In this document: positions 1 to 64,000 of the stretch, piece by piece | How the letters are laid out: every line of letters begins with the position of its first letter | How positions within the stretch are numbered: position 1 is the stretch's first letter | Assembly: GCA_046563655.1 (NCBI GenBank) | Contig: CM102286.1 | Span: forward strand, 13,454,001 to 13,518,000 | Direction of reading: 5' to 3' | Length of the DNA stretch: 64,000 bases | DNA from: Yuukianura sp. NJ FZ-2021 | Lineage: Eukaryota | The notes under the pieces: generated by a model | What the model was told of the DNA's origin: nothing | The model's input: only the letters and a program-made list of their open reading frames with translations | Database searches by the model: none | Program-made: the position numbers and the translations under genes

Positions 1-1322
1 ACTTGGCAGATCACAGAAGCCTCACTTTGATGTTGCAGCTGCATACTCTACGAAATGTATCTTTTGCATTACATCGGGATCAACATTTTGACGAACACGA
101 AATGATCTGTTCCTGCACCGAGCAACAAGATGAACCTAGCCCAGTAGTGATTTGAAGTGGAGTGATTAGGCAGCCGAGCCAAATGCAGTGGAGAGACCTA
201 GAGGGAAGATGATAATTATTCCATTTGGATCCGAAGGAAGATTGAAGATAGGCTTCTAGTCTTCTATATCCATCTCGCCTCTCCTTGTTGTGCTCTTCTG
301 CCTCTGCCATTTATCCCATTATTCTCTAAAATAAGTGGAATCCATTCCATTGGGATTTGGAAGGAGATCGGAAGAACACAAGAGGCAAAAGGGGAACGGA
401 ACCAACACACATTACACCATCATGTTCATTCTACACGGCAAGACGCCAGCCACACCATACCCCATCTACTACTCGCCATATTGACTCAATTTTACTAGCC
501 AACAAACAAATCTTCTTGGGAGCCATTGACCCACCGACGAGATATCAACCTCACATGTCACGCCCGTAAACAAACAAGCGCCTACAGGTCAAGGACACGT
601 TGGATCAGGTCAGTTACCTTTTCACTTTACTTTCTCTCAATGTCGCCTGCGTATGAATTAAATTACTTAACGCATCGGCACCCACCACACCACCAACACC
701 GGCGGGGGTGATCCGTTAACTTTCAATTACAAACTGCCCTTACAAATTAATTGTTAATTTGTATTCGTCCTATTGGTGTTGTGCTGTAGGTAAGCCGGTT
801 GACCGTTAGAAAATTAATTGTTATACACTTGGGAAACGTTAAAGTTATCCGATAACCGATGAATTACGGACAAATTACATGCAATGATGGGAGTAATCAT
901 ATCATCAAGGTACAAAGTATCAAGTAGTAGTTAGGTGTTGGCATAGTGTATCGTTGTTAAGCTAATAAAGGTGTATAAAAAGTTCACAAAATCCATTTAT
1001 CACAACGAACACAATGCACGATAAACTTAAAACTTAAGTTGACGAGTGGTTCCGCTTCAACTCAGTCCGCGTAGGCGTAGTTTACTAAAAGCACCAATAC
1101 GATTGGCCCATGATACAAAGCAGTAATTCCAAAAATACGATTTTTAGATAAGTCAATCCGCATTTTCTACAAACAGTAAACGAGTTTCCATAAATAGGGA
1201 AGACGTACAAAAAATAAACATTTCGCTTTAGTAGCTAAGTTTAGGTCGTAAAGAAACGCTGCGTTGCGGTTATCAATGCCGAGGTCACATCCGACCGAAA
1301 CACTTTCTGAAGCCAATCATAA

Positions 1323-1535
1323 TCAAATCGTTGTACAATTAACGATCAATCTAAACAATTTAACAAAAGATAGATTTGTCTGAATCATGATCATTGGGTA
1401 TGAAAGTTGTGGTGTCAAGTCAATTGTGTCACCTCCATCTTCGTCATCAGATTCGGATCGGGTGTACTTCGAGAAGAGGGGGGTTGGGTCCATTTGCAGA
1501 AAGTTTTTGGGTGGTGGTTGTTCTGTTGGTGTCAT
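1323..1535 (-). other. Possible short exon/ORF of a transcript divergent from simjang; product unknown
   Basis: Minus-strand ORF MTPTEQPPPKNFLQ...ESDDEDGGD is preceded by an acceptor-like ttttcattag, with a donor-like gtaaat near 1742. No recognisable homology. Confidence 0.2.
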
Positions 1536-2918
1536 TTTGTCTAATGAAAAGAAATATAACCACATCCCGTCTTCTGCTCATACTCACAAAGAACGAAGAA
1601 AGTAATCGAACCGAGCATAACATTTTATAAGGCGAATGTGACTCAGGTCGGAACGACTCTCACAAGAAGCACAATCAGCATTTTACAACATTTTTAATCC
1701 ACACAAGTAAACTTGCCAAAAAAAATTAACGTTAATATTTACTTGATTCCGTTTGTTGGTGTCATCCGAAATTGTTTTTATATGTTGTGCCGTTAGTTCA
1801 ATTCCGGTTGCGAATTCTTAAAAACAATTTTACAACAATGTTCGCAGTTTTACAAAGACGAAGCGAGTTTTGGTTTTATAAAGTGGCTCGACTGCAATAA
1901 GTTGGCAACGGACACAAATCAATAAAAGTGCAAGGTACGGCCTACTCAAGTATCCATGAAATTTATAACGACTTTGCATTCTAAGATCAAAATGTGAATG
2001 TAATCTTGTTGTTTTCCTTAAACATTATTTAGTTTTAACAGTTAGTTTTTTTAAGTTTTTATTTTAACTATACTGCAAAAAATATTTTAGCTCCGCTTCA
2101 TTTTCAATTTACTTTTTCCATATTGTTACCCCTGCAGCACATCCATGTTTGCTATGGGTCAATTTTTTCGAACACCCCATACGTTATGTTGTGATTTGCT
2201 TCCGTTGTGAAATTGTGTATTAATCAGTTTAACCCGCAATGATTGATTAGGTAGCATGATTCATAATTTCGAAATCTTTTGATAATTTTAGATTTTCGAA
2301 ATTTAGTATTTTTGAACTAGGCCGATGGCGGTCATGTTAAGGAAAGTTAAAATGTTAGATAAGGTTATGGTCCTAATTCTGCCACATTGAACTGGCAAAA
2401 TCAAGATTGAGGAAGTTCAAATCACTGATGAATTTTTAAGTAGTAAAGTGAAGTAGGAAGAACTGAAGTTTCAGCCATTTTTGACAAATGGTTCCAATTA
2501 GTGGTGAATATAGCAGTGGTGTGATGGGAATGATAATCGAAAGTAGAGTAATAGTTAGAGTATAGAATTAAACTTAAAAGTTCCCCACCCACTCAAAATC
2601 CTCTTCTTGTCTTTTGGTTTTTCATATTGAATTGGAGATTGGCAGTGGCACTCTGTGTACACTGTGGGCTCACTTTGGGACACATTTCACATTGTTTTGT
2701 CCTTCCCCATTTCCTTTTGTTGTTTTTAAATGAAGAGACACACACAAGCAAACTAAAAGTGAAGAAGGAAAAATGGCAGGGAGAGAGGGCAGGCAGGCGT
2801 CGTGACGCTCATCTCCATCATCATCTCTCCCAAAAAAAATCTAAAGTGAACCTGATTCCGATTGGTGTGAAAGTATCTGATTAGGAGTTCACTCATATCA
2901 GTCCGGCCACTTACAACA

Positions 2919-3056
2919 TACCGTAAATTTCCAAATAGCACCAATATTCCAAATAATGCCCAGGTTCCTAATTGTAGTACTGATGTTGTACCCCGTCAGC
3001 ACAGTGCGGTAAAAAAAATGACTACTGTGGGAGTAATTATTTGGAAATTTACGGTA
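2919..3056. mobile_element. Tc1/mariner-superfamily (Tc2/pogo-like) MITE
   Basis: Perfect inverted repeats CCGTAAATTTCCAAATA (2921-2937) and TATTTGGAAATTTACGG (3038-3054), each flanked by TA (putative TSD); non-coding interior. Confidence 0.75.
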
Positions 3057-3831
3057 ACCTTAGCTTACAAGTGAACTTAAAAGTGGGGCTATAATATTAC
3101 CCCTCACTAACTACTGTCTTCGGGGCAATCAAAAATTAAATGTTAGGTTGTTCTCTCACTCCTCCCCTTTGATCTACATTTGCCAACTTAGAATTTAATA
3201 CCGTAGTTGAACTCTGCATTGTGAGAGTATAATGGATGAGATATTTTAGCATAGTTAAGAGTTACGACCAGATATTGAGAAATGGAAGTCTTCAAAAAGT
3301 TATTGACGTGTCACTAGGCAGCATACGAAGCTTAAAAGTGTAAACTTGCACCCAAGTGAAAATGAGAACATCAGTTTTGGAAAAGTCTATCTCTTAAGTG
3401 GCATTTCCGTTGTTCCCGGACTATATTCGGGGGGTTTTTAGCAGAAGAGGACCTATTTATAGGACTCCGTGTATAGCCAAATATACGAAATACCTTGGAA
3501 GGAGCCTTTTCTGTTTGAAGATTTGTAATGTGGTCTCCTCACTACTCTTAAAAACTCACTCTCTCGACTCTTTTATTTTATTGATCGATCTCTGAAAGTT
3601 GCCTCATTGATTGCGGACTTGTCGTTTCTTGAAACTAAGTTGAGACGACGGCCTTGGAAAAGTAAACTAGAAACTAGAGTAGTCACTACATGTATACGCC
3701 TACGTTAATTTTTGATCCGATGTCGTTCTTTTTTTCAACAGCTCTTGGCTCCTCGGGAAGGAGAGTAAATTCTTGGACTTGGATTTCTCGGTGACAATTG
3801 ACTGCTAACGGTGGTGAGCCGGTAATCAATC

Positions 3832-8799
<4,968 letters not shown>

Positions 8800-10396
8800 G
8801 TGAGATGCAAGTTTTTAAGGTGACGTGTTTAGACTCAAACTTTGACAAATGTGGGCATGATGACAAGTACGAAACTGTGCTGTTTAAATTCACAATTTTA
8901 CTCTCCTCGATAGAGAAATAGTTGATTTTTAAAAGACACAAATCACATTTCAAATCACGGTGAAAGTGGATGTCGTAATGTCATAGGATTTTCATCATCC
9001 TAAAAATAATGTAAACTTTATTAATTTAGTTAATAAGGTGCAAGTGAATATCTGGAGGGAAGGTTGTGTGCTGTACAATTTGTTGTTTTTTGGTACAAGT
9101 ATTTAAAATTTTAATAATTGCAAGTTTTTCACTGTTCTCACCTCTCCTCTTGTGATTATTTTGAACATTCTCAATAACGTAATGGAACCATCTCCGTTTA
9201 AACTTTTTTAAATCAAGTCTTTTACGATGATGCTTAGAAGAAACTACGAAAGAGAAGTTGTGACGTCATATTCAATTGAATTATCACCTTAATTTTTCTC
9301 TTGCTCAAACTATTACAAATCAAACTAAGTTATTTGTTAATGTCAAAGAGCAGATTTAACCGATGTTGAACCGATTTAAGTGTAAAAGCGTAGTTGTAAT
9401 TTGAATACATATGACACAGTGACTGTAAATTATTGACACTTTGTAGCAGAGTAACCACTGCTTGTGGCTCCTTGCCCTTTTTAATTAGTTTTAAATGTTA
9501 ACCATTCTTTAACATTACAAATCACGTACACTAATTAACTAATTTTAATTACTGATTAGAATTTTGGAATTTTTATTTCCACTTAATTTATTACTCGTAA
9601 GCTAAGCTGTTTAAATTGAGCTAGAGATGTAAAAATTGTAAAAAGTAAATTTTGATTTAAAGTGTTCCAACTTTTCCTAAATATTTACATTATAGTTTTA
9701 GCCTAATAGATTTGACTAATAATTATTATGTTTACTAAAAAAAATGTAAACGTAATAATGTATTTAATGATGTTATCATAACTCTACAAGAAATTTGCCA
9801 GGCTCTACATGGCTTTACATTATGCTGTTCATATTGAGGGGTTTTGAACATTAATTAAATTAAGAACAAATATTTAATAAAATCCAAACTCAACTTGTGA
9901 GCAGAAACTGGATTATTTTGGTTTTAAACCAACAATTTACCAATTTCGAGAAAAAAAGTTATCAATTTTTTTTTACAGTTTTCAGAACTTTAAGCTGAGT
10001 ACAGGAAAAGTGGACACTTCGTAGTGAAAGTTGCGGTGGCCAATGAAATCCAGTAGGACGGGAACTGAAATTGGCTTTCACTCTGTACTGGACTGAGGGA
10101 TAGAAAGAGGAGTGTCTGGATCCGCCTTGGACCCAGCCCACTTCCATCCCGAAAACACCGAATTTCATGTTCAAACCGAAATTCGGTTTTTTACTTTCAC
10201 CCGCCTCAGCAACTGTGGCTGGTCACAGGTAAAATCTCACTCGTCAGATCAAATCTAATCTCTGGTTTACATCTTCGATGTTCTAGTGAAGACTGGGAAG
10301 TCACAGGAGAAAGGTCACAATTACCTTTAGCATTAAGCTAGTATTCAATTTTCAAAATTTCAATTTTAAAAAAAAGTTAGAATTTCAAAATTTTGA

Positions 10397-12638
10397 ATGG
10401 AAAAGAAAGGAAAAGTGAAAGTGGGTGTCGACGGGTACCAAATGTGTGAAGTTGGAGGTGAAACGAAGAGTGTTGGTCCTTATGCCATGTCGTACAACCA
10501 CAGTCAAAAGAAATCACAAGACGCTACTTCAACTACAAAAAATCAAGTAAGCAAAAAAATTCAATTTGACCTTTGACCCAACTTTGACTTCATTTTTTTG
10601 AAAATTGCTAATGCTTCGTTTTTTTTTCTGAAATAGGTTTCGGCTGTTATACTTTTTGGTGTCCCTATTGTGTCCCTCGTGATGGACGGAAAGGAAAGAC
10701 TTTGCTTAGCCCAAATTTCCAGTACTCTGCTAAAGGAATTCAGTTACAATGAAATTCACAATCGACGTGTAGCTCTCGGAATTACATGTATCCAGTGCAC
10801 TCCAGTTCAGCTTGAAATTTTGAGAAGAGCTGGAGCCATGCCAGTCACTTCCAGAAGATGCGGAATGATCACCAGACGAGAGGCGGAGAGACTCTGCCAA
10901 AGTTTTCTTGGAGATCATGCTCCACCTCAGGTCAGAAAAACTAAAATTTTGAAATATTTCATACGATTTTGCTAAAATTTTGAAATATTTCGTAGTATTT
11001 TGCCAACATTTTGAATTTTTGGTACTTTTGGATTTACAGCTTCCAGAAAATTTTGCTTTTGACGTGTACCATGAATGTGCTTGGGGATGTCGCGGAAACT
11101 TTGTTCCTTCACGGTACAATTCCTCCCGTGCAAAATGCATTCGCTGCAGCTTTTGTCAATTGTTCTTCTCTCCAAACAAGTTCATTTTCCACTCACATCG
11201 CTTGCCAGAGTCCCGCTATGTCCAACCGGATGCTGCCAATTTCAATTCCTGGAGACGCCATCTACGCCTGTGCGGTGACCCACCGGAGGACGTAAGTAGT
11301 TCTTTGTCTCCTTCATCTTCCCTCAAGCACAACTCAAGTTCATCCGGAGACAGTCATGCTAACACTATTTCCAAACATTCCCTCATTCCCGCCAAAATTA
11401 TCAGTTCGAGCTCCACTGATTGTGAAACTGTTGTGGCGTCTGCGCAGATTGTCCACGCATGGGAAGATGTCAAGGCCATGTTCAACGGCGGCACAAGAAA
11501 ACGGCTACTTGCTGCACATTCAACTTCACCTTCCTCGCATTCCTCCCCTAAAAGGAGCCCTCCACCCGCGAAGTTAAGTCCCCCTGGGCCCTTTGTCCGG
11601 GGAGGGAGCCCTCAAGGTCAAAGGGTCACGCCGGAACGTAGTTCTGGACGACCTGCGCCTGTGCAGCTTCAAAATCATTCGGTTCGGCCGAATTCGGAAA
11701 GTTCGGTTGGTCCACCCGGAATTTCGGCTTTTGTGGCTCCAGGTTCTCCGCCGTTTCTAAATCCCGGGAGAATTTGGAATCCGGGCGTTTCTGGGTCAAA
11801 TGCAACGGCTTCGGATAAAGGCCGTTGCCATCTCGACGGAAATCAGTTCCACAGTTTGCCAATTGGAATTCATCCATTGTCGATCCCATGGCTCAGGAGA
11901 CCGCCTTTTGCTTTTGGTGGTCCAGGTCACGGTCCGTATGACCCCAACTGTAAATATTTTCCTGGAGAAGCATCACTTTTTCCAGAATTTGTTCCAGGAA
12001 GTACGAATAATCGCTCTAGCAGCACTTCCGCGTTCAAACCAATCCGCCAACAAGCTGCTCCTGCAACTACTGCCGAGCATCTTTTTTCAACATGGTTCAA
12101 TACTTCTGCTCTCCATGGAAATTTTATACAAGTTCCGGAAGATCTGTCTCTCAATTCCGGAAATTCGTCAACCCCTTACTACATTCAACCCTCTTCACGA
12201 GTAGTTGACCCCAAAGTGACCTCGAAAGTCAAAATGACCGCTGATAGATTTGGAATTCATCAGCTCATTGATGATGCAGATTCCAAAAAAGTTACGGAAA
12301 TCGATTCCAGTTCAAGTAACAACAGTGATGATGATGAGACAGTCGACGTAGAATCAACCGACAGCGAACACAAAGGTGACCTCGTGACCTCCAGTAACAA
12401 AGAGCCTTCACCTAACCTAACTTCTGCTGTCAAAAGAAGTCTAAGCCCAATTGAAAGTGACGACAACACAGTTGACATAGAAGTGTCCGAAACTGTCAGT
12501 TCTTCAAATGTCACCAAACTCTACTCCAGTGGAAACAATCAGTCAAATGGACTTCGACATTTTCAAAAGAAAAAGAAAAAGCGATTGTGGGATTTCGGTG
12601 AAAGTTTGCGTTGTACGACCTCATCCTCACCCCAATGA
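10397..12638 (+). CDS. fuss: SKI family transcriptional corepressor (SKOR1/2; fussel/CORL)
   Basis: Ski/Sno domain GVPIVSLVMDGKERLCLAQISSTLLKEFSYNEIHNRRVALGITCIQCTPVQLEILRRAGAMP; SAND-like HECAWGCRGNFVPSRYNSSRAKCIRC; SKOR-specific HAWEDVKAMFNGGTRKR. GT-AG introns at ~10547-10637, ~10931-11039 and probably 11292-11447. The 3' end is less certain. Confidence 0.92.
10941..11030. repeat. Intronic minisatellite, ~31-bp unit, 2-3 copies
   Basis: ctaaaattttgaaatatttc(a/g)ta...ttttg is repeated in SKOR intron 2. Confidence 0.6.
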
Positions 12639-15600
12639 AAAATTTTTGAAAAAAAAAAGTCGGTGTCAAAAAATTTTTCACAAAATTTTCTTGTGTTGAC
12701 AAAATTTTCCAACAATTTTTTTTTCCTGTTCGAACGTCTCCTGTTATTTAAATTAAGCTCCAACTTTCACTTTTATTCAAAACCTACACATTTCTAATTA
12801 ACACCCACCGTTGATCATAATGCTAGCGGAGCTTAAGGTTAATTAGGCATAGTGTTTTAGTCTTTTTAAGTTACAAAGTGTCAATTTCTCTGAAAAAAAA
12901 AGTTCCACTTCTAACCTAATAGGCTTCCTTAGTATGACTAGAAGGTAAGGTTACATTATGCTATGCTTTATTAACTAAGTTGAAGCGGAAGTAACTAAAA
13001 GTAAACAAGGAGAGACACTTTAGCATTACTTGAATAGAGTCCTTGTCTGTTGAAACGCATTGTTCCGTGATGATTAAACTTCCTTCTGGGCTCTTCCCAT
13101 TATTAATTTGACTAAACTTTTTTTAGGTTAGTTTGTTAGGCTAGTTTTTTTTAAGTTAGGAAAGACAAGGTTGGATGAATGTAGGATCAAATGTTTGGAA
13201 AAGTAGAAAGTGAAAGTGGGGGAGACAGGAGGGGTGAGGTGCCAAGGGAGTCGTAACGTGGACAAAAGGCGGATTATGATTATGGACTTGGCCTAAACAT
13301 GACGACGGCGGGAAGATTGATTCGCAATTATTTCTTGATGACATTTAAGAAAGTAGCGGCTTCTTTCCGTAAGTTATTATGCCTTACAACCTTAACTTTT
13401 GTTCAAACTAAAGTGAAAGTAAACTTAATGGTTTAGTAAAAAGAAATAAAAGTGGAGGTTTTCAATAGAATTGGGTGGAGAAAGTTAACATAGTTTTCCT
13501 CCACTTGAGAATACAAAAGGAAAGTGAAAAGTCCTTATTTTAACGTTCACTTGGAAGGAACAAAGTCACAAAAATTTCAAAGAGGTAATCATATTAAAAG
13601 GTTAGTTGAGTAATGGCATATGCTCCTACGTCTGTTCAAACTTTTTGGAAAAAAAGAAAACTAAAAAAAGAGCACTCAAATAACATTTGATTAAACGCCT
13701 ATTCAAAATCTGACGACCGTGACGAGTAATAAATCAAGAGAACTTTACCGCCACCAACCAAACCTTTCCCTGTTCGCTTTTCCATGCTTTTGTAATGCAC
13801 TGCTGTCTAAAAACTGTCCTAGCTTAAATGTCTAACCTAATCGCAACCTAAAACCTACTTTTCACGCATCCTAACACTTAACCTTCTGTAGTTTATGTTT
13901 AATCTAATTTTTTTTAACAATAAAACGATCAGAGATTCCAATTTTTCAAAAATCCTAACAAAGTGCTTAAAAATTGGCCTAATCCTATGAATCTTAAGTT
14001 ACATAACTCGAATTTAAACGAAAAAATTTGTACATCAACGTGCATTCAACTTGGGCTCTAGCTTTAGGTATTAGTTTACACAAACGTTCAAAGCATCTAG
14101 TCGGTGTTTCAATGTTATTGTCAGAAATTGTGAGATTTTTCAAACGGATTCCAATTTTAAAAAAATTTTCAAATTTTTTTTTTTCAAACTGAAATGGGTT
14201 TTTGGAAACTAAACTAGATTGGATAAGGGTAGGTTTAACTTAAGCATGGAATTCTCTTATTTTATCCAATTCTTAAAATGGAGAAAGTGGAAAAGTCTTT
14301 AATTCAAAAGCAGTCAAAATCTTTAGTCTTTTGAGAAACAACTTATTTGTTGTTCCTTTTGTAATTAAAAACTGATTCCTTTGTGTCACTTTGAATTAAG
14401 ACTTGTTCTTTCTCATTTTCTCTAAAGCAGGTTAAAACTGTCAAGATTTTTGGGGAAAGTGGAAGTGAAAGTGGAATCCGATTGTTAAGGGTCCAATGCA
14501 ATGCAATGGGATTGAATTGTCAAGGGATTAGTTCAGTCAGCCAAGAAGAGACAAGGGAGAGGGAAGGTTAGGTTGAAGAAGAACTACATGCAGAACACGT
14601 TCTTATTGGAAACATTATCTCCTGAACTTTCACAAAAACGACAATTTAATTTCTTCATTTTGTTCTTCCAAGGAACCATTAGGAACAAAAGCTTCTCTGT
14701 AGTGGAATGCGGGGCGAAGGTGATTTTATAAAAGAAAACCGAAAACACTTAAGACAGGCTCTTGTTTTTAAATGACAACTTTCTAAAGAGGTTTCAAGTG
14801 AAAGTCAAATGAAACGAGGACACAGAATGACTGTTTTCAGAAGAGCAACTTGAATGTTTCATTTAAAAACCAAAAAAGGCGTTCAATTTAACTGTTTGGA
14901 GAAAAACCTTAAACCGGAATTGTGAAACTTTAAACGCGGCTCTTCTTTTCCTTTGTTCTAAAACTTTTATTTTGTTTTTGAAATTGTTTTTTTGAATGAG
15001 CAACTTTAGAAACTTGAGCATGTAATCAATTTGTCTTTTGTTTTGTCTTGGAGCAATCAAAAGTGAAATAAAAACTGCTACACAAAACTTTCCAGTCAAA
15101 ATTCAATTAAAAATTAACACTAACTTTCACAAGTTGTTCTTACTTTGAACAAGAATGCTACGCATGCGTGCTGGGGCTTCGCCTCTGACTTGTTCATTTT
15201 TTTTTAGCTCAATCAAAACTTTTTCCAAAAGTATGCTGTAGAAAGATATAAGGTGTAATGGAGTTTTAGAAAAATAATATTTCGGAATTTTTAAACTTGT
15301 TGTAAATGAGGAAAATAGATTTTAGGGAATTTTTTGCTTGAATTTTTAACCATTTTTTCTTCAAATTTAGTCAAATTTAATTCCACTTTCTCTGTGGGAT
15401 TTGATTTTCATGATTTCATTTGTTTGAACAATTCTGTTTCCTAAGTTGTTAATTCTAGTATGGAAATATGGAATTATTTAATTATCTTCTCCCTCAAGCA
15501 CCAAATTTTCTAATCCCAAAATCTTTTGATACAAAACACAAAGTGAGAGTTACCACATAGGAAAATAGTGTGCGTTAACATTGATCCAGGATTTACTGAA

Positions 15601-18600
15601 TTCCGGGGATCATTCCTCATTCATTAGTTTTCACTTGAGATTAAACGAAAGTGAAAGCGGGATGCTTACTTTCTCCTTTCTTCTTTTTGTTACATCAAAA
15701 TTTCAGAAAATAATTCATTGTTTTCAAAATCCTGTTTTTGTCTCCAGAGATTTTCGGATGACAAATAGCCACAAGCAGGACAATTTTCAAACAAGAGATT
15801 TTGACTTTCGATGAAAGTACATAATTCGCTTTGTAAAATTTGGGTTTTGAGTTTTCAAAGGGAGTAACTATTTACGTAATTGAGCTTAATTTGGTAAATG
15901 AATTAAAATTTTGACTTTTTGGTTGGAGGCAGTTGTGTAAATCTTTGAACAAATAAGTTTCTTTTGTTCTGTTTTGAAAAGAGGATAAACAAGAACTTTT
16001 GAAGAACAGGAGAGTCAAGGGGGAAACAGGAGTAAAAGTTTTTGTTTGTGTGTGTTTGTTTAATAAAATTTTTAATTTTAATAACAATTGTTCAGTGTGG
16101 AAGGAAATTAATTTAGGCAAAGGAAATTGAAGTGGGTCCATTCTGCGTTCAATTTCATTAAGAGCTTATGAGACAACACAAAGGAAAGTCCTTGTGTCAC
16201 TTTCCTAATTTCCGGATGATTGTTTTGTCTCATGTGATGAAGATGATGAGGCAAAAACTAATCTTCTGCTACTCAGCTTGTTAAGTAGTAGTTGTTACCG
16301 GTCAAATTAATTTCATTTCAAAATTTCAAATTTTAAAAATGTTAGTGCTTCCAGTTGTTCATAACCTCCACCGGGAATTTTTTAAAATAAAATCTAAAAA
16401 TGGGAACAGTTTGTAATTTAGGTTTGATTGCGCGGAAGAGTTTTTAATTTGCAAAACTTTTTGAAATTTGGTCGTTGAAACTAAAAATTGGTGAAAGTAA
16501 TTTGAAACTTGAAAAAAAAATTGATGTAAAACGCAGAGCGTTGCGCCACTTTATTATTTGTGGATAGTAAATAATCCGTTTCCGGTTGAGCGTGTCTTTA
16601 ATTTGGGACTTCCAGTTATTTTCTTAATAGAAAAAACGAGAGCCTCACAAAATCCGATTCCAATTTTTCCCCAACTTTCTCCTTTAGAAAAAAGCAGAGG
16701 AACAGTAAATTGTTAGATACAGCTTAGCTTTTGAGAGAAGTCGAAATGGAAAGTATATGGGTTTTCTCCATCATTGCATTTTTCTATCAAAACAACTTTT
16801 AGAAAATCTGCTAGCTTGTGCTCAAATCTGATTGGTTCTCGTTTCCCATACAAAATCGTTTATATGCCTCCACATTCAAGAAAACTTCCAGTTGTTATCC
16901 TTTTCACAAAAAGTATAATTTAACGAACCTAGGATTATCACCGAATCTTTTCAACTAAAAGTTGTAGTTTACCGTTTTTTAAAACATGTTTTCAGTATGT
17001 TCAAAATTGGAAGTCTCTTTCATTTTTAGAATTTTGTTCTTCTTCAGTTTCTTGGCGAAATGGATTTAAATGTGTTTTCTCTAAATCACAACTTGTAGTC
17101 GATTAAATTTTTAAATTTTTGTTAAATTCAGCAACGTGTTGGGGAAAAAGTTTGAGTTTAACGGCGTTTTCTTGTGACAAATCGTACCAGTTATAAACTA
17201 AACTAAAAATACGTGCGATATTTACAAAGTAGTGATGAAATAATAGCGTATTTTACTTCGTTAGTCTATTCTGTAATGGAGTTGATCAATGTAAGTACTG
17301 AAATTAAAAAAAGCGGGAGACAGTAAATGACCTTAAGTTGACCTAACAGATGAGTCAATCAGTTCAAAATGACAACGAAAGTGAAAGTGAAATCGGTGGA
17401 ACGAATTAGAAAGAGAAAAAAAGTGTAATCATTTCCGTGGTGGTTTGAATAAGAATGATTTTCATTCTGAACAAAAAGAATTCGAAAGGGGGTTGAAATT
17501 TGTGTGAGGGTGAAAAAGTTCAAAACAAAACCAAAAGTTCATCCCTCCTCTTCATCCCCGTTCACACTGCTAATCTTTTTACTACATTTTAATTCATCTT
17601 CCAATTAACTCTGTGAATATAAAAAGAGTTCGGAATTTTAAAGGAAAGTTTGGAAACTTGGCACCTAATATTTTTTATTGATATTTTATTTTACGAAAAT
17701 AAAGTTTTTCCAAATGGCGACAACAAGATGGCACAACAATTTCGATAAAAAAAAATTAAAAAAAAAAAGATGTGTAATGTTAAAAATTGAGTTGAGATAT
17801 GGGAAGACACATTAAGAGTATTAAATTCTGGAGCATATGTGACCGTAACAAGATTGAATTACTTTAAAAGGTCAAAGGTCAAAAAAGTAAAGTGATGACT
17901 TCAAAAAAACTCTCGGTGGATAATTCATGGTTGTCGATTGTTAGATTAGTAAATCTAAAAGGTTTGAAAGTGAATCCAAATTCTAAATCCGAATTCGGAT
18001 TGAGAGGGATGATGATTATGGGGTGAGGGGGTGAAAGTGTCCATTAAAATAATAGGGAGGAACACATCACATATGTTATTGTGTATGTTATTGTCTCTCC
18101 CAAGAATGAATGATCCTAAACAGAGTCCTTATGTAAACACTACTGGACTAGTATGTAACTTTTTGGAATTGTATCCAAGTTCTGGAAGGCATGACACGAA
18201 GTGATCTGAGCGTAGGGGGTCCCTGGGGTCACGTCTTTTTCTACAAGTACAATCACAGGGAATGGAGGACCAAATAGCCAAAACTTCATCTTCAGTCCCA
18301 CCCCTAACGCTTCCCTTACACGGCAAAAATACTATTTGTTCCGCCGATTTGCCTTGATCAATGGCTTTTCATACGCGACTCTACGCTGTGCTTCTACATG
18401 TCCAATAAAATAAAATAACATATACAAAAAACAGAAAAAATGTAGAGCACCGCCAACTTTCAATTTCTGATCAACTTCAACTCCGTTTTGTCTGTTTCGA
18501 ATCAGCGATTGTTGAAAAGCTTTCAATTCCAATGGTTCAAGGAACCAGCATCACCAAAAAAAATGTGTAAAAATTGTAAACTTTTTTGAATCTGAGAATC

Positions 18601-21600
18601 TTCTGCGTCCAAAAATTTCTTCCATTTTTTGGTGTGCAGTTTCCGCACTAGCAAATTGAACTGCTACTTTTTTTTTCTTTTTTGAAAAACCGTATTTTGG
18701 TTTTTACAAAAGACATTTTTTTCTTTTGTTTTTTATTGTTTTCTTATTCATATGATATCTGTAACACGTTACCACGTTAGGCAGCGGTGAAATTAACCGC
18801 GGCGGCGTGTGGGAAGGCCGTTGTTGGAGGGAATAAATAAGGTTATTTGAAATCGGAAATTCAATTGCTGATTAGATCCCTTGGGAATCTCTTTTTCCAT
18901 GATCGTTTTTGATTTAGTTGTAAAAAAGTTCCAATCAAAAGGGCTCCCCCTTACAGAGGGTACTTGGCAGGAAATAAAAAGAGAAAGCCTTAAGCCTTGT
19001 CCACACTTTCCCTCTCCTTCAATTATGACCAACGAGGTGTGAGTAAAGGAACATAAAAACTACTCCTTTCACTACCACAAAGTCTTCCTATTATCTAGAA
19101 CACCAAGAATAACCTAACATAAGGAACAGCCTAACATAACCTAACTCCTACTTTCGAATAGCCTAACTTCTGTTTTCTATAATAATTCCATTTCCAACGC
19201 CAACTCAGAACGAAATGATTCCATTCCAGAAGTTTCCTTTCTCGTGTAATCAATTTATGACTTTCCTTTACACCTCACAGAAACTTTGAATTGAAATCAT
19301 GGAAATCAAAATTTCAAATTCCAACAAAACCGCACCATCAAAATCAAAAATTTCAGAATCAAATTCAAATCAAAATCAAATCTCTGTAAAGACAAAACCA
19401 CAATCAAATTATTCCGCTATGGTTTCAGACGCCGAGCTTCAAAAAATTTACTTGATTGATTTGCAACTAATAAAGTAAGCAAAATTAAATTTAAAAGTTG
19501 CTTTAATCTCTTTTTTGAAAACTGAATTTACCATTTGTTTCAAAATTTTGAAAACTATGACCAAGTAGGGAATTTTTTTTTTCAAAAATGATTTTTTGAA
19601 AATCGGAGCTACCGAGTTATGAATATTTTATGCCGTGTTTGAATTTGGAGCGGCGTGAAACAATAATTATTTTGGAGAAAGACTGTTGCACATGCGCCAT
19701 GAATTTTTTATTCATAAAAATAAAAATGATTGTTGCACTGGGGCAACTTGCGTCAAGCGGATCGCGTGTCCAGTACATTATGGTTTGGATCATAATTTGG
19801 CGCGTGGCGTTGATGCTGTTGTCTGTTTGCATTCAAGGGTGGATCACTGATTAACCACAAATAATTTGTACTTATTTCTGTTCTTTTGTACTATGGGCAG
19901 TAGCTAACGATTCAATTGCCTGATTATCAATAATAAAAGCTACAAAGACATACACTACAGCCTTACTTCAACCAGAAATGAAGTAATTTGTCAATAGAAA
20001 GTAAACATTTCCTGGACGAAGGACGCTCCACCTCCTTCTCCGGATGTCACGCTTCCATTACTCAATTGTTGTCTTTCCAGAACTTGGACAATTTAAGTTC
20101 TTTTCGTGGACATGGACATGGACAGTCGTGTAATAAAAGTTTGACCAGTCTGAACATGACATTAGTGGAAATGGAATTTTGTAAATTAACTTTGAGTTTG
20201 GGCTCCAAATTTCAAAAGTTAATGGAGTAATGGAATGGAATAAAGGAGAAAGTAAACACTTTGAATTTTACGAACTGGAACTTTTACGTTTGACTTTCTG
20301 GACAAACCGTGTCCACTCAACCCTGTCGAACTGCGTCCAGCGCGTACTGAACGATGTCACTTGAACAAAACAAAACTAAAATTTAGAATAGCACAAATTC
20401 TAACTTTTTCAAAAAGCATAACATTTTTTTTCTGTTTGGAAATCATGCTTAACTTTTAGGAGAGAGGTTGGACAAACCTTTTGAAAAAAAAAATCGTTTC
20501 TTTTTTAGCAAACCACGTGTATTTTGTTACAAAATTTGGTTAAATAATCTTGCCAACTAAAGTTACAAAAGTAGTTAAGCCGTTTTTGGAAACTGAATTT
20601 GTTTGAACAAATTGGCGTTACTCAATGTTCGTCTCATAACCAAAACTATGCTTACGGTTAAAATTGAAGTAAAAGTGAAAGTTGGTTTCACTTTCATGTT
20701 GAAAGTGGCTTTGACCTGGTCTGATCCGCCTACGACCCTGCCAATTACTGCTTAGGTCACAGAAGGATCCTTTGAAAGGACTTAAGGGGGTGTTACGCCC
20801 TTTCAATTCCACTTTCCATTCACAGGGAATTACACTTTACGTTTAAGTGGAAACTGATTCTGAGGTTTATCAATGGAGGATCAAAATCACACCGAAAAAG
20901 ATGAAAGCAAAAGATCTAATTCCGTTTGCAGTAAAACCGCAACTTCCTATTGAAATCTTCCGTCGTCCGCTTAACCCTTACAGAATAATTAACAAGAGGA
21001 CACTTTTGAATAAGATACTTGAAAGTACTAGTGAAAGACTTAATCACTACAAATTAAATGAAATCAAATGTGGTTTGAAATAGTTTGCAAATTTAAACAG
21101 CGTTTAAGAAGTATCGAAAACCACAGAAGTTCAAAGCCACGTAGTGATTTTTTGTATTGTTAGCTCTACATTTGTTAAGGGAAAGCAGATTCAATTAAAA
21201 AGTTTGGATTTGAGAATTAGTCATTGATGGTGAGAATCAGAACGGGTTTTGCCGATGCATGATGTCCAAGGTCACCAAAGGTCAAACTTTTTAAAGCTGT
21301 AGCTGTGTATAGCTTTGAGGGAGGATTTTTCATACAAGTTAAGGGAGAGTATGGCTTGATATGAGCTTGAGTCGTTGACTTTAAAGTCGTACGACGGCAA
21401 CCCCGGGTTAACGTGTTGATTTTCTCATGACCTTAGACTTGACCTCACAACACAAAGATCTTACACTAATATGTTAACCGTTTCCGTGTAAAAGCATGAC
21501 GCTATGAATTCATGCTGAGGAATATTAACAATTCCATCTGGATTTCTCCCTTCTGTCCTTGTTATATTTTTTGTGTAATGTTAAGAGCACGGGAGCACAA

Positions 21601-22358
21601 CAAGGTACCTGTGGAGAGTGGTGCAGAGTGACTCCAAAGTCTGACGTTTATTACTACGACTCGAGACGGAGTCGAACGACCATCCCCCGACGACTGCAGG
21701 TCAACAACAACGCAGAAAACAAAAGGAAGGGCAAGGAACTTGCAACGGATACGCCATAATATTTACATTCACGCTCAGCTGGAAGGAATATGACAACAAA
21801 TACTCCATAAAACACTGGATCGTCTGGAACATATTACAGTGAATCACTCATCGTTGTAGACTGAGCAGCTATACATTTCAGGTATGGTTAATTTCTAGTC
21901 TGCTATGAATAGTCTACCAGATGGGAAACATAAAGTTATGGAAGGTAATGGTTTGGTAGTGGCACATGTTTAACATAGTAACGCCATTTCCTGAATTGGG
22001 TGTGCAGGTCATTAAGGGAGTTTCATGGTCATGATATTCATTAAGTACTGCTGGAATTGAATATTACTGTGAGATTACATTGGGCAAGAACAAAGACTAA
22101 TCTGGATTTGTTAATTTTACCTTCCAGGTTGCGAAATTCCATCTTGCGACATTTGGACTTCTTCGTGTGAACAAGGTCACCGTAAACTCTCAACTTCTGG
22201 AACTCTGTAACTCCGCATAAATCAGCCAATCACGACACAGATAGCAACAGTACCTGCCGAAGGTCGCTGATTGTTTCAATTTGTGCTGCTTCTGATTGAG
22301 GAAGGAAGATTAAGCTAAGCTGTGAAACAAGACATCACCACAAACTAAATTCCGAAAT

Positions 22359-23393
22359 ATGGGTTCAAGCGCAACTGAAGCGAGACTGGGTACGTTAAGA
22401 TAGGTTTCCAACTTTTAATATTTGTACTTAAATTGTTAGTTTTTAATCTGAACTGGTTGTCATTTGTGTAGAAGTAATTCAACACTTTGAAAAAAGCACA
22501 ACTTCGTATAACAACGGGGAAGAGAATGGAATCAACATCTTGGTGACAGGCTTTGGTCCATTTCGGGACCATATAGTCAACGCCTCCTGGGAAGCCGTGA
22601 AACTCATCAATCCTGATGGAATTCCTTGGCCAGCCAACGTACCTCGCGGAACGCCTCTTAATCTCACGTTTTGCCAACTGGAGGTGGCCTACACCACGGT
22701 TTGCAAGCACGTTCCGGATATGTGGGCGAAGAATAAGCCTCACGTAACTATTTCAAACTTTTGACCTTTGACTTTTCATTCCTAACGTGTTGAATAATTT
22801 GGTTCCAGTTGACTGTACACGTTGGAGTTTCTGGAACAGTGAAAGCCATTACGCTGGAACAATACGCGCATAACATTGGTTACTGCTCTCCAGACGTTCG
22901 AAACCGCGTTCCAGATAACAATGTATGTGTCAAAGGTGGCTACGAGATACTCCAATCTGGATTTAATATGGGCGATATTGTCAACAAACTGAACGTGGCC
23001 AGCCTAACGACTGGAGTCCGCGCTGACCTTTCTCATGACCCTGGAAGGTAAACTTTCACAATTCACACGGGAAAATAAAAATACTTATTTATAATAAACA
23101 AAATTTTATGTGGGAAATCAGTTCTAATAAATTCATTTTGTTGCAGATTCCTGTGTGATTTCACTTACTACAGGTATTAAGTTCTACCGATTTTCAAATT
23201 TTTAAAACACAAAGGTTATTTGACAGTTCTTGTTTTGTTGCACAGATCACTGAGCATTAATAAGGACAGAACTGCTTTCATCCATGTTCCGCCTGTACGC
23301 AAACCTTACACGGCAGACGAAATGGCAGCAGCCATTGCCCTCTGCATTTCTGAATTTTTGCGTCAATTGCAAGAGAAGGGAATGCTACTCTAA
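22359..23393 (+). CDS. PGPEP1: Pyroglutamyl-peptidase I (C15 cysteine peptidase)
   Basis: ILVTGFGPF..NASWEAV; VHVGVSG..ITLE; GRFLCDFTYY (catalytic Cys, in the 27-nt exon 23147-23173); AFIHVPP (catalytic His). Five exons splice in frame; TAA 23391-23393. Confidence 0.93.
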
Positions 23394-24406
23394 AGCAGAA
23401 CTGCGGACAATTTTGGAAATTAACAATCAAGCATTCTAGACTTAGCCTTTATAATTTTATATATCTAAGTTAGGAGACAAGTTTTTAATTGTTACTGTTG
23501 ACATTTGACATCCCATGAGCCCATGGACCTGCACAAGAAATTACAAGTTCTGGAATTCGGATTTAGCAGAAGTTTTCCCGTAGAACGACTCGTCTTAAAC
23601 CAAATTCTCCCGAATTTTGGCCAAAAACTGCTGAAAGTGACGAATACCGAGTTAGCTAAAGTTTAAAACAATTAATCACAAAATTAGGAGTGATATTGAC
23701 CTTACATATTTAGACTCTGGGTTAAGATTAATTCTAGTTCGTATTTCCCAAAGGTCAAAGGTGGTAGTTAATTAACTTGACTTGTTATTGAATTATAGTT
23801 AAGTTTGACTAAATTTATATAATGTTAATAGATTTAAGTAATCCAGGGACACTAACTAATAAGTTAGCAGTATAAATCAAGAGTAACATAATTAATTACT
23901 AATTACTAAATCAGCCTCATGTCATCGTGATTAAGTTATTCCAGTTTGTCCATTGTGGATAAACATCTACACTAGAATCGACTCATAGTATTTAATTAGT
24001 TGTGAATTAATTTAGATATATTTAGACTAAAATTTATTTAGAATGTTATGTGTATCATTTTTCTCATATGTATTTAAACTGTGATTACGATTATGCTCTG
24101 TAGGTGATACTAAGGTAGAGGCAATATTGTTAATTGAACATTAAAAATTAAGTTGCTATGACCTAATATGTCACCCCTTGTTATGCTACTCCTTTGTCTC
24201 CCAGGAATGAGATACGACCAATACGGCAGCAGTTAAGATGGAGGTCAGCAGTTTAAGTAGGATTACTTAATTAACTTGCTAATTTCTACCAGGATTAATT
24301 AATTAGTCAGATTAATTCAAGTAAAAATAAATCCGAACAAATCTCATAGTTCTTCCTCCCAAAAACTGAGAAATGTCATTGCAAAACTTTTCTCAATTTA
24401 TTAGGC

Positions 24407-24420
24407 GTCTCCATAGCAAC
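24407..24420. promoter_or_regulatory. RFX X-box upstream of CFAP91
   Basis: GTCTCCATAGCAAC matches the X-box consensus and lies ~155 bp upstream of the ATG of a ciliary gene. Confidence 0.75.
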
Positions 24421-24573
24421 TGTCACTACATCGACCAATCACGCTTCTTGTTTGTTTACTATTGATTTGCATTTTTGCAAAAATTTTATATGAGGCTCTT
24501 CATCTTCTGAAAACGACGCGACGTGACTTGCCAAAGTTGTCGCTCTAACTACTAAACTTTTCTTAGTACAAAA

Positions 24574-27500
24574 ATGGACTTCGGTTTTCGTCCGGAGCGA
24601 CGTTTCGTTCGCGAATCTCGTCCGTTGGACTATGTTTATGGTAAAGCAAGTACAATTAACTAATTGGTTATAATAATTAGGTTTAATTAAATACTTTAAC
24701 ATGAAAATTATACATTTCTGTTTGACAGATCATGTCTACACAACTTCCAGCAGAAAGGACTTCTGCAATGCAGCATTACTTGGATCTCGTGCATTCGCGG
24801 ATGTTGTAAGCCTACTACGTAAAATTCATCTTTAGCTGTTTTTAGTTCTTTTTTTTTTAATTCAGTCGCCATTTTGTTTTGCTTTTTTTAGAAACTGCGA
24901 CCTATTTATCGTTCTATGTTCAGTGAACTGCGAAGGGACAGACGATTTCAGGCTTGTTTGGTGGACAAAATCCCTGGTCTAACGCAAAACTTTCTTCCGC
25001 CTTGTAATGAGGATGGGTAACATAAAAATTTTGAAACCATTTTCATAAAAACGATTTCAAAATTTTTTCAAATTTCCCTTTTCTTCAAATGTTCAGAGAG
25101 CCCACCGTGCCACATTCTGGACAACGAGAACTGGAACCCACCGGAGCAGATCGCGCCATATTTGCACTGCGGTAAGATCACGAACTAAAAAAAAACTTAG
25201 ATTTTTTCTCAGTTCAAATTTTAAAAATTCGACAAATCCCGACAGAATTTTAAAAAATCGATGATTTTTTTAGGTATGCATCTGATGTACATTATAAACT
25301 GGCTCGTCCCGTTCCTCCCTTTGACATGGACGGAGAAATGTACGAAGCCAAGAAAGCTGGAGCCGCTGTCACAGCTCTGCATGTCACGCGAGGTCAACAG
25401 ACAGATTACCGTGAATCCGAAACACAAACAGATCCATACTCTCCGCCTTACAAAGTTCATGAAGATGAACCTTATCCTCGTGTACTGGCTCTCATTAACT
25501 TAACATGGGGTAAATTATTCACAAAATTACTAAATAACTTTAGTAAATTCTCCATTGACCTTTGACCTTTCTTTAGGAAAAGGCCTCCCAGCAACTCTAG
25601 ATGATATTGTAACTATTCAGCGAGCTCTGACTCGACGGGCGGCAGAATTGGCCAAGATCACTGTAGATGATGAGTCTGAACTTCTGAAGCATTCCAAGGT
25701 CATGGAGGAGCTGGAAGCCCATCTTTGGGCTGACAGGGAGAAAGAGCTGTACAAAATCATGGAACGAAAGCGCGAAGTTATGAAAAAAATGCGACTCGAA
25801 CTTCAACTGAAAATTGCAAATTTGAATTCCACAAAACTGGCCAACGTTTATGAAACTGAGAAGAGGAAGAATTCTGTGCTCCTTGGACGCATTCGTCAAA
25901 AATATCTAAGGGGTATGATGACTGACAATTTTTAGTTTCAAAATTTTCAAAAATTTTCAAATTTAAAAAAAAATTCAGACTTACGAAACCTGGAGAGAAA
26001 ATACTGTAAACGAGAAGCTGGATCTCGAGTTGAGGCGTATCTTCGTGAAGATGATCAAGATACACTGGAAGATTATTACTCCAGGAACAAGCGTCAAGTT
26101 CCAGAATACGAATTCCCACTGAGCAAGGATTATGAACGTAAATCTACAAAAATTACAAACCAAAATGACAAGTTTCTAAAATTTTGAATTTTGAATTTCA
26201 GTGTTTCAAAAGCTTACGACTTCGGAAAAGTTTAAGAGGGATCACCTCGATTTCAATTGTCAAGAATTCACAAAATGCATTCTGGGAACACGACAGACGA
26301 ATCGAGAGCAGCGTACCGAGAGAATGCTGGATGAAGCCTTCAGTGCATTCCGCAGTATACTGTCGAAACAATACTTTTCAATTAATCAATTCAATTAGTT
26401 AATTGTGTGATTAATTACTTTAGATCAAGCACTGAAGAAGCCTGAACCATCCGCTGCCACAATTTCAAATCGCATGAAAGGCCAAATCCGCCGTGTCCAA
26501 ACGCCAACCGTCGAGGGACCGACAATTGAAGAAGAAATGGCCAACAATGCGATCATTCTTCTACAAAAAGTCATTAGAGGAAGAGCAGTACAAACAATGG
26601 TAACATTATATCAAAGTTTGATATTCAAAATTTTTGTCAAAATTTCAAGTTTTTCTGATTTTGACCTTTGACCTTCTGAAATTTTAGATGCGAGATGAAA
26701 TCAGGGCAAACGCTTCTACTTTGGCTGACTTAAGAGGCCTTCATGAAACGGATCCGACTGGAATCAAGGCCTCGTTTGGTGAAATCGCTGCAATTAAAAT
26801 GATGCAACAGGAACGCGATGCTCAACTTGAAAGAGTGGGTGCTTATTATAAACAAAAATGAGTCCAGCGTTTTCTGAGAATGACTTTTAAAAATGCATTT
26901 TTTTTAGGAAACTGAAATTTCAGAAATTACGGATCAATTGGAAGGAGAGACGCTGGGACACCAGTTGGAATTCCTAGATAAGGAAATGATTCGACTTCAA
27001 GATGAGAGAAAGATTCATTGTTTGCTGATGCTGGGTAACTCGGCAGTATTTTCACTTCATCTTCTCTTCTGACTTTCAAAAATTTGACAAGTTTTTGAAA
27101 AAAAAATTAGCCGAAAGAGAACGCAGGATGAAGGAAGCCATTGAAGGTGGACGACGCCAACAGGAAGAAGACGAGCGTCGCAGAAACGACGAAATCTTTC
27201 GACAGGTTGTCTTAAATTTTTCAAAAATCTGCAGTTTCAAAATTTAAATTATATGAAATTTTTAAACATTTTGATTTTATGGTTTCTAGATTGTTGGAGT
27301 TCATCAAAGCACTGTGGATATTTACTTGGAAGACATGTACTTGAACTGTGTTGAGCGAACGGCCGATGCCAATGCACGAGCGCATGTGCAGAGTCTTGCA
27401 GCAACTATCAATGAAGCTGCTTACGGGGATACTCAGAAGTAAGAATTAATTACTTAAGTAATTAAATTAAATAATTAAGCAATGTTTTCAATGAATTCTT

Positions 27501-28241
27501 ACTTTTTAGTGCTCTTGAAGAAAGTGAAGAGATGACGGCAGACATTGTGCACAGCTTCCTCATGCCCGAGATGAACCGAATTTACCAGCGACAGAGAATG
27601 GATGCTGTGAATAACAGATATGTCCAAGCGGCCCACGAAGTATCCAGTTCACTTTGTACTGCGCAAGGCGTAGTTGGTCAACTCATTGACTCCTTGCACA
27701 CCGTTATTCCAACACATTTGGACCGAGGTGAAGCAGCGGTAGACGGAACACAAATTGCAGTGGACCAAATGATCAAGGAGGCTGTTGCCAAAGCGCTTCA
27801 GTCCACAACACAACACCGCGGTAACGATTCCTGGAACACGCAAAACAAAATCAAAAACTTCTAAGTTCTACTTCCTCTTATGACTTAGGAATGCTGGAAG
27901 TGTATGGAGAAGAAGACATGGGCGAATACTTACCAGAACCTGAACCTCCAATCGTAGCAGCTCATGAGGCTGAAGAACGAATCAGACGACTCCGCAAATC
28001 AGAGAAGATACCGGTAGACGTTCCTTGTCTAGAAGTTGCATTAGGAATCAAGTCCATCGAACTGGAGACTGGGACAGAAGTTGGGCCGGATGCTGTCAAC
28101 TTGATGCTGGCAGCCAAGCATGTCACTTGTACTGTCATTGACGAAGCACAGAAAGTGGTCGAACGTTGTTTTGGAGAGAGTGAAGGTGAGGAGAGGCCAG
28201 AGTCGGACGATGACGACGACGACGAGTCAAACACTGTTTGA
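24574..28241 (+). CDS. CFAP91: Cilia- and flagella-associated protein 91 (MAATS1/AAT1), multi-exon
   Basis: RPLDYVYDHVYTTSS; QTDYRESETQTDPYSPPY; LTWGKGLPA; IQ-like LLQKVIRGRAVQ; AERERRMKEAIEGGRRQQE; VHQSTVDIYLED; IVHSFLMPE. Acidic C-terminal tail to TGA 28241. Confidence 0.88.
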
Positions 28242-28601
28242 GTGACTACTCATCTAAAAAACTTAAAAATCAATTTCAAAAATAGAAAAGCCCAAAACTG
28301 TTTAACAAAAAGTAGAAATACTTCGCCACAATTTAATTGATTAGTTTCGTTCTTCACTGTCTGTCACCACACTGTCATTTGTCCACCTAAAAATACTTTT
28401 CAAAAGTAGAAACTAACATTGCGATTTGCGAGGCGAATGATTAAGTTTAAGAAAGTTTTGGTAAAGTTTAAGATATTTGTATAACGCGATTTGCGAGTTA
28501 CCTAACTAAACAACGATTACGATTGAGGAACTGCATCAAAATTAATTGGTATAAAATGAGCTAAATGCAGAGAGTTTCAAGTTACTTCCAGTCTTTAGTT
28601 T

Positions 28602-30425
28602 TTAGTAGTTCAACTGCGTAAGAAGAACGTCCGCTTCGTCATCAGATTCGTCAAATCCTTCTCCAGAAACTACGCGTTGCTCTTGTTCTAAAAAAAATGA
28701 AAAAAAAAGTTTCAATTTCGAAAAAAAATGTAGCAGTAGAGTTGTTTGTGTGCTAAAAAACAGTAAAGCAAGGTTACCGTTTTGGCTTAGTCTTTGGGAA
28801 GATGGCGGGCGTATCTCGACACTTCCGTGAGTCATGCTGGAACTGCTGGACGAAGCAATTTCAAGAGCACTAAAATCCATTTGAGTTAAAATTTCGTCTC
28901 CTGACCATTCCTCTTCATCTTGCTCTTCTTTTAATCCAAAAGTAGAATTGTTTTGGGTGGGTTCCGGCTCCTCCTCTTCGTCCTCAGCAAACAGTCGCCT
29001 GCGACCATGAAAGCTATCTACGAAAGTTGAGCTGAAACTGTCAAACGATGTTGATGCCCTGTTGTTCCTTGGTGTCTCTGCCACACAGTCACTTGATCCT
29101 GGGGTCACGTCAGAATCAAAGTCTGACATCCTCGAGCGTTTTGGAGGCGTAACTTCTCCGTGAGCTTCGAGTTTGTTTGTCATCAATCTTTTCTTAATTC
29201 GGTCTGACAGGATGACCGGACTTGGAGAATACTCGGCTATGAAAGATCCATTTAAATCGCTTCCTGTATCTCCGTCAGGGTTTGGATGAGAAACACCCAA
29301 CTCCTCTCGTTCATCTGCGATAAACAGTATAGAATGAAATTGAAGTTAGAAACAGGACAAATTGATACATGACGGCAAATAACTTACGGTGTCGCTCGTT
29401 TTCTTTCTTACTCATTTGTTGCAGTGTAGCATTCATACGCTCCAATTCGACTTTTTTCTGGTGATTGTGTGCTTTAGATGCTTCCTTCCTTGGTGAAGTT
29501 TGATCATGTTCATCATAGGTGCGAAGGGATGATACGGTAGCAACAGGAGTCGGAGGCAATGGCGACACTATAATAATAAGTACAAATAGGTGGGTTCGAA
29601 TTCGAAGTAGTTTATCTAAAAAAAAAGTACTTACGATCTTCTACAGCGAATGGAGCCGGAGGTTTAAATGTGTCATAAACGAGTCCGGTTTCCCCATTAT
29701 CCGTAACTGGCTGGCGACATGCCTTTCGAATAACTGATGGGTCGATGTTGTTGGCTTTGCAATAAGTTGTAAAAGTCATGCCATCCAAAGACTTATCTGT
29801 TTCAATGTACAGTGGAATTAGGTAATAAATAATAATGTATAATTACAAATCCCAAAGCTATTTGTAATTTGTAGATCGAATGATTCTTAAAAACCTTACG
29901 TCCAGCCACTTCCCCATCGTTACAGTAATCCATTGCCCTTCCACTACTACCGTCTACAACATCAATGTCCGCATTTCTTGGTCGCTGGAGTGACTCAGGG
30001 CCAGTTGACCTTGAGGACGATGGTGGCAGCCGCTCATTCGTGGAAGCTGTAAAAAAAGTTATGCATTTTACTTCTAATTTCATTCAGAGCAACGCATTCC
30101 GCAAATCTAAAAAAAACTTACCAACTTGTGGCCCGGGTCCGGACTTAGTCGGAATTCGAGCCCTAGCCTTTCCAATATTTTTAGTGACCTTAGTTTGACT
30201 TCTATTATGAGTATTTTTAATTTTATCATCTGTAGGGTCTGGAATGACGAGGTTGCGGTTATAGTCTTGGTCTCCGCTAACGTTCCGGTTGCCGGGTAAA
30301 GACCGGGCGGGTCCCTGCCCCACTGGAGTGCTTGTTAGCGGCCTTGAACCAAGGTTAGGAGAAGACTGCACCTTCCTTTCGCCGCCTCCCACTGCCAATG
30401 GCTTGAAACGTTTAGGCCCAGGCAT
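28602..30425 (-). CDS. Uncharacterised, largely disordered S/T/P- and acid-rich protein (~6 exons)
   Basis: ORFs 30084-30425, 29802-30083, 29311-29568 and 28602-29300 plus an exon near 29636-29797 join in frame through GT-AG introns. No family recognised. Confidence 0.7.
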
Positions 30426-31575
30426 TATGGAATTGGTGATGATGATTATGCTTTAGCACCTTTAATTTATAAACAAATTGCAAAATTAAGACCTGAATCT
30501 TGAATCATCGAATCGTCATTTGGTTTAGTATTATAAAGTGGTCAGAATAAAGAACCTACTCACCTCACAGTTCAGTGAACAACAGCCAGTAATTCAATCC
30601 AAGTTATAAAATTAAAATCACGATTTCAACAATCACAATTTCGCTATCAAAAAGTAAAAAAAAATCCTAAAAACCCGAACAGGTTACATTGAACAGGACT
30701 GAGAGACAGCTGACATAATTCTACTGGGTAGATTAACCAGTTCACATGCTTTACCACTAAAAATCAATCTGTGACGACGCCGACTCCAGTTACGACAATT
30801 AACAGGTCAACAACGTTAACTTTCCTTTGTTCCGAATCAGCCCAAATTGTAAAAAAAAAAAATTCATCGCGGCGCCAGATTTGGTTTCTGTAAAACACTT
30901 CCCGGTCTACATACATTGGGCACAAAACTGATTACATAAAGGGGTAACAGCTGATTACTAAATTCTTCCTGCAAAGAGGATTTTACATTATGGGATTATG
31001 CCATTAAACTAGCACTACTTTCAAGCAATTAATGAGTTAGATGAATAATTAAGTTAATCTTAGCATACGGTTAGTGTTAATTACAATTAACATTAATAAA
31101 AAAATTTATATTATTGCCCGTGTACGATGAGTAGGGAGAGACGGAGGCTAAGCAGAAACCCTTTGTGAGACGCATAGTTCCAATTATTTCCCGCCGTAAA
31201 GTTTAAATTTAGAAATGGCAAAAACAATATCTATAATAACAATTTATTCAAGGTTTGTTTCTATTTTCAGTTAAAAAATTAATATATTTCATTAAATTTA
31301 ATAATTTAATTAATTTATGATTTTGCTTTGTTTCATAGAGTCAACCCTGGAACGAGTAACTCATGCGCCTGTTATTGATACGTAGCTCCCGTTGCATGGA
31401 CTGAAAACAGACTAACAACTAAAGTGTGAAATCAGCTGATCGGTTATGTTCGGTGGATGAAACTGACAGGTAAAGGTAAGTTAGACATCGACTGTACAAC
31501 TTTTGGAATTATTTTACGGTAACAATTCATTGTTGCGTTTCTTTCAACAGGGTTCATAAATTCTGTTCGGTCAAG

Positions 31576-33027
31576 ATGATGTCCGTACAGTTGTACAACG
31601 ACATAATGAAAACTATAAAGGCGCAAGTAAAAGTTCGAGAGTGCCAGTCAGCCCTTGAAGAAAAGTATCCAACGTAAGAACCTTCACGTTGGCCTCTTTT
31701 TCATTATAAATATTTCTTGGAAAAGTTTGCCTTGTTAATATTATTCCGAATTTCAGGGTATCTCCGTTAACCCTAGGAAGTATTCTAAACAACCATGTTC
31801 AGAAGAAGATGAAGGTCTCATATTCAAAACACACAACTCAAGAGAAGGTGGCTGAGTACTACGACAGGTTAGTTACGCTAAAACTAATGCAGTACAAAAA
31901 GGAGTAGTTCTTTATCATTATAAACACGTCGTGTTTTACAGGTTCTTGAAATCTGTAGGTTCAAATGAAGGTCCCGGAATTTTTCTGAGGTTAGCTGATG
32001 AGAATTCCATTTCTCCGGTGCTCATGGCAAGAGTCATTTTGGAAGGTTACATCAGAGACTGTCAAGCGAAGGAGATGCAAGAATATGCAAAGGAGAGACG
32101 AAGAAGTACTAACGGTGATTGTGACTCAACGCCTGGTTACCTTTCGCCTACTCAAAATCAGGCCGTGATGAGATCTGAAATTAATCGATTACTTCGCGAT
32201 TCTTCCCAAATTCCAGATCGAGATTTGGCATACGAAGTTTACTTGGTACACTTCGCCTTAACAGTTTAACTTTTTGTGTTTCTCATACCATGTTTGTTTT
32301 AGTGTACAGTTCATGATGACCAATACGGACCAATGTCGGATGTGATCAAGCAGTAAGCTTTCAGATTCAATTCTGTTTGATGTAAACTCCTAATTTGTTT
32401 TCAATTTAGGACAATTGGCCAAGAGTATGAACAGATTTTGAAGTACAAGTTGACTGACTTGGGAGTATCGTATATTGACGAAGGCATTTTGAGACAAGAG
32501 GGGTACGACAAAACGCCTGATTTCAAATTGGAAATTCCTATAGGTAATTGACGTCAATAGTCACAAGAACTTTATCATAACTACACTGCGAAACCCTTCA
32601 TTTTTAAAAAAATACTTGGCAGCTATTGGAGATCGGGTGATCAACTGGATTGAAAGCAAAGCTTTGTTTGGTGATGAGGAGACGCACCAAACATATCTCG
32701 ATGACCAGCTGATGAGCTACTGGAATAGGTTAAAAAATAACTTTTTAAATAACTATGACACCACAAAACACTCCACCTTGACCTTCAAAAGTTAACTCGA
32801 ATGATGTTTTTTTTAGATTTGGACCGGGCCTTGTAATTTACTGGTTTGGATACTGTGAAACATTGGAGTCCATTACAATTCCCAGCATTCTCATCAGCGA
32901 CCATCTTCCCGCCAATATTATTCAAATTGATCCTGATGCTGGCGCTGATTCTCTTACCTCCGATAACCCGACTTGCAGCTCGGCATCTCCTAATGTCATC
33001 ACTTCATCTCCTGAGTCCAATCTTTAA
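31576..33027 (+). CDS. CDIN1: CDAN1-interacting nuclease 1 (C15orf41, TPD / PD-(D/E)XK domain)
   Basis: [79 protein letters not shown] 33025-33027. Confidence 0.93.
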
Positions 33028-33514
33028 AACGTTTTGTATTTTGTCTCAAATGTAACACTATTTTTGTTAAAGTAAACAAACGACCTTGATCAGGTATCGG
33101 TCAACCCCCAATGAGGTCATCTTTGTCAAACAGAAGCTTCCAGTTTTTCGATTTTTTTTTCTCGCAACAACGGAAAACCCGCGTTTTTTAGCGTCACATT
33201 TTATCACAAAAATTTGGAGTCGTTTGTTTGCTTTGTCTTGCTTAATCGTGTCACACGTATGACATTAATTACTCCTAAAAGCACACTGATGCGTTTTTAA
33301 TTTTGATCTTATCAAAAATTCAGGATTTTGAATGTCAAGATCATGGATTTGCAATCGGACGTTAATTTTTTCAAAAATGGAGTGTTTTTTGAAGTGGGGA
33401 TTAAAATTTGTATAAATGTTGGTTAATTACATCAAACTTGAACATTCCTTCGTCGATATTCGAACCTTCAGGTTGTTGCTAGTTGATTAACTTCAAATTG
33501 CATCAATTAAGACC

Positions 33515-35073
33515 ATGGTTTCCCAAAAATTCATCGGAGTTGCTCTGCTACTGTCCGTTTTAGCGGGTTTTGTCTCCGCTAAATCTTTTGGGCAAGACAA
33601 AGAATTGTTTTGGTTTCCTAAAGATGATGGAACAGGTTTTGTTCCAGCGTTTTTAAACAGCGCTGCCAGAGGCCTCGTTGCACCGCTGGCCGACCCTGAA
33701 GATGTCAACTTTCTTTTACACACACAGTATGTAACAAAAATTCAAATTTTTGAAATTTTTTCCTTAGGTCATCTCAAATTTTCATTTTTTTTTTTTGAAA
33801 ATTTTTAGCCAAAATCCAGACGTCTGGGATGAAATTACGACCACTGTAGAAAGTATTGCCAATTCTCACTGGGATGTCAACGCTCCTGTCAAGTTCTACG
33901 CTCACGGTTTCGGAAGCGGTCCAGACGAAGGCTCCGGTGAACACATGAAGCAAGGTGTGGAAAATTTCAAAAAAGTTAAAATTTAAAATTTTAAGTTTCA
34001 GAAATTTTAAAACGTTTTTGGTTTGACAGGATACATTGACAATGGATACCCAGAAAACGTCAACTTGGTGCTGGTTGACTGGAAGGAATTAGCGAGGGCA
34101 CCATTTTATGATGCTGCTGCTGAGAACACTGAACTTGTTGGTCAATTGATTGCGAACTTTGTTGACTTTTTGGTCAAGAACCAATTGACGACGCTATCCA
34201 AAGTGCATTTGGCTGGACACAGTTTGGGTGCTCATGCAGTTGGATTTGCAGGACGATTCTACCGCGAAATGAATCCAGGAAGTTCCATCGCAAGGATTTC
34301 TGGGTAAGCTAAATTTGAAGTTAACAAAAATTTCAAAAAATTGAAATTGAAAAAGTGAAAGTTTCGAAATTTTATTTTATTGGAATTTTTGATGTTGAAT
34401 AGCTTCGATCCGGCTCTACCCTGGTTCGGAATGGTTGACGACTCAGAGAGACTTGACTCAACTGATGCCGGTATTTTTTCAAAAAAAAAATTGACATTTT
34501 GGGTGTGACTTTTCCAAACTTTTTTTAAATTTTTCTAATGATTTTTTTTTAGATATGGTCGACGTAATTCATACTGCTAGTGGAAAACCATGGGAAGGCG
34601 AATTGGCTTTCATGGCTCCGCGAGGAACAGTCGATTTTTACCCAAACAAAGGCCGCGTAAGTCAAAATTTCCAAATTTTTCAGAAAACCAAAAAAAAAAA
34701 AACACTAATCTTTGAAAAATAATAATCGAATTTTGTAAATTTTAGGATCAGCCAGGCTGCGGAGGACTGGGAGACATCATGGGCGCATGCTCTCACAGTA
34801 CGTTTTTTTTTTAAATTCTTGTTCAAAATAAGTTTCAAAAACTTTAACTTTTGTTTGTGTTTTTTAGGTCGATGCTACCAGTACTTTTCCGAATCAATTC
34901 AACACGATAATTTCGACGCATGTAAATGCAATGATGATGCTTGGGAAGATCATGATGACTTTGCATCTTGTGACTGCTCTAAAGGTCATGCCAAAATGGG
35001 AGAATGGACAACGGCAAGTGCAAGGGGAATTTACTACTTGCAGACAAATTCAGAATCGCTATTTGCTATATAA
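33515..35073 (+). CDS. Secreted pancreatic-lipase-family / phospholipase A1-like enzyme (short lid, no PLAT domain)
   Basis: Signal peptide; HGF oxyanion motif; VDW; GHSLGAH; RISGFDPA; VDVIHT; DFYPN; CSH. Confidence 0.92.
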
Positions 35074-35697
35074 CAAAAACTTACCGAAATTTTATTTTTT
35101 GAATATTTTTTTAAATGAACAACGCAATAAATCTCTATACTATTTGTTTAGTTTGTTGTAACAACTACGTGTCAGTCGAATTCAATTTGAGTGCTAAGCA
35201 CTTGGATGTTGATAAAAGCTTAACAGTAGACCACTTGCATGACATCACAAACCTATAACTAAATTAGTCTCCTAATCTAATAAACTATTTTTATAATTTC
35301 AGTGAGTGAGCACTTTCCAGTGCTATTAGAATAACTTTGCATTTCGTGAGCGTCATGTTGTTGAACCAGAATTTTTTTCTGGTTTGCAGAATTACGAAAA
35401 AAAAAAGTCATGAAAGCTTCTGTTTGCAATTTCCAATTTCCCATTCCCCAGAAGTTAATCTCTGTCAAATCACACACAAAGGACACAAAATTTATTCTGC
35501 AACATTTGCGTCATGATCGATGTAAAGTACTTAATAGACGCAACCTTAGCCTCATCCGCAGTATAACTTTTGCCGGAAAAAGTTAAACTTAACATATTTT
35601 AACGAAAACCCACCTCAAAAATTAACCAACTCAACCAACATTAGCAAAATTTTGACTTTTAGCAAAGATTTGCCAAAACTTAATTTATCTTTAAACC

Positions 35698-36504
35698 ATG
35701 TTGTTGCTTATACCAGCGATTGTTTCAACTCTGCTGACTTTTAGTTCTGGACAAACCTACCTCAGAGGTGACACATCCAAGGGCACTTACGAGTTGATTG
35801 ACTCTGTCCTGGGTAAGGGGACTGTCGAAGATCCAGATTGTTCCCACGAGTCTTTTGGTCGTCACATTACTCAACAAGTGGATTCTATTTTAAAACGGGC
35901 AGTATTTCTATTTCACATTCATGTTCAACCGGACAACGATCGCTGCAACACGTTCGATCGTCAACGAAACGAAATCAAAACGTATGATCCCTCTCCAGAA
36001 GAGTTGAAAGGACGCCGTGGAGAAACCGTGTCATTCTCATGGAACTTCTGGCTTGACGCTGCCTTTCAACCATCCAAGGCCTTTACACATATTCATCAAA
36101 TCAAAGACGATGGTGGGGACATTGGCAGTCCAATCATGACAATTACTCCGAGATACAATTCCAATGGAAACAAACTGGAACTGATCCATGTCGATTCATC
36201 GGGGACGAAAACTGTTGTCAAGGTGACCGAGCTCAAGCCGTTTCTGGGCCAGTGGATTCATGTCAAGGAGTCACTGACTTATGAGACCAAAGGGAAGTAT
36301 TCCGTAGTCTTTTCGAATTTGCAAACTGGGAAGGTTTTATGGGAGTACAGTAATACTAACATAGATCTCTGGAGAACTGGCGCTACTTTTGTAAGGCCGA
36401 AATGGGGAATCTACAGAGGACTGGACGACTCCAGTAGATTGAGGGACGAAATCGTAAAATTTGATACGTTTTGTTTGGGAAAAGGAAGTAAAATTTGTAA
36501 TTAA
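35698..36504 (+). CDS. Intronless secreted bacterial-type polysaccharide-lyase-like protein (jelly-roll; heparin lyase I / Polysacc_lyase-like), copy 1
   Basis: 268-aa single-exon ORF with signal peptide; motifs DRQRNEIKTY, FTHIHQIK and RPKWGIYR resemble the RxE, QI(H/K) and KxGIY strands of jelly-roll lyases. Confidence 0.75.
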   Translation: MLLLIPAIVSTLLTFSSGQTYLRGDTSKGTYELIDSVLGKGTVEDPDCSHESFGRHITQQVDSILKRAVFLFHIHVQPDNDRCNTFDRQRNEIKTYDPSPEELKGRRGETVSFSWNFWLDAAFQPSKAFTHIHQIKDDGGDIGSPIMTITPRYNSNGNKLELIHVDSSGTKTVVKVTELKPFLGQWIHVKESLTYETKGKYSVVFSNLQTGKVLWEYSNTNIDLWRTGATFVRPKWGIYRGLDDSSRLRDEIVKFDTFCLGKGSKICN

Positions 36505-37312
36505 GTTCTTGTTTGTGAAAAGTTGAAATAAAACTCACATTCGACCTATAGAAATAAAATATTCAACGACCCTCCCAGTGTTTTTGTAATTTCAAAAGAA
36601 GCATTTTGAAAAAGAGAGCCACACACTGAATTTTTTAAAATTAAAAACGCAATAAACCTCTTTAGTTTACTGTGTAAGTGTAAGTGTCAAGTGGTTTCAG
36701 TTGAGTGTTTAACACTTGGAAGTTGATAAAAAGCTTAACATTACTATTGTTAACTACAGTGCTTAACAGTTGCATGACATCACATTAAACTTTGGGATTA
36801 AATTAAACTCGTAATCTAATTAAATATTTTCATAATTTGAGTGCACGCGTTCGCACTTACTAAAGAGTGGCATTGGAATAACTTTGTATTTTATAAAAAG
36901 AAACATAAATGATGACCTAAAAATTTGAAATTTCGAAGAATCAAAATGAGAGTGGAAAAGGAGTCATGCATGCGGAAGCGTAAACAACAAACTAACCACT
37001 TCCAGGAAATTTTCATATTTTGCAATTCGCAATTTCCCTAGAAGATAATCTCTTTGTCAAACCACAAAAAAGACACAAAATTAATTCTGCAGCATTTACC
37101 GCATGTTTAACCATATTAAACGCATGAAACTTTAGCGTCCTCAGCAGTATACAACTTGCACAGAAAAAAACTGCAATAAAACTTCGAAAGCTTAGTCGAA
37201 TTTAACAAAAGTTTTGCAACACCTAGCATAGGCTAAAGATTACCAAAAGCCAACTCAAGGAATTAAGCAAAACTTAAAAAATTTACACAAAACTAACTAA
37301 AAACCAGTAGTA

Positions 37313-38122
37313 ATGTTCTGTTTTGCTGTAACAATAATTGTGACAGCTCTGCTAACTTTTAGTTCTGGACAAACATACCTCAGAGCAGACACTTCCAAGG
37401 ACACTTACGAATTAATTGACTCTGTCCTGGGTAAAGGCACAGTTGAAGATCCAGATTGTTCACACAAAGCCTTTGGACGTCACATTACTCAACAAGTCGA
37501 TCCTATTTTAAACCGTGCTGTATTTCTATTTCACATTCATGTCAAACCGGACAACGATCGCTGTTCAAAATTTGATCGTCAGCGCAACGAAATCAAAACG
37601 TATGGTCCATCTTCAGAAAATTTGAAAGGTTACCGTGGAGAAACAGTGTCACTGTCATGGAACTTCTGGCTTGACGCTGACTTTCAACCATCCAAAGCAT
37701 TTTCACATATTCATCAAATCAAAGACTACGGTGGAAGCATTGGCAGTCCAATCATGTCATTCGGTCCAAGATTTAAAGCCAAAGGCAACATACTGGAACT
37801 GATTCATGTCGACTCCAAGGGGAAGAAAACTGTTGTCAAGGTGACCGAGCTCAAACCGTTTCTGGGTCATTGGATCCATGTCAAGGAGTCATTGACCTAT
37901 GACACCAAAGGGAAGTATTCCGTAGTTTTTTCGAATTTGCAAACTACGAAAGTCTTGTTGGAGTACAGAAATACAAACATTGACCTCTGGAGAACTGGCG
38001 CTACTTTTGTAAGGCCGAAGTGGGGAATTTACAGAGGACTGAACGATTCAAGTAGATTGAGAGATGAAATTGTAAAATTCGATACTTTTTGTTTGGGAAA
38101 GGGAAGTAAAATTTGTAATTAA
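37313..38122 (+). CDS. Intronless secreted bacterial-type polysaccharide-lyase-like protein, copy 2
   Basis: 269-aa single-exon paralog of 35698-36504 with the same motifs and the identical C-terminus FDTFCLGKGSKICN. Confidence 0.75.
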   Translation: MFCFAVTIIVTALLTFSSGQTYLRADTSKDTYELIDSVLGKGTVEDPDCSHKAFGRHITQQVDPILNRAVFLFHIHVKPDNDRCSKFDRQRNEIKTYGPSSENLKGYRGETVSLSWNFWLDADFQPSKAFSHIHQIKDYGGSIGSPIMSFGPRFKAKGNILELIHVDSKGKKTVVKVTELKPFLGHWIHVKESLTYDTKGKYSVVFSNLQTTKVLLEYRNTNIDLWRTGATFVRPKWGIYRGLNDSSRLRDEIVKFDTFCLGKGSKICN

Positions 38123-38473
38123 AATTTAAAAAAAAAGTTCTTTTTTTTTTTGAAAGCTTGAAATTAAATTTCATTTGACCTACAGAAGGAAAATATCCAT
38201 CGACGATCCCTGCGTTTTGAATAAAGAAAGGAGATTTTTAGTGAAAGAGTCAAACAATGAATTTTTTTTCAAGTTTATGCCATTCTAATTTTGGAATTTT
38301 AGGAAACCTTATTTTGGGGGTTTAAAAAAGTTTTTCCAATTGTTTGGTTAGGTACTAAAATCTTGAACTTTCTGTACCTTGAACGCAGTTTTTAAAAGAG
38401 GTAGAGGTTTTTAGTTTTGGTTTTGTTTTGAAATCACTTTCGAATTTCGGTTTGCTTTTTTTGAAATTTTAAA

Positions 38474-40025
38474 ATGAAGGACTTGATTGGAAAAGTTTTT
38501 TTAGCGTTAACGTTGACAACATTTACAGAAAGCAAACGTCAGGCAGAGTATGGAAAAGATTTTATTATGTTTCCCAGTGGAGATGGATCGAAAAGAGTCG
38601 TTCCAGCATACTTGACTAAAAATTTTACAAATCGTGCCATGTTGTCGTTCACACCATCAAAGAAAGACATTCACTTCTATTTGTACACAGCGTAAGTTCA
38701 ATTCCTCAAAACATTTTAAGTAAAAAAAAATTATATGAAAATATTAATTAAAATATATTTTATAGTGATAATGTTCAATCGCCATTTGAACTTTTTGTGG
38801 ACAATTTGGAAGTTCTGGAGAATTCAAAATTCAAAAGAAACGAAGATCTTAAAATCCTCTGCCACGGATTTGACAGTTCCTACCTCAATGGATTTCCCCA
38901 GGATGTCAGAGCCAGTAAGTTCGCAATTCAAAAAACGAATTTTTTTTTTCAAAAATGTTGAAAAGTTTTTCAATTTTACTGTTTTTAAAACAGAGTATCT
39001 GAGCAGCTATGGACAAAAACCAGTGAACGTGATTGTCATCGACTGGAGTCGTTTAGCCTTGTCTCCATTTTATATTGAGGCGGTTGAGCATGTTCCATGG
39101 GTTGGAGAAGCACTGGGGAAATTAATCCAGTTTTTAGTTGAGGTCAAGTACATTACACTGGACAGAGTTCATTTGATTGGACACAGTCTTGGAGGTGCTT
39201 TGATTTATTTTAATAATGCACAAAAGTTTTTGAAATTTTCGGTTTGATTTTCTGCATTTTTCGTTCAATTCAAAGCTCACGTTGTCGCCGTAGCCGGGCG
39301 CAGCATCTACTTAAATCTGGACAGAAAACTTCCTCGTATCACAGGTAGACTAAAAAAATTTAAAAAAAAAAATTTTTTTTTTGTAAATTTGTTGTAAATT
39401 TTTAAATTTTTAGGTTTGGATCCTGCTTCTCCTCTTGTTGAAAACACGTCGCTGAGCATCGACTCCAAAGTTGCAAATTTTGTGGACATTATTCACACTG
39501 ATGGTGAATTTCTTGGAATTGCATTACCCCTTGGAACTGTCGACTTTTACCCCAATGGCGGTCTGGAACAAGCTGGATGTCATGCAGATCTTTTCGGTAA
39601 ATACTGTAAATTTTTTGAAATTTTCAAGTCAAAAGAGACTCTTTTTCATTGAAATTTTGTACTTTTTGTTGCCCCCGACGTTTAGGTGTATGTTCCCATT
39701 TTCGATCACATGATTATTATTTGGAAAGCATTGTTCCAGTAGGGACGACGAATTCAAAATTTGGCGCTTGTTTGTGTCGTAACTGTGCAGTTCGTGACAC
39801 ACTTTGCTACCAAGACAAGTTCCTTCTGGGCCAATGTCAATGTCAACCGAAAGCATTCATGGGTGAAGGCGCTCATCGATCGTAAGAAAATTGCAATCCA
39901 ATTCAAAAAAATAATGTTCAAAAATGAAAAAAAAATTGAAATTGTTTAAAAAATTTTTTCACTTTAGTTTACGTGGACTGTACTTCTTGAATACCAATCC
40001 GAAGTCACCATTTTCACTAACTTGA
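38474..40025 (+). CDS. Secreted pancreatic-lipase-family / phospholipase A1-like enzyme, second paralog
   Basis: Signal peptide; CHGF; IDWS; GHSLGAH (split by an intron); ITGLDPASP; FVDIIHT; DFYPNGG; CSHFRS; LRGLYFLNTN; TGA 40023-40025. Confidence 0.9.
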
Positions 40026-40261
40026 TAACCTTTAACCCAACGTCGACTAATTTTTATGAAACAAAATTTCAACACAATAATTTTTCAAAATCCAATGCAG
40101 ATTCTAAAACTTTAATGTTTTTATTGCAAAATCGATTCATGTTTTAAACTTTCCGTAAGAAATTTATTTAATTTTACTTTTTCTCAAAGAAATCGATAAA
40201 CACTGGAAAAAATTTGTTTTTACTTTTTGATTTTGATCGAAATTTAGTGTTTAAATTTTTT

Positions 40262-42193
40262 TTAAATTCCTAAAACTGCACCAGGGAGACTTTGTTCCAG
40301 TTGTCCATTTTTTACAACCTGCACTCCGTTGACCCAGACAGACACAATGCCCTTAGGGTATGACACTGGATCGTCGTACGTCGCAGTGTCAGTGACCACT
40401 GGAGTGAACATGACCAGGTCAGCAGCCATTCCAACCTTAATCACCCCTCGATCTGCCAGTCCAAATCGTTCAGCAGCCATTGACGTACACTTCTGCACGG
40501 CTTGTTCAATCGTCATCCACGGTGCAGTCGTATAAGTTAGTGCCATTTTGCCAAGAACTCTCGGGAAAGTGCCGTACATGCGCGGATGTGGTTTTCCCCC
40601 TGCGCGCGGAATGCTGTCACTCCCGACCATTTGAAACGACGACTGGAACACCATTTGCTGATCTTCAATACTTTGTTGAAACATGATCACATTTGACCTC
40701 CCTTCGTCCTTGAGCACCACGGTCATGAAAAAATCAAATTCAGTTTCGTTGCCTAGCAACTGCTGTCCTTCTGGAATCGTCAGTCCTTGGATCGGAAGTA
40801 AATCTGGATGAACAACAGAGTTGATTAGGATATTGTCCCACCCAATCAGAGCCACTTTCGATTCCCACCCAGGTTCAGAGCCACATTCAGTCAAGTATTT
40901 CAGTTCTTCGTAATATTCTGGATCAGTTTCAAGACGTTCCACAAATGCATCGAATCCTCCGGCCATGGCCGATGGCGGCAAAATTTGAAGAATTGTGGAT
41001 GAACCAGCCAGGTATGGATACATGTCCACTTTAATGTCCACTCCTTGGTCAATCGCTGCTTGAATTTTGGCAATCGCTTGAGGCATAATTTCTCCCCAAT
41101 AAGGAACTCCGGCTACTTGCAAGTGAGATAAAAGTCCACGAGCACCACTCATGCGCAGAACTTCAACGAATTCGTCAATACTCTGCAGCAAGTTGCCTTC
41201 ATAACTCCGGATGTGTGCAGAAATGACTCGGTTGTACTTGGCAACTGACGACGCAAGCGCAACCAGTTCGTCCTGCCCAGCATAAGCACTCGGTGGATAC
41301 ACAAGGCCTAAAGACAGTCCAAGCGCCCCTTGTTCCAGTTGCTGTTCAAGTATTTCCACCATTTTCAAAATTTCGGTTTCCGTTGCCAGGCGATTGTCTG
41401 GTCCAACAACGGCTAATCTGATTGGTCCATGGCCCACAAGTGAGCCAACATTAGGTCCAAGGCCGTTTCCCGCCAGAAATGATTTGTAATCGGTGAAATT
41501 TTCAAAAAACGAAGTTGGCTCAATTTCACCTAAAAGCAAGGTTGTTTAAATCGGAATTTTGTTTTCATTAACAGGTTGTGCCATAACTCCTTGTTTTAAT
41601 AAAATTGTTTGTTTTGATTTCTTGTCTGAAAAGGTTGACCTCGCGTGTTAAACAAACGGGATATTGGTGTAAATTGTAAAATTTGTTTTTTTCGAAACTT
41701 TTTGAAAAAAAATAAGGAGTGATGGTATAACCTGTTAGCGTATTTGTATAAATATGGTTATAGCAACCTTGCCTAAAAGTGTGGCTAAGTGCTCCTGAAT
41801 TTCTGGAAGGCTTCCGTTGGGGTAATTGGAGAATCCGCAATTTCCGGTGACCACGGTAGTTACTCCCTGCATAACTTTAGCAGGACTTTGGTGATTGATG
41901 ATGACGTCGACGTCGTCATGCGTGTGAGTATCGATGAATCCCGGAGCAAGGTAAGCTCCATGGGCATCTACAACTTGAGTTATATTTTGACACTCTGAAG
42001 ATGTCAACTGTTGACCTACGTATGTGATTTGACCTGCCTGGACACACACTGACCCTAAAAAAGACGGTGAACCTGTTCCGTCAACAATTTTGGCGTTTTG
42101 GATAACAAAATCTCCGGAGACAGGCTGGTTCATGGTGAAGATGTTAAGAAAGAAGAAAAGGATAGAGAAAAATACTGATCTTTTCCAGGCCAT
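40262..42193 (-). CDS. N-acyl-D-amino-acid deacylase (D-aminoacylase, amidohydrolase family), bacterial type; 2 exons (42193-41773, 41529-40262; 562 aa)
   Basis: IVDGTG; APGFIDTHTHDD; GVTTVVTGNCGFS; SAHIRS; LSHLQ; GSDS; KPHPRMYGTFPRVLG; RFGLADRGVIKVGMAADLV; VWVNG. Hydrophobic N-terminal extension. Confidence 0.9.
41529..41779. mobile_element. Non-autonomous DNA transposon (MITE, 8-bp TSD; hAT- or P-like) forming the intron of the D-aminoacylase gene
   Basis: TSD CCTAAAAG at 41529-41536 and 41772-41779; TIRs CAAGGTTG (41537-41544) and CAACCTTG (41764-41771); subterminal inverted repeat 41569-41597 vs 41709-41737 (25/29 identical). Confidence 0.85.
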
Positions 42194-42737
42194 TGTTTAC
42201 CTTGAACTTTTTTGTTTGAACAGCTTGATTAATGTTGTTTGAAAAAGTAATCGCAGAAAAACACTAGTATAACAGTGAGATTTAAGTTAGTTTTAGATTA
42301 AAGTTATCATGGAAGTGTAGCATAGTTTATGTACTTGCAGTACTGTCAACTATTGATTATCTCCTGTTGTCACAAATTTCTAATCAATTGTTAAAATTTC
42401 TTCAAAATTGAACTTCAATTCAATTACAATTCGGTCATGATTTTCCAAAAAAAAAATTTATAATAATTTCCACATTTAAGTTTTACTTTGACCAAGAGCA
42501 AAAGCTGATTTTTCTAAAATTCGAAAGTTTTTCGAACGAAATGCCACGTTATGCCATAAAGTTTTAAAATTTTGTTAAACTTTGCCCTATTTGCTAAAAT
42601 TGAGTATCAATTTTACCCACTTTTGGCGTTTTGTCGAAATAATTTTGTAACGTTTCAATAAATTCTTAAAATTGTATTTTTAATTGTTTGAGTCAATTTT
42701 TTGTTAATACAAATGAGTCATTGTAACTTTAGTTTTT

Positions 42738-43367
42738 TTAGTAAAAATAGAGAATAACTTGGAATGCCATGTAGAATTGGATGGCGTAGGCAGTGAACCA
42801 GGCTATAGCTCGTGCGGGTTGCGGAACAACGTAGATGGCGTACACGAAAGTGTGGGCAAGGCGGGCAAAACCGTAAACTTTGAACAGGAGACTGGCAAAT
42901 GCAACGGCTGGATTTGTCAGTATGTACAGAAGAGCAATGATCAGAAATGGAATGATGTTCTCAAGGTCGTTCAAATGAGCCCTGCAAATTTTGAATTTTC
43001 ACATTAAAAAAACACGTTTAAAAATACTGCGAATTATGAAATCTTATGTTGTACTAGTAACCTTCGGATTCGTTCGATGTCTGGATCTCCAAACAACACT
43101 TTGCCAGTGTTCCCCATTACAGGGACATCCTCTGGGCTTGTAACAACCTGTTGAATGCGAATAATACAAGTTGTATGGTATAATTTGCTAACGAATCGAA
43201 TTTCAAATTTAAAATGTGCAACTGAAATTTGTCATATTTTTGGTTACCTTTTTCTGAATTCGAATTCTGGCTGTCAAAACTGACATGCCCATGACTTTAG
43301 CAATCAGAATTCCAGCCCAGAAGGCGTAGGTACGGAACAGTTCGTTGTCTACTTCGAACATCGTCAT
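42738..43367 (-). CDS. Mgst1: Microsomal glutathione S-transferase 1 (MAPEG), copy A
   Basis: YAFWAGILIAKVMGMSVLTARIR; SPED; DPDIERIRRAHLNDLENIIPF; ARLAHTFVYA; VPQPARA; 3 exons. Confidence 0.93.
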
Positions 43368-43799
43368 TTTCAAAATTTGAAAAAAAAACAAATATGCTAG
43401 AGCTCAAAATTTGAAAAAGACTGAAGGTAGTGCTCAAAATTTCAGTTTCTCTGAAAAGTGGCCAAGTCCAGGCTTTATATTTCTTGGGAACTTTCCCGAA
43501 CCACGTTGCTCAATCCAAGGTTGTTCGCATACTATCAGCACAGGGCATAGCCATCACACCACACACTTAGATTAAGTGAGAGTCACACAGGCTAAAGTGC
43601 ACGTACTACATTCACTATAAACAGGAAAATTAAGAAATCATATAGACTTGCTCCACCCCAGGGCAATCCTGCGTCAGAATCAGAATCAGTTTCAACGTCA
43701 AAACAAAAGTTTTACAAAAACAAAGTTTTAAAGTTTTAGTAAACCGGATTTTTAAGGAACGAGATTGTGAAAGAAAACTTGTGAAAGACCTGTTATTAT

Positions 43800-43900
43800 T
43801 AAATACCGAAAGCCACTTTATGTTTGACGTTGTCTGTCTGTCTGTCTGTCAACGGGGCAACTATCTCGTTTAATTTAACCCCCGCTTAATCAGCGATTTA
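43800..43900 (-). mobile_element. Helitron/Helentron-type non-autonomous fragment with (TCTG)n
   Basis: Reverse complement reads (GACA)n...AAACATAAAGT..CTTTCG, like the 3' end of the element at 59395-59625. Confidence 0.4.
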
Positions 43901-44025
43901 AAACGTTTTATATCGTTATTAATTGGGAAGAAATATAAAGAAACAAATGGCATTGGGCCGGTTAGGAACGCTAACCTAAAACGATCCAATTTTCAATTGT
44001 TCGAGTCAAATTATTGTAACTTTAT

Positions 44026-44639
44026 TTAATAAAAATAAAGAATAACTTGGAATGCCATGTAGAATTGAATTCCATAGCCAATGAACCAGGCTAGAGCTCG
44101 TGCGGGTTGCGGAACAACGTAGACGGCGTACACGAAGGTGTGGGCAAGGCGGGCAAAACCGTAAACTTTGAACAGGAGACTGGCAAATGCAAAGGCTGGA
44201 TTTGTCAGTGTGTACAGGAGGGCAATGATCAGAAATGGAACGATGTTCTCAAGGTCGTTCAAATGAGCTCTGCAAATTTTGAATTTTCGCATTAAAAAAA
44301 CACATTAGAATTTCGAATTATGAAATTTTTTGTAGTTACCTTCGGACTCGTTCAATATCTGGATCTCCAAAAAGAACTTTGGCATTCTTTTTGTCAACTG
44401 AAGCGACGTCCTCGGGACTGACGAAAATCTGTTAAATACAAATCCTACACGTTTATGTCAATTGCTTATAATTTGTTAACCAACCGATTTGCAACTGAAA
44501 TTATTAAGTTTTTAAGTACTTTTTTCTGAAATCGAAATCTGGCTGTCAAAACTGACATGGCCATGACTTTAGCAATCAAAATTCCAGCCCAGAAGGCGTA
44601 GGTCCGGAAGAGTTCGTTGTCTACTTCGAACATTGCCAT
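44026..44639 (-). CDS. Mgst1: Microsomal glutathione S-transferase 1 (MAPEG), copy B
   Basis: Close paralog of copy A (RAHLNDLENIVPF, VPQPARA) with the same 3-exon structure and a duplicated upstream region. Confidence 0.93.
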
Positions 44640-45733
44640 TTTCAAAATCCGAAAACACTACTAGCGTAAGGTCAAAAATCCGAAAAAGCTAACGAGTGTT
44701 AGTGTTAAAAACCTCAGTTTCTCTGAAAAGTGGTTGTGGTTGTCAAGTGCAGTCAAACTTTTATTTCTTTTGAACCTTCCAGAACTATCACGTTACACAA
44801 TCCAAGGTTGTTCGCATGCTATCGCCATAGGGCATAGCCTTCACACACTTATCTTAAGTGGCTGGTCACACAGGCTAAAGTGCACATACTAACATTCACT
44901 ATCAAATGGAAAATTATGAAATTACATCTAATCATGAATGAAATCATATATGAAATAGACATCATGTGGCCCCAGAGTAATATTTCCCCGGAATCGGAAA
45001 TTAATGTGAGTGTAGAAGCAAGTTTTAAGTTCTTAGTTTATGTTCTTAGTAAACCGGTTTTATATGGAAAGAAATTGTTATTAAGGATCCTATGTTTATG
45101 TTAAAATGGAAAGATAGAAGTCATTTGTTTGAAATGAACCAGGTCTTAGAAAACATTCAGGTTATTCAAGTCAACCTACATGAATTAATTTCAATGGAAC
45201 GGTGTACTGCAAACTATAAAATTGTTAATCCTAACAATTACAAAATTACAAATGATTTTTTGTAGTAATAATTTTATAGGTTTGTGTTGTTTTGTTGTCG
45301 GTTTCGTGTAACTTTTGGGACAAAAAATTGGGGAAAAGTCAACTGGCGTTGAACTGATCGACATTTTCATCTTCATAAGAGACGAGTTTCGTCTTTTCTC
45401 AGCGTGCCCCAGTTCGTGAGTTCAAAAAAAGCGCGGGAGGGGCAAGAAGAAATTTTGAAAAACACAAAAAATCAAAACAAAAAGTCACCTCGTCTCAATT
45501 TCAATTTTACGAAAAACTACTTCCGTAAGAAACCATTTAATTCTTGATTAATCTTATTTGATACTATTGTCAGGTACCGATACTGAATTTGTTTTAGGAT
45601 AACGAGTTAACTTTGTCGGAGACGGTGTATCAACGTGTCGTAAGTCAGAACTCGTGCGCGAAATTGACTTGACTGAAGGTCGAACTGGAAACGGAGAAAC
45701 GTTAGGCATTTCGTTTTAGACAATGAAAGAAGC

Positions 45734-46876
45734 ATGAAGTCTTTAGTATCATGGTTGCTGACGTTTTTGCTATTAGTCACTTTGAGTTCCTCCGATCCAA
45801 AAGGCAAGACATACATTCTTATGGAATATATGTTAAGATGTTGAGTAATTTGTTCATTAGCCCGATATTTTTGTCTGAATTCCAGATAAAACTACATCAC
45901 CTCCGAAGTCTAAACAGCAAAATGAACGAAACAACGTCCTGTTACCGCCAATTGGACCTCCAAATATACAATCCAGTTCTGGCACTCCGCTATTATCTAG
46001 TCCAAAAACACTGCCAAGTTCAGAGTACCAGAGTACGATTGGTAGGAAACCGATGCTACCCTCAGAATATTCTTACCGAACCGTACGTCCATTCTCCTTT
46101 TGTATTTATTATTCTACGGGTAACAATAACAACATGCTGCTGTTTCGTTTCACAGATGGGGAAGATTGACGACAGAAACTACTGCGATATGGTCCAACCT
46201 GACGTTGAGTGTTCGGAACTGAGCGGAGACTGCTTGGATTGTAACTTCGACGTTGTCAAAAATACGTGTATTTACGGTAAAAACATTACTGTGGCATGCA
46301 CCCCGAAAGAAATGGTCATTTGCCAGGTAATCATTCCAACATTCTGAAGTTTTATTCACTTTTCTGGACACTTTCTGACTTATTTTTTCTTCTGTAGGGT
46401 GGACGCAAGTTTGACAAGGAAATTGTTTGCCAGTACTGTTACCAAACCCCTATTTGGCAACAAAGATGTAACGGAATGGCCATGTGCAACTCTATTGGTG
46501 CACCTCGATACCATTTTAGGTAAGCACAGTTCAAATTTTTCCTGTCAGTTAGCCGTTCGTGTGTGACTACAAACAATGTCCTTATAAAAACAGAGGAAAT
46601 TGCACCGTGTTACCAGAGGTCCTGTGTCTTGGAAGCCGCAGATTTCACCGAATGATACCCTGCAACTGGAAGAATGGCTACAAGTGGTCGACAACAATGC
46701 TGCTCAGTATCACACTGGGAGGATTCGGAGCTGATCGGTTTTACTTGGGAAGATGGCAAGAAGGAATTGGGAAGCTGTTCAGCTTTGGTGGATTGGGGCT
46801 ATGGACGTTTGTGGATATTATACTTATTGCTGTGAGGTACTTGGGCCCAGCCGATGGTTCAATCTACGTTGACTAG
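45734..46876 (+). CDS. amx: TM2 domain-containing protein 3 / almondex
   Basis: Signal peptide MKSLVSWLLTFLLLVTLSSS; Cys-rich ectodomain CQYCYQT, NCTVLPEVLCLGSRRF..CNW; TM2 domain GYKWSTTMLLSITLGGFGADRFYLG..GIGKLFSFGGLGLWT..YLGPADGSIY. Confidence 0.93.
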
Positions 46877-47158
46877 ATTCCTAAGTTCAAGTCCATGAAA
46901 GATCTCATTTAATTCGATTAACCCTAAATTGCTTACATTTAAATTTTAGTGTCTTTGTAAAGCTTTCATTGTTGCTTGCTCCATAACTCAACTTGTAAAT
47001 CGAATTTATAAGCGGTTTTTAAAAATCGCTTCCAGTTTTGTCAAGACTCCATTTTGAGAAAGCAATGTGTATGTTATTGGGCTTGGTGGTAAGTAAAGAT
47101 GTAATGAATTTGAATTTTGTGTAATTTGAAGCTAATTGGCACATGACTTTTTGTTTGT

Positions 47159-48850
47159 CTATAAGGGCTCTTGATCTTCTTCGACTTCTTCTTCCTCTTC
47201 CCCTCCTTCGCCGAGTTCATACAGAAGTTCAACAAGCTGGTCGTCTACAGGAGCTACAGCGGGCTCGGGCGGTCCGTCAACTGCCGGCTCAGCTAACGGC
47301 TCATATTCGACTGGAAGTTCTTCAGCTACTGGCTCAGGTTCGGCTGGAGGTTCTTCAACCACCGGCTCTGGTTCCGGTTCGGCTGGAACTTCTTCAACTA
47401 CCGGCTCAGGTTCAGGTACCGCTGGTGGTTCTTCAACAACGGGCTCCGGCTCTGGTTCGGCTGGAACTTCTTCAACTACAGGCTCAGGTTCGGGTGGAGG
47501 TTCTTCAACTACTGGCTCAGGTTCGGGTGGAGGTTCTTCAACAACGGGCTCAGGCTCTGGTTCGTCTGGAGGTTCTTCAACTACCGGCTCAGGTTCGGCT
47601 GGAACTTCCTCTGCCGCCTCAGGTTCGGCTGGAATTTCTTCAACCGCCAATGGTTCGTCGACGATTGCCTCTGGTTCAAAGAATTCTGCCCTGAGGGGCT
47701 CCTGCCCGTCATCGTCCAAAGTAGTTTCAAGAACAACTTCGTCCTCTTTGTCGGGACCTTCAGCGATCCATGCAAGCTCCTTTGGCATTTCTTCAGCGAT
47801 GACCTCAGTTTCAACCGGCTCTTCGGCCAGAACATCTTCCGGCTCAGCTTCAAGTGGCTCTTCGGCCAAAGCCTCCGCCTCAGCTTCGCCCAATGCAAAT
47901 TCTTCTACTGGTGGTTCCTCGTCCATGGCGGCTTCTTCAATCGGTTTTTCTTCCTCATTTTCACCCAACTCCGCAGCAGTTGTGTCAACCATTTCCTTTT
48001 TCTTGAGAAAATCTTCGTCAGTGATTGGCTCTGTCCCGGTATCCATAATTGTCGTAGTGGCAGCATCCGCAAACGTTTTGCAATTCGTTGTTAACGCTGG
48101 AGCACTGCATGACCGAGCTGCGACTTTGCTTTCCACGCACAATTCTGGACAAGTATTCTCACTTTCAGTCAAAAAGTTTAGAAATGCTGGGAGACTCATG
48201 ATCCGAAACATGCTGGAAGGTTGTGGCGGAGGTTCATCGGGACATCGCAGACACTGGTTGTCATACTCCGTTTCCGTGAGGTATTTACCAATAGTTGGAA
48301 TGGCGGTGGCCATTCTCTCCAAAAGTCGATCGAAGAATGCCACGATATAGAGATCATCTGTTTCTCCTGGAACGCAGGCGCCCGGGATTTCTGGAGCTGG
48401 TTCTGGTACAGGAACTGGTTCTGGTTCTGGTTCTAGTTCCATTTCAACCATTGGTTCTGGTTCTGGCTCCGGTTCCACGACTGGTTCTGGTTCGGGCTCC
48501 GGTTCAGGTTCAACTTCTGGTTCCGGTTCTGGTTCAACCTCTGGTTCAGGTTCGGGTTCGGCAACTTCATGAATGGAGTCATCTGAATTGTCATGAATAA
48601 GAATGCTCTCTACATCATGAGGTTGAAGGTTCCGAATGTCATTTACTTTAAATTGGCCAGTCATCGCCTTTGATTCTAACAAAATAGTGGACACGTTGGT
48701 CACTACCATCGTTAACTACCACCATACCACTATACTGGCCAGTATACTGCCAGCAGTTTTAAGAGAATTCGAAAATATTTGGAAGTAGTACTTACGACTT
48801 TCTAAAACTACTTCGTCCAGCTCCTCTTTCTGGTCCGTCGGATCGTCCAT
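47159..48850 (-). CDS. Orphan Glu/Pro-repeat acidic protein with a central Cys-containing domain (2 exons: 48850-48796, 48675-47159)
   Basis: Exon 1 [18 protein letters not shown] ends at a gtaagt donor and joins in frame at a ttttgttag acceptor to the 516-codon ORF. Confidence 0.8.
47290..47650 (-). repeat. Coding tandem repeat (EE(P/V)P(A/P)EPEP(EP)VV-like units, ~36-42 nt)
   Basis: About 8-9 imperfect copies in the translation; a second EPEPEV array lies at ~48400-48565. Confidence 0.85.
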
Positions 48851-49022
48851 TTTTTGTACTTTTGAATTTTAGTTTGAAAAAGCGCGGCGCAGGACTCAAT
48901 TTAGTCTTCTACGTTGAAAATTTCTGAAATTCTACGTAAGCGCCTGCGTACGTCTCAAGTTTTCTGCCGTTTTTTTAAAAATAATCTAAACAAATTGAAA
49001 AGTTTGCTAACTGAATCTATGG

Positions 49023-49036
49023 GTTGCTATGGCAAC
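49023..49036. promoter_or_regulatory. Near-palindromic RFX X-box
   Basis: GTTGCTATGGCAAC, ~175 bp upstream of the ATG at 48850 (minus strand). Confidence 0.75.
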
Positions 49037-49203
49037 AATCTTCGGTCAAGAGAGCGCTAGCGATTTGAACTTATCTATCCAATGCCCAGCTCCAGAATTA
49101 CGATTTGTAATACGACTTTTATTTCAACTTATACAATTTTGAACACAAACGAAAAATTTTGCAACTCCATTACTTCAGACTAGTCGCAAATTCGTAAAAT
49201 TGT

Positions 49204-49890
49204 TTAGACAATTACGCATCCGGCGCAGCAGCCTTTCTTTGGCTCCTCTGGTGGCATTTCTGCAACAATGTTTGGTTTCTTTGGTTTCTTTTTCTTCGGA
49301 GTTGCTGGAATACTTTTGGAACTGAAGCCAACCGGAATGTAGACCGGAGCCGATGCCGAAATTTCTACTTCAGGAACAACTTCAATTTCGGGTTCACCAG
49401 CTCCCGTGTCAACGATTTTCTCACATTCTCCAGCCTTACATGTGTCACATACGTTCTGTCCTTCTGTTAAGAAGTCTTCCAAGTCGTGTGTTAGAAACTC
49501 AAAAATGGTGCCATGGATACACTCCGTTCGTGGATCAGCATCGGTCAATGGCCCAACAAGTGTTGAGAGTCCGGTGAGTCCTGCCAGGTCATCTACAATG
49601 TCTGAGAAGATGTCAATGATGTCAGCTGGACTGCGACAGTAGTGTGGGCCTGGGGCAGTACCGACTGAAGGCGGTACTTGGACCGGTACGGTATTTTGAT
49701 TGACAGTTTGTGTCGTTGAGGTTGGTTTTAAGCTGAGACCACTTGGCTCTGGATTGGGCAAGTCTTCAACACTCTCCGGAGCGGGCACGTCTTCAACACT
49801 CTCCGGAGCGTCGAGACCATCGTTTAGGTTGATCATGACGTCTGAACCGATAGCGGGTGCGACGCCCATGCGCATTGTTGATTCGTCCAT
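49204..49890 (-). CDS. Orphan acidic protein with polybasic tract and C-terminal CaaX; paralogous domain to the neighbouring gene
   Basis: 228-aa single coding exon ending PKKKKPKKP...KKGCCAGCVIV*; AATAAA on the minus strand near 49118-49123. Confidence 0.8.
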   Translation of the reverse strand: MDESTMRMGVAPAIGSDVMINLNDGLDAPESVEDVPAPESVEDLPNPEPSGLSLKPTSTTQTVNQNTVPVQVPPSVGTAPGPHYCRSPADIIDIFSDIVDDLAGLTGLSTLVGPLTDADPRTECIHGTIFEFLTHDLEDFLTEGQNVCDTCKAGECEKIVDTGAGEPEIEVVPEVEISASAPVYIPVGFSSKSIPATPKKKKPKKPNIVAEMPPEEPKKGCCAGCVIV

Positions 49891-50668
49891 GTTTCAAGTG
49901 GAGCCTTTGCTTTTGGGCCAAAGTCTAAAGAACAAACTTAAGTTCAAATTCATTTTTTAAACTAATCATAAGGTACGATTACCTAAGTTTTCAGTAGTTC
50001 CAGACGCTCCAGTTGATCAGTATTGAGAAATATCGCAATTTTAGGCAGCAATTCAGCAATCCGCAGCCGCCATTTTGTTTTTCCATTGTTTAAAAACAAT
50101 TTGCTTTGGGACGATTTTGTTGGCATGGTTATTGTCTGGAAATTTTCATATAATAATTCATTGTTGCTGTAATAATCTACAGGTTTTGCTTGACAATGTA
50201 AAGTTGACATGGTCAACGAAAAGGTCAAAGGTCAAATTCTGTTTTTGACATTATTTGCCCATATATGCGTTCCAACGAGTCAAGGTGATGATGTGGACCT
50301 GTCACTCAAATTCAAATTCAGCTTATAACTTTTTAGTACAAGTTAATTTCGGTTTTTCAATTGATTAAGATTAATTCATTCATCAATCATTGGAATTCCA
50401 TTTGATTTAGAATTCGCTGATTCTGCACTGAGTCCATGATTTCTATGTGCTGAAAACAGCCATTTCGTAATCATTCAAGCGAAAAACAAGTTGGAAACTT
50501 TCTGGGCCAGGGAATTTAAGGTAACTTTTCACATTGTAATTTTTATTGAAAGTTCTAATTTATTTGAGAATTAACGTTTATGTGTTATAGTTTCTTCTGT
50601 TCCTTATACAGGAAGGACGACACCTACAAAGTATAACTGCTGAGCCGTGACAAGCGATATTTTTCAAT

Positions 50669-52315
50669 ATGCCAGATTCAACAAATTCAGAATCCTCCAA
50701 TTCGGGTGTTGGTGTCATCGACACGTCACCATTTCTATCGGACTGGGGATTCACCCTTAAAGAACTTTATAGCCTCGCACTCGTATTTTTTAAAGGTGAA
50801 ATTAACGTTAAACTAACATCAGATGAAGAGTCTTGTCATGTCGTTATGCTTTTTCAGATAAACAAGGGACGAAGGCAATGCACTTTTCTTACGAAGAGAG
50901 AATGAAATTAGTTGGACTGACATGTCAAGTAGCCAATGGTCCATTTGATCCTCTGACAGCTCCTCCATTAGGAGTTCTCGATGTAATCGGCAAGGATCGA
51001 AGGTGATTCACAAAATTGGATGATTTTATATTGATTATTCCTGTTCATTGAATCACAACTTTGTGTAACGTTGACAATAGGGTTGCGTGGCAGGCACAAG
51101 GAAACAAATCAAAATCGGATTCAATGTTCGAGTTTATAACAACGTTGGACAAGCAATCTCCACTTTTTAAACCATTTGTTGAAGCCCATAAGCGAGATGC
51201 AGAAGAGAGACAGCGGCGATTGAAAGAGCTTCAGTTGGTAGAAAATGAAAAGGAAGAGGGCTATCAAATTGCCAAGGAAAATGAACGTCAGGCGGAGTTT
51301 GAGAAAGGACTTCAAGACGAACAGAAACGTCAAGTTCAAGATGCACTGAACCAACAAACTTATGAACAATTTAAGACTTATGCTGAGCAACAATATCCAA
51401 GAAATCCAGAACAGGTAAGCCCTTCAGTCCCTCAAAGTCTACTAAAGGACTACGCAGCCCAATGGTTTTAAATCTCTCACTTCCAGCAAGCCGTTTTGAT
51501 TCGCCAATTACAAGATCAACATTACGAACAATACGTTCGGCAAATCTATCAACAACAACTGTTTCCTGAAACGGAAGATAATGGACAAGAAGAAGGCGCC
51601 GGGGAACCAGCCCAGAAGGCACAGGAATCACAAGTTGTAGAGACACAAGAATCAAAACAGGCACAAGATCTGATAAATGTTGCTGCTGAAGACCAAGAGG
51701 AAGCTAAAGATGACAGTAATAGTAGTGAACATGAATCTTCCATCGCTGCAGCTTCGATGTGGACCAGGAAAGATATTAAAGAATTCAAGGATTCCGTCCG
51801 AGCTGAGGGTGGAGAGGCCATTATCAAAGTTGGTCAAGGCGAATCCGTTACAGTAAGATTCAAAAATTACAAACTTAGCTCACTTACGTTAATGTTGAAT
51901 TCTTGTTGTTTTTATTACTAAGGTTCGAGTGCCGACACATGAAGATGGAACTTGCTTATTCTGGGAATTTGCTACCGACTCATACGACATTGGATTTGGC
52001 TTATTTTTTGAATGGACAAATGCCGATGAGCCTGTTTCGGTCCAAGTGACAGAAGAAGTGTCATCAGACGAAGAGGACGACCCAGAACTGGCTGCAATTC
52101 AACAGGATATTGAGAGAGGCAGGGAACTGCTTCCGAAAGACTCCAAACCGAATACAGATGTCATCATCCCTGTCTACCGTCGTGATGCCCACCAAGAAGT
52201 TTATGTCGGTAGTCACTTGTTTCCTGGCAAAGGTGTCTACTTGTTGAAATTCGACAATAGCTACTCTTTCTGGAGGTCAAAAACGCTTTACTACAGAGTT
52301 TACTATACCAAGTAA
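50669..52315 (+). CDS. ACBD3: Golgi resident protein GCP60 (ACBD + Q-rich + GOLD)
   Basis: [113 protein letters not shown]. Confidence 0.96.
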
Positions 52316-52951
52316 TTGTACGCTCTTCCTGTTTAGCAAGTTAAATTATTGTTTCGTGTTGGATGTATCAAAGGAACAGCAGAGTCTCGGTGCTTTTCTT
52401 CCAAGCGTAATTTAAATTGGCCCCTTCCAGTGCTTAATGTCGGACAACTTAAAACTAGATGTTAGTTTTTAGTTTTAATTTGAAACTGCGGCTGTTAATT
52501 TTGGTTACAATTAATCGGTTTTACAACAATAAATGTTATTTATTGAGCTAAATGCAAAATTTTGCCCATCTATGCACTGGGTGATGCTGTGCACGCGAGT
52601 GACTTTTAGTTGGACCAACGCTGCACGCCACTAGCGAATTTTTGGGAAACTATTCATACGGTTATTGCTCGTGGATTTCACCGCACGCCGAATTTTTACC
52701 ATCAATCGTTTTTGCCAAGGTGAGCTTAAATTTTGAAATTTTTGAATGATTGATACCATGTAAGGGTTGTCGGTGCGTTGTAGTTTCGTTTGGTGTATAA
52801 ATCATAACGATAGGTGAATCGGTGAATGGTTTATATCGTTTTTATCGTTTAATTGTATTTCGATGGAAATAGATTTTCGAATGTTAAGTAATGGTCACTG
52901 ACTCTTTTCTTTGTTTTAGTCTTTAAAACCTAAATCTCTACCCAATTCAAA

Positions 52952-54279
52952 ATGGGTAGAGAGGATAAGGCAACATGGAAGGCAAATTATTTCACCAAGT
53001 TGGTCCAGTATATGGAGGAGTATTCCAAGTGCTTCATCGTTGGAGCGGACAATGTTGGCTCGAAACAAATGCAGCAGATTAGGATTGGTCTTCGTGGAAC
53101 TGCTGTTGTTCTGATGGGTAAAAACACCATGATGCGAAAGGCCATCAAAGGGCATCTTGAGAAAAACCCGGCCCTGGAAAGGTGAGGATGTAAATACAAT
53201 ACATTAACTAAAATTGTTGGAATGCTGACAGTATTTTCTATTCCTTAGAATCATGCCTTACGTTCGAGGAAATGTTGGATTTGTTTTTACATCTGGTGAC
53301 TTGACCGAAGTTCGTTCTAAAATTTTGGAGAACAAAGTTCGAGCTCCAGCCAAGGCAGGCGCCCTTGCGCCATCGGACGTCATTATTCCAGCTCAGAACA
53401 CTGGACTTGGGCCTGAGAAAACCTCTTTCTTCCAAGCCTTGGCCATTGCCACGAAGATTTCAAAGGGAACTATTGAAATCATCAACGATGTCCACATTGT
53501 GAAGGTAACGTTACGCTTAATGAAATTCACCACAGGAATATAGGCTTATTATGGCAATGATTATTTTTGCACAGGAAGGAGAAAAAGTTGGAGCTTCAGA
53601 AGCTACGCTTTTGAACATGTTGAACATCTCTCCATTTTCTTACGGTCTTGTGGTAAGTTTGAACTTTGTCTCAACAATACAGATTTTCAACGCATAGTCT
53701 CTCAGCAGTATTAATTTTTTATTCAGGTTCAACAAGTTTACGAGAACGGAACAGTCTTTGAGCCGAAGATCCTTGACATCAAGCCAGAGGATCTCCGAGC
53801 CAAGTTCTTAGCTGGAGCTCGCAATGTTGCCGCAGTTTCGTTGGAAATTGGTTACCCAACTGTCGCTTCCGTTCCACACTCCATCGTAAATGGATTCAAG
53901 AAGTTGTTGGCTATCGCTGCCTCCTCCGATGTTTCCTTCAAAGAGGCTGAAACAGTGAAGGAATACCTCAAGGTACAGTTGACAAACCTCCAGCATGACA
54001 ATCAATCGCTTATTTTTTTGTTATCACATTCAAACATCTTGATATTTCTATTTCAGGATCCAAGCAAGTTTGCTGCTGCCGTTGCTGCTCCAGGTTAGTT
54101 TAAATAACAGCATGACCACTTAATTTCTCGCTAACTACTGATTAAAGCATTACTAATCTAAATCTTTGAATTTTTCAGTTGCTGCTTCTCCAGCGAAGGA
54201 AGCCAAGAAGGAAGAGCCGAAGAAGAAAGAAGAATCTGAGGACGAGGATGACGACATGGGCTTCGGTCTTTTTGACTAG
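52952..54279 (+). CDS. RpLP0: 60S acidic ribosomal protein P0 (uL10)
   Basis: [45 protein letters not shown]-terminal [19 protein letters not shown] 54277-54279. Confidence 0.98.
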
Positions 54280-54988
54280 TTTCATCCCACCCCAGTTTCA
54301 CTTGTTTCTCCTCGACATTATTTCGGTAATTGTCGTTTCAGAATAAAAACTATAAAATCCTAAACGTTTTATCATCGTTTCACTCTTTTCTGTTCATTCG
54401 GCTTCCCTCGTCGCTCGTCATTCACAATTTCTACACAGGAGACTTGCATATCGGCTGAAGATTCTACAAGGTTACAACAATAGATTTTTTTCGGTGGTCA
54501 AATTAAGCCGAATTATCCAACTCGTGCATATCCACATTGCATAAACTCGATTTTTTGTTCTGAAAATTGTTTCCTTGGCCGTTTTAACGCAAAGGCAGCA
54601 TGATCAGTGTATTAGTGCAGGGGTGAGTGGGTCTGGGTGGTGGTAGTACAGAGGCTATTGCACCCTTGGCTTTATTAGATGGAAATCTTGACAATAGAAT
54701 GTTGAACAATGACTTGTCCCTACGTATTATGTAACTTATAGCAACCGAGAGAGGGATGAGACATAGCCAACACTTAACACATCCACAGAGTTACGTTGGA
54801 CCAAGTTGATACGATCAAAGCACTTTTTGTACATTCATGGACGTCATCCCTCTCAAATCTGACGAGAATCTCCAAAGAACGGGTCTTCAAAAAACTTTAG
54901 TCTTTGGGAAGTATTTCTGCAACAGTTGAGTTGTAAACGGCTGAATTTTTTTTTAGTCTTTTACTGTCATTCTTAGAATCTACGGTGG

Positions 54989-55092
54989 TCAATGACCTTT
55001 GACTGTCTTGGCTAATACTGGTGGCGGTGCATTTCCAACAGCATTTCCTACTTGCAAGTTGCATCTTCCATCAATCCGTAAAATTTTTGCAT
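54989..55092 (-). pseudogene. Possible decayed fragment of a C5 cytosine methyltransferase (motif X)
   Basis: Reads KFYGLMEDA, then after a frameshift QVGNAV(GNA)PPPVLAKTVKGH*, versus the DNMT1-type F.G...D...QVGNAVPPPLAKAIG. Confidence 0.35.
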
Positions 55093-58000
55093 CTAAATTT
55101 TAAAGTCGAAAAGTTGCAAAAAAAAATTGTGCAAATTTGCTTATGTGCCTAGCGCGGACGCTAGGAAATTTTTTACTTTGCAAGAATTACTCAGTCGGAG
55201 AAACTGTGAGTATAAATTAACATTTTGTAATTAATATTTTAATTAAAAACACAATTTTTGTGCTGAGCTATGAAATTGTTAATTTGCACATTTTGTAAAT
55301 TTGATCTTTGATGTGAAGCTTTCGACAACGTAAAACGTGATTGTGATTCTTTTCCTCAAAATCATTTAATCAGCGCAACGTTAAAAAATTTTGCACGACG
55401 TAGAATATTCAAGTGATCTTTACATGCGATTTCCTTAATTTTTTTTTCCCAGTTAAAATTTTTATCTTGACAGTGAGTTTGTAAAGTAAACTTCTCATGG
55501 GCGTTTAGTTTAGAGAAAAGTGCTGTTCGAAACTCCGTGCATAAAAGTTTTAGCTGCAGAACTTAATGGCGTATGGCACACATATCCTAGATGTAAACCA
55601 GTTGAAGTTAATCATCAGTTATTTACTGTAGGTGATACGAAATGTAAACAGGCAGTGTACCATTGGTGGGGCAGGAGGCCGGATAGCTCATTTTTGCACA
55701 AGTTTAGCTTAAAGTTAACTGTAAGCTTGGATTCGGTGAAAGATATAACGATAGGGACTAAATGCTCATGTTGGTTCATACGCCATTCCAGGACTCTTTT
55801 GAACGGGAAATTAGGTATAACCAAATATTATACAGTAATCATCTCGGATGTCAAAAATATTTAGTCTCAATGCCCGTAATATTTAAAAAGTATTTTAAAA
55901 ACATATTTGTGTTTTTTTGTTACTAAATATTTATTTCCCATGCCCTTAATATTGAATATGTAAATATTTGGAGGATTAAAAAATATTCTTTTGTCAATAT
56001 TTCGATGGTTTTTAGCTCGTATTTTTGACAGCCCTGATAATCACCGTCCATAATTAACAATTCATATTCCGTAATGTTCATAAGTGACCGTCTACAAGAT
56101 TGCTGGTCCATAATTGGCCGTTCAAAAGTGTCTGGTTACGCCATTCGCTTTGGTTTCCTTATTACAAGAGTGGGAGTTAATGAACAGGGTTTAGTTTGGG
56201 TTATAAGTTTAGGAAAATATAGACACACGAGCCAGATTTGTGCAATTTTCGTGTATACTGTGATTACCCTAGAAGTTAGTTTCAAAAGTTAAATAAATTA
56301 AAGTTAGTTAAATCCAAGTTGGATAAATTGGACGTAAGCTACGGTTTAGAATTTGGAAAGCCAAAAGTGGAGAATCCCGAGAGGAGTAGTCCGTGGTTTT
56401 CCAAAACCAAATCAAACCGGTGTTTAGACTTTTCAAAAAACATTACAATTTGACAATTCTTGATTCTGAGCTTGCCGGATGGTAAGTTTTTTAAATTTGT
56501 TTTCGATCTTCGACGAGAAAGTTTTGTCAGAAATTTCTTATTCCTGATTAACCGATTTCTTGGCAAGATAGTGAATACGTAAATCGGTGTTAAGCGTAAA
56601 AGTGAAAGCGCATGATCTTGTAAGAAGTGACGCTGACGTCTTTTTATCAGGATTCTGGATTTTCCGATTGAAATTTAAGATTCAGGATACACAAGACCGA
56701 CCGGAGGCAATACATATAAGACTTGTCGCGGTTTCAATTTCCGGCAAAATTCATAGCGTTTTGTTTGAATTTTGAAAATTTCAATCATGCAAAAAACTAA
56801 AAGTTTTAAACAAATTCTGAACTTTTGAAAGGTTTTTCTCTTACACTAGCGACGATTACAAACACCAAATAGAAATTGTTGCTGTGCTTTTTCTTTGTAA
56901 ACTGGACTTTGGAGGTTACCGTATTTCCAGGCTATTTTTCACTTCCAGTGACAACTCAAATTCTATTTTTATGAAAATCAGAAACAACTTTTTCACTTGT
57001 CAAGAACTTTAAAAGTGGACAGCTTATACTAATCTATTTCAAAATTAAAACACAAGGATTTAAATAGGGCTGTAAAAACATTATAATTTTTTCAGATAAG
57101 ATCAGATGAAAGATGAATTTTTTAGTTTCAAAACCAAACTTGTATTCATCTTTTCAAATTTTTTTCACTGTTCATAAAAGTTCAAACCTTTCTCATTCAA
57201 TTAAACTTTATTTTAATTAATGACACTTTGTTTTGAAGAACAAACACTTAATGAACTAGTCCAATTATTGCTTGAAGTTGATCTGATTTTTATCTTTCTC
57301 GAAAAAAAAATTTTTTTCAGTGTGAAAATTCAAGTCAAACTTGCTTCTTATTTTTTAATTTCTTTATGTTCTTTTCAGTTGGGAATTATTTCTGCTGACT
57401 ACAAAATTTGTTCAAATGGTTTCCAGAATCTAAAATTTCCAAGAATCTTTCAATTTACTTTGAACATCAGTGAAGATCGAAAGCTACAAAGTCCATTCTG
57501 AACATGCAGAAGTTACGCAAGTATCAATAACTTTGGTGACTGGATATCCAATTTTAGACTTAAGTTGATTTATGCAACCAGCGTTTTCCAAATCCAAGAC
57601 GAATATGGACTTACGCCTCAACATAAGTGTAACATGAATCCATCAAATTCAAATCTTGCAGATCTTAAATACAGAAGAAAGTTAAGTCCAACGTAGCCTA
57701 TTCTGGGCAACTCCGAACAAGGAAATGATGGTGGGAGTAACTAAGAGTTGTGCCGAGCGTGAATTGACGTTGGAATTCAATTGTGAATTGTTCCAGAGTG
57801 AGCATGACTTCAAATAATCATTTCCATTATTAAACTTTCCCAACAGTTACAAAATCAAGTGTTCCTAATGATCCCGTAAACGTCACATTCACAATAGTAA
57901 CCATTCAGTCTAAAGTTCTTTTTCAAACAAAAAACTTCACTAAAAGTGTTCTTCTCCAAATTACGAAAACAAAAACAGAAGAAAAAAAAATAAAAACCGA

Positions 58001-58242
58001 CAAAAAGTTATTCGAGAGAAGAAAAAGTAGCAATTTGATTGCAAAGTGAAAAAAAAGTTGCGTGAAAGTGAATTTTTTTTGTGAAGAAAATTTCTTGGAT
58101 TTCGGCGTCCAATTTCCTCTCTTTTTTTCCAATTCTTCTCAAGTTTATTTTGAAGTACTTTTTTCAATTTTTTTGATTGAAAACCTGAACCCGGTGTTTC
58201 AATGACCTCACGTGACCTTAGTGAAAGTGTTTTTCTACAAAT

Positions 58243-60002
58243 ATGAAATTGGAAGATCTTTTGTACTTTGTTATGAGTCAGAAGAACGAAGAAGGTGACA
58301 GTCCTCACAGTTACTTGATGCTCAATGGTTCTCAAATTTCCAGTTCAACTCAGTTGATGGTTGAAGAAAAAGACAAGAAGGAATGGACTCACGATGGTTC
58401 TGGTTCTGCCGACCTTGATGAAGGATTCTGCATTTATAATTTTAGTATCAAGTCCATTCATAACAAAAGTAATTGCAACATTAACAATAATCAACTTCTG
58501 TTTCAAGTGGCAGATCCCAATACCAACACTACCGTTTTACTTCAAATTCCACCATTACAGAATAACATGCGTCGTGTCAAATCTACACCAAATTTACTAC
58601 AACTTCCATCAGTGCAAAGATCTAGAAAAAAATCGGATGATTCAGCGCTAGGAAGCGGTGAAGAATCGGAGCTAAGTGACAAACTAAGCGATGTGTCTTT
58701 TACAGGTGAGAGATTTACTAATGTATTCAAAATTTTGAAAATTTACTACTCAAAATTTTGAGTATTTGGAACGTTTTGATTTTTCGAAAAAAACGGAGAG
58801 CTGAAATTGCGTTTTATACTTTACGAAGTATACACAAGTTTGTTAGAACAAAATACTTTATAAAATTGCTTATGTGTTGGTAATTGCAATATTAAACCCA
58901 ATTGCCAATTTGAAGAAAGAGTTCACAATTTCCGCAAATTGAAAGTGAAGGAGTAGCGCAAGGTCATCCAGTTTGCAAAAAAAAATCATTTTTTTGCTAA
59001 AAATGTTCAACACTTTTGTTTTGTTTTTTGAAAGTTTTTTTAGTTTCAAGATGCTGGTCAAATTTCTGTTAAAAATCGTTTTTTAATCATAATTCGAAAT
59101 TTCTGCTGTTGCTTTTTAAATGTGAGAAAAGCTGAATTTTGTATTACACACTGACAAGGCCATAATCGCTGCTGTTTTGCTCAAACCATAAAAGTGTAGT
59201 GAACTTGTTCTTGGGGTTATCAAAATTTTGTGGAAATTCTAACGATAGTTGAAGCTGGAGAAACTTTTTTTTTAAACACAGTTGGAGGTTGGAGGTCAAC
59301 GTTCAAGCGCTGAAAATTGAGATTTATTGAGGTCAGGAGATCATGTTGGATCTTTTTCATTTTTATTTCACTATGGTTTACGCTTTTTAAAATTAACCGT
59401 TGCAAACGCCGTATGTAAGTAGCGAACGGAAATTGGAGTGCACAGGCCGAAATTTGTGCACTTCCGGTCAAACCTATTCGTCACCTCTGGACCATGTGAA
59501 GTTCATCTGCCAAGGCAGAATGAAAATCGGTCCAGTGGTTCCACAGGTATGTTGTCCAGCAGACAGACAGACAGACAGACTCTGGGAAAAACATAAAGTA
59601 GCGAACCACTTTCGCTAACTTAAAAACTGATTTTGATTTTGGTTTTTAGACTATGGCGGTACAAAGGTGTCTGATTCCTACGTCCACGAGCCGTTACGCG
59701 TTCCAGCCGAATTCCAGCGCCAGCATCAAGAGCGAGAAGTGCTCGTGCCGACATTGACTGCTGGAGGTCACCACAACTTGAGGCCTCCTTCAGTTGTAGT
59801 GAGTGACCATGACCTCTGTCATGCAGGGGAACCGACATTCCTGACCTTAGAAGAAATCGAGGCCGAGTTCGCCTACAGTTCGCGCATGAACAGTCGACGT
59901 ATTTCTGACACCAGTACATGCAGTTCATTCTCTGATATTGAATACTCATTGGCACCCCCACAAGAAGAAGAACAAGAGCAGGAAGACGAAACGACAAACA
60001 AG
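58243..60002 (+). CDS. 5' exons (58243-58705, 59650-60002) of a gene continuing beyond the window; Ser-rich N-terminus, tentatively reminiscent of arthropod IP3 3-kinase long isoforms
   Basis: Phase-1 GT-AG junction joins the two ORFs in frame; motifs RRVKSTPNL, PSVVVSDH, TLEEIE, RRISDTSTCSS; donor at 60003. No catalytic domain in the window, so identity is low confidence. Confidence 0.55.
59395..59625 (+). mobile_element. Helitron/Helentron-associated (DINE-1/HINE-like) non-autonomous element in an intron
   Basis: (GACA)5 microsatellite followed by a 3' stem-loop TAGCGAA-ccact-TTCGCTA; AAGTAGCGAAC occurs near both ends. Confidence 0.55.
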
Positions 60003-60747
60003 GTTAGAACTATTAAAAAAATCAAAGTTTTCGAAAAAAAAAATCAAAAATTGCATCTTGCTTGGTCTCGTAGCTTGCTTCTCTAAATGCTTTTCCGAAA
60101 TATTGGAACGTAAAACTAAATTTGTATATTACAAATTGTAATTCTAGACAACTTTTGTCACGTGCTTTGAAATAACCGCAAAGTTGAATTGCTACGATAT
60201 TGGATATCCGTATTTCTCTGAAAATTTTATACGCAAATGAAAACCTAGATTTTCAAAAAACGCCGCCGCTTCAAATTCCATTCAACGAAACGAGTGTATT
60301 ATCTTTGGCACTTTTTGGAATTTTACGGTACCAGAGTTCTCAAAAATTCAGCAAGCGTATCCGTTCCGCTTAAAACAGCGTCACGTTTCCAAAAGTTCAG
60401 TTATCAATTGACACACAAAGATTGCATCACTTTTCATTTGAAAAAGTATTTTTAATGTTTCTCAACAATTTAGCTCATTTGCCCAAAAATTTCAATGTAC
60501 CAACAAAACTTAAGTAAAGACAGTTTCATGTCCCGTTTAAAGTCTTTAACAGTATCACAGTTAGTTTCGCCTCGGGCTATCTTAAAACCTCAGTCTGGAG
60601 AAGGTGACCGCTGATTGGTTGTCAGCAGATGTGGCTCACCGCAGATAATCCAAGAAAACGCAGAAACAAAAAATAATAATCAGAGCTCATAGAAATATTT
60701 TAATTGAGCTATTACGTATTTTAATTTAAGCTGAGTTCTATCGTAAC

Positions 60748-60940
60748 CATTGTTGGTGGATATCCACTTTTTCAGCATTTCGTCCAGGACATATCCACTG
60801 GATAAATGGATAAATCCGGATGAAATCCACTTTCCGATGGACGAAATTAAGTTTCATCCGGAAGAAACAAAAAAAAATCCGGATATATCCACCACTTTCG
60901 AGGGGAGTGGAAGAAATATTTTATCCATCCACCAACACCG
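60748..60940. mobile_element. MITE-like element (hAT-like ends) with internal TGGAT/ATCCA repeats
   Basis: TGTTGGTGGAT...ATCCACCAACA terminal inverted repeats; ATCGTAAC is present on both sides (60740-60747 and 60947-60954). Confidence 0.55.
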
Positions 60941-60970
60941 AGTAACATCGTAACTTCTATTCTTAAACAC

Positions 60971-61102
60971 TAAGCGCGAATTGAGCAAATTGGCAACAGT
61001 GTAACTCAACCTTATTGGGGTGTGGGTTTGGTTTTTAGAAGGGTGGGTTATGTTTCATTGGTAATGTGAGTTCAGTGTTGCCAACTTGTGGAATTCGCAC
61101 TA
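60971..61102. mobile_element. Degenerate inverted-repeat element / MITE relic
   Basis: gcgaattgagcaaattggcaacagtgtaactca on the left pairs imperfectly with tgagttcagtgttgccaacttgtggaattcgc on the right. Confidence 0.45.
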
Positions 61103-64000
61103 ATTGTTTTTGCGGTAACAAATAACAATATAACCACTTCATTGTAGTATAGTAAATAATATAATAAAAAAAAATTTCTATTTTGTATTATTTCAGAAAA
61201 TCATAACTAAAAATATTTATGACAGCTCTGATTTCAATTTTTTGATAATGTTATGTTGCCTAGTATGGTATATTTTTATGTATTTTGTTAGGTTTTAGAT
61301 TAAAGGTTGTACAAATGTCTGCCCATTTCCTGTCTGTTCAACAGTTATTACTTTAGTATTCGTAGAGGTTAAGCAGTAATATATTTGACAACTGAACAGT
61401 GTTTGTAAAGTGGGTTTTAGCCGTTTTGATTTGACTTTATAGCCTAACCCAATGTCAGTTCAGAAAAAAAGTTTGCTTTAAGTGCTATCTTATTTAAGTG
61501 ATCCACCCACATCAATACCACGTTACTAAAACCTGTTTAGCTTAACTTCGCCCACATTTTCCACTTGGCCCAACAACTAAAATCAAGAAGTGTCGTCGGT
61601 CTTTTTTCTTTGTTGCAAATATCTAACCTAACTTTTTTTTCCACGCTATCTCAGCCCTAAATGTAGTGTTATGGTGGTGTAGAAATAATGACTGTTGTTG
61701 TGCCTCCTTATGAACCTTAATGGACTATAGCATTTGTATTTGCCAATTTTTTGCAACTTTGCGAAAAGATATAAGTTGGTAGAGTATGGCCTGGGACTGC
61801 CATACTAATTTTCTAGACGAGTTTTAGAGCAGAGCTCAGCCATTGTTGTGATTCGCAACTTAAGAACCAGAATTATTTTGAAACTTTAAGAGAGAAACCG
61901 AATTCTTAAAATTTTGAACTTTACTATACAAAAAAAGTCGAAATTCAGAAAGTTCATTGAGTTTTTTTTCGGATTGTGTGTAAAAGTGCTAATTTTTTTT
62001 TGTGAAGTGTGACTGACAATGTTATTGTTGGTGTTGATTGACATATCAAAGGAGTGATAAAAACAATCAGTTTTTTGCCTTTTGTTTTGTTTTGTTCTTT
62101 TAAAAAGTCTAATTTTAAACTCCTTCGTTTAATTTTTTATTAAAAAAGTATTTCTTAAAAAGTTTTCCTATTTTTTAAAAAATGGGGAGCATTCTACGCA
62201 GAAGTAAAAAGAAACGGAGCCGTAAGAAAAAAAAATACCGTTAATTAAGATATTTACTTTGAGAAAAACAATGATTGTTTTTCTCAGTAAATTAATTATT
62301 AATTAACAAAAATAATTGGAAATTAAGGAATTGGATCAATTAAGTAATTAATTGGATCAATTCAACCATAGATCAAAAACTTGTTTGCCTTCATCTCCTG
62401 TTTGTCAGTTTGTCATCTGCGCAGTAAAAAGTTCATTAGGAACTTACGAAACATGTTTGAATTTTTTAAAAAACTTGATTTTTAAGAAATCCGGTTAAAG
62501 TGTCGCAGTGGAAATCAGTTTCAAAAAAATTTGACATTGTAAGTTGGAAGAATTTCGAACAAAAATTTAATTGACATCTCTTAATTAATGACATTTTCGT
62601 TTCAACATTTTCGAATTTTTATCTTAGACGTGTTTTGTTCACCCCTAATTGCATTTTCTGTTGATAAAACCTAAATTGACACAGGAAACTTTTCTTTAAA
62701 TGTTTTATATATTTTAAATTAATTGGAAATTTAGTAAATTGGGCCACAAAATTAAGTGGGATGTGGAGAAGTGTGCACGTGCAAAGGCGCCAACTTTTGA
62801 TTTGTTGTGGAGATATTCGAAGTTTTGGTTTGCCACTTAAGGAAAAGGAAATGGAAATGGACGTTTACAAAGTAAGGCTAAGTGCGGCTATTATACAATG
62901 AGTAATTGCAAGGTTTGACCTCTGATCTGCCCAAATTGCGTTTCATTCACTGCATCCATCAAATTTTAGCAACTTGGCCTTCAGTCAAAGGTCAAGCCAC
63001 AAAGTACAGCAAAGTAAACAACAAAAACTTAAAAAAACCTAACCTAACATTTCATTCTAAATGTTACCGAATTACAATTGGCCAAAATGGAAAACAAAAT
63101 TCAAGGAGTTTTCTTCTTTCAAAATTCAAGAAGAAAATTTTTCTTTAATTCAAAAAGTTTATGAAAGTTCAATGCCATCAAGTGAGGATTTTTGCTTCCA
63201 ATTTTCACTTTTTACCTACTATTTTTTTTTGTCAAAATCGCATTTTAGCACAAAATCATTGTCGATTTCCGCTTCATAGATTCATATTTTATTAGTTAAT
63301 TACTAAACTTCGTTAAGTAAACTCTGTTAGGTTAAACTTATGTTAGTCGCGTTACGCTTGATGTGAGCATAACCTAGTAATGTAAAGTTTGAAAAACTTC
63401 TAGCATTAGCATATGAATACCGTAACGAATTGACTTTTGAAATGGAAATTGGCAGTTTGGAGCCATGTAAGGAAAAACCTTTAAAAATGTTGTGCAATTG
63501 AGTTCAATTGAAATTCTTTTTTTTAAATTTGCACAGGAGTGTGGTAGTAGTAGTGCCATTAGGATTCAATGTCTGTTAGTAAACTGCTGTCCGTATTAAT
63601 TTTAGCTCTGCCCTCAATCTTTACATCCCAACAGACCTCTTTTACCTTGAGGTTTATGACAACCACTGGCAAAGGAATATCAATAGCCTATCCTATTAAA
63701 TACAAGGGGATACTAACGTTTACTATAATTTTAAGCCTAACTTTGACCTAACTATAGACTCAAATAGGATGCGGTATTTACTCAAAATTAACCACAGGCA
63801 GAACAAAACCTTTAGCATTTCCAGCACTCCATGCTTGTATCATATGTCAGTAGGCAGTCTAAGGTTAAGCTAAACCTTTGGCATTGTCCAGAGAGTGGTT
63901 TGGACAATTATAGAAGCCAGGCGCTAATTAAGCAGTGCTAATTTCTTAAGCACTGGCTTTTTAACCTGAAACACGGAAGGAGTTCATGCGTCGGTGAGTT

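What the first reader, a model, noticed from the sequence alone, without database searches (positions are those of the whole stretch)
41529..41779. Introner caught in place: a MITE insertion that is exactly the GC-AG intron of the D-aminoacylase gene
Seen: on the coding strand the locus reads ACA-CTTTTAGG-[CAAGGTTG...235 bp in total...CAACCTTG]-CTTTTAGG-TGAA. This is an 8-bp target-site duplication around an element with TIRs and a further 25/29 subterminal inverted repeat. The frame-restoring splice uses AG|GCAAGG as donor (G from the first TSD, C from the TIR) and TTTTAG| inside the second TSD as acceptor. It removes 41530-41772 (243 nt = element + one TSD length) and regenerates LATLL-G-EIEP with no scar. 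The nearby GT (AAG|GTTG) gives the wrong frame, and the unspliced transcript stops at 41735. Established: 8-bp TSDs with CA..TG ends typify hAT and P elements, and introners co-opt TSD bases as splice sites, often with GC donors. Inference: this is an intron-generating transposon family in an arthropod that gave a bacterial-type gene its only coding intron.
Basis: partly seen in the sequence, partly recalled or inferred. Interest (0 to 1): 0.92.

Follow-up and report, generated by a model that had tools for sequence, protein, structure and literature searches.

The report
Transposon insertion spliced as an intron
A small mobile DNA element landed inside a bacterial-type enzyme gene of a springtail-like animal and is apparently cut out of the message as a perfect intron, a clean example of how a jumping gene can create a new intron.

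Summary
On the minus strand, a 235-bp element (41771-41537) has 8-bp terminal inverted repeats and an 8-bp direct duplication of its target. It interrupts an otherwise intact 562-codon D-aminoacylase-type gene. Removing 243 nt restores a motif that is collinear in 45 of 45 aligned homologs. Only one of the nine possible registers gives GC..AG ends.

Public-run contigs show three things:
- The element's ends are strongly over-represented in three DNA-like runs, and other copies break off at the same termini, so it belongs to a multicopy family.
- Contigs from two studies cross the exon 1 edge of the insertion.
- One run (X2) joins the exons with exactly the 243 nt missing, at depth 54.8 against 2.69 for the retained form.

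X2 is labelled "DNA?" (a guess by the tool) but behaves like RNA, so splicing is likely but inferred.

Neighbouring genes place the window in a springtail-like hexapod.

Not shown: that other copies of the family also form introns, so "introner family" is untested. No whole genome was available.

Verdict: a real transposon-born GC-AG intron, a new member of a known kind, in a lineage where published screens listed none.

The parts
41773..42193 (-). Exon 1 of the D-aminoacylase-type gene. ATG at 42193-42191; 140 codons plus the first base of the Gly codon; includes a signal-peptide-like start and the metal-binding HxH region.
   Evidence: Open frame. Pfam Amidohydro_3, E 1.6e-08, residues 73-122. 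Collinear with homologs.
41530..41772 (-). The 243-nt GC-AG intron, equal to the element plus one target-duplication length. Donor TAG|GCAAGG, acceptor CCTTGCTTTTAG|G.
   Evidence: It is the only one of 7 in-frame donor/acceptor pairs that restores LLGEIEP. A 581-nt X2 contig skips exactly 243 nt here with 8 nt of register ambiguity (table 5). The RNA folds as a long hairpin: -47.2 kcal/mol, z -5.64.
41537..41771 (-). 235-bp non-autonomous terminal-inverted-repeat element (MITE-like), with no coding capacity.
   Evidence: The element bins are over-deep in X1, X3 and X5, and other copies diverge at 41537 and after 41771 (tables 2 and 7).
41772..41779 (-). Target-site duplication, copy 1 (CTTTTAGG on the coding strand). 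It supplies exon positions -1 to -7 and the first intron base G.
   Evidence: Family D9, 100% identical 8-mers 243 nt apart.
41529..41536 (-). Target-site duplication, copy 2. It supplies part of the pyrimidine tract, the acceptor AG, and the first exon-2 base.
   Evidence: D9.
41764..41771 (-). Terminal inverted repeat, donor side (CAAGGTTG). It gives intron positions +2 to +9.
   Evidence: I3. The termini of other copies in the runs end in the same word (table 7).
41537..41544 (-). Terminal inverted repeat, acceptor side (CAACCTTG). It forms part of the pyrimidine tract.
   Evidence: I3.
41709..41737 (.). Subterminal inverted repeat, arm nearer the donor. This is the most over-represented part of the family in the runs. 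It contains the in-frame stop (41737-41735) of the unspliced message.
   Evidence: I1, 29 nt, 86%. bin 41691-41761..
41569..41597 (.). Subterminal inverted repeat, arm nearer the acceptor.
   Evidence: I1. (0 mismatches to the motif I inferred as the family majority).
40265..41529 (-). Exon 2 (last two bases of the Gly codon plus 421 codons). Stop codon at 40264-40262.
   Evidence: Open frame. Pfam Amidohydro_3 and Amidohydro_1. NCBIfam PRK09061, E 4.4e-35. Solved-structure relatives 3gip and 1m7j.
40163..40168 (-). AATAAA polyadenylation-type signal in the 3' untranslated region.
   Evidence: Read. X2 record 9 runs 59 letters past 40200, that is to about 40141, roughly 22 nt beyond the hexamer (table 8).

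Best explanation
A short non-autonomous DNA transposon (235 bp, 8-bp inverted ends, 8-bp target duplication; hAT-like by these features) inserted into the coding sequence of a horizontally acquired D-aminoacylase-type gene in a springtail-like hexapod. The target word ended in AGG.

After duplication, the first copy plus the element's first bases reads TAG|GCAAGG. This is a GC-type 5' splice site that matches the donor consensus at every other core position. The element's last bases plus the second copy read CCTTGCTTTTAG|G, a pyrimidine tract followed by a 3' splice site.

The spliceosome removes the element plus one duplication length (243 nt, 41772-41530), so the mRNA is identical to the uninterrupted gene and the enzyme is unchanged. 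The inverted repeats can pair in the RNA and bring the two splice sites together.

Shown: the insertion anatomy, the multicopy family, scarless restoration of the conserved protein, and a contig with the exact 243-nt removal.

Inferred: that this contig is RNA from an allele carrying the insertion, and that the spliceosome does the removal.
For: 1. Anatomy: 8/8 duplication, 8/8 inverted ends, 25/29 subterminal repeat. Such structures occur 3 times in the window against a mean of 0.17 in 100 shuffles.

2. Removing 243 nt restores HLATLLGEIEP, gap-free against 45 of 45 aligned homologs. Of the 9 registers the duplication allows, only one has GC..AG ends. Of 7 in-frame GT/GC-AG pairs, only this one keeps the conserved residues.

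3. Multicopy family.
- Summed contig depth in the element bins against the adjoining exon bins: X1 2174/2632/371/10224 against 309 and 123; X3 524/883/138/2971 against 38 and 71; X5 31/41/3/227 against 0 and 7.
- At 41721, 38 (X1), 30 (X3) and 21 (X5) contigs carry the other base.
- Loose ends show other copies running to the same terminal word and then diverging, and diverging just before 41537.

4. Exact removal (tables 5 and 8). X2 record 14 (581 nt, depth 54.8) lies on 41334-41528 and then 41772-42157, with 8 nt fitting either side. The retained form in X2 (record 15, 41587-41783, 0 differences) has depth 2.69.

5. X2 behaves as RNA.
- The element bins are under-represented in X2 (6.4, 4.8, 11.7 against about 55 on the exons), whereas they are 15-75 times over-represented in X1, X3 and X5.
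- X2 has no cover from 42188 upstream, while X1, X3 and X5 continue.
- Its 3' contig ends about 22 nt past an AATAAA.
- The whole run holds 52 million letters of contigs, although this gene sits at depth about 55.

6. The insertion is in DNA-like contigs that cross the exon 1/element boundary with more than 31 nt on each side: X3 record 22 and X5 record 29. These come from two studies and from a haplotype that differs from the window by substitutions and indels inside the element. No 243-nt skip was listed in X1, X3 or X5 (0 of 3).

7. The gene is under constraint. Of the 32 coding differences listed table 3 (89 further rows were not shown), 20 are synonymous against 23% expected (binomial p 2.6e-06). 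Eight of the 12 replacements lie in codons 8-27, the signal-peptide region. An indel polymorphism at 41997-41999 totals 3 nt, so it is in frame.

8. The intron RNA folds into a long hairpin that pairs its two ends.
Against: - The run tool labels X2 'DNA?' (a guess), and no listed run is on record as RNA. RNA identity is my inference.
- X2's joined contig is a haplotype with 8 differences from the window in 581 nt. At 41942 it differs from every contig of X1, X3 and X5. No DNA contig links that haplotype to the insertion, so transcripts from an empty-site allele are not excluded.
- Contigs show presence, not absence, and X1 has holes around 41813-41837. The missing empty-site contig in X1, X3 and X5 is therefore weak evidence.
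- X3 record 21 crosses the exon 2 boundary with only 22 nt inside the element, below the tool's 31-nt rule.
- The stem that pairs the 5' splice site could hinder U1 binding.
- No branch-point motif was tested.
Confidence: 0.78

Rival explanations
1. The insertion is a segregating null allele. The joined X2 contig comes from an uninterrupted (empty-site) allele, and the rare retained form is a nonsense-containing transcript of the disrupted allele.
For: X2's joined contig is a haplotype not identical to the window: 8 differences in 581 nt, and unique among the four runs at 41942. The 54.8 to 2.69 ratio would also fit nonsense-mediated decay of an unspliced allele. Haplotype diversity at the locus is high.
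Against: No empty-site contig is listed in X1, X3 or X5 (0 of 3). The insertion is carried by at least two divergent haplotypes and seen in two studies, so it is old. Even so, the carrier haplotype in the window keeps 562 open codons, and differences are mostly synonymous. The splice sites are a near-ideal GC donor and a good acceptor.
Confidence: 0.12
2. X2 is genomic DNA, and the joined contig reflects DNA-level loss of the element: precise excision, or an intron-less retrocopy.
For: The tool's guessed label for X2 is DNA.
Against: In X2 the multicopy element is under-represented, whereas it is 15-75 times over-represented in the DNA-like runs. X2 has no cover upstream of 42188, and only 52 million letters of contigs at depth about 55 on this gene. 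No joined form appears in X1 or X3 of the same sample. From recall, excision of cut-and-paste elements usually leaves footprints rather than a scarless site.
Confidence: 0.04
3. An older intron lay here and the element merely landed inside it, or the repeat arose by break repair rather than by transposition.
For: Transposons often sit in introns. Short direct repeats also flank some repair-generated introns (recalled).
Against: The intron is exactly the element plus one duplication copy, with no other intronic base. The repeat abuts perfect inverted ends. Other copies in the runs end at the same termini. All 45 aligned homologs are uninterrupted here at protein level.
Confidence: 0.03

Closest known systems
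Introner elements of Micromonas pusilla and similar MITE-like introners (as summarised in the review PMC11282704; passages read)
   Same: A short non-autonomous element with inverted ends. The target duplication supplies splice-site bases, so the element plus one duplication copy is removed without a scar.
   Different: Those have 3-nt duplications, thousands of intron copies and algal hosts. Here the duplication is 8 nt, both splice sites straddle duplication and element, the donor is GC, the host is a hexapod, and only one intron is documented.
Dinoflagellate introners (Symbiodinium, Polarella) with prevalent GC-AG borders (review PMC11282704, passage read)
   Same: Transposon-derived introns with GC-AG ends.
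   Different: In those genomes GC-AG is the dominant type genome-wide and the families are huge. Nothing here shows a relaxed spliceosome or a genome-wide burst.
hAT-classified introner families in Gozashti et al. 2025 (PMC12130899; supplementary file 7, passages seen, e.g. a Salvia splendens family)
   Same: Terminal-inverted-repeat DNA transposons of a superfamily with 8-bp duplications that generate introns.
   Different: That assignment used homology and transposase domains. Mine rests only on duplication length and end motif. The same paper's species table lists 0 introners for the three springtails I looked up: Folsomia candida, Allacma fusca and Orchesella cincta.
MITE-derived introns of the tunicate Fritillaria borealis (review PMC11282704, passage read)
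   Same: An animal host, and introns originating from MITEs.
   Different: Those have non-canonical ends and need a modified spliceosome. This one has standard GC-AG signals.
Single transposon insertions spliced from messages in maize and Drosophila mutants (recalled, no paper read here)
   Same: One inserted element is removed by the spliceosome using sites at or near its ends.
   Different: Removal in those cases is usually imprecise or partial and the alleles are mutant. Here removal is exact and the allele appears to be the normal, selected form.

Membership tests
Introner (transposon family that generates introns; definition in PMC12130899 and PMC9860276) | The intron boundaries coincide with transposon hallmarks (inverted ends, target duplication). 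| tested here: met
Introner (transposon family that generates introns; definition in PMC12130899 and PMC9860276) | The element is removed correctly from the transcript. | tested here: met
   X2 contig with the exact 243-nt skip, depth 54.8 against 2.69 retained. Caveat: that X2 is RNA is my inference.
Introner (transposon family that generates introns; definition in PMC12130899 and PMC9860276) | Many similar copies in the genome. | tested here: met
   Element bins are over-deep in X1, X3 and X5. Between 21 and 38 contigs carry the variant base at 41721. Shared termini with diverging flanks. The tool warns that depth is not a copy number.
Introner (transposon family that generates introns; definition in PMC12130899 and PMC9860276) | Several copies are themselves introns of different genes. 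| not testable with these tools
   No genome held. No other copy in the window. Metagenome scan gave 2 chance hits that are not copies. Viral scan gave 0.
hAT-superfamily non-autonomous element (MITE) | 8-bp target-site duplication. | tested here: met
   (D9). That 8 bp is typical of hAT, and also of P elements, is recalled.
hAT-superfamily non-autonomous element (MITE) | Short inverted ends with the superfamily's terminal motif. | tested here: inconclusive
   The ends begin CAAGG, which fits the recalled hAT end pattern. No transposon library was available to score it.
hAT-superfamily non-autonomous element (MITE) | An autonomous partner with the same ends that encodes a hAT transposase. | not testable with these tools
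   None in the window. No genome held.
U2-type GC-AG spliceosomal intron | GC at the 5' end and AG at the 3' end, with a strong donor context and a pyrimidine tract. | tested here: met
   TAG|GCAAGG and CCTTGCTTTTAG|G. That GC donors need a strong remaining consensus is recalled.
U2-type GC-AG spliceosomal intron | Branch point and lariat formation. | not tested
   No branch-point model was run, and no raw RNA reads were available.
N-acyl-D-amino-acid deacylase (D-aminoacylase) family | Amidohydrolase fold domains along the full length, with closest relatives named as such. | tested here: met
   Pfam Amidohydro_3 on both exons above its cut-off. NCBIfam PRK09061 is the best match on exon 2 but below its curated whole-protein cut-off, as expected for a part. 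Solved-structure relatives: 3gip N-acyl-D-glutamate deacylase, 1m7j D-aminoacylase. Named relatives. Substrate not tested.

The most novel reading that the evidence does not exclude
The element belongs to a true introner family active in a soil-living hexapod. Because its inverted ends begin CAAGG, any insertion into a target ending in AGG makes a ready GC-AG intron in either orientation. The family may therefore have seeded several new introns, including in genes acquired from bacteria, helping such genes take on eukaryotic structure. That would be the first introner family in a terrestrial arthropod.
Probability: 0.2. Interest if true: 0.8.

Novelty: new member of a known kind. Interest (0 to 1): 0.58.

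Why it matters
How new spliceosomal introns arise is a long-standing question. Published genome screens found intron-making transposons almost only in aquatic, unicellular or fungal species. The 2022 screen found them in only two animal groups (PMC9860276, passages read). In the 2025 screen more than 98% of introner-bearing species were aquatic, unicellular or fungal (PMC12130899, section 5 read), and its species table lists zero for the three springtails I looked up.

Here the whole event can be read base by base in a land arthropod. The target word, its duplication, the element ends that complete a GC donor and an acceptor, and an apparent spliced product identical to the uninterrupted gene are all visible.

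The gene is of bacterial type and has no other coding intron. It therefore also shows one concrete route by which a transferred gene gains its first intron. It gives a simple, testable rule: target ending in AGG plus ends starting CAAGG gives a spliceable insertion. That rule can be checked genome-wide and in a minigene.

Tried and rejected
- **Whole-genome copy search.** Not possible; no genome is held for this window.
- **RNA runs.** No RNA holder is listed for the gene, so stranded junction reads could not be examined.
- **Other copies in the window.** None by BLASTN at word size 7 or by two end or subterminal motifs with up to 3 mismatches.
- **Metagenome contigs.** Scanning with the subterminal motif gave 2 loci. 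L001 (GC 0.60) matches over 21 nt and L002 over 23 nt only, with no inverted ends, so I take both as chance.
- **Viral contigs.** 0 hits.
- **Earlier findings of this scan.** Nothing for this genome, for the element, for the gene or for relatives. The 'introner' word search returned cases in other genomes that do not bear on this one.
- **Literature on a springtail D-aminoacylase transfer.** A search for 'springtail' + 'horizontal gene transfer' + 'aminoacylase' found 0 papers. The Orchesella and Folsomia genome papers do not mention the enzyme in their main text.
- **Local splice-site consensus.** I tried to derive one from the neighbouring Ski gene, but abandoned it because the exon edge was not resolved.
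- **Calls that returned errors.** Searches failed on a strand argument and on frames. I corrected and re-ran them.
- **Phylogeny.** The careful tree search did not finish. Only the quick tree is reported.
Full report
**What is in the sequence**

The gene lies on the minus strand. It reads from the ATG at 42193 to a break, and then from 41529 to the stop at 40264-40262.

At the break the coding strand reads ...ACA CTTTTAGG [CAAGGTTG ... CAACCTTG] CTTTTAGG TGAA.... The bracketed element is 235 bp (41771-41537), and the 8-nt word on each side is identical (41779-41772 and 41536-41529).

The repeat finder reports:
- the direct repeat (D9, 100%, 243 nt apart);
- the terminal inverted repeat (I3);
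- a 29-nt subterminal inverted repeat at 86% complementarity (I1, 41569-41597 and 41709-41737).

The unspliced frame ends at a stop at 41737-41735.

**Is it more than chance?**

I scanned the whole window for an 8-nt direct repeat immediately flanking an 8-nt perfect inverted repeat, with 50-2000 bp between. This gave 3 hits, against a mean of 0.17 in 100 dinucleotide-preserving shuffles (largest 2; 16 of 100 shuffles with any).
- One hit is this element.
- One is a low-complexity A/T match.
- One is a second candidate element at 14693-15395.

This structure falls exactly at the single interruption of a long reading frame, which is a much stronger coincidence than the scan alone measures.

**The gene**

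Both exons match the amidohydrolase family. Pfam Amidohydro_3 hits both exons and Amidohydro_1 hits exon 2. The best NCBIfam match is PRK09061. The nearest solved structures are N-acyl-D-glutamate deacylase 3gip and D-aminoacylase 1m7j.

In the large protein collection, 2905 proteins scored E <= 0.001 among 8000 scored candidates. The best 120 are nearly all metagenomic or bacterial proteins named N-acyl-D-amino-acid deacylase. A few arthropod entries also appear: Bradysia coprophila at 56%, and two Orchesella species at 55-56%. The top hit is an unnamed metagenome protein, P0001, at 65%. No 100% match to an annotated protein of the window's own species appeared.

A quick maximum-likelihood tree of the spliced protein and 45 of these proteins gave the following picture:
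- The window is sister to P0001 (support 99).
- Both lie inside a 24-row group (support 99) that also holds the Orchesella and Bradysia-type sequences.
- That group sits next to a group containing a Verrucomicrobia protein.

The tree has midpoint root and SH-aLRT support only, and the careful search did not finish. It fits a bacterial-type gene resident in arthropods, but I did not test direction or number of transfers.

**The host**

Other long frames in the window carry animal domains: the P66 coiled coil, the c-SKI SMAD4-binding domain, and pancreatic-type lipase.

The first 200 residues of the Ski-like frame are 74% identical to a protein of the springtail Allacma fusca. All other named hits, spread across arthropods, are at 45-57%. 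The window is therefore from a hexapod close to springtails, and the D-aminoacylase gene is embedded among ordinary animal genes.

**The insertion is exact**

Splicing 41773 to 41529 gives a 562-residue protein. I aligned it with 45 homologs: P0001-P0040 plus five named bacterial proteins, chosen from the 120 listed.

The junction reads HLATLLG|EIEP and lines up with HLxxLLG followed by E, N, D, S, T or Q in 45 of 45 rows, with no gap at the junction. One row, Orchesella cincta P0032, lacks 27 residues starting six positions later, which may be an annotation matter.

The element plus one copy of the 8-nt word is therefore extra relative to the family, and nothing else is. This rules out an older intron that the element merely entered.

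**Which splice sites?**

Because of the 8-nt duplication, nine registers remove the same 243 nt. Written out, their ends are CT..TG, TT..GC, TT..CT, TT..TT, TA..TT, AG..TT, GG..TA, GC..AG and CA..GG. Only one is canonical: GC at 41772-41771 and AG at 41531-41530.

I enumerated all GT or GC donors in 41900-41530 and all AG acceptors down to 41400 that keep at least 540 codons open. This gave 7 pairs.
- Only GC 41772 with AG 41530 restores LLGEIEP.
- The only GT donor (AAG|GTTGCT at 41767) is in frame solely with a weak acceptor at 41519, and would give LLGKPTS.

The chosen donor reads TAG|GCAAGG and the acceptor reads CCTTGCTTTTAG|G. The first intron base comes from the first duplication copy, and bases +2 onward come from the element's inverted end. 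The acceptor AG and most of the pyrimidine tract come from the second duplication copy. Because the two ends are inverted copies, the element would have produced the same signals in either orientation.

The 243-nt RNA folds into one long hairpin that pairs its first nine bases with the bases just before the acceptor tract. The minimum free energy is -47.2 kcal/mol against -27.2 ± 3.5 for 200 shuffles (z -5.64; 0 shuffles as stable).

**Evidence from public runs: set-up**

The look-up of sequencing runs listed five holders, all labelled 'DNA?' (guessed). X1-X4 are from one sample of organism A, and X5 is from organism B in another study. No run is on record as RNA. I laid Logan contigs of X1, X2, X3 and X5 on 40200-42300 at 80% likeness.

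**Evidence from public runs: the element is multicopy**

Summed contig depth rises sharply in the four element bins compared with the adjoining exon bins:

| Run | Element bins (41478-41548 / 41549-41619 / 41620-41690 / 41691-41761) | Adjoining exon bins |
|---|---|---|
| X1 | 2174 / 2632 / 371 / 10224 | 309 and 123 |
| X3 | 524 / 883 / 138 / 2971 | 38 and 71 |
| X5 | 31 / 41 / 3 / 227 | 0 and 7 |

At 41721, 38, 30 and 21 contigs of X1, X3 and X5 carry the other base.

The loose-end table adds boundary evidence. It shows 14, 11 and 9 contigs (X1, X3, X5) that leave the window's copy at 41753, continue to the same terminal word, and then run into unrelated flanks. It also shows contigs whose unrelated sequence lies just before 41537.

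The mobile unit therefore ends where the inverted repeats end, and the 8-nt word is a target duplication rather than part of the element. The tool warns that summed depth is not a copy number, so I use it only as a sign of many copies.

The window's copy differs from the majority variant at 41713, 41721, 41726 and 41741, so it is not a fresh copy of the commonest variant.

**Evidence from public runs: the insertion is present in DNA-like contigs**

- X3 record 22 (41604-41995, depth 58.9) and X5 record 29 (41601-42030, depth 2.9) cross the exon 1 edge with far more than 31 nt on both sides.
- They carry 8 and 11 substitutions plus 13 and 21 gap letters relative to the window, largely inside the element.
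- X1 record 5 (41536-41743, depth 128.8) matches the window's copy with no difference.

The insertion is thus shared by divergent haplotypes and by two studies, which argues that it is not very recent.

**Evidence from public runs: the joined form**

In X2 one contig (record 14, 581 nt, depth 54.8) lies on 41334-41528 and continues at 41772-42157. It skips 243 nt, with 8 letters fitting on either side. This is exactly the predicted product. No such joint is listed for X1, X3 or X5.

X2 also holds the retained form: record 15 (41587-41783, no difference from the window) at depth 2.69.

**Is X2 RNA?**

The label is only a guess, so I looked at how the run behaves.
1. The multicopy element is under-represented in X2 (6.4, 4.8 and 11.7 in the three inner bins, against about 55 on the exons). 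It is strongly over-represented in the other three runs. Genomic DNA of any individual should show the family.
2. X2 has no cover from 42188 upward, just past the start codon, while X1, X3 and X5 continue.
3. X2 record 9 runs 59 letters beyond 40200, to about 40141. That is about 22 nt past an AATAAA at 40168-40163.
4. X2 holds only 52 million letters of contigs, against 236 and 167 million for X1 and X3, although this gene sits at depth about 55.

All four points fit a transcriptome and none fits whole-genome DNA. I therefore read record 14 as spliced mRNA and record 15 as a small unspliced fraction of about 5%.

**The main caveat**

X2's joined contig is not the window's haplotype.
- It has 8 differences in 581 nt.
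- At 41942 it agrees with the window but differs from every contig of X1, X3 and X5.

No DNA contig ties this haplotype to the insertion. The joined contig could therefore in principle be mRNA from an allele that never had the element, with the insertion allele giving only the rare unspliced, stop-containing message.

Several points weigh against this:
- No empty-site contig appears in three DNA-like runs. This is weak evidence, because contigs do not prove absence and X1 has holes near 41813-41837.
- The insertion sits on divergent haplotypes.
- The carrier haplotype in the window still has 562 open codons.

**Constraint on the gene**

Of the 40 differences listed in table 3 (89 more were not shown), 32 fall in the coding sequence.
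- 20 are synonymous, against a random expectation of 23% (one-sided binomial p 2.6e-06).
- 8 of the 12 replacements lie in codons 8-27, the signal-peptide region.
- The indel polymorphism at 41997-41999, seen on X5's haplotype that carries the insertion, adds up to 3 nt, so it is in frame.

I put splicing of the insertion allele at about 0.78 and the null-allele reading at about 0.12.

**What could not be tested**

The family-level claim, that this is an intron-generating transposon family, needs other copies in gene context.
- No genome is held.
- The window has no second copy.
- A metagenome scan with the conserved subterminal motif gave two loci that share only 21-23 nt and lack the ends, so I take them as chance.
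- A viral-contig scan gave none.
- Superfamily assignment rests on the 8-bp duplication and on ends beginning CAAGG. Both fit my recollection of hAT elements, and the duplication length also fits P elements. No transposon library or autonomous partner was available.

**Comparison with what is known**

The mechanism is the one described for introners: a MITE-like element gives part of the splice signals and the target duplication gives the rest (review PMC11282704, passages read). The same review notes that GC-AG borders prevail among dinoflagellate introner introns. 'GC-AG' does not occur in the main text of either PNAS screen.

Gozashti et al. 2022 found introners in 175 of 3,325 genomes. [quoted passage not shown]

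The 2025 follow-up covered 8,716 genomes and found introners in 201 species, more than 98% of them aquatic, unicellular or fungal. It added land plants and a sea urchin (PMC12130899, outline and sections 5 and 6 read). Its supplementary family table contains hAT-classified families. Its species table gives 0 introners and 0 families for Folsomia candida, Allacma fusca and Orchesella cincta.

My searches for 'introner' with 'insect', and for 'Collembola' with 'intron gain', found no report of such an element in a hexapod. This covers only the open-access library searched.

**Verdict**

The finding is real, and the single-locus interpretation is well supported. A multicopy inverted-repeat element inserted into an exon of a bacterial-type gene in a springtail-like hexapod. 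It is, very probably, removed as a scarless GC-AG intron built from its own ends plus the duplicated target.

It is a new member of a known kind, not a new mechanism. Its value lies in the clarity of the event, the unusual host lineage, and the simple rule it suggests. Whether the family has made other introns remains open.

Noticed in passing
window 14693-15395: A second candidate transposon: a 687-bp element with perfect 8-nt inverted ends (AGTGGAAT) flanked by a perfect 8-nt direct repeat (TTCTCTGT). The same scan that recovers the intron element found it.
   Followed up: partly
window 35695-36501 and 37301-38119 (+ strand): Two tandem long open frames match Pfam Polysacc_lyase (PF14099; E 3.1e-07 and 1.2e-05, the second below the gathering score). 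They lie a few kb from the D-aminoacylase gene. They may be further microbe-type genes in this animal locus.
   Followed up: no
window 42034-42206 (signal-peptide region of exon 1): Haplotype diversity is very high. Contigs of X1, X3 and X5 differ from the window at 14-16 positions in about 173-260 nt, with many replacements in codons 8-27. The mature enzyme shows mostly synonymous differences.
   Followed up: partly
window 41997-41999: Indel polymorphism totalling 3 nt (in frame) in exon 1. It is present in part of X3 and in all X5 contigs covering the place.
   Followed up: no
protein P0032 (Orchesella cincta D-aminoacylase), alignment: The annotated protein lacks 27 residues starting six positions after the site homologous to the intron, whereas Orchesella dallaii P0024 has them. 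This may be a gene-model artefact or a nearby intron in that genus.
   Followed up: no
window 47162-48715 (- strand): A long open frame of 518 residues with a weak, below-threshold match to a proline/acidic repeat family (PF05887). It overlaps long frames on the other strand, so it is probably low-complexity repeat sequence.
   Followed up: no

Follow-up and report, generated by a model that had tools for sequence, protein, structure and literature searches.

Within a 64,000-nt window of Yuukianura sp. NJ FZ-2021 (contig CM102286.1, positions 13,454,001 to 13,518,000), a small gene, here called B, appears to define an undescribed and putatively lipid-anchored protein family, represented so far by three sequences. 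Its neighbour, gene A, encodes a predicted hyper-acidic repeat protein that may share the Cys-containing domain of B.

Genes A and B are two separate, closely packed coding genes, both on the minus strand, and the pair is flanked by a TM2-domain gene and an ACBD3-like gene. These neighbours give the window an animal-like look. In the list of open reading frames (ORFs), counted from stop to stop, ORF A occupies 47159..48715 (minus strand, 518 codons) and ORF B 49204..49893 (minus strand). Every peptide string that the initial annotation had quoted was found in ORFs A and B, including LT(E/D)x6C and FLTExxNxC followed by C. Among the 1206 ORFs of the window there is no third copy of the domain, and Rfam models and a tRNA scan both gave zero matches in the window.

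The coding sequence of B (49204..49890, minus strand) is a single exon of 228 codons plus a TAA stop (49204-49206). Two codons 5′ of the start ATG (49890), the reading frame is closed by a TGA (49894-49896), so the coding sequence is complete. Its codon-usage log-ratio, +0.31 per codon, is the highest among the six frames. By reading the sequence we also placed a candidate intron of 58 nt within the 5′ untranslated region (49925..49982, minus strand, GTAATC...TTCTTTAG) and a candidate polyadenylation signal, AATAAA (49118..49123, minus strand), about 80 nt past the stop. The protein comprises a variable acidic arm, a 72-aa acidic five-Cys domain and a polybasic run leading into a CC-x(1-2)-C-a-a-X terminus. 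The N-terminal arm carries a tandem duplication (49756..49810, minus strand; APESVEDVP / APESVEDLP), described by Tandem Repeats Finder as 2.0 copies of period 27 with 96% matches. The domain, from Cys85 to Cys156 (49423..49638, minus strand), has the pattern CRS..SDIVDD..TDADP..C..FL..D.E..LTEG.N.CD..C..C. A single-sequence AlphaFold2 model, of low confidence (mean pLDDT 40.4), places helices at residues 88-103 and 120-152. We rejected an internal duplication of helix 1 and helix 2, for which hhalign gave P 0.29 and 893-1007 of 2000 shuffles reached the score.

B had initially been taken for an orphan. This view was overturned by a profile search of 1,835,955,588 representative proteins, which yielded two matches at E ≤ 0.001, P0003 (1.4e-11) and P0004 (3.9e-11). 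Both are singletons without a name, 212-226 aa long and with a B-like architecture, and a deeper search with the domain profile of the family returned the same two proteins and nothing else. The domain of B is 60% identical to that of P0003 and 56% identical to that of P0004, and measures 72-73 aa across the family. The proposal of a Cys-containing domain of about 70 aa in B is borne out by this alignment, in which 36 of 84 columns, including the five cysteines, are invariant across the three proteins. An HMM made from the outside relatives P0003 and P0004 matches B at 3.7e-36, and B carries the SDIVDD, TDADP and LTEG-N-CD motifs together with all five invariant cysteines. B is thus very likely a true member of a conserved family. 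Conservation in the family does not extend to His126 of B. A word-indexed search with whole B came back empty, missing even the window's own proteins; the family alignment found nothing in bacterial and archaeal genomes; and the motif strings of the family occurred in no relevant paper, with one unrelated match in the literature.

The domain could in principle belong to a described family (a zinc finger, a kinase-anchoring helix module or one of paralemmin type, for instance) and have diverged too far for sequence methods to recognise it. We consider this very unlikely. Its appeal lies in the tail of B, which is close to the paralemmin lipid anchor, and in helix 1, whose sequence suggests the paired-hydrophobic pattern of amphipathic docking helices such as A-kinase anchoring helices. 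The depth of the searches was also limited, as the family holds three sequences with an Neff of ~1.5. Against it, neither B nor P0003 nor P0004 hits any Pfam family, zinc-finger families included, at E ≤ 10, and two profiles and two single sequences, searched at that cutoff, found nothing among the sequences of solved structures. The impression that no Pfam family can be recognised therefore holds, and the check for an already described domain found none in Pfam or among the solved-structure sequences. An ESM Atlas look-alike search with B gave no usable match. The Cys spacing, moreover, varies within the family, from C-x2-C-x4-C in B to C-x3-C-x5-C in P0003 and P0004; variable spacing of this kind is unusual for zinc knuckles. 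As for paralemmins, PMC3405040 reports them from vertebrates only, with a lancelet fragment as the sole invertebrate example known to its authors.

B has no transmembrane-like stretch, the highest 19-residue Kyte-Doolittle mean being 1.2. Its tail (49207..49299, minus strand) instead consists of the polybasic PKKKKPKKP followed by EEPKKGCCAGCVIV, and closes with the CaaX box CVIV (49207-49218, minus strand). A polybasic run followed by CC-x(1-2)-C-a-a-X characterises the C-terminus throughout the family, B included: the last residues are CCAGCVIV in B and CCRCTIS and CCASCIIM in the other two members, and the three proteins agree throughout at P198, K199, K201, K202, K205, P217, K218, C221, C222, C225 and I227. 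CVIV, CTIS and CIIM all conform to the CaaX pattern of Cys at position -4, two aliphatic residues and a permissive last residue; Val is a less common X residue at a CaaX end. In a yeast farnesyltransferase (Ydj1) screen with a cutoff of 3, the HM scores were 3.86 for CVIV, 4.45 for CTIS and 4.29 for CIIM (PMC10320760, File S4 and text), values that may not carry over to this animal. Among the main texts of the literature, no paper combined CVIV with CaaX and farnesyltransferase.

The tail thus looks like a prenyl and palmitoyl membrane anchor in the style of paralemmins, and B is probably lipid-anchored. From CaaX biology, Cys225, the last cysteine, would be prenylated, after which the -aaX residues would be removed and the new end methylated. 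The two upstream cysteines of the tail may be palmitoylated, with the basic run binding acidic lipids. B would then sit on the cytosolic face of the membrane and display its acidic Cys domain as a putative binding module. A dependence of this domain on metal is possible.

Gene A spans 48850 to 47159 on the minus strand. Its exon 2 (47159..48702, minus strand) holds 513 full codons and a TAG stop (47159-47161). Reading of the sequence upstream suggested a candidate exon 1 (48796..48850, minus strand) that encodes 18 residues and one further base, is followed by a GTAAGT donor and whose phase 1 suits the acceptor, and a candidate 93-nt intron (48703..48795, minus strand, GTAAGT...GATGGTAG). The predicted splice joins C to TG to give Leu and keeps the frame of ORF A. 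The encoded protein is hyper-acidic, with a pI of 4.05 and 158 D+E, 18 K+R and 91 P among its 513 residues. An N-terminal (EP)n repeat (48389..48559, minus strand; Tandem Repeats Finder periods 6 and 24) and C-terminal repeats of 11-13 aa (47289..47657, minus strand; periods 33/39/72) lie on either side of a non-repetitive segment (48080..48376, minus strand; Cys114 to Cys212 in stop-to-stop ORF numbering), which contains all seven cysteines of the protein. The acidic, Pro-rich arms that the initial annotation ascribed to both proteins are thus pronounced in A and mild in B. A ends in ...EEDQEPL, with no Cys beyond the domain and so no CC-x-CaaX tail. The earlier picture of one anchored and one soluble member holds as far as B has an anchor signal (polybasic run and CC-x-CaaX) and A lacks an anchor or hydrophobic segment; B has no transmembrane segment.

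ORF A might be non-coding, held open by low-complexity repeats of the GAA/CCA type, or the S/G/T-rich antisense frame (47175-48350, plus strand) might be the real one. Three more frames at this site are long and open (391, 265 and 189 aa, plus strand), no homologue of A was found, and over the domain segment ORF A, with a codon log-ratio of 0.082, does no better than one antisense frame (0.096). These points are outweighed by others, leaving a non-coding ORF A barely credible. ORF A is the longest frame there and free of stops across ~900 nt of non-repetitive sequence, and it has the top codon log-ratio in the other three of four segments (0.46-0.52). Differences among its seven repeat units fall mostly on third codon positions (38, 31 and 81 at positions 1, 2 and 3, out of 273 sites for each position), and synonymous codon pairs outnumber non-synonymous ones, 72 to 45. 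Codon usage, the third-position bias among repeats and the phase-consistent splice sites, with an upstream ATG exon and its GTAAGT donor, lead us to conclude that A is a genuine protein-coding gene and that its product is a hyper-acidic protein with Pro/Glu repeats.

The orphan status proposed for A has stood up as far as the searches reach. No relative was found in the scan of 1.84 billion proteins or in a word-indexed search with the A domain region, which likewise missed the window's own proteins, and the domain had no ESM Atlas match and no match among solved-structure sequences at E ≤ 10. Searching bacterial and archaeal genomes with the A domain turned up one locus (L001), a 26-residue match in an unrelated 620-aa bacterial ORF, seeded on an exact 8-residue word; we rejected it as chance. 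We likewise rejected the assignment of A to Trypan_PARP (PF05887), a compositional match in the repeat region whose 31.6 bits fall far short of the curated cutoff of 100.

The initial annotation had aligned the non-repetitive parts of A and B by eye. BLASTP of A against B recovers this alignment as the top HSP (23.5 bits, 15/68 identities, E 0.007), and Smith-Waterman and hhalign give the same one; the aligned part of A is 48137-48346 (minus strand). With the three-member B-family profile, hhalign against either the A domain or whole A gives P 0.0054-0.0062 and a probability of 6-7% over 59-61 columns. The shuffle statistics that had been proposed as a check came out borderline, with P ranging from 0.004 to 0.06 by test. 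Domain against domain, with the domains hand-picked after the fact, the Smith-Waterman score was 44, compared with 24.8 ± 4.3 for shuffled sequences, and 7 and 8 of 2000 shuffles reached 44. The score of the A domain against whole B was reached by 53 and 44 of 2000 shuffles, and that of whole A against the B domain by 8 and 7 of 500. When the domain was aligned end to end, from C1 to C5, with whole A, the score was reached by 22 (B), 121 (P0003) and 25 (P0004) of 2000 shuffles. The three-member HMM scored the A domain at 5.4 bits, which 6 of 3000 shuffles reached. Adding the two relatives to the single pair did not raise the significance of the match, and since no A-like protein was found, a profile of an A family was not possible.

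Against the other ORFs of the window the picture is similar. The three-member HMM ranks A fourth of 1206 at E 3.3, with two short, probably non-coding ORFs above it, and A is missing from the matches at E ≤ 10 of an HMM built from P0003 and P0004 and run on that set. In an hhalign comparison with the 312 window ORFs of at least 60 aa, A tops the non-self matches (24.2; next 17.3), at a P value (~0.005) for which ~1.6 hits would be expected among the 311 non-self ORFs. At the level of residues, A keeps 9 of 29 family-invariant residues and 11 of 27 variable positions (Fisher p 0.58), so identities are not enriched at the invariant columns, and the strongest motifs of the family, SDIVDD, TDADP and CRS, are absent from A. 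All five family cysteines have colinear counterparts in A at similar spacing, and CPELC of A has a C-x3-C spacing identical to that of CDFRC in P0003 and P0004.

Two readings of this similarity have to be weighed. We favour the reading in which A arose as a tandem duplicate of B and has since diverged strongly, which is the best explanation overall and to which we give an even chance; homology of A to B, taken as such, we judge to be equally balanced between true and false. Under this reading the A copy would have shed the lipid tail, along with most of the residues specific to the family, and acquired repeats. The alternative, which we rate as plausible at somewhat below even, is that A and B are unrelated neighbours, that acidic, amphipathic, helix-prone segments with several cysteines match by chance, aided by the FLTE..N.C word, and that B alone defines the family. 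The borderline outcome of every A-B test, the low hhalign probability, the number of window ORFs expected at that P value, the failure of the P0003/P0004 HMM to detect A and the lack of enrichment at invariant columns all suit a chance match, and Cys-Cys matches and the FLTE word contribute much of the score of 44. Chance sits less easily with the finding that the top non-self match in the window is the adjacent gene on the same strand, aligned over 59-67 profile columns where the other top-ranked ORFs span 3-16, with the five cysteines colinear and with B, P0003 and P0004 all picking one site in a protein of 513 aa. Of the old tandem duplication with a shared domain that had been proposed, the colinear if borderline alignment and the five Cys counterparts remain; the missed detection by the HMM of the outside relatives and the 9 of 29 invariant residues count against it.

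If A is truly a diverged copy of B, the pair would be a case of a tandem duplicate that loses its anchor and most family residues and expands into acidic repeats. A fuller scheme can be drawn by analogy, in which A and B form a new family of five-Cys helical domains in an under-sampled invertebrate lineage, and anchored B recruits soluble A to the membrane through a shared, possibly metal-bridged domain pairing, as an independently evolved counterpart of paralemmin and palmdelphin; we regard this scheme as unlikely. Should the reading of B be true, an undescribed cargo domain would join the peripheral membrane proteins anchored by CaaX, palmitoyl and polybasic signals, and the B family would offer a compact target for studying what such a small, acidic, Cys-bearing module does on the inner membrane face. 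At present this is a lineage-restricted, uncharacterised family with a possible paralogue, and of modest general interest.

Several known systems invite comparison. Hypervariable tails of the Ras/Rho type carry a basic run and/or palmitoyl cysteines and then a CaaX box, and B has a basic run, upstream cysteines and CaaX in that order. Unlike Ras/Rho-type proteins, B has no GTPase domain, its cargo being the 72-aa acidic Cys domain. HIPPs are reported to be small proteins that bind metal through cysteines and have an isoprenylation motif at the C-terminus, which makes for an analogy if the B domain binds metal. Unlike B, they reportedly have an HMA domain and occur in vascular plants only; no Pfam model for HMA matched B at E ≤ 10. 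The (EP)n stretch of A recalls the EP repeats of procyclin, the procyclic acidic repetitive protein of the Trypan_PARP family, although the match covers 63 residues of A and the type of organism and the architecture differ.

The closest parallel is with the paralemmins. Paralemmins are not known to have a five-Cys domain such as that of B. B also has a long polybasic run, unlike paralemmins, and the Pfam search at E ≤ 10 brought up no paralemmin model for any of the three B-family proteins. In the account of PMC3405040, paralemmins (PALM1-3) are acidic, largely disordered proteins of the cytosolic face of the plasma membrane, with a C-terminal cluster of three cysteines, two palmitoylated followed by one prenylated, and palmdelphin is a mostly soluble form without a CaaX end. 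Set beside that account, B resembles the paralemmins in having three cysteines in its last 8 residues, including that of the CaaX box, as a sequence-predicted anchor, and A, its possible soluble paralogue, would correspond to palmdelphin.

Gene B occupies an open reading frame of 229 codons on the minus strand (49204..49893). As B begins with an ATG at 49890, is shut by an in-frame TGA two codons 5′ and ends in a TAA (49204-49206), B forms a complete single-exon coding sequence of 228 aa; an AATAAA follows ~80 nt further 3′, and a 58-nt intron in the 5′ untranslated region is plausible. The codon-usage log-ratio of this frame, +0.31 per codon, is the highest among its six frames, and conservation in other organisms is a further sign of a genuine gene. 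When 1.84 billion representative proteins were searched by profile, exactly two relatives emerged at E ≤ 0.001, P0003 (226 aa) and P0004 (212 aa). Both are unnamed, each forms a singleton cluster and both come from environmental or read-archive assemblies; a second, word-indexed search (148-2000 aa) again yielded these two and nothing else. The initial annotation had described both B and its acidic neighbour, gene A, as orphans, which no longer applies to B but stands for A, as no protein search (profile, word-indexed or ESM Atlas) yielded an A-like protein.

The three B-family proteins have variable N-terminal arms followed by an acidic domain of 72-73 aa (Cys85-Cys156 in B), in which the relatives are 56–60% identical to B. 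Alignment of the three domains gives 36 invariant columns out of 84, including five cysteines. A variable linker, a polybasic run and a Cys-rich end follow, the C-termini reading CCAGCVIV, CCRCTIS and CCASCIIM. Each protein has exactly eight cysteines, made up of the domain's five and three more in the tail. An HMM built from P0003 and P0004 only recovered B at 3.7e-36 among 1206 window ORFs. No Pfam model matches B, P0003 or P0004 at E ≤ 10, in agreement with the original assignment of the B domain to no Pfam family; solved-structure sequences contained no match to the family and the ESM Atlas no relative of B. Word-indexed searches that used whole B or A as query did not return even the window's own proteins, so the lineage is probably poorly represented among annotated proteomes and the absence of relatives elsewhere is weak evidence. 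We conclude that B is a member of a small, undescribed family combining a predicted lipid tail with a new five-Cys domain.

B has no hydrophobic segment, and its tail is therefore its sole membrane signal. By established CaaX biology, its last cysteine would be prenylated, the two cysteines before it palmitoylated, and its basic run would bind acidic phospholipids; together these features would put B at the cytosolic side of a membrane, where the domain would be presented as a module. A yeast farnesyltransferase screen covers all 8000 CXXX sequences, and its authors adopt an HM score of 3 as the cutoff that tracks prenylation (PMC10320760). The three family tetrapeptides score 3.86, 4.45 and 4.29, values that refer to yeast and not to this animal (PMC10320760 File S4). 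A low-confidence single-sequence model of B (mean pLDDT 40.4) has helices at 88-103 and 120-152, which suggests a two-helix domain. Five invariant cysteines in a presumably reducing compartment make metal binding a possibility; against it, cysteine spacing varies within the family and zinc-finger models did not match it.

Gene A corresponds to a minus-strand ORF of 518 codons (47159..48715), the longest frame there and open across ~900 nt that lie outside the repeats. The most plausible gene structure has two exons: a candidate exon 1 of 18 codons running from an ATG at 48850 to a GTAAGT donor, and a candidate intron of 93 nt ending in ...GGTAG, with a splice phase that fits exactly and enters the long frame at 48702. 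The splice models of both genes derive from sequence alone. The codon log-ratio of ORF A is highest in three of four segments (0.46-0.52) and tied in the Cys-bearing segment, the A domain (0.082 vs 0.096 for one antisense frame). When the seven 13-aa repeat units of A are compared, differences sit mostly at third codon positions (38, 31 and 81 at positions 1, 2 and 3, of 273 each), with 72 synonymous codon pairs vs 45 non-synonymous. We take A to be a real protein-coding gene. Its product is hyper-acidic (pI 4.05; D+E 158, K+R 18 and P 91 of 513) and has no membrane anchor. Three plus-strand frames overlapping the repeats are also open (47175-48350, 47297-48094 and 47125-47694; 391, 265 and 189 aa; Ser/Gly/Thr-rich and others); we rejected these as shadows of A's stop-poor repeats. 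The minus frame is favoured both by codon usage and by the variation at third positions. A Trypan_PARP match (31.6 bits, cutoff 100) was compositional, and the sole genome-contig match to the A domain was rejected as a word-seeded chance match.

A and B had been proposed to be tandem duplicates sharing a ~70-aa, possibly metal-binding Cys domain, one anchored and one soluble member that could act together; this interpretation finds partial support. Every peptide quoted in support is present in the translations of the two ORFs, and the alignment itself is real. BLASTP ranks it first among its HSPs (23.5 bits, 15/68 identities, E 0.007), it is the Smith-Waterman optimum (score 44), and hhalign recovers it over 59-61 columns between the three-member profile and the A domain or whole A (P 0.0054-0.0062), with a probability of no more than 6-7%. 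Its significance against shuffles is borderline. The score was reached by 7/2000 and 8/2000 shuffles for the hand-picked domains, by 53/2000 and 44/2000 for the A domain against whole B, and by 8/500 and 7/500 for whole A against the B domain. Aligned end-to-end with whole A, the B, P0003 and P0004 domains all select one common site, their scores being reached by 22, 121 and 25 of 2000 shuffles, respectively.

Homology is favoured by the adjacency of the two genes on the same strand, by a colinear partner in A for each of the five family cysteines, and by the rank of A as top non-self hhalign match among 312 window ORFs of at least 60 aa (24.2 vs 17.3, over 6 columns, for the runner-up). The C-x3-C spacing is common to A, P0003 and P0004. 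Against this, chance alone would give ~1.6 ORFs at P 0.005 in a set of 311, the match gained no significance when relatives were added, and the P0003-P0004 HMM did not find A at E ≤ 10 among 1206 window ORFs. With the three-member HMM, A scores 5.4 bits, a value reached by 6/3000 shuffles, but comes only fourth among window ORFs (E 3.3). Also against homology, A retains 9/29 family-invariant positions vs 11/27 variable ones; the family motifs SDIVDD, TDADP and CRS are absent from it. We give homology of A and B an even chance; if a paralogue, A would be the soluble, repeat-expanded member of the pair.

The pair is flanked by plus-strand genes encoding a TM2-domain protein (46553-46876) and an ACBD3-like protein (50827-52315; ACBP piece 50827-51006, GOLD_2 51899-52315). 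B and the ACBD3-like gene are divergently transcribed, with coding starts less than about 1 kb apart (49890-50830), and may have a bidirectional promoter in common. The window is animal genome, with p66, Ski and CFAP91 genes elsewhere. Two apparently intronless tandem paralogues (35695-36504 and 37301-38122, both plus strand; 85% identical, 225/264) each encode a hydrophobic N-terminus and match Pfam Polysacc_lyase at 30.9 and 25.7 bits (cutoff 29.9). Solved-structure sequences held no credible relative of this pair, the one weak match (E 0.0061) being a leucine-rich-repeat protein. The pair, a microbial-type enzyme in an animal window, may descend from a gene that was horizontally acquired and then duplicated. 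At 40262-42196 (minus strand) lies a D-aminoacylase/N-acyl-D-amino-acid deacylase-like amidohydrolase, with the bacterial enzymes 3gip and 1m7j as best solved-structure matches (E 1e-47 to 1e-46). Its two ORFs are parted by a putative GT...AG intron at about 41546-41770, suggesting a bacterial-type gene resident in an animal genome rather than contamination. Four long ORFs have no Pfam match (7155-8309, 58225-58761 and 59637-60086, plus strand; 28602-29345, minus strand), one of which has many Gln, Arg and Glu repeats.

Among known systems, plant HIPPs are reported to carry an HMA domain and differ in this from B, which has none. In its predicted way of anchoring, B resembles Ras-type tails and paralemmins, for which the same lipid-anchor scheme is described (PMC3405040); B gave no profile match that would make it a paralemmin. 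As a pair, A and B bring to mind the paralemmins, which are anchored, and palmdelphin, which is mostly soluble (PMC3405040).
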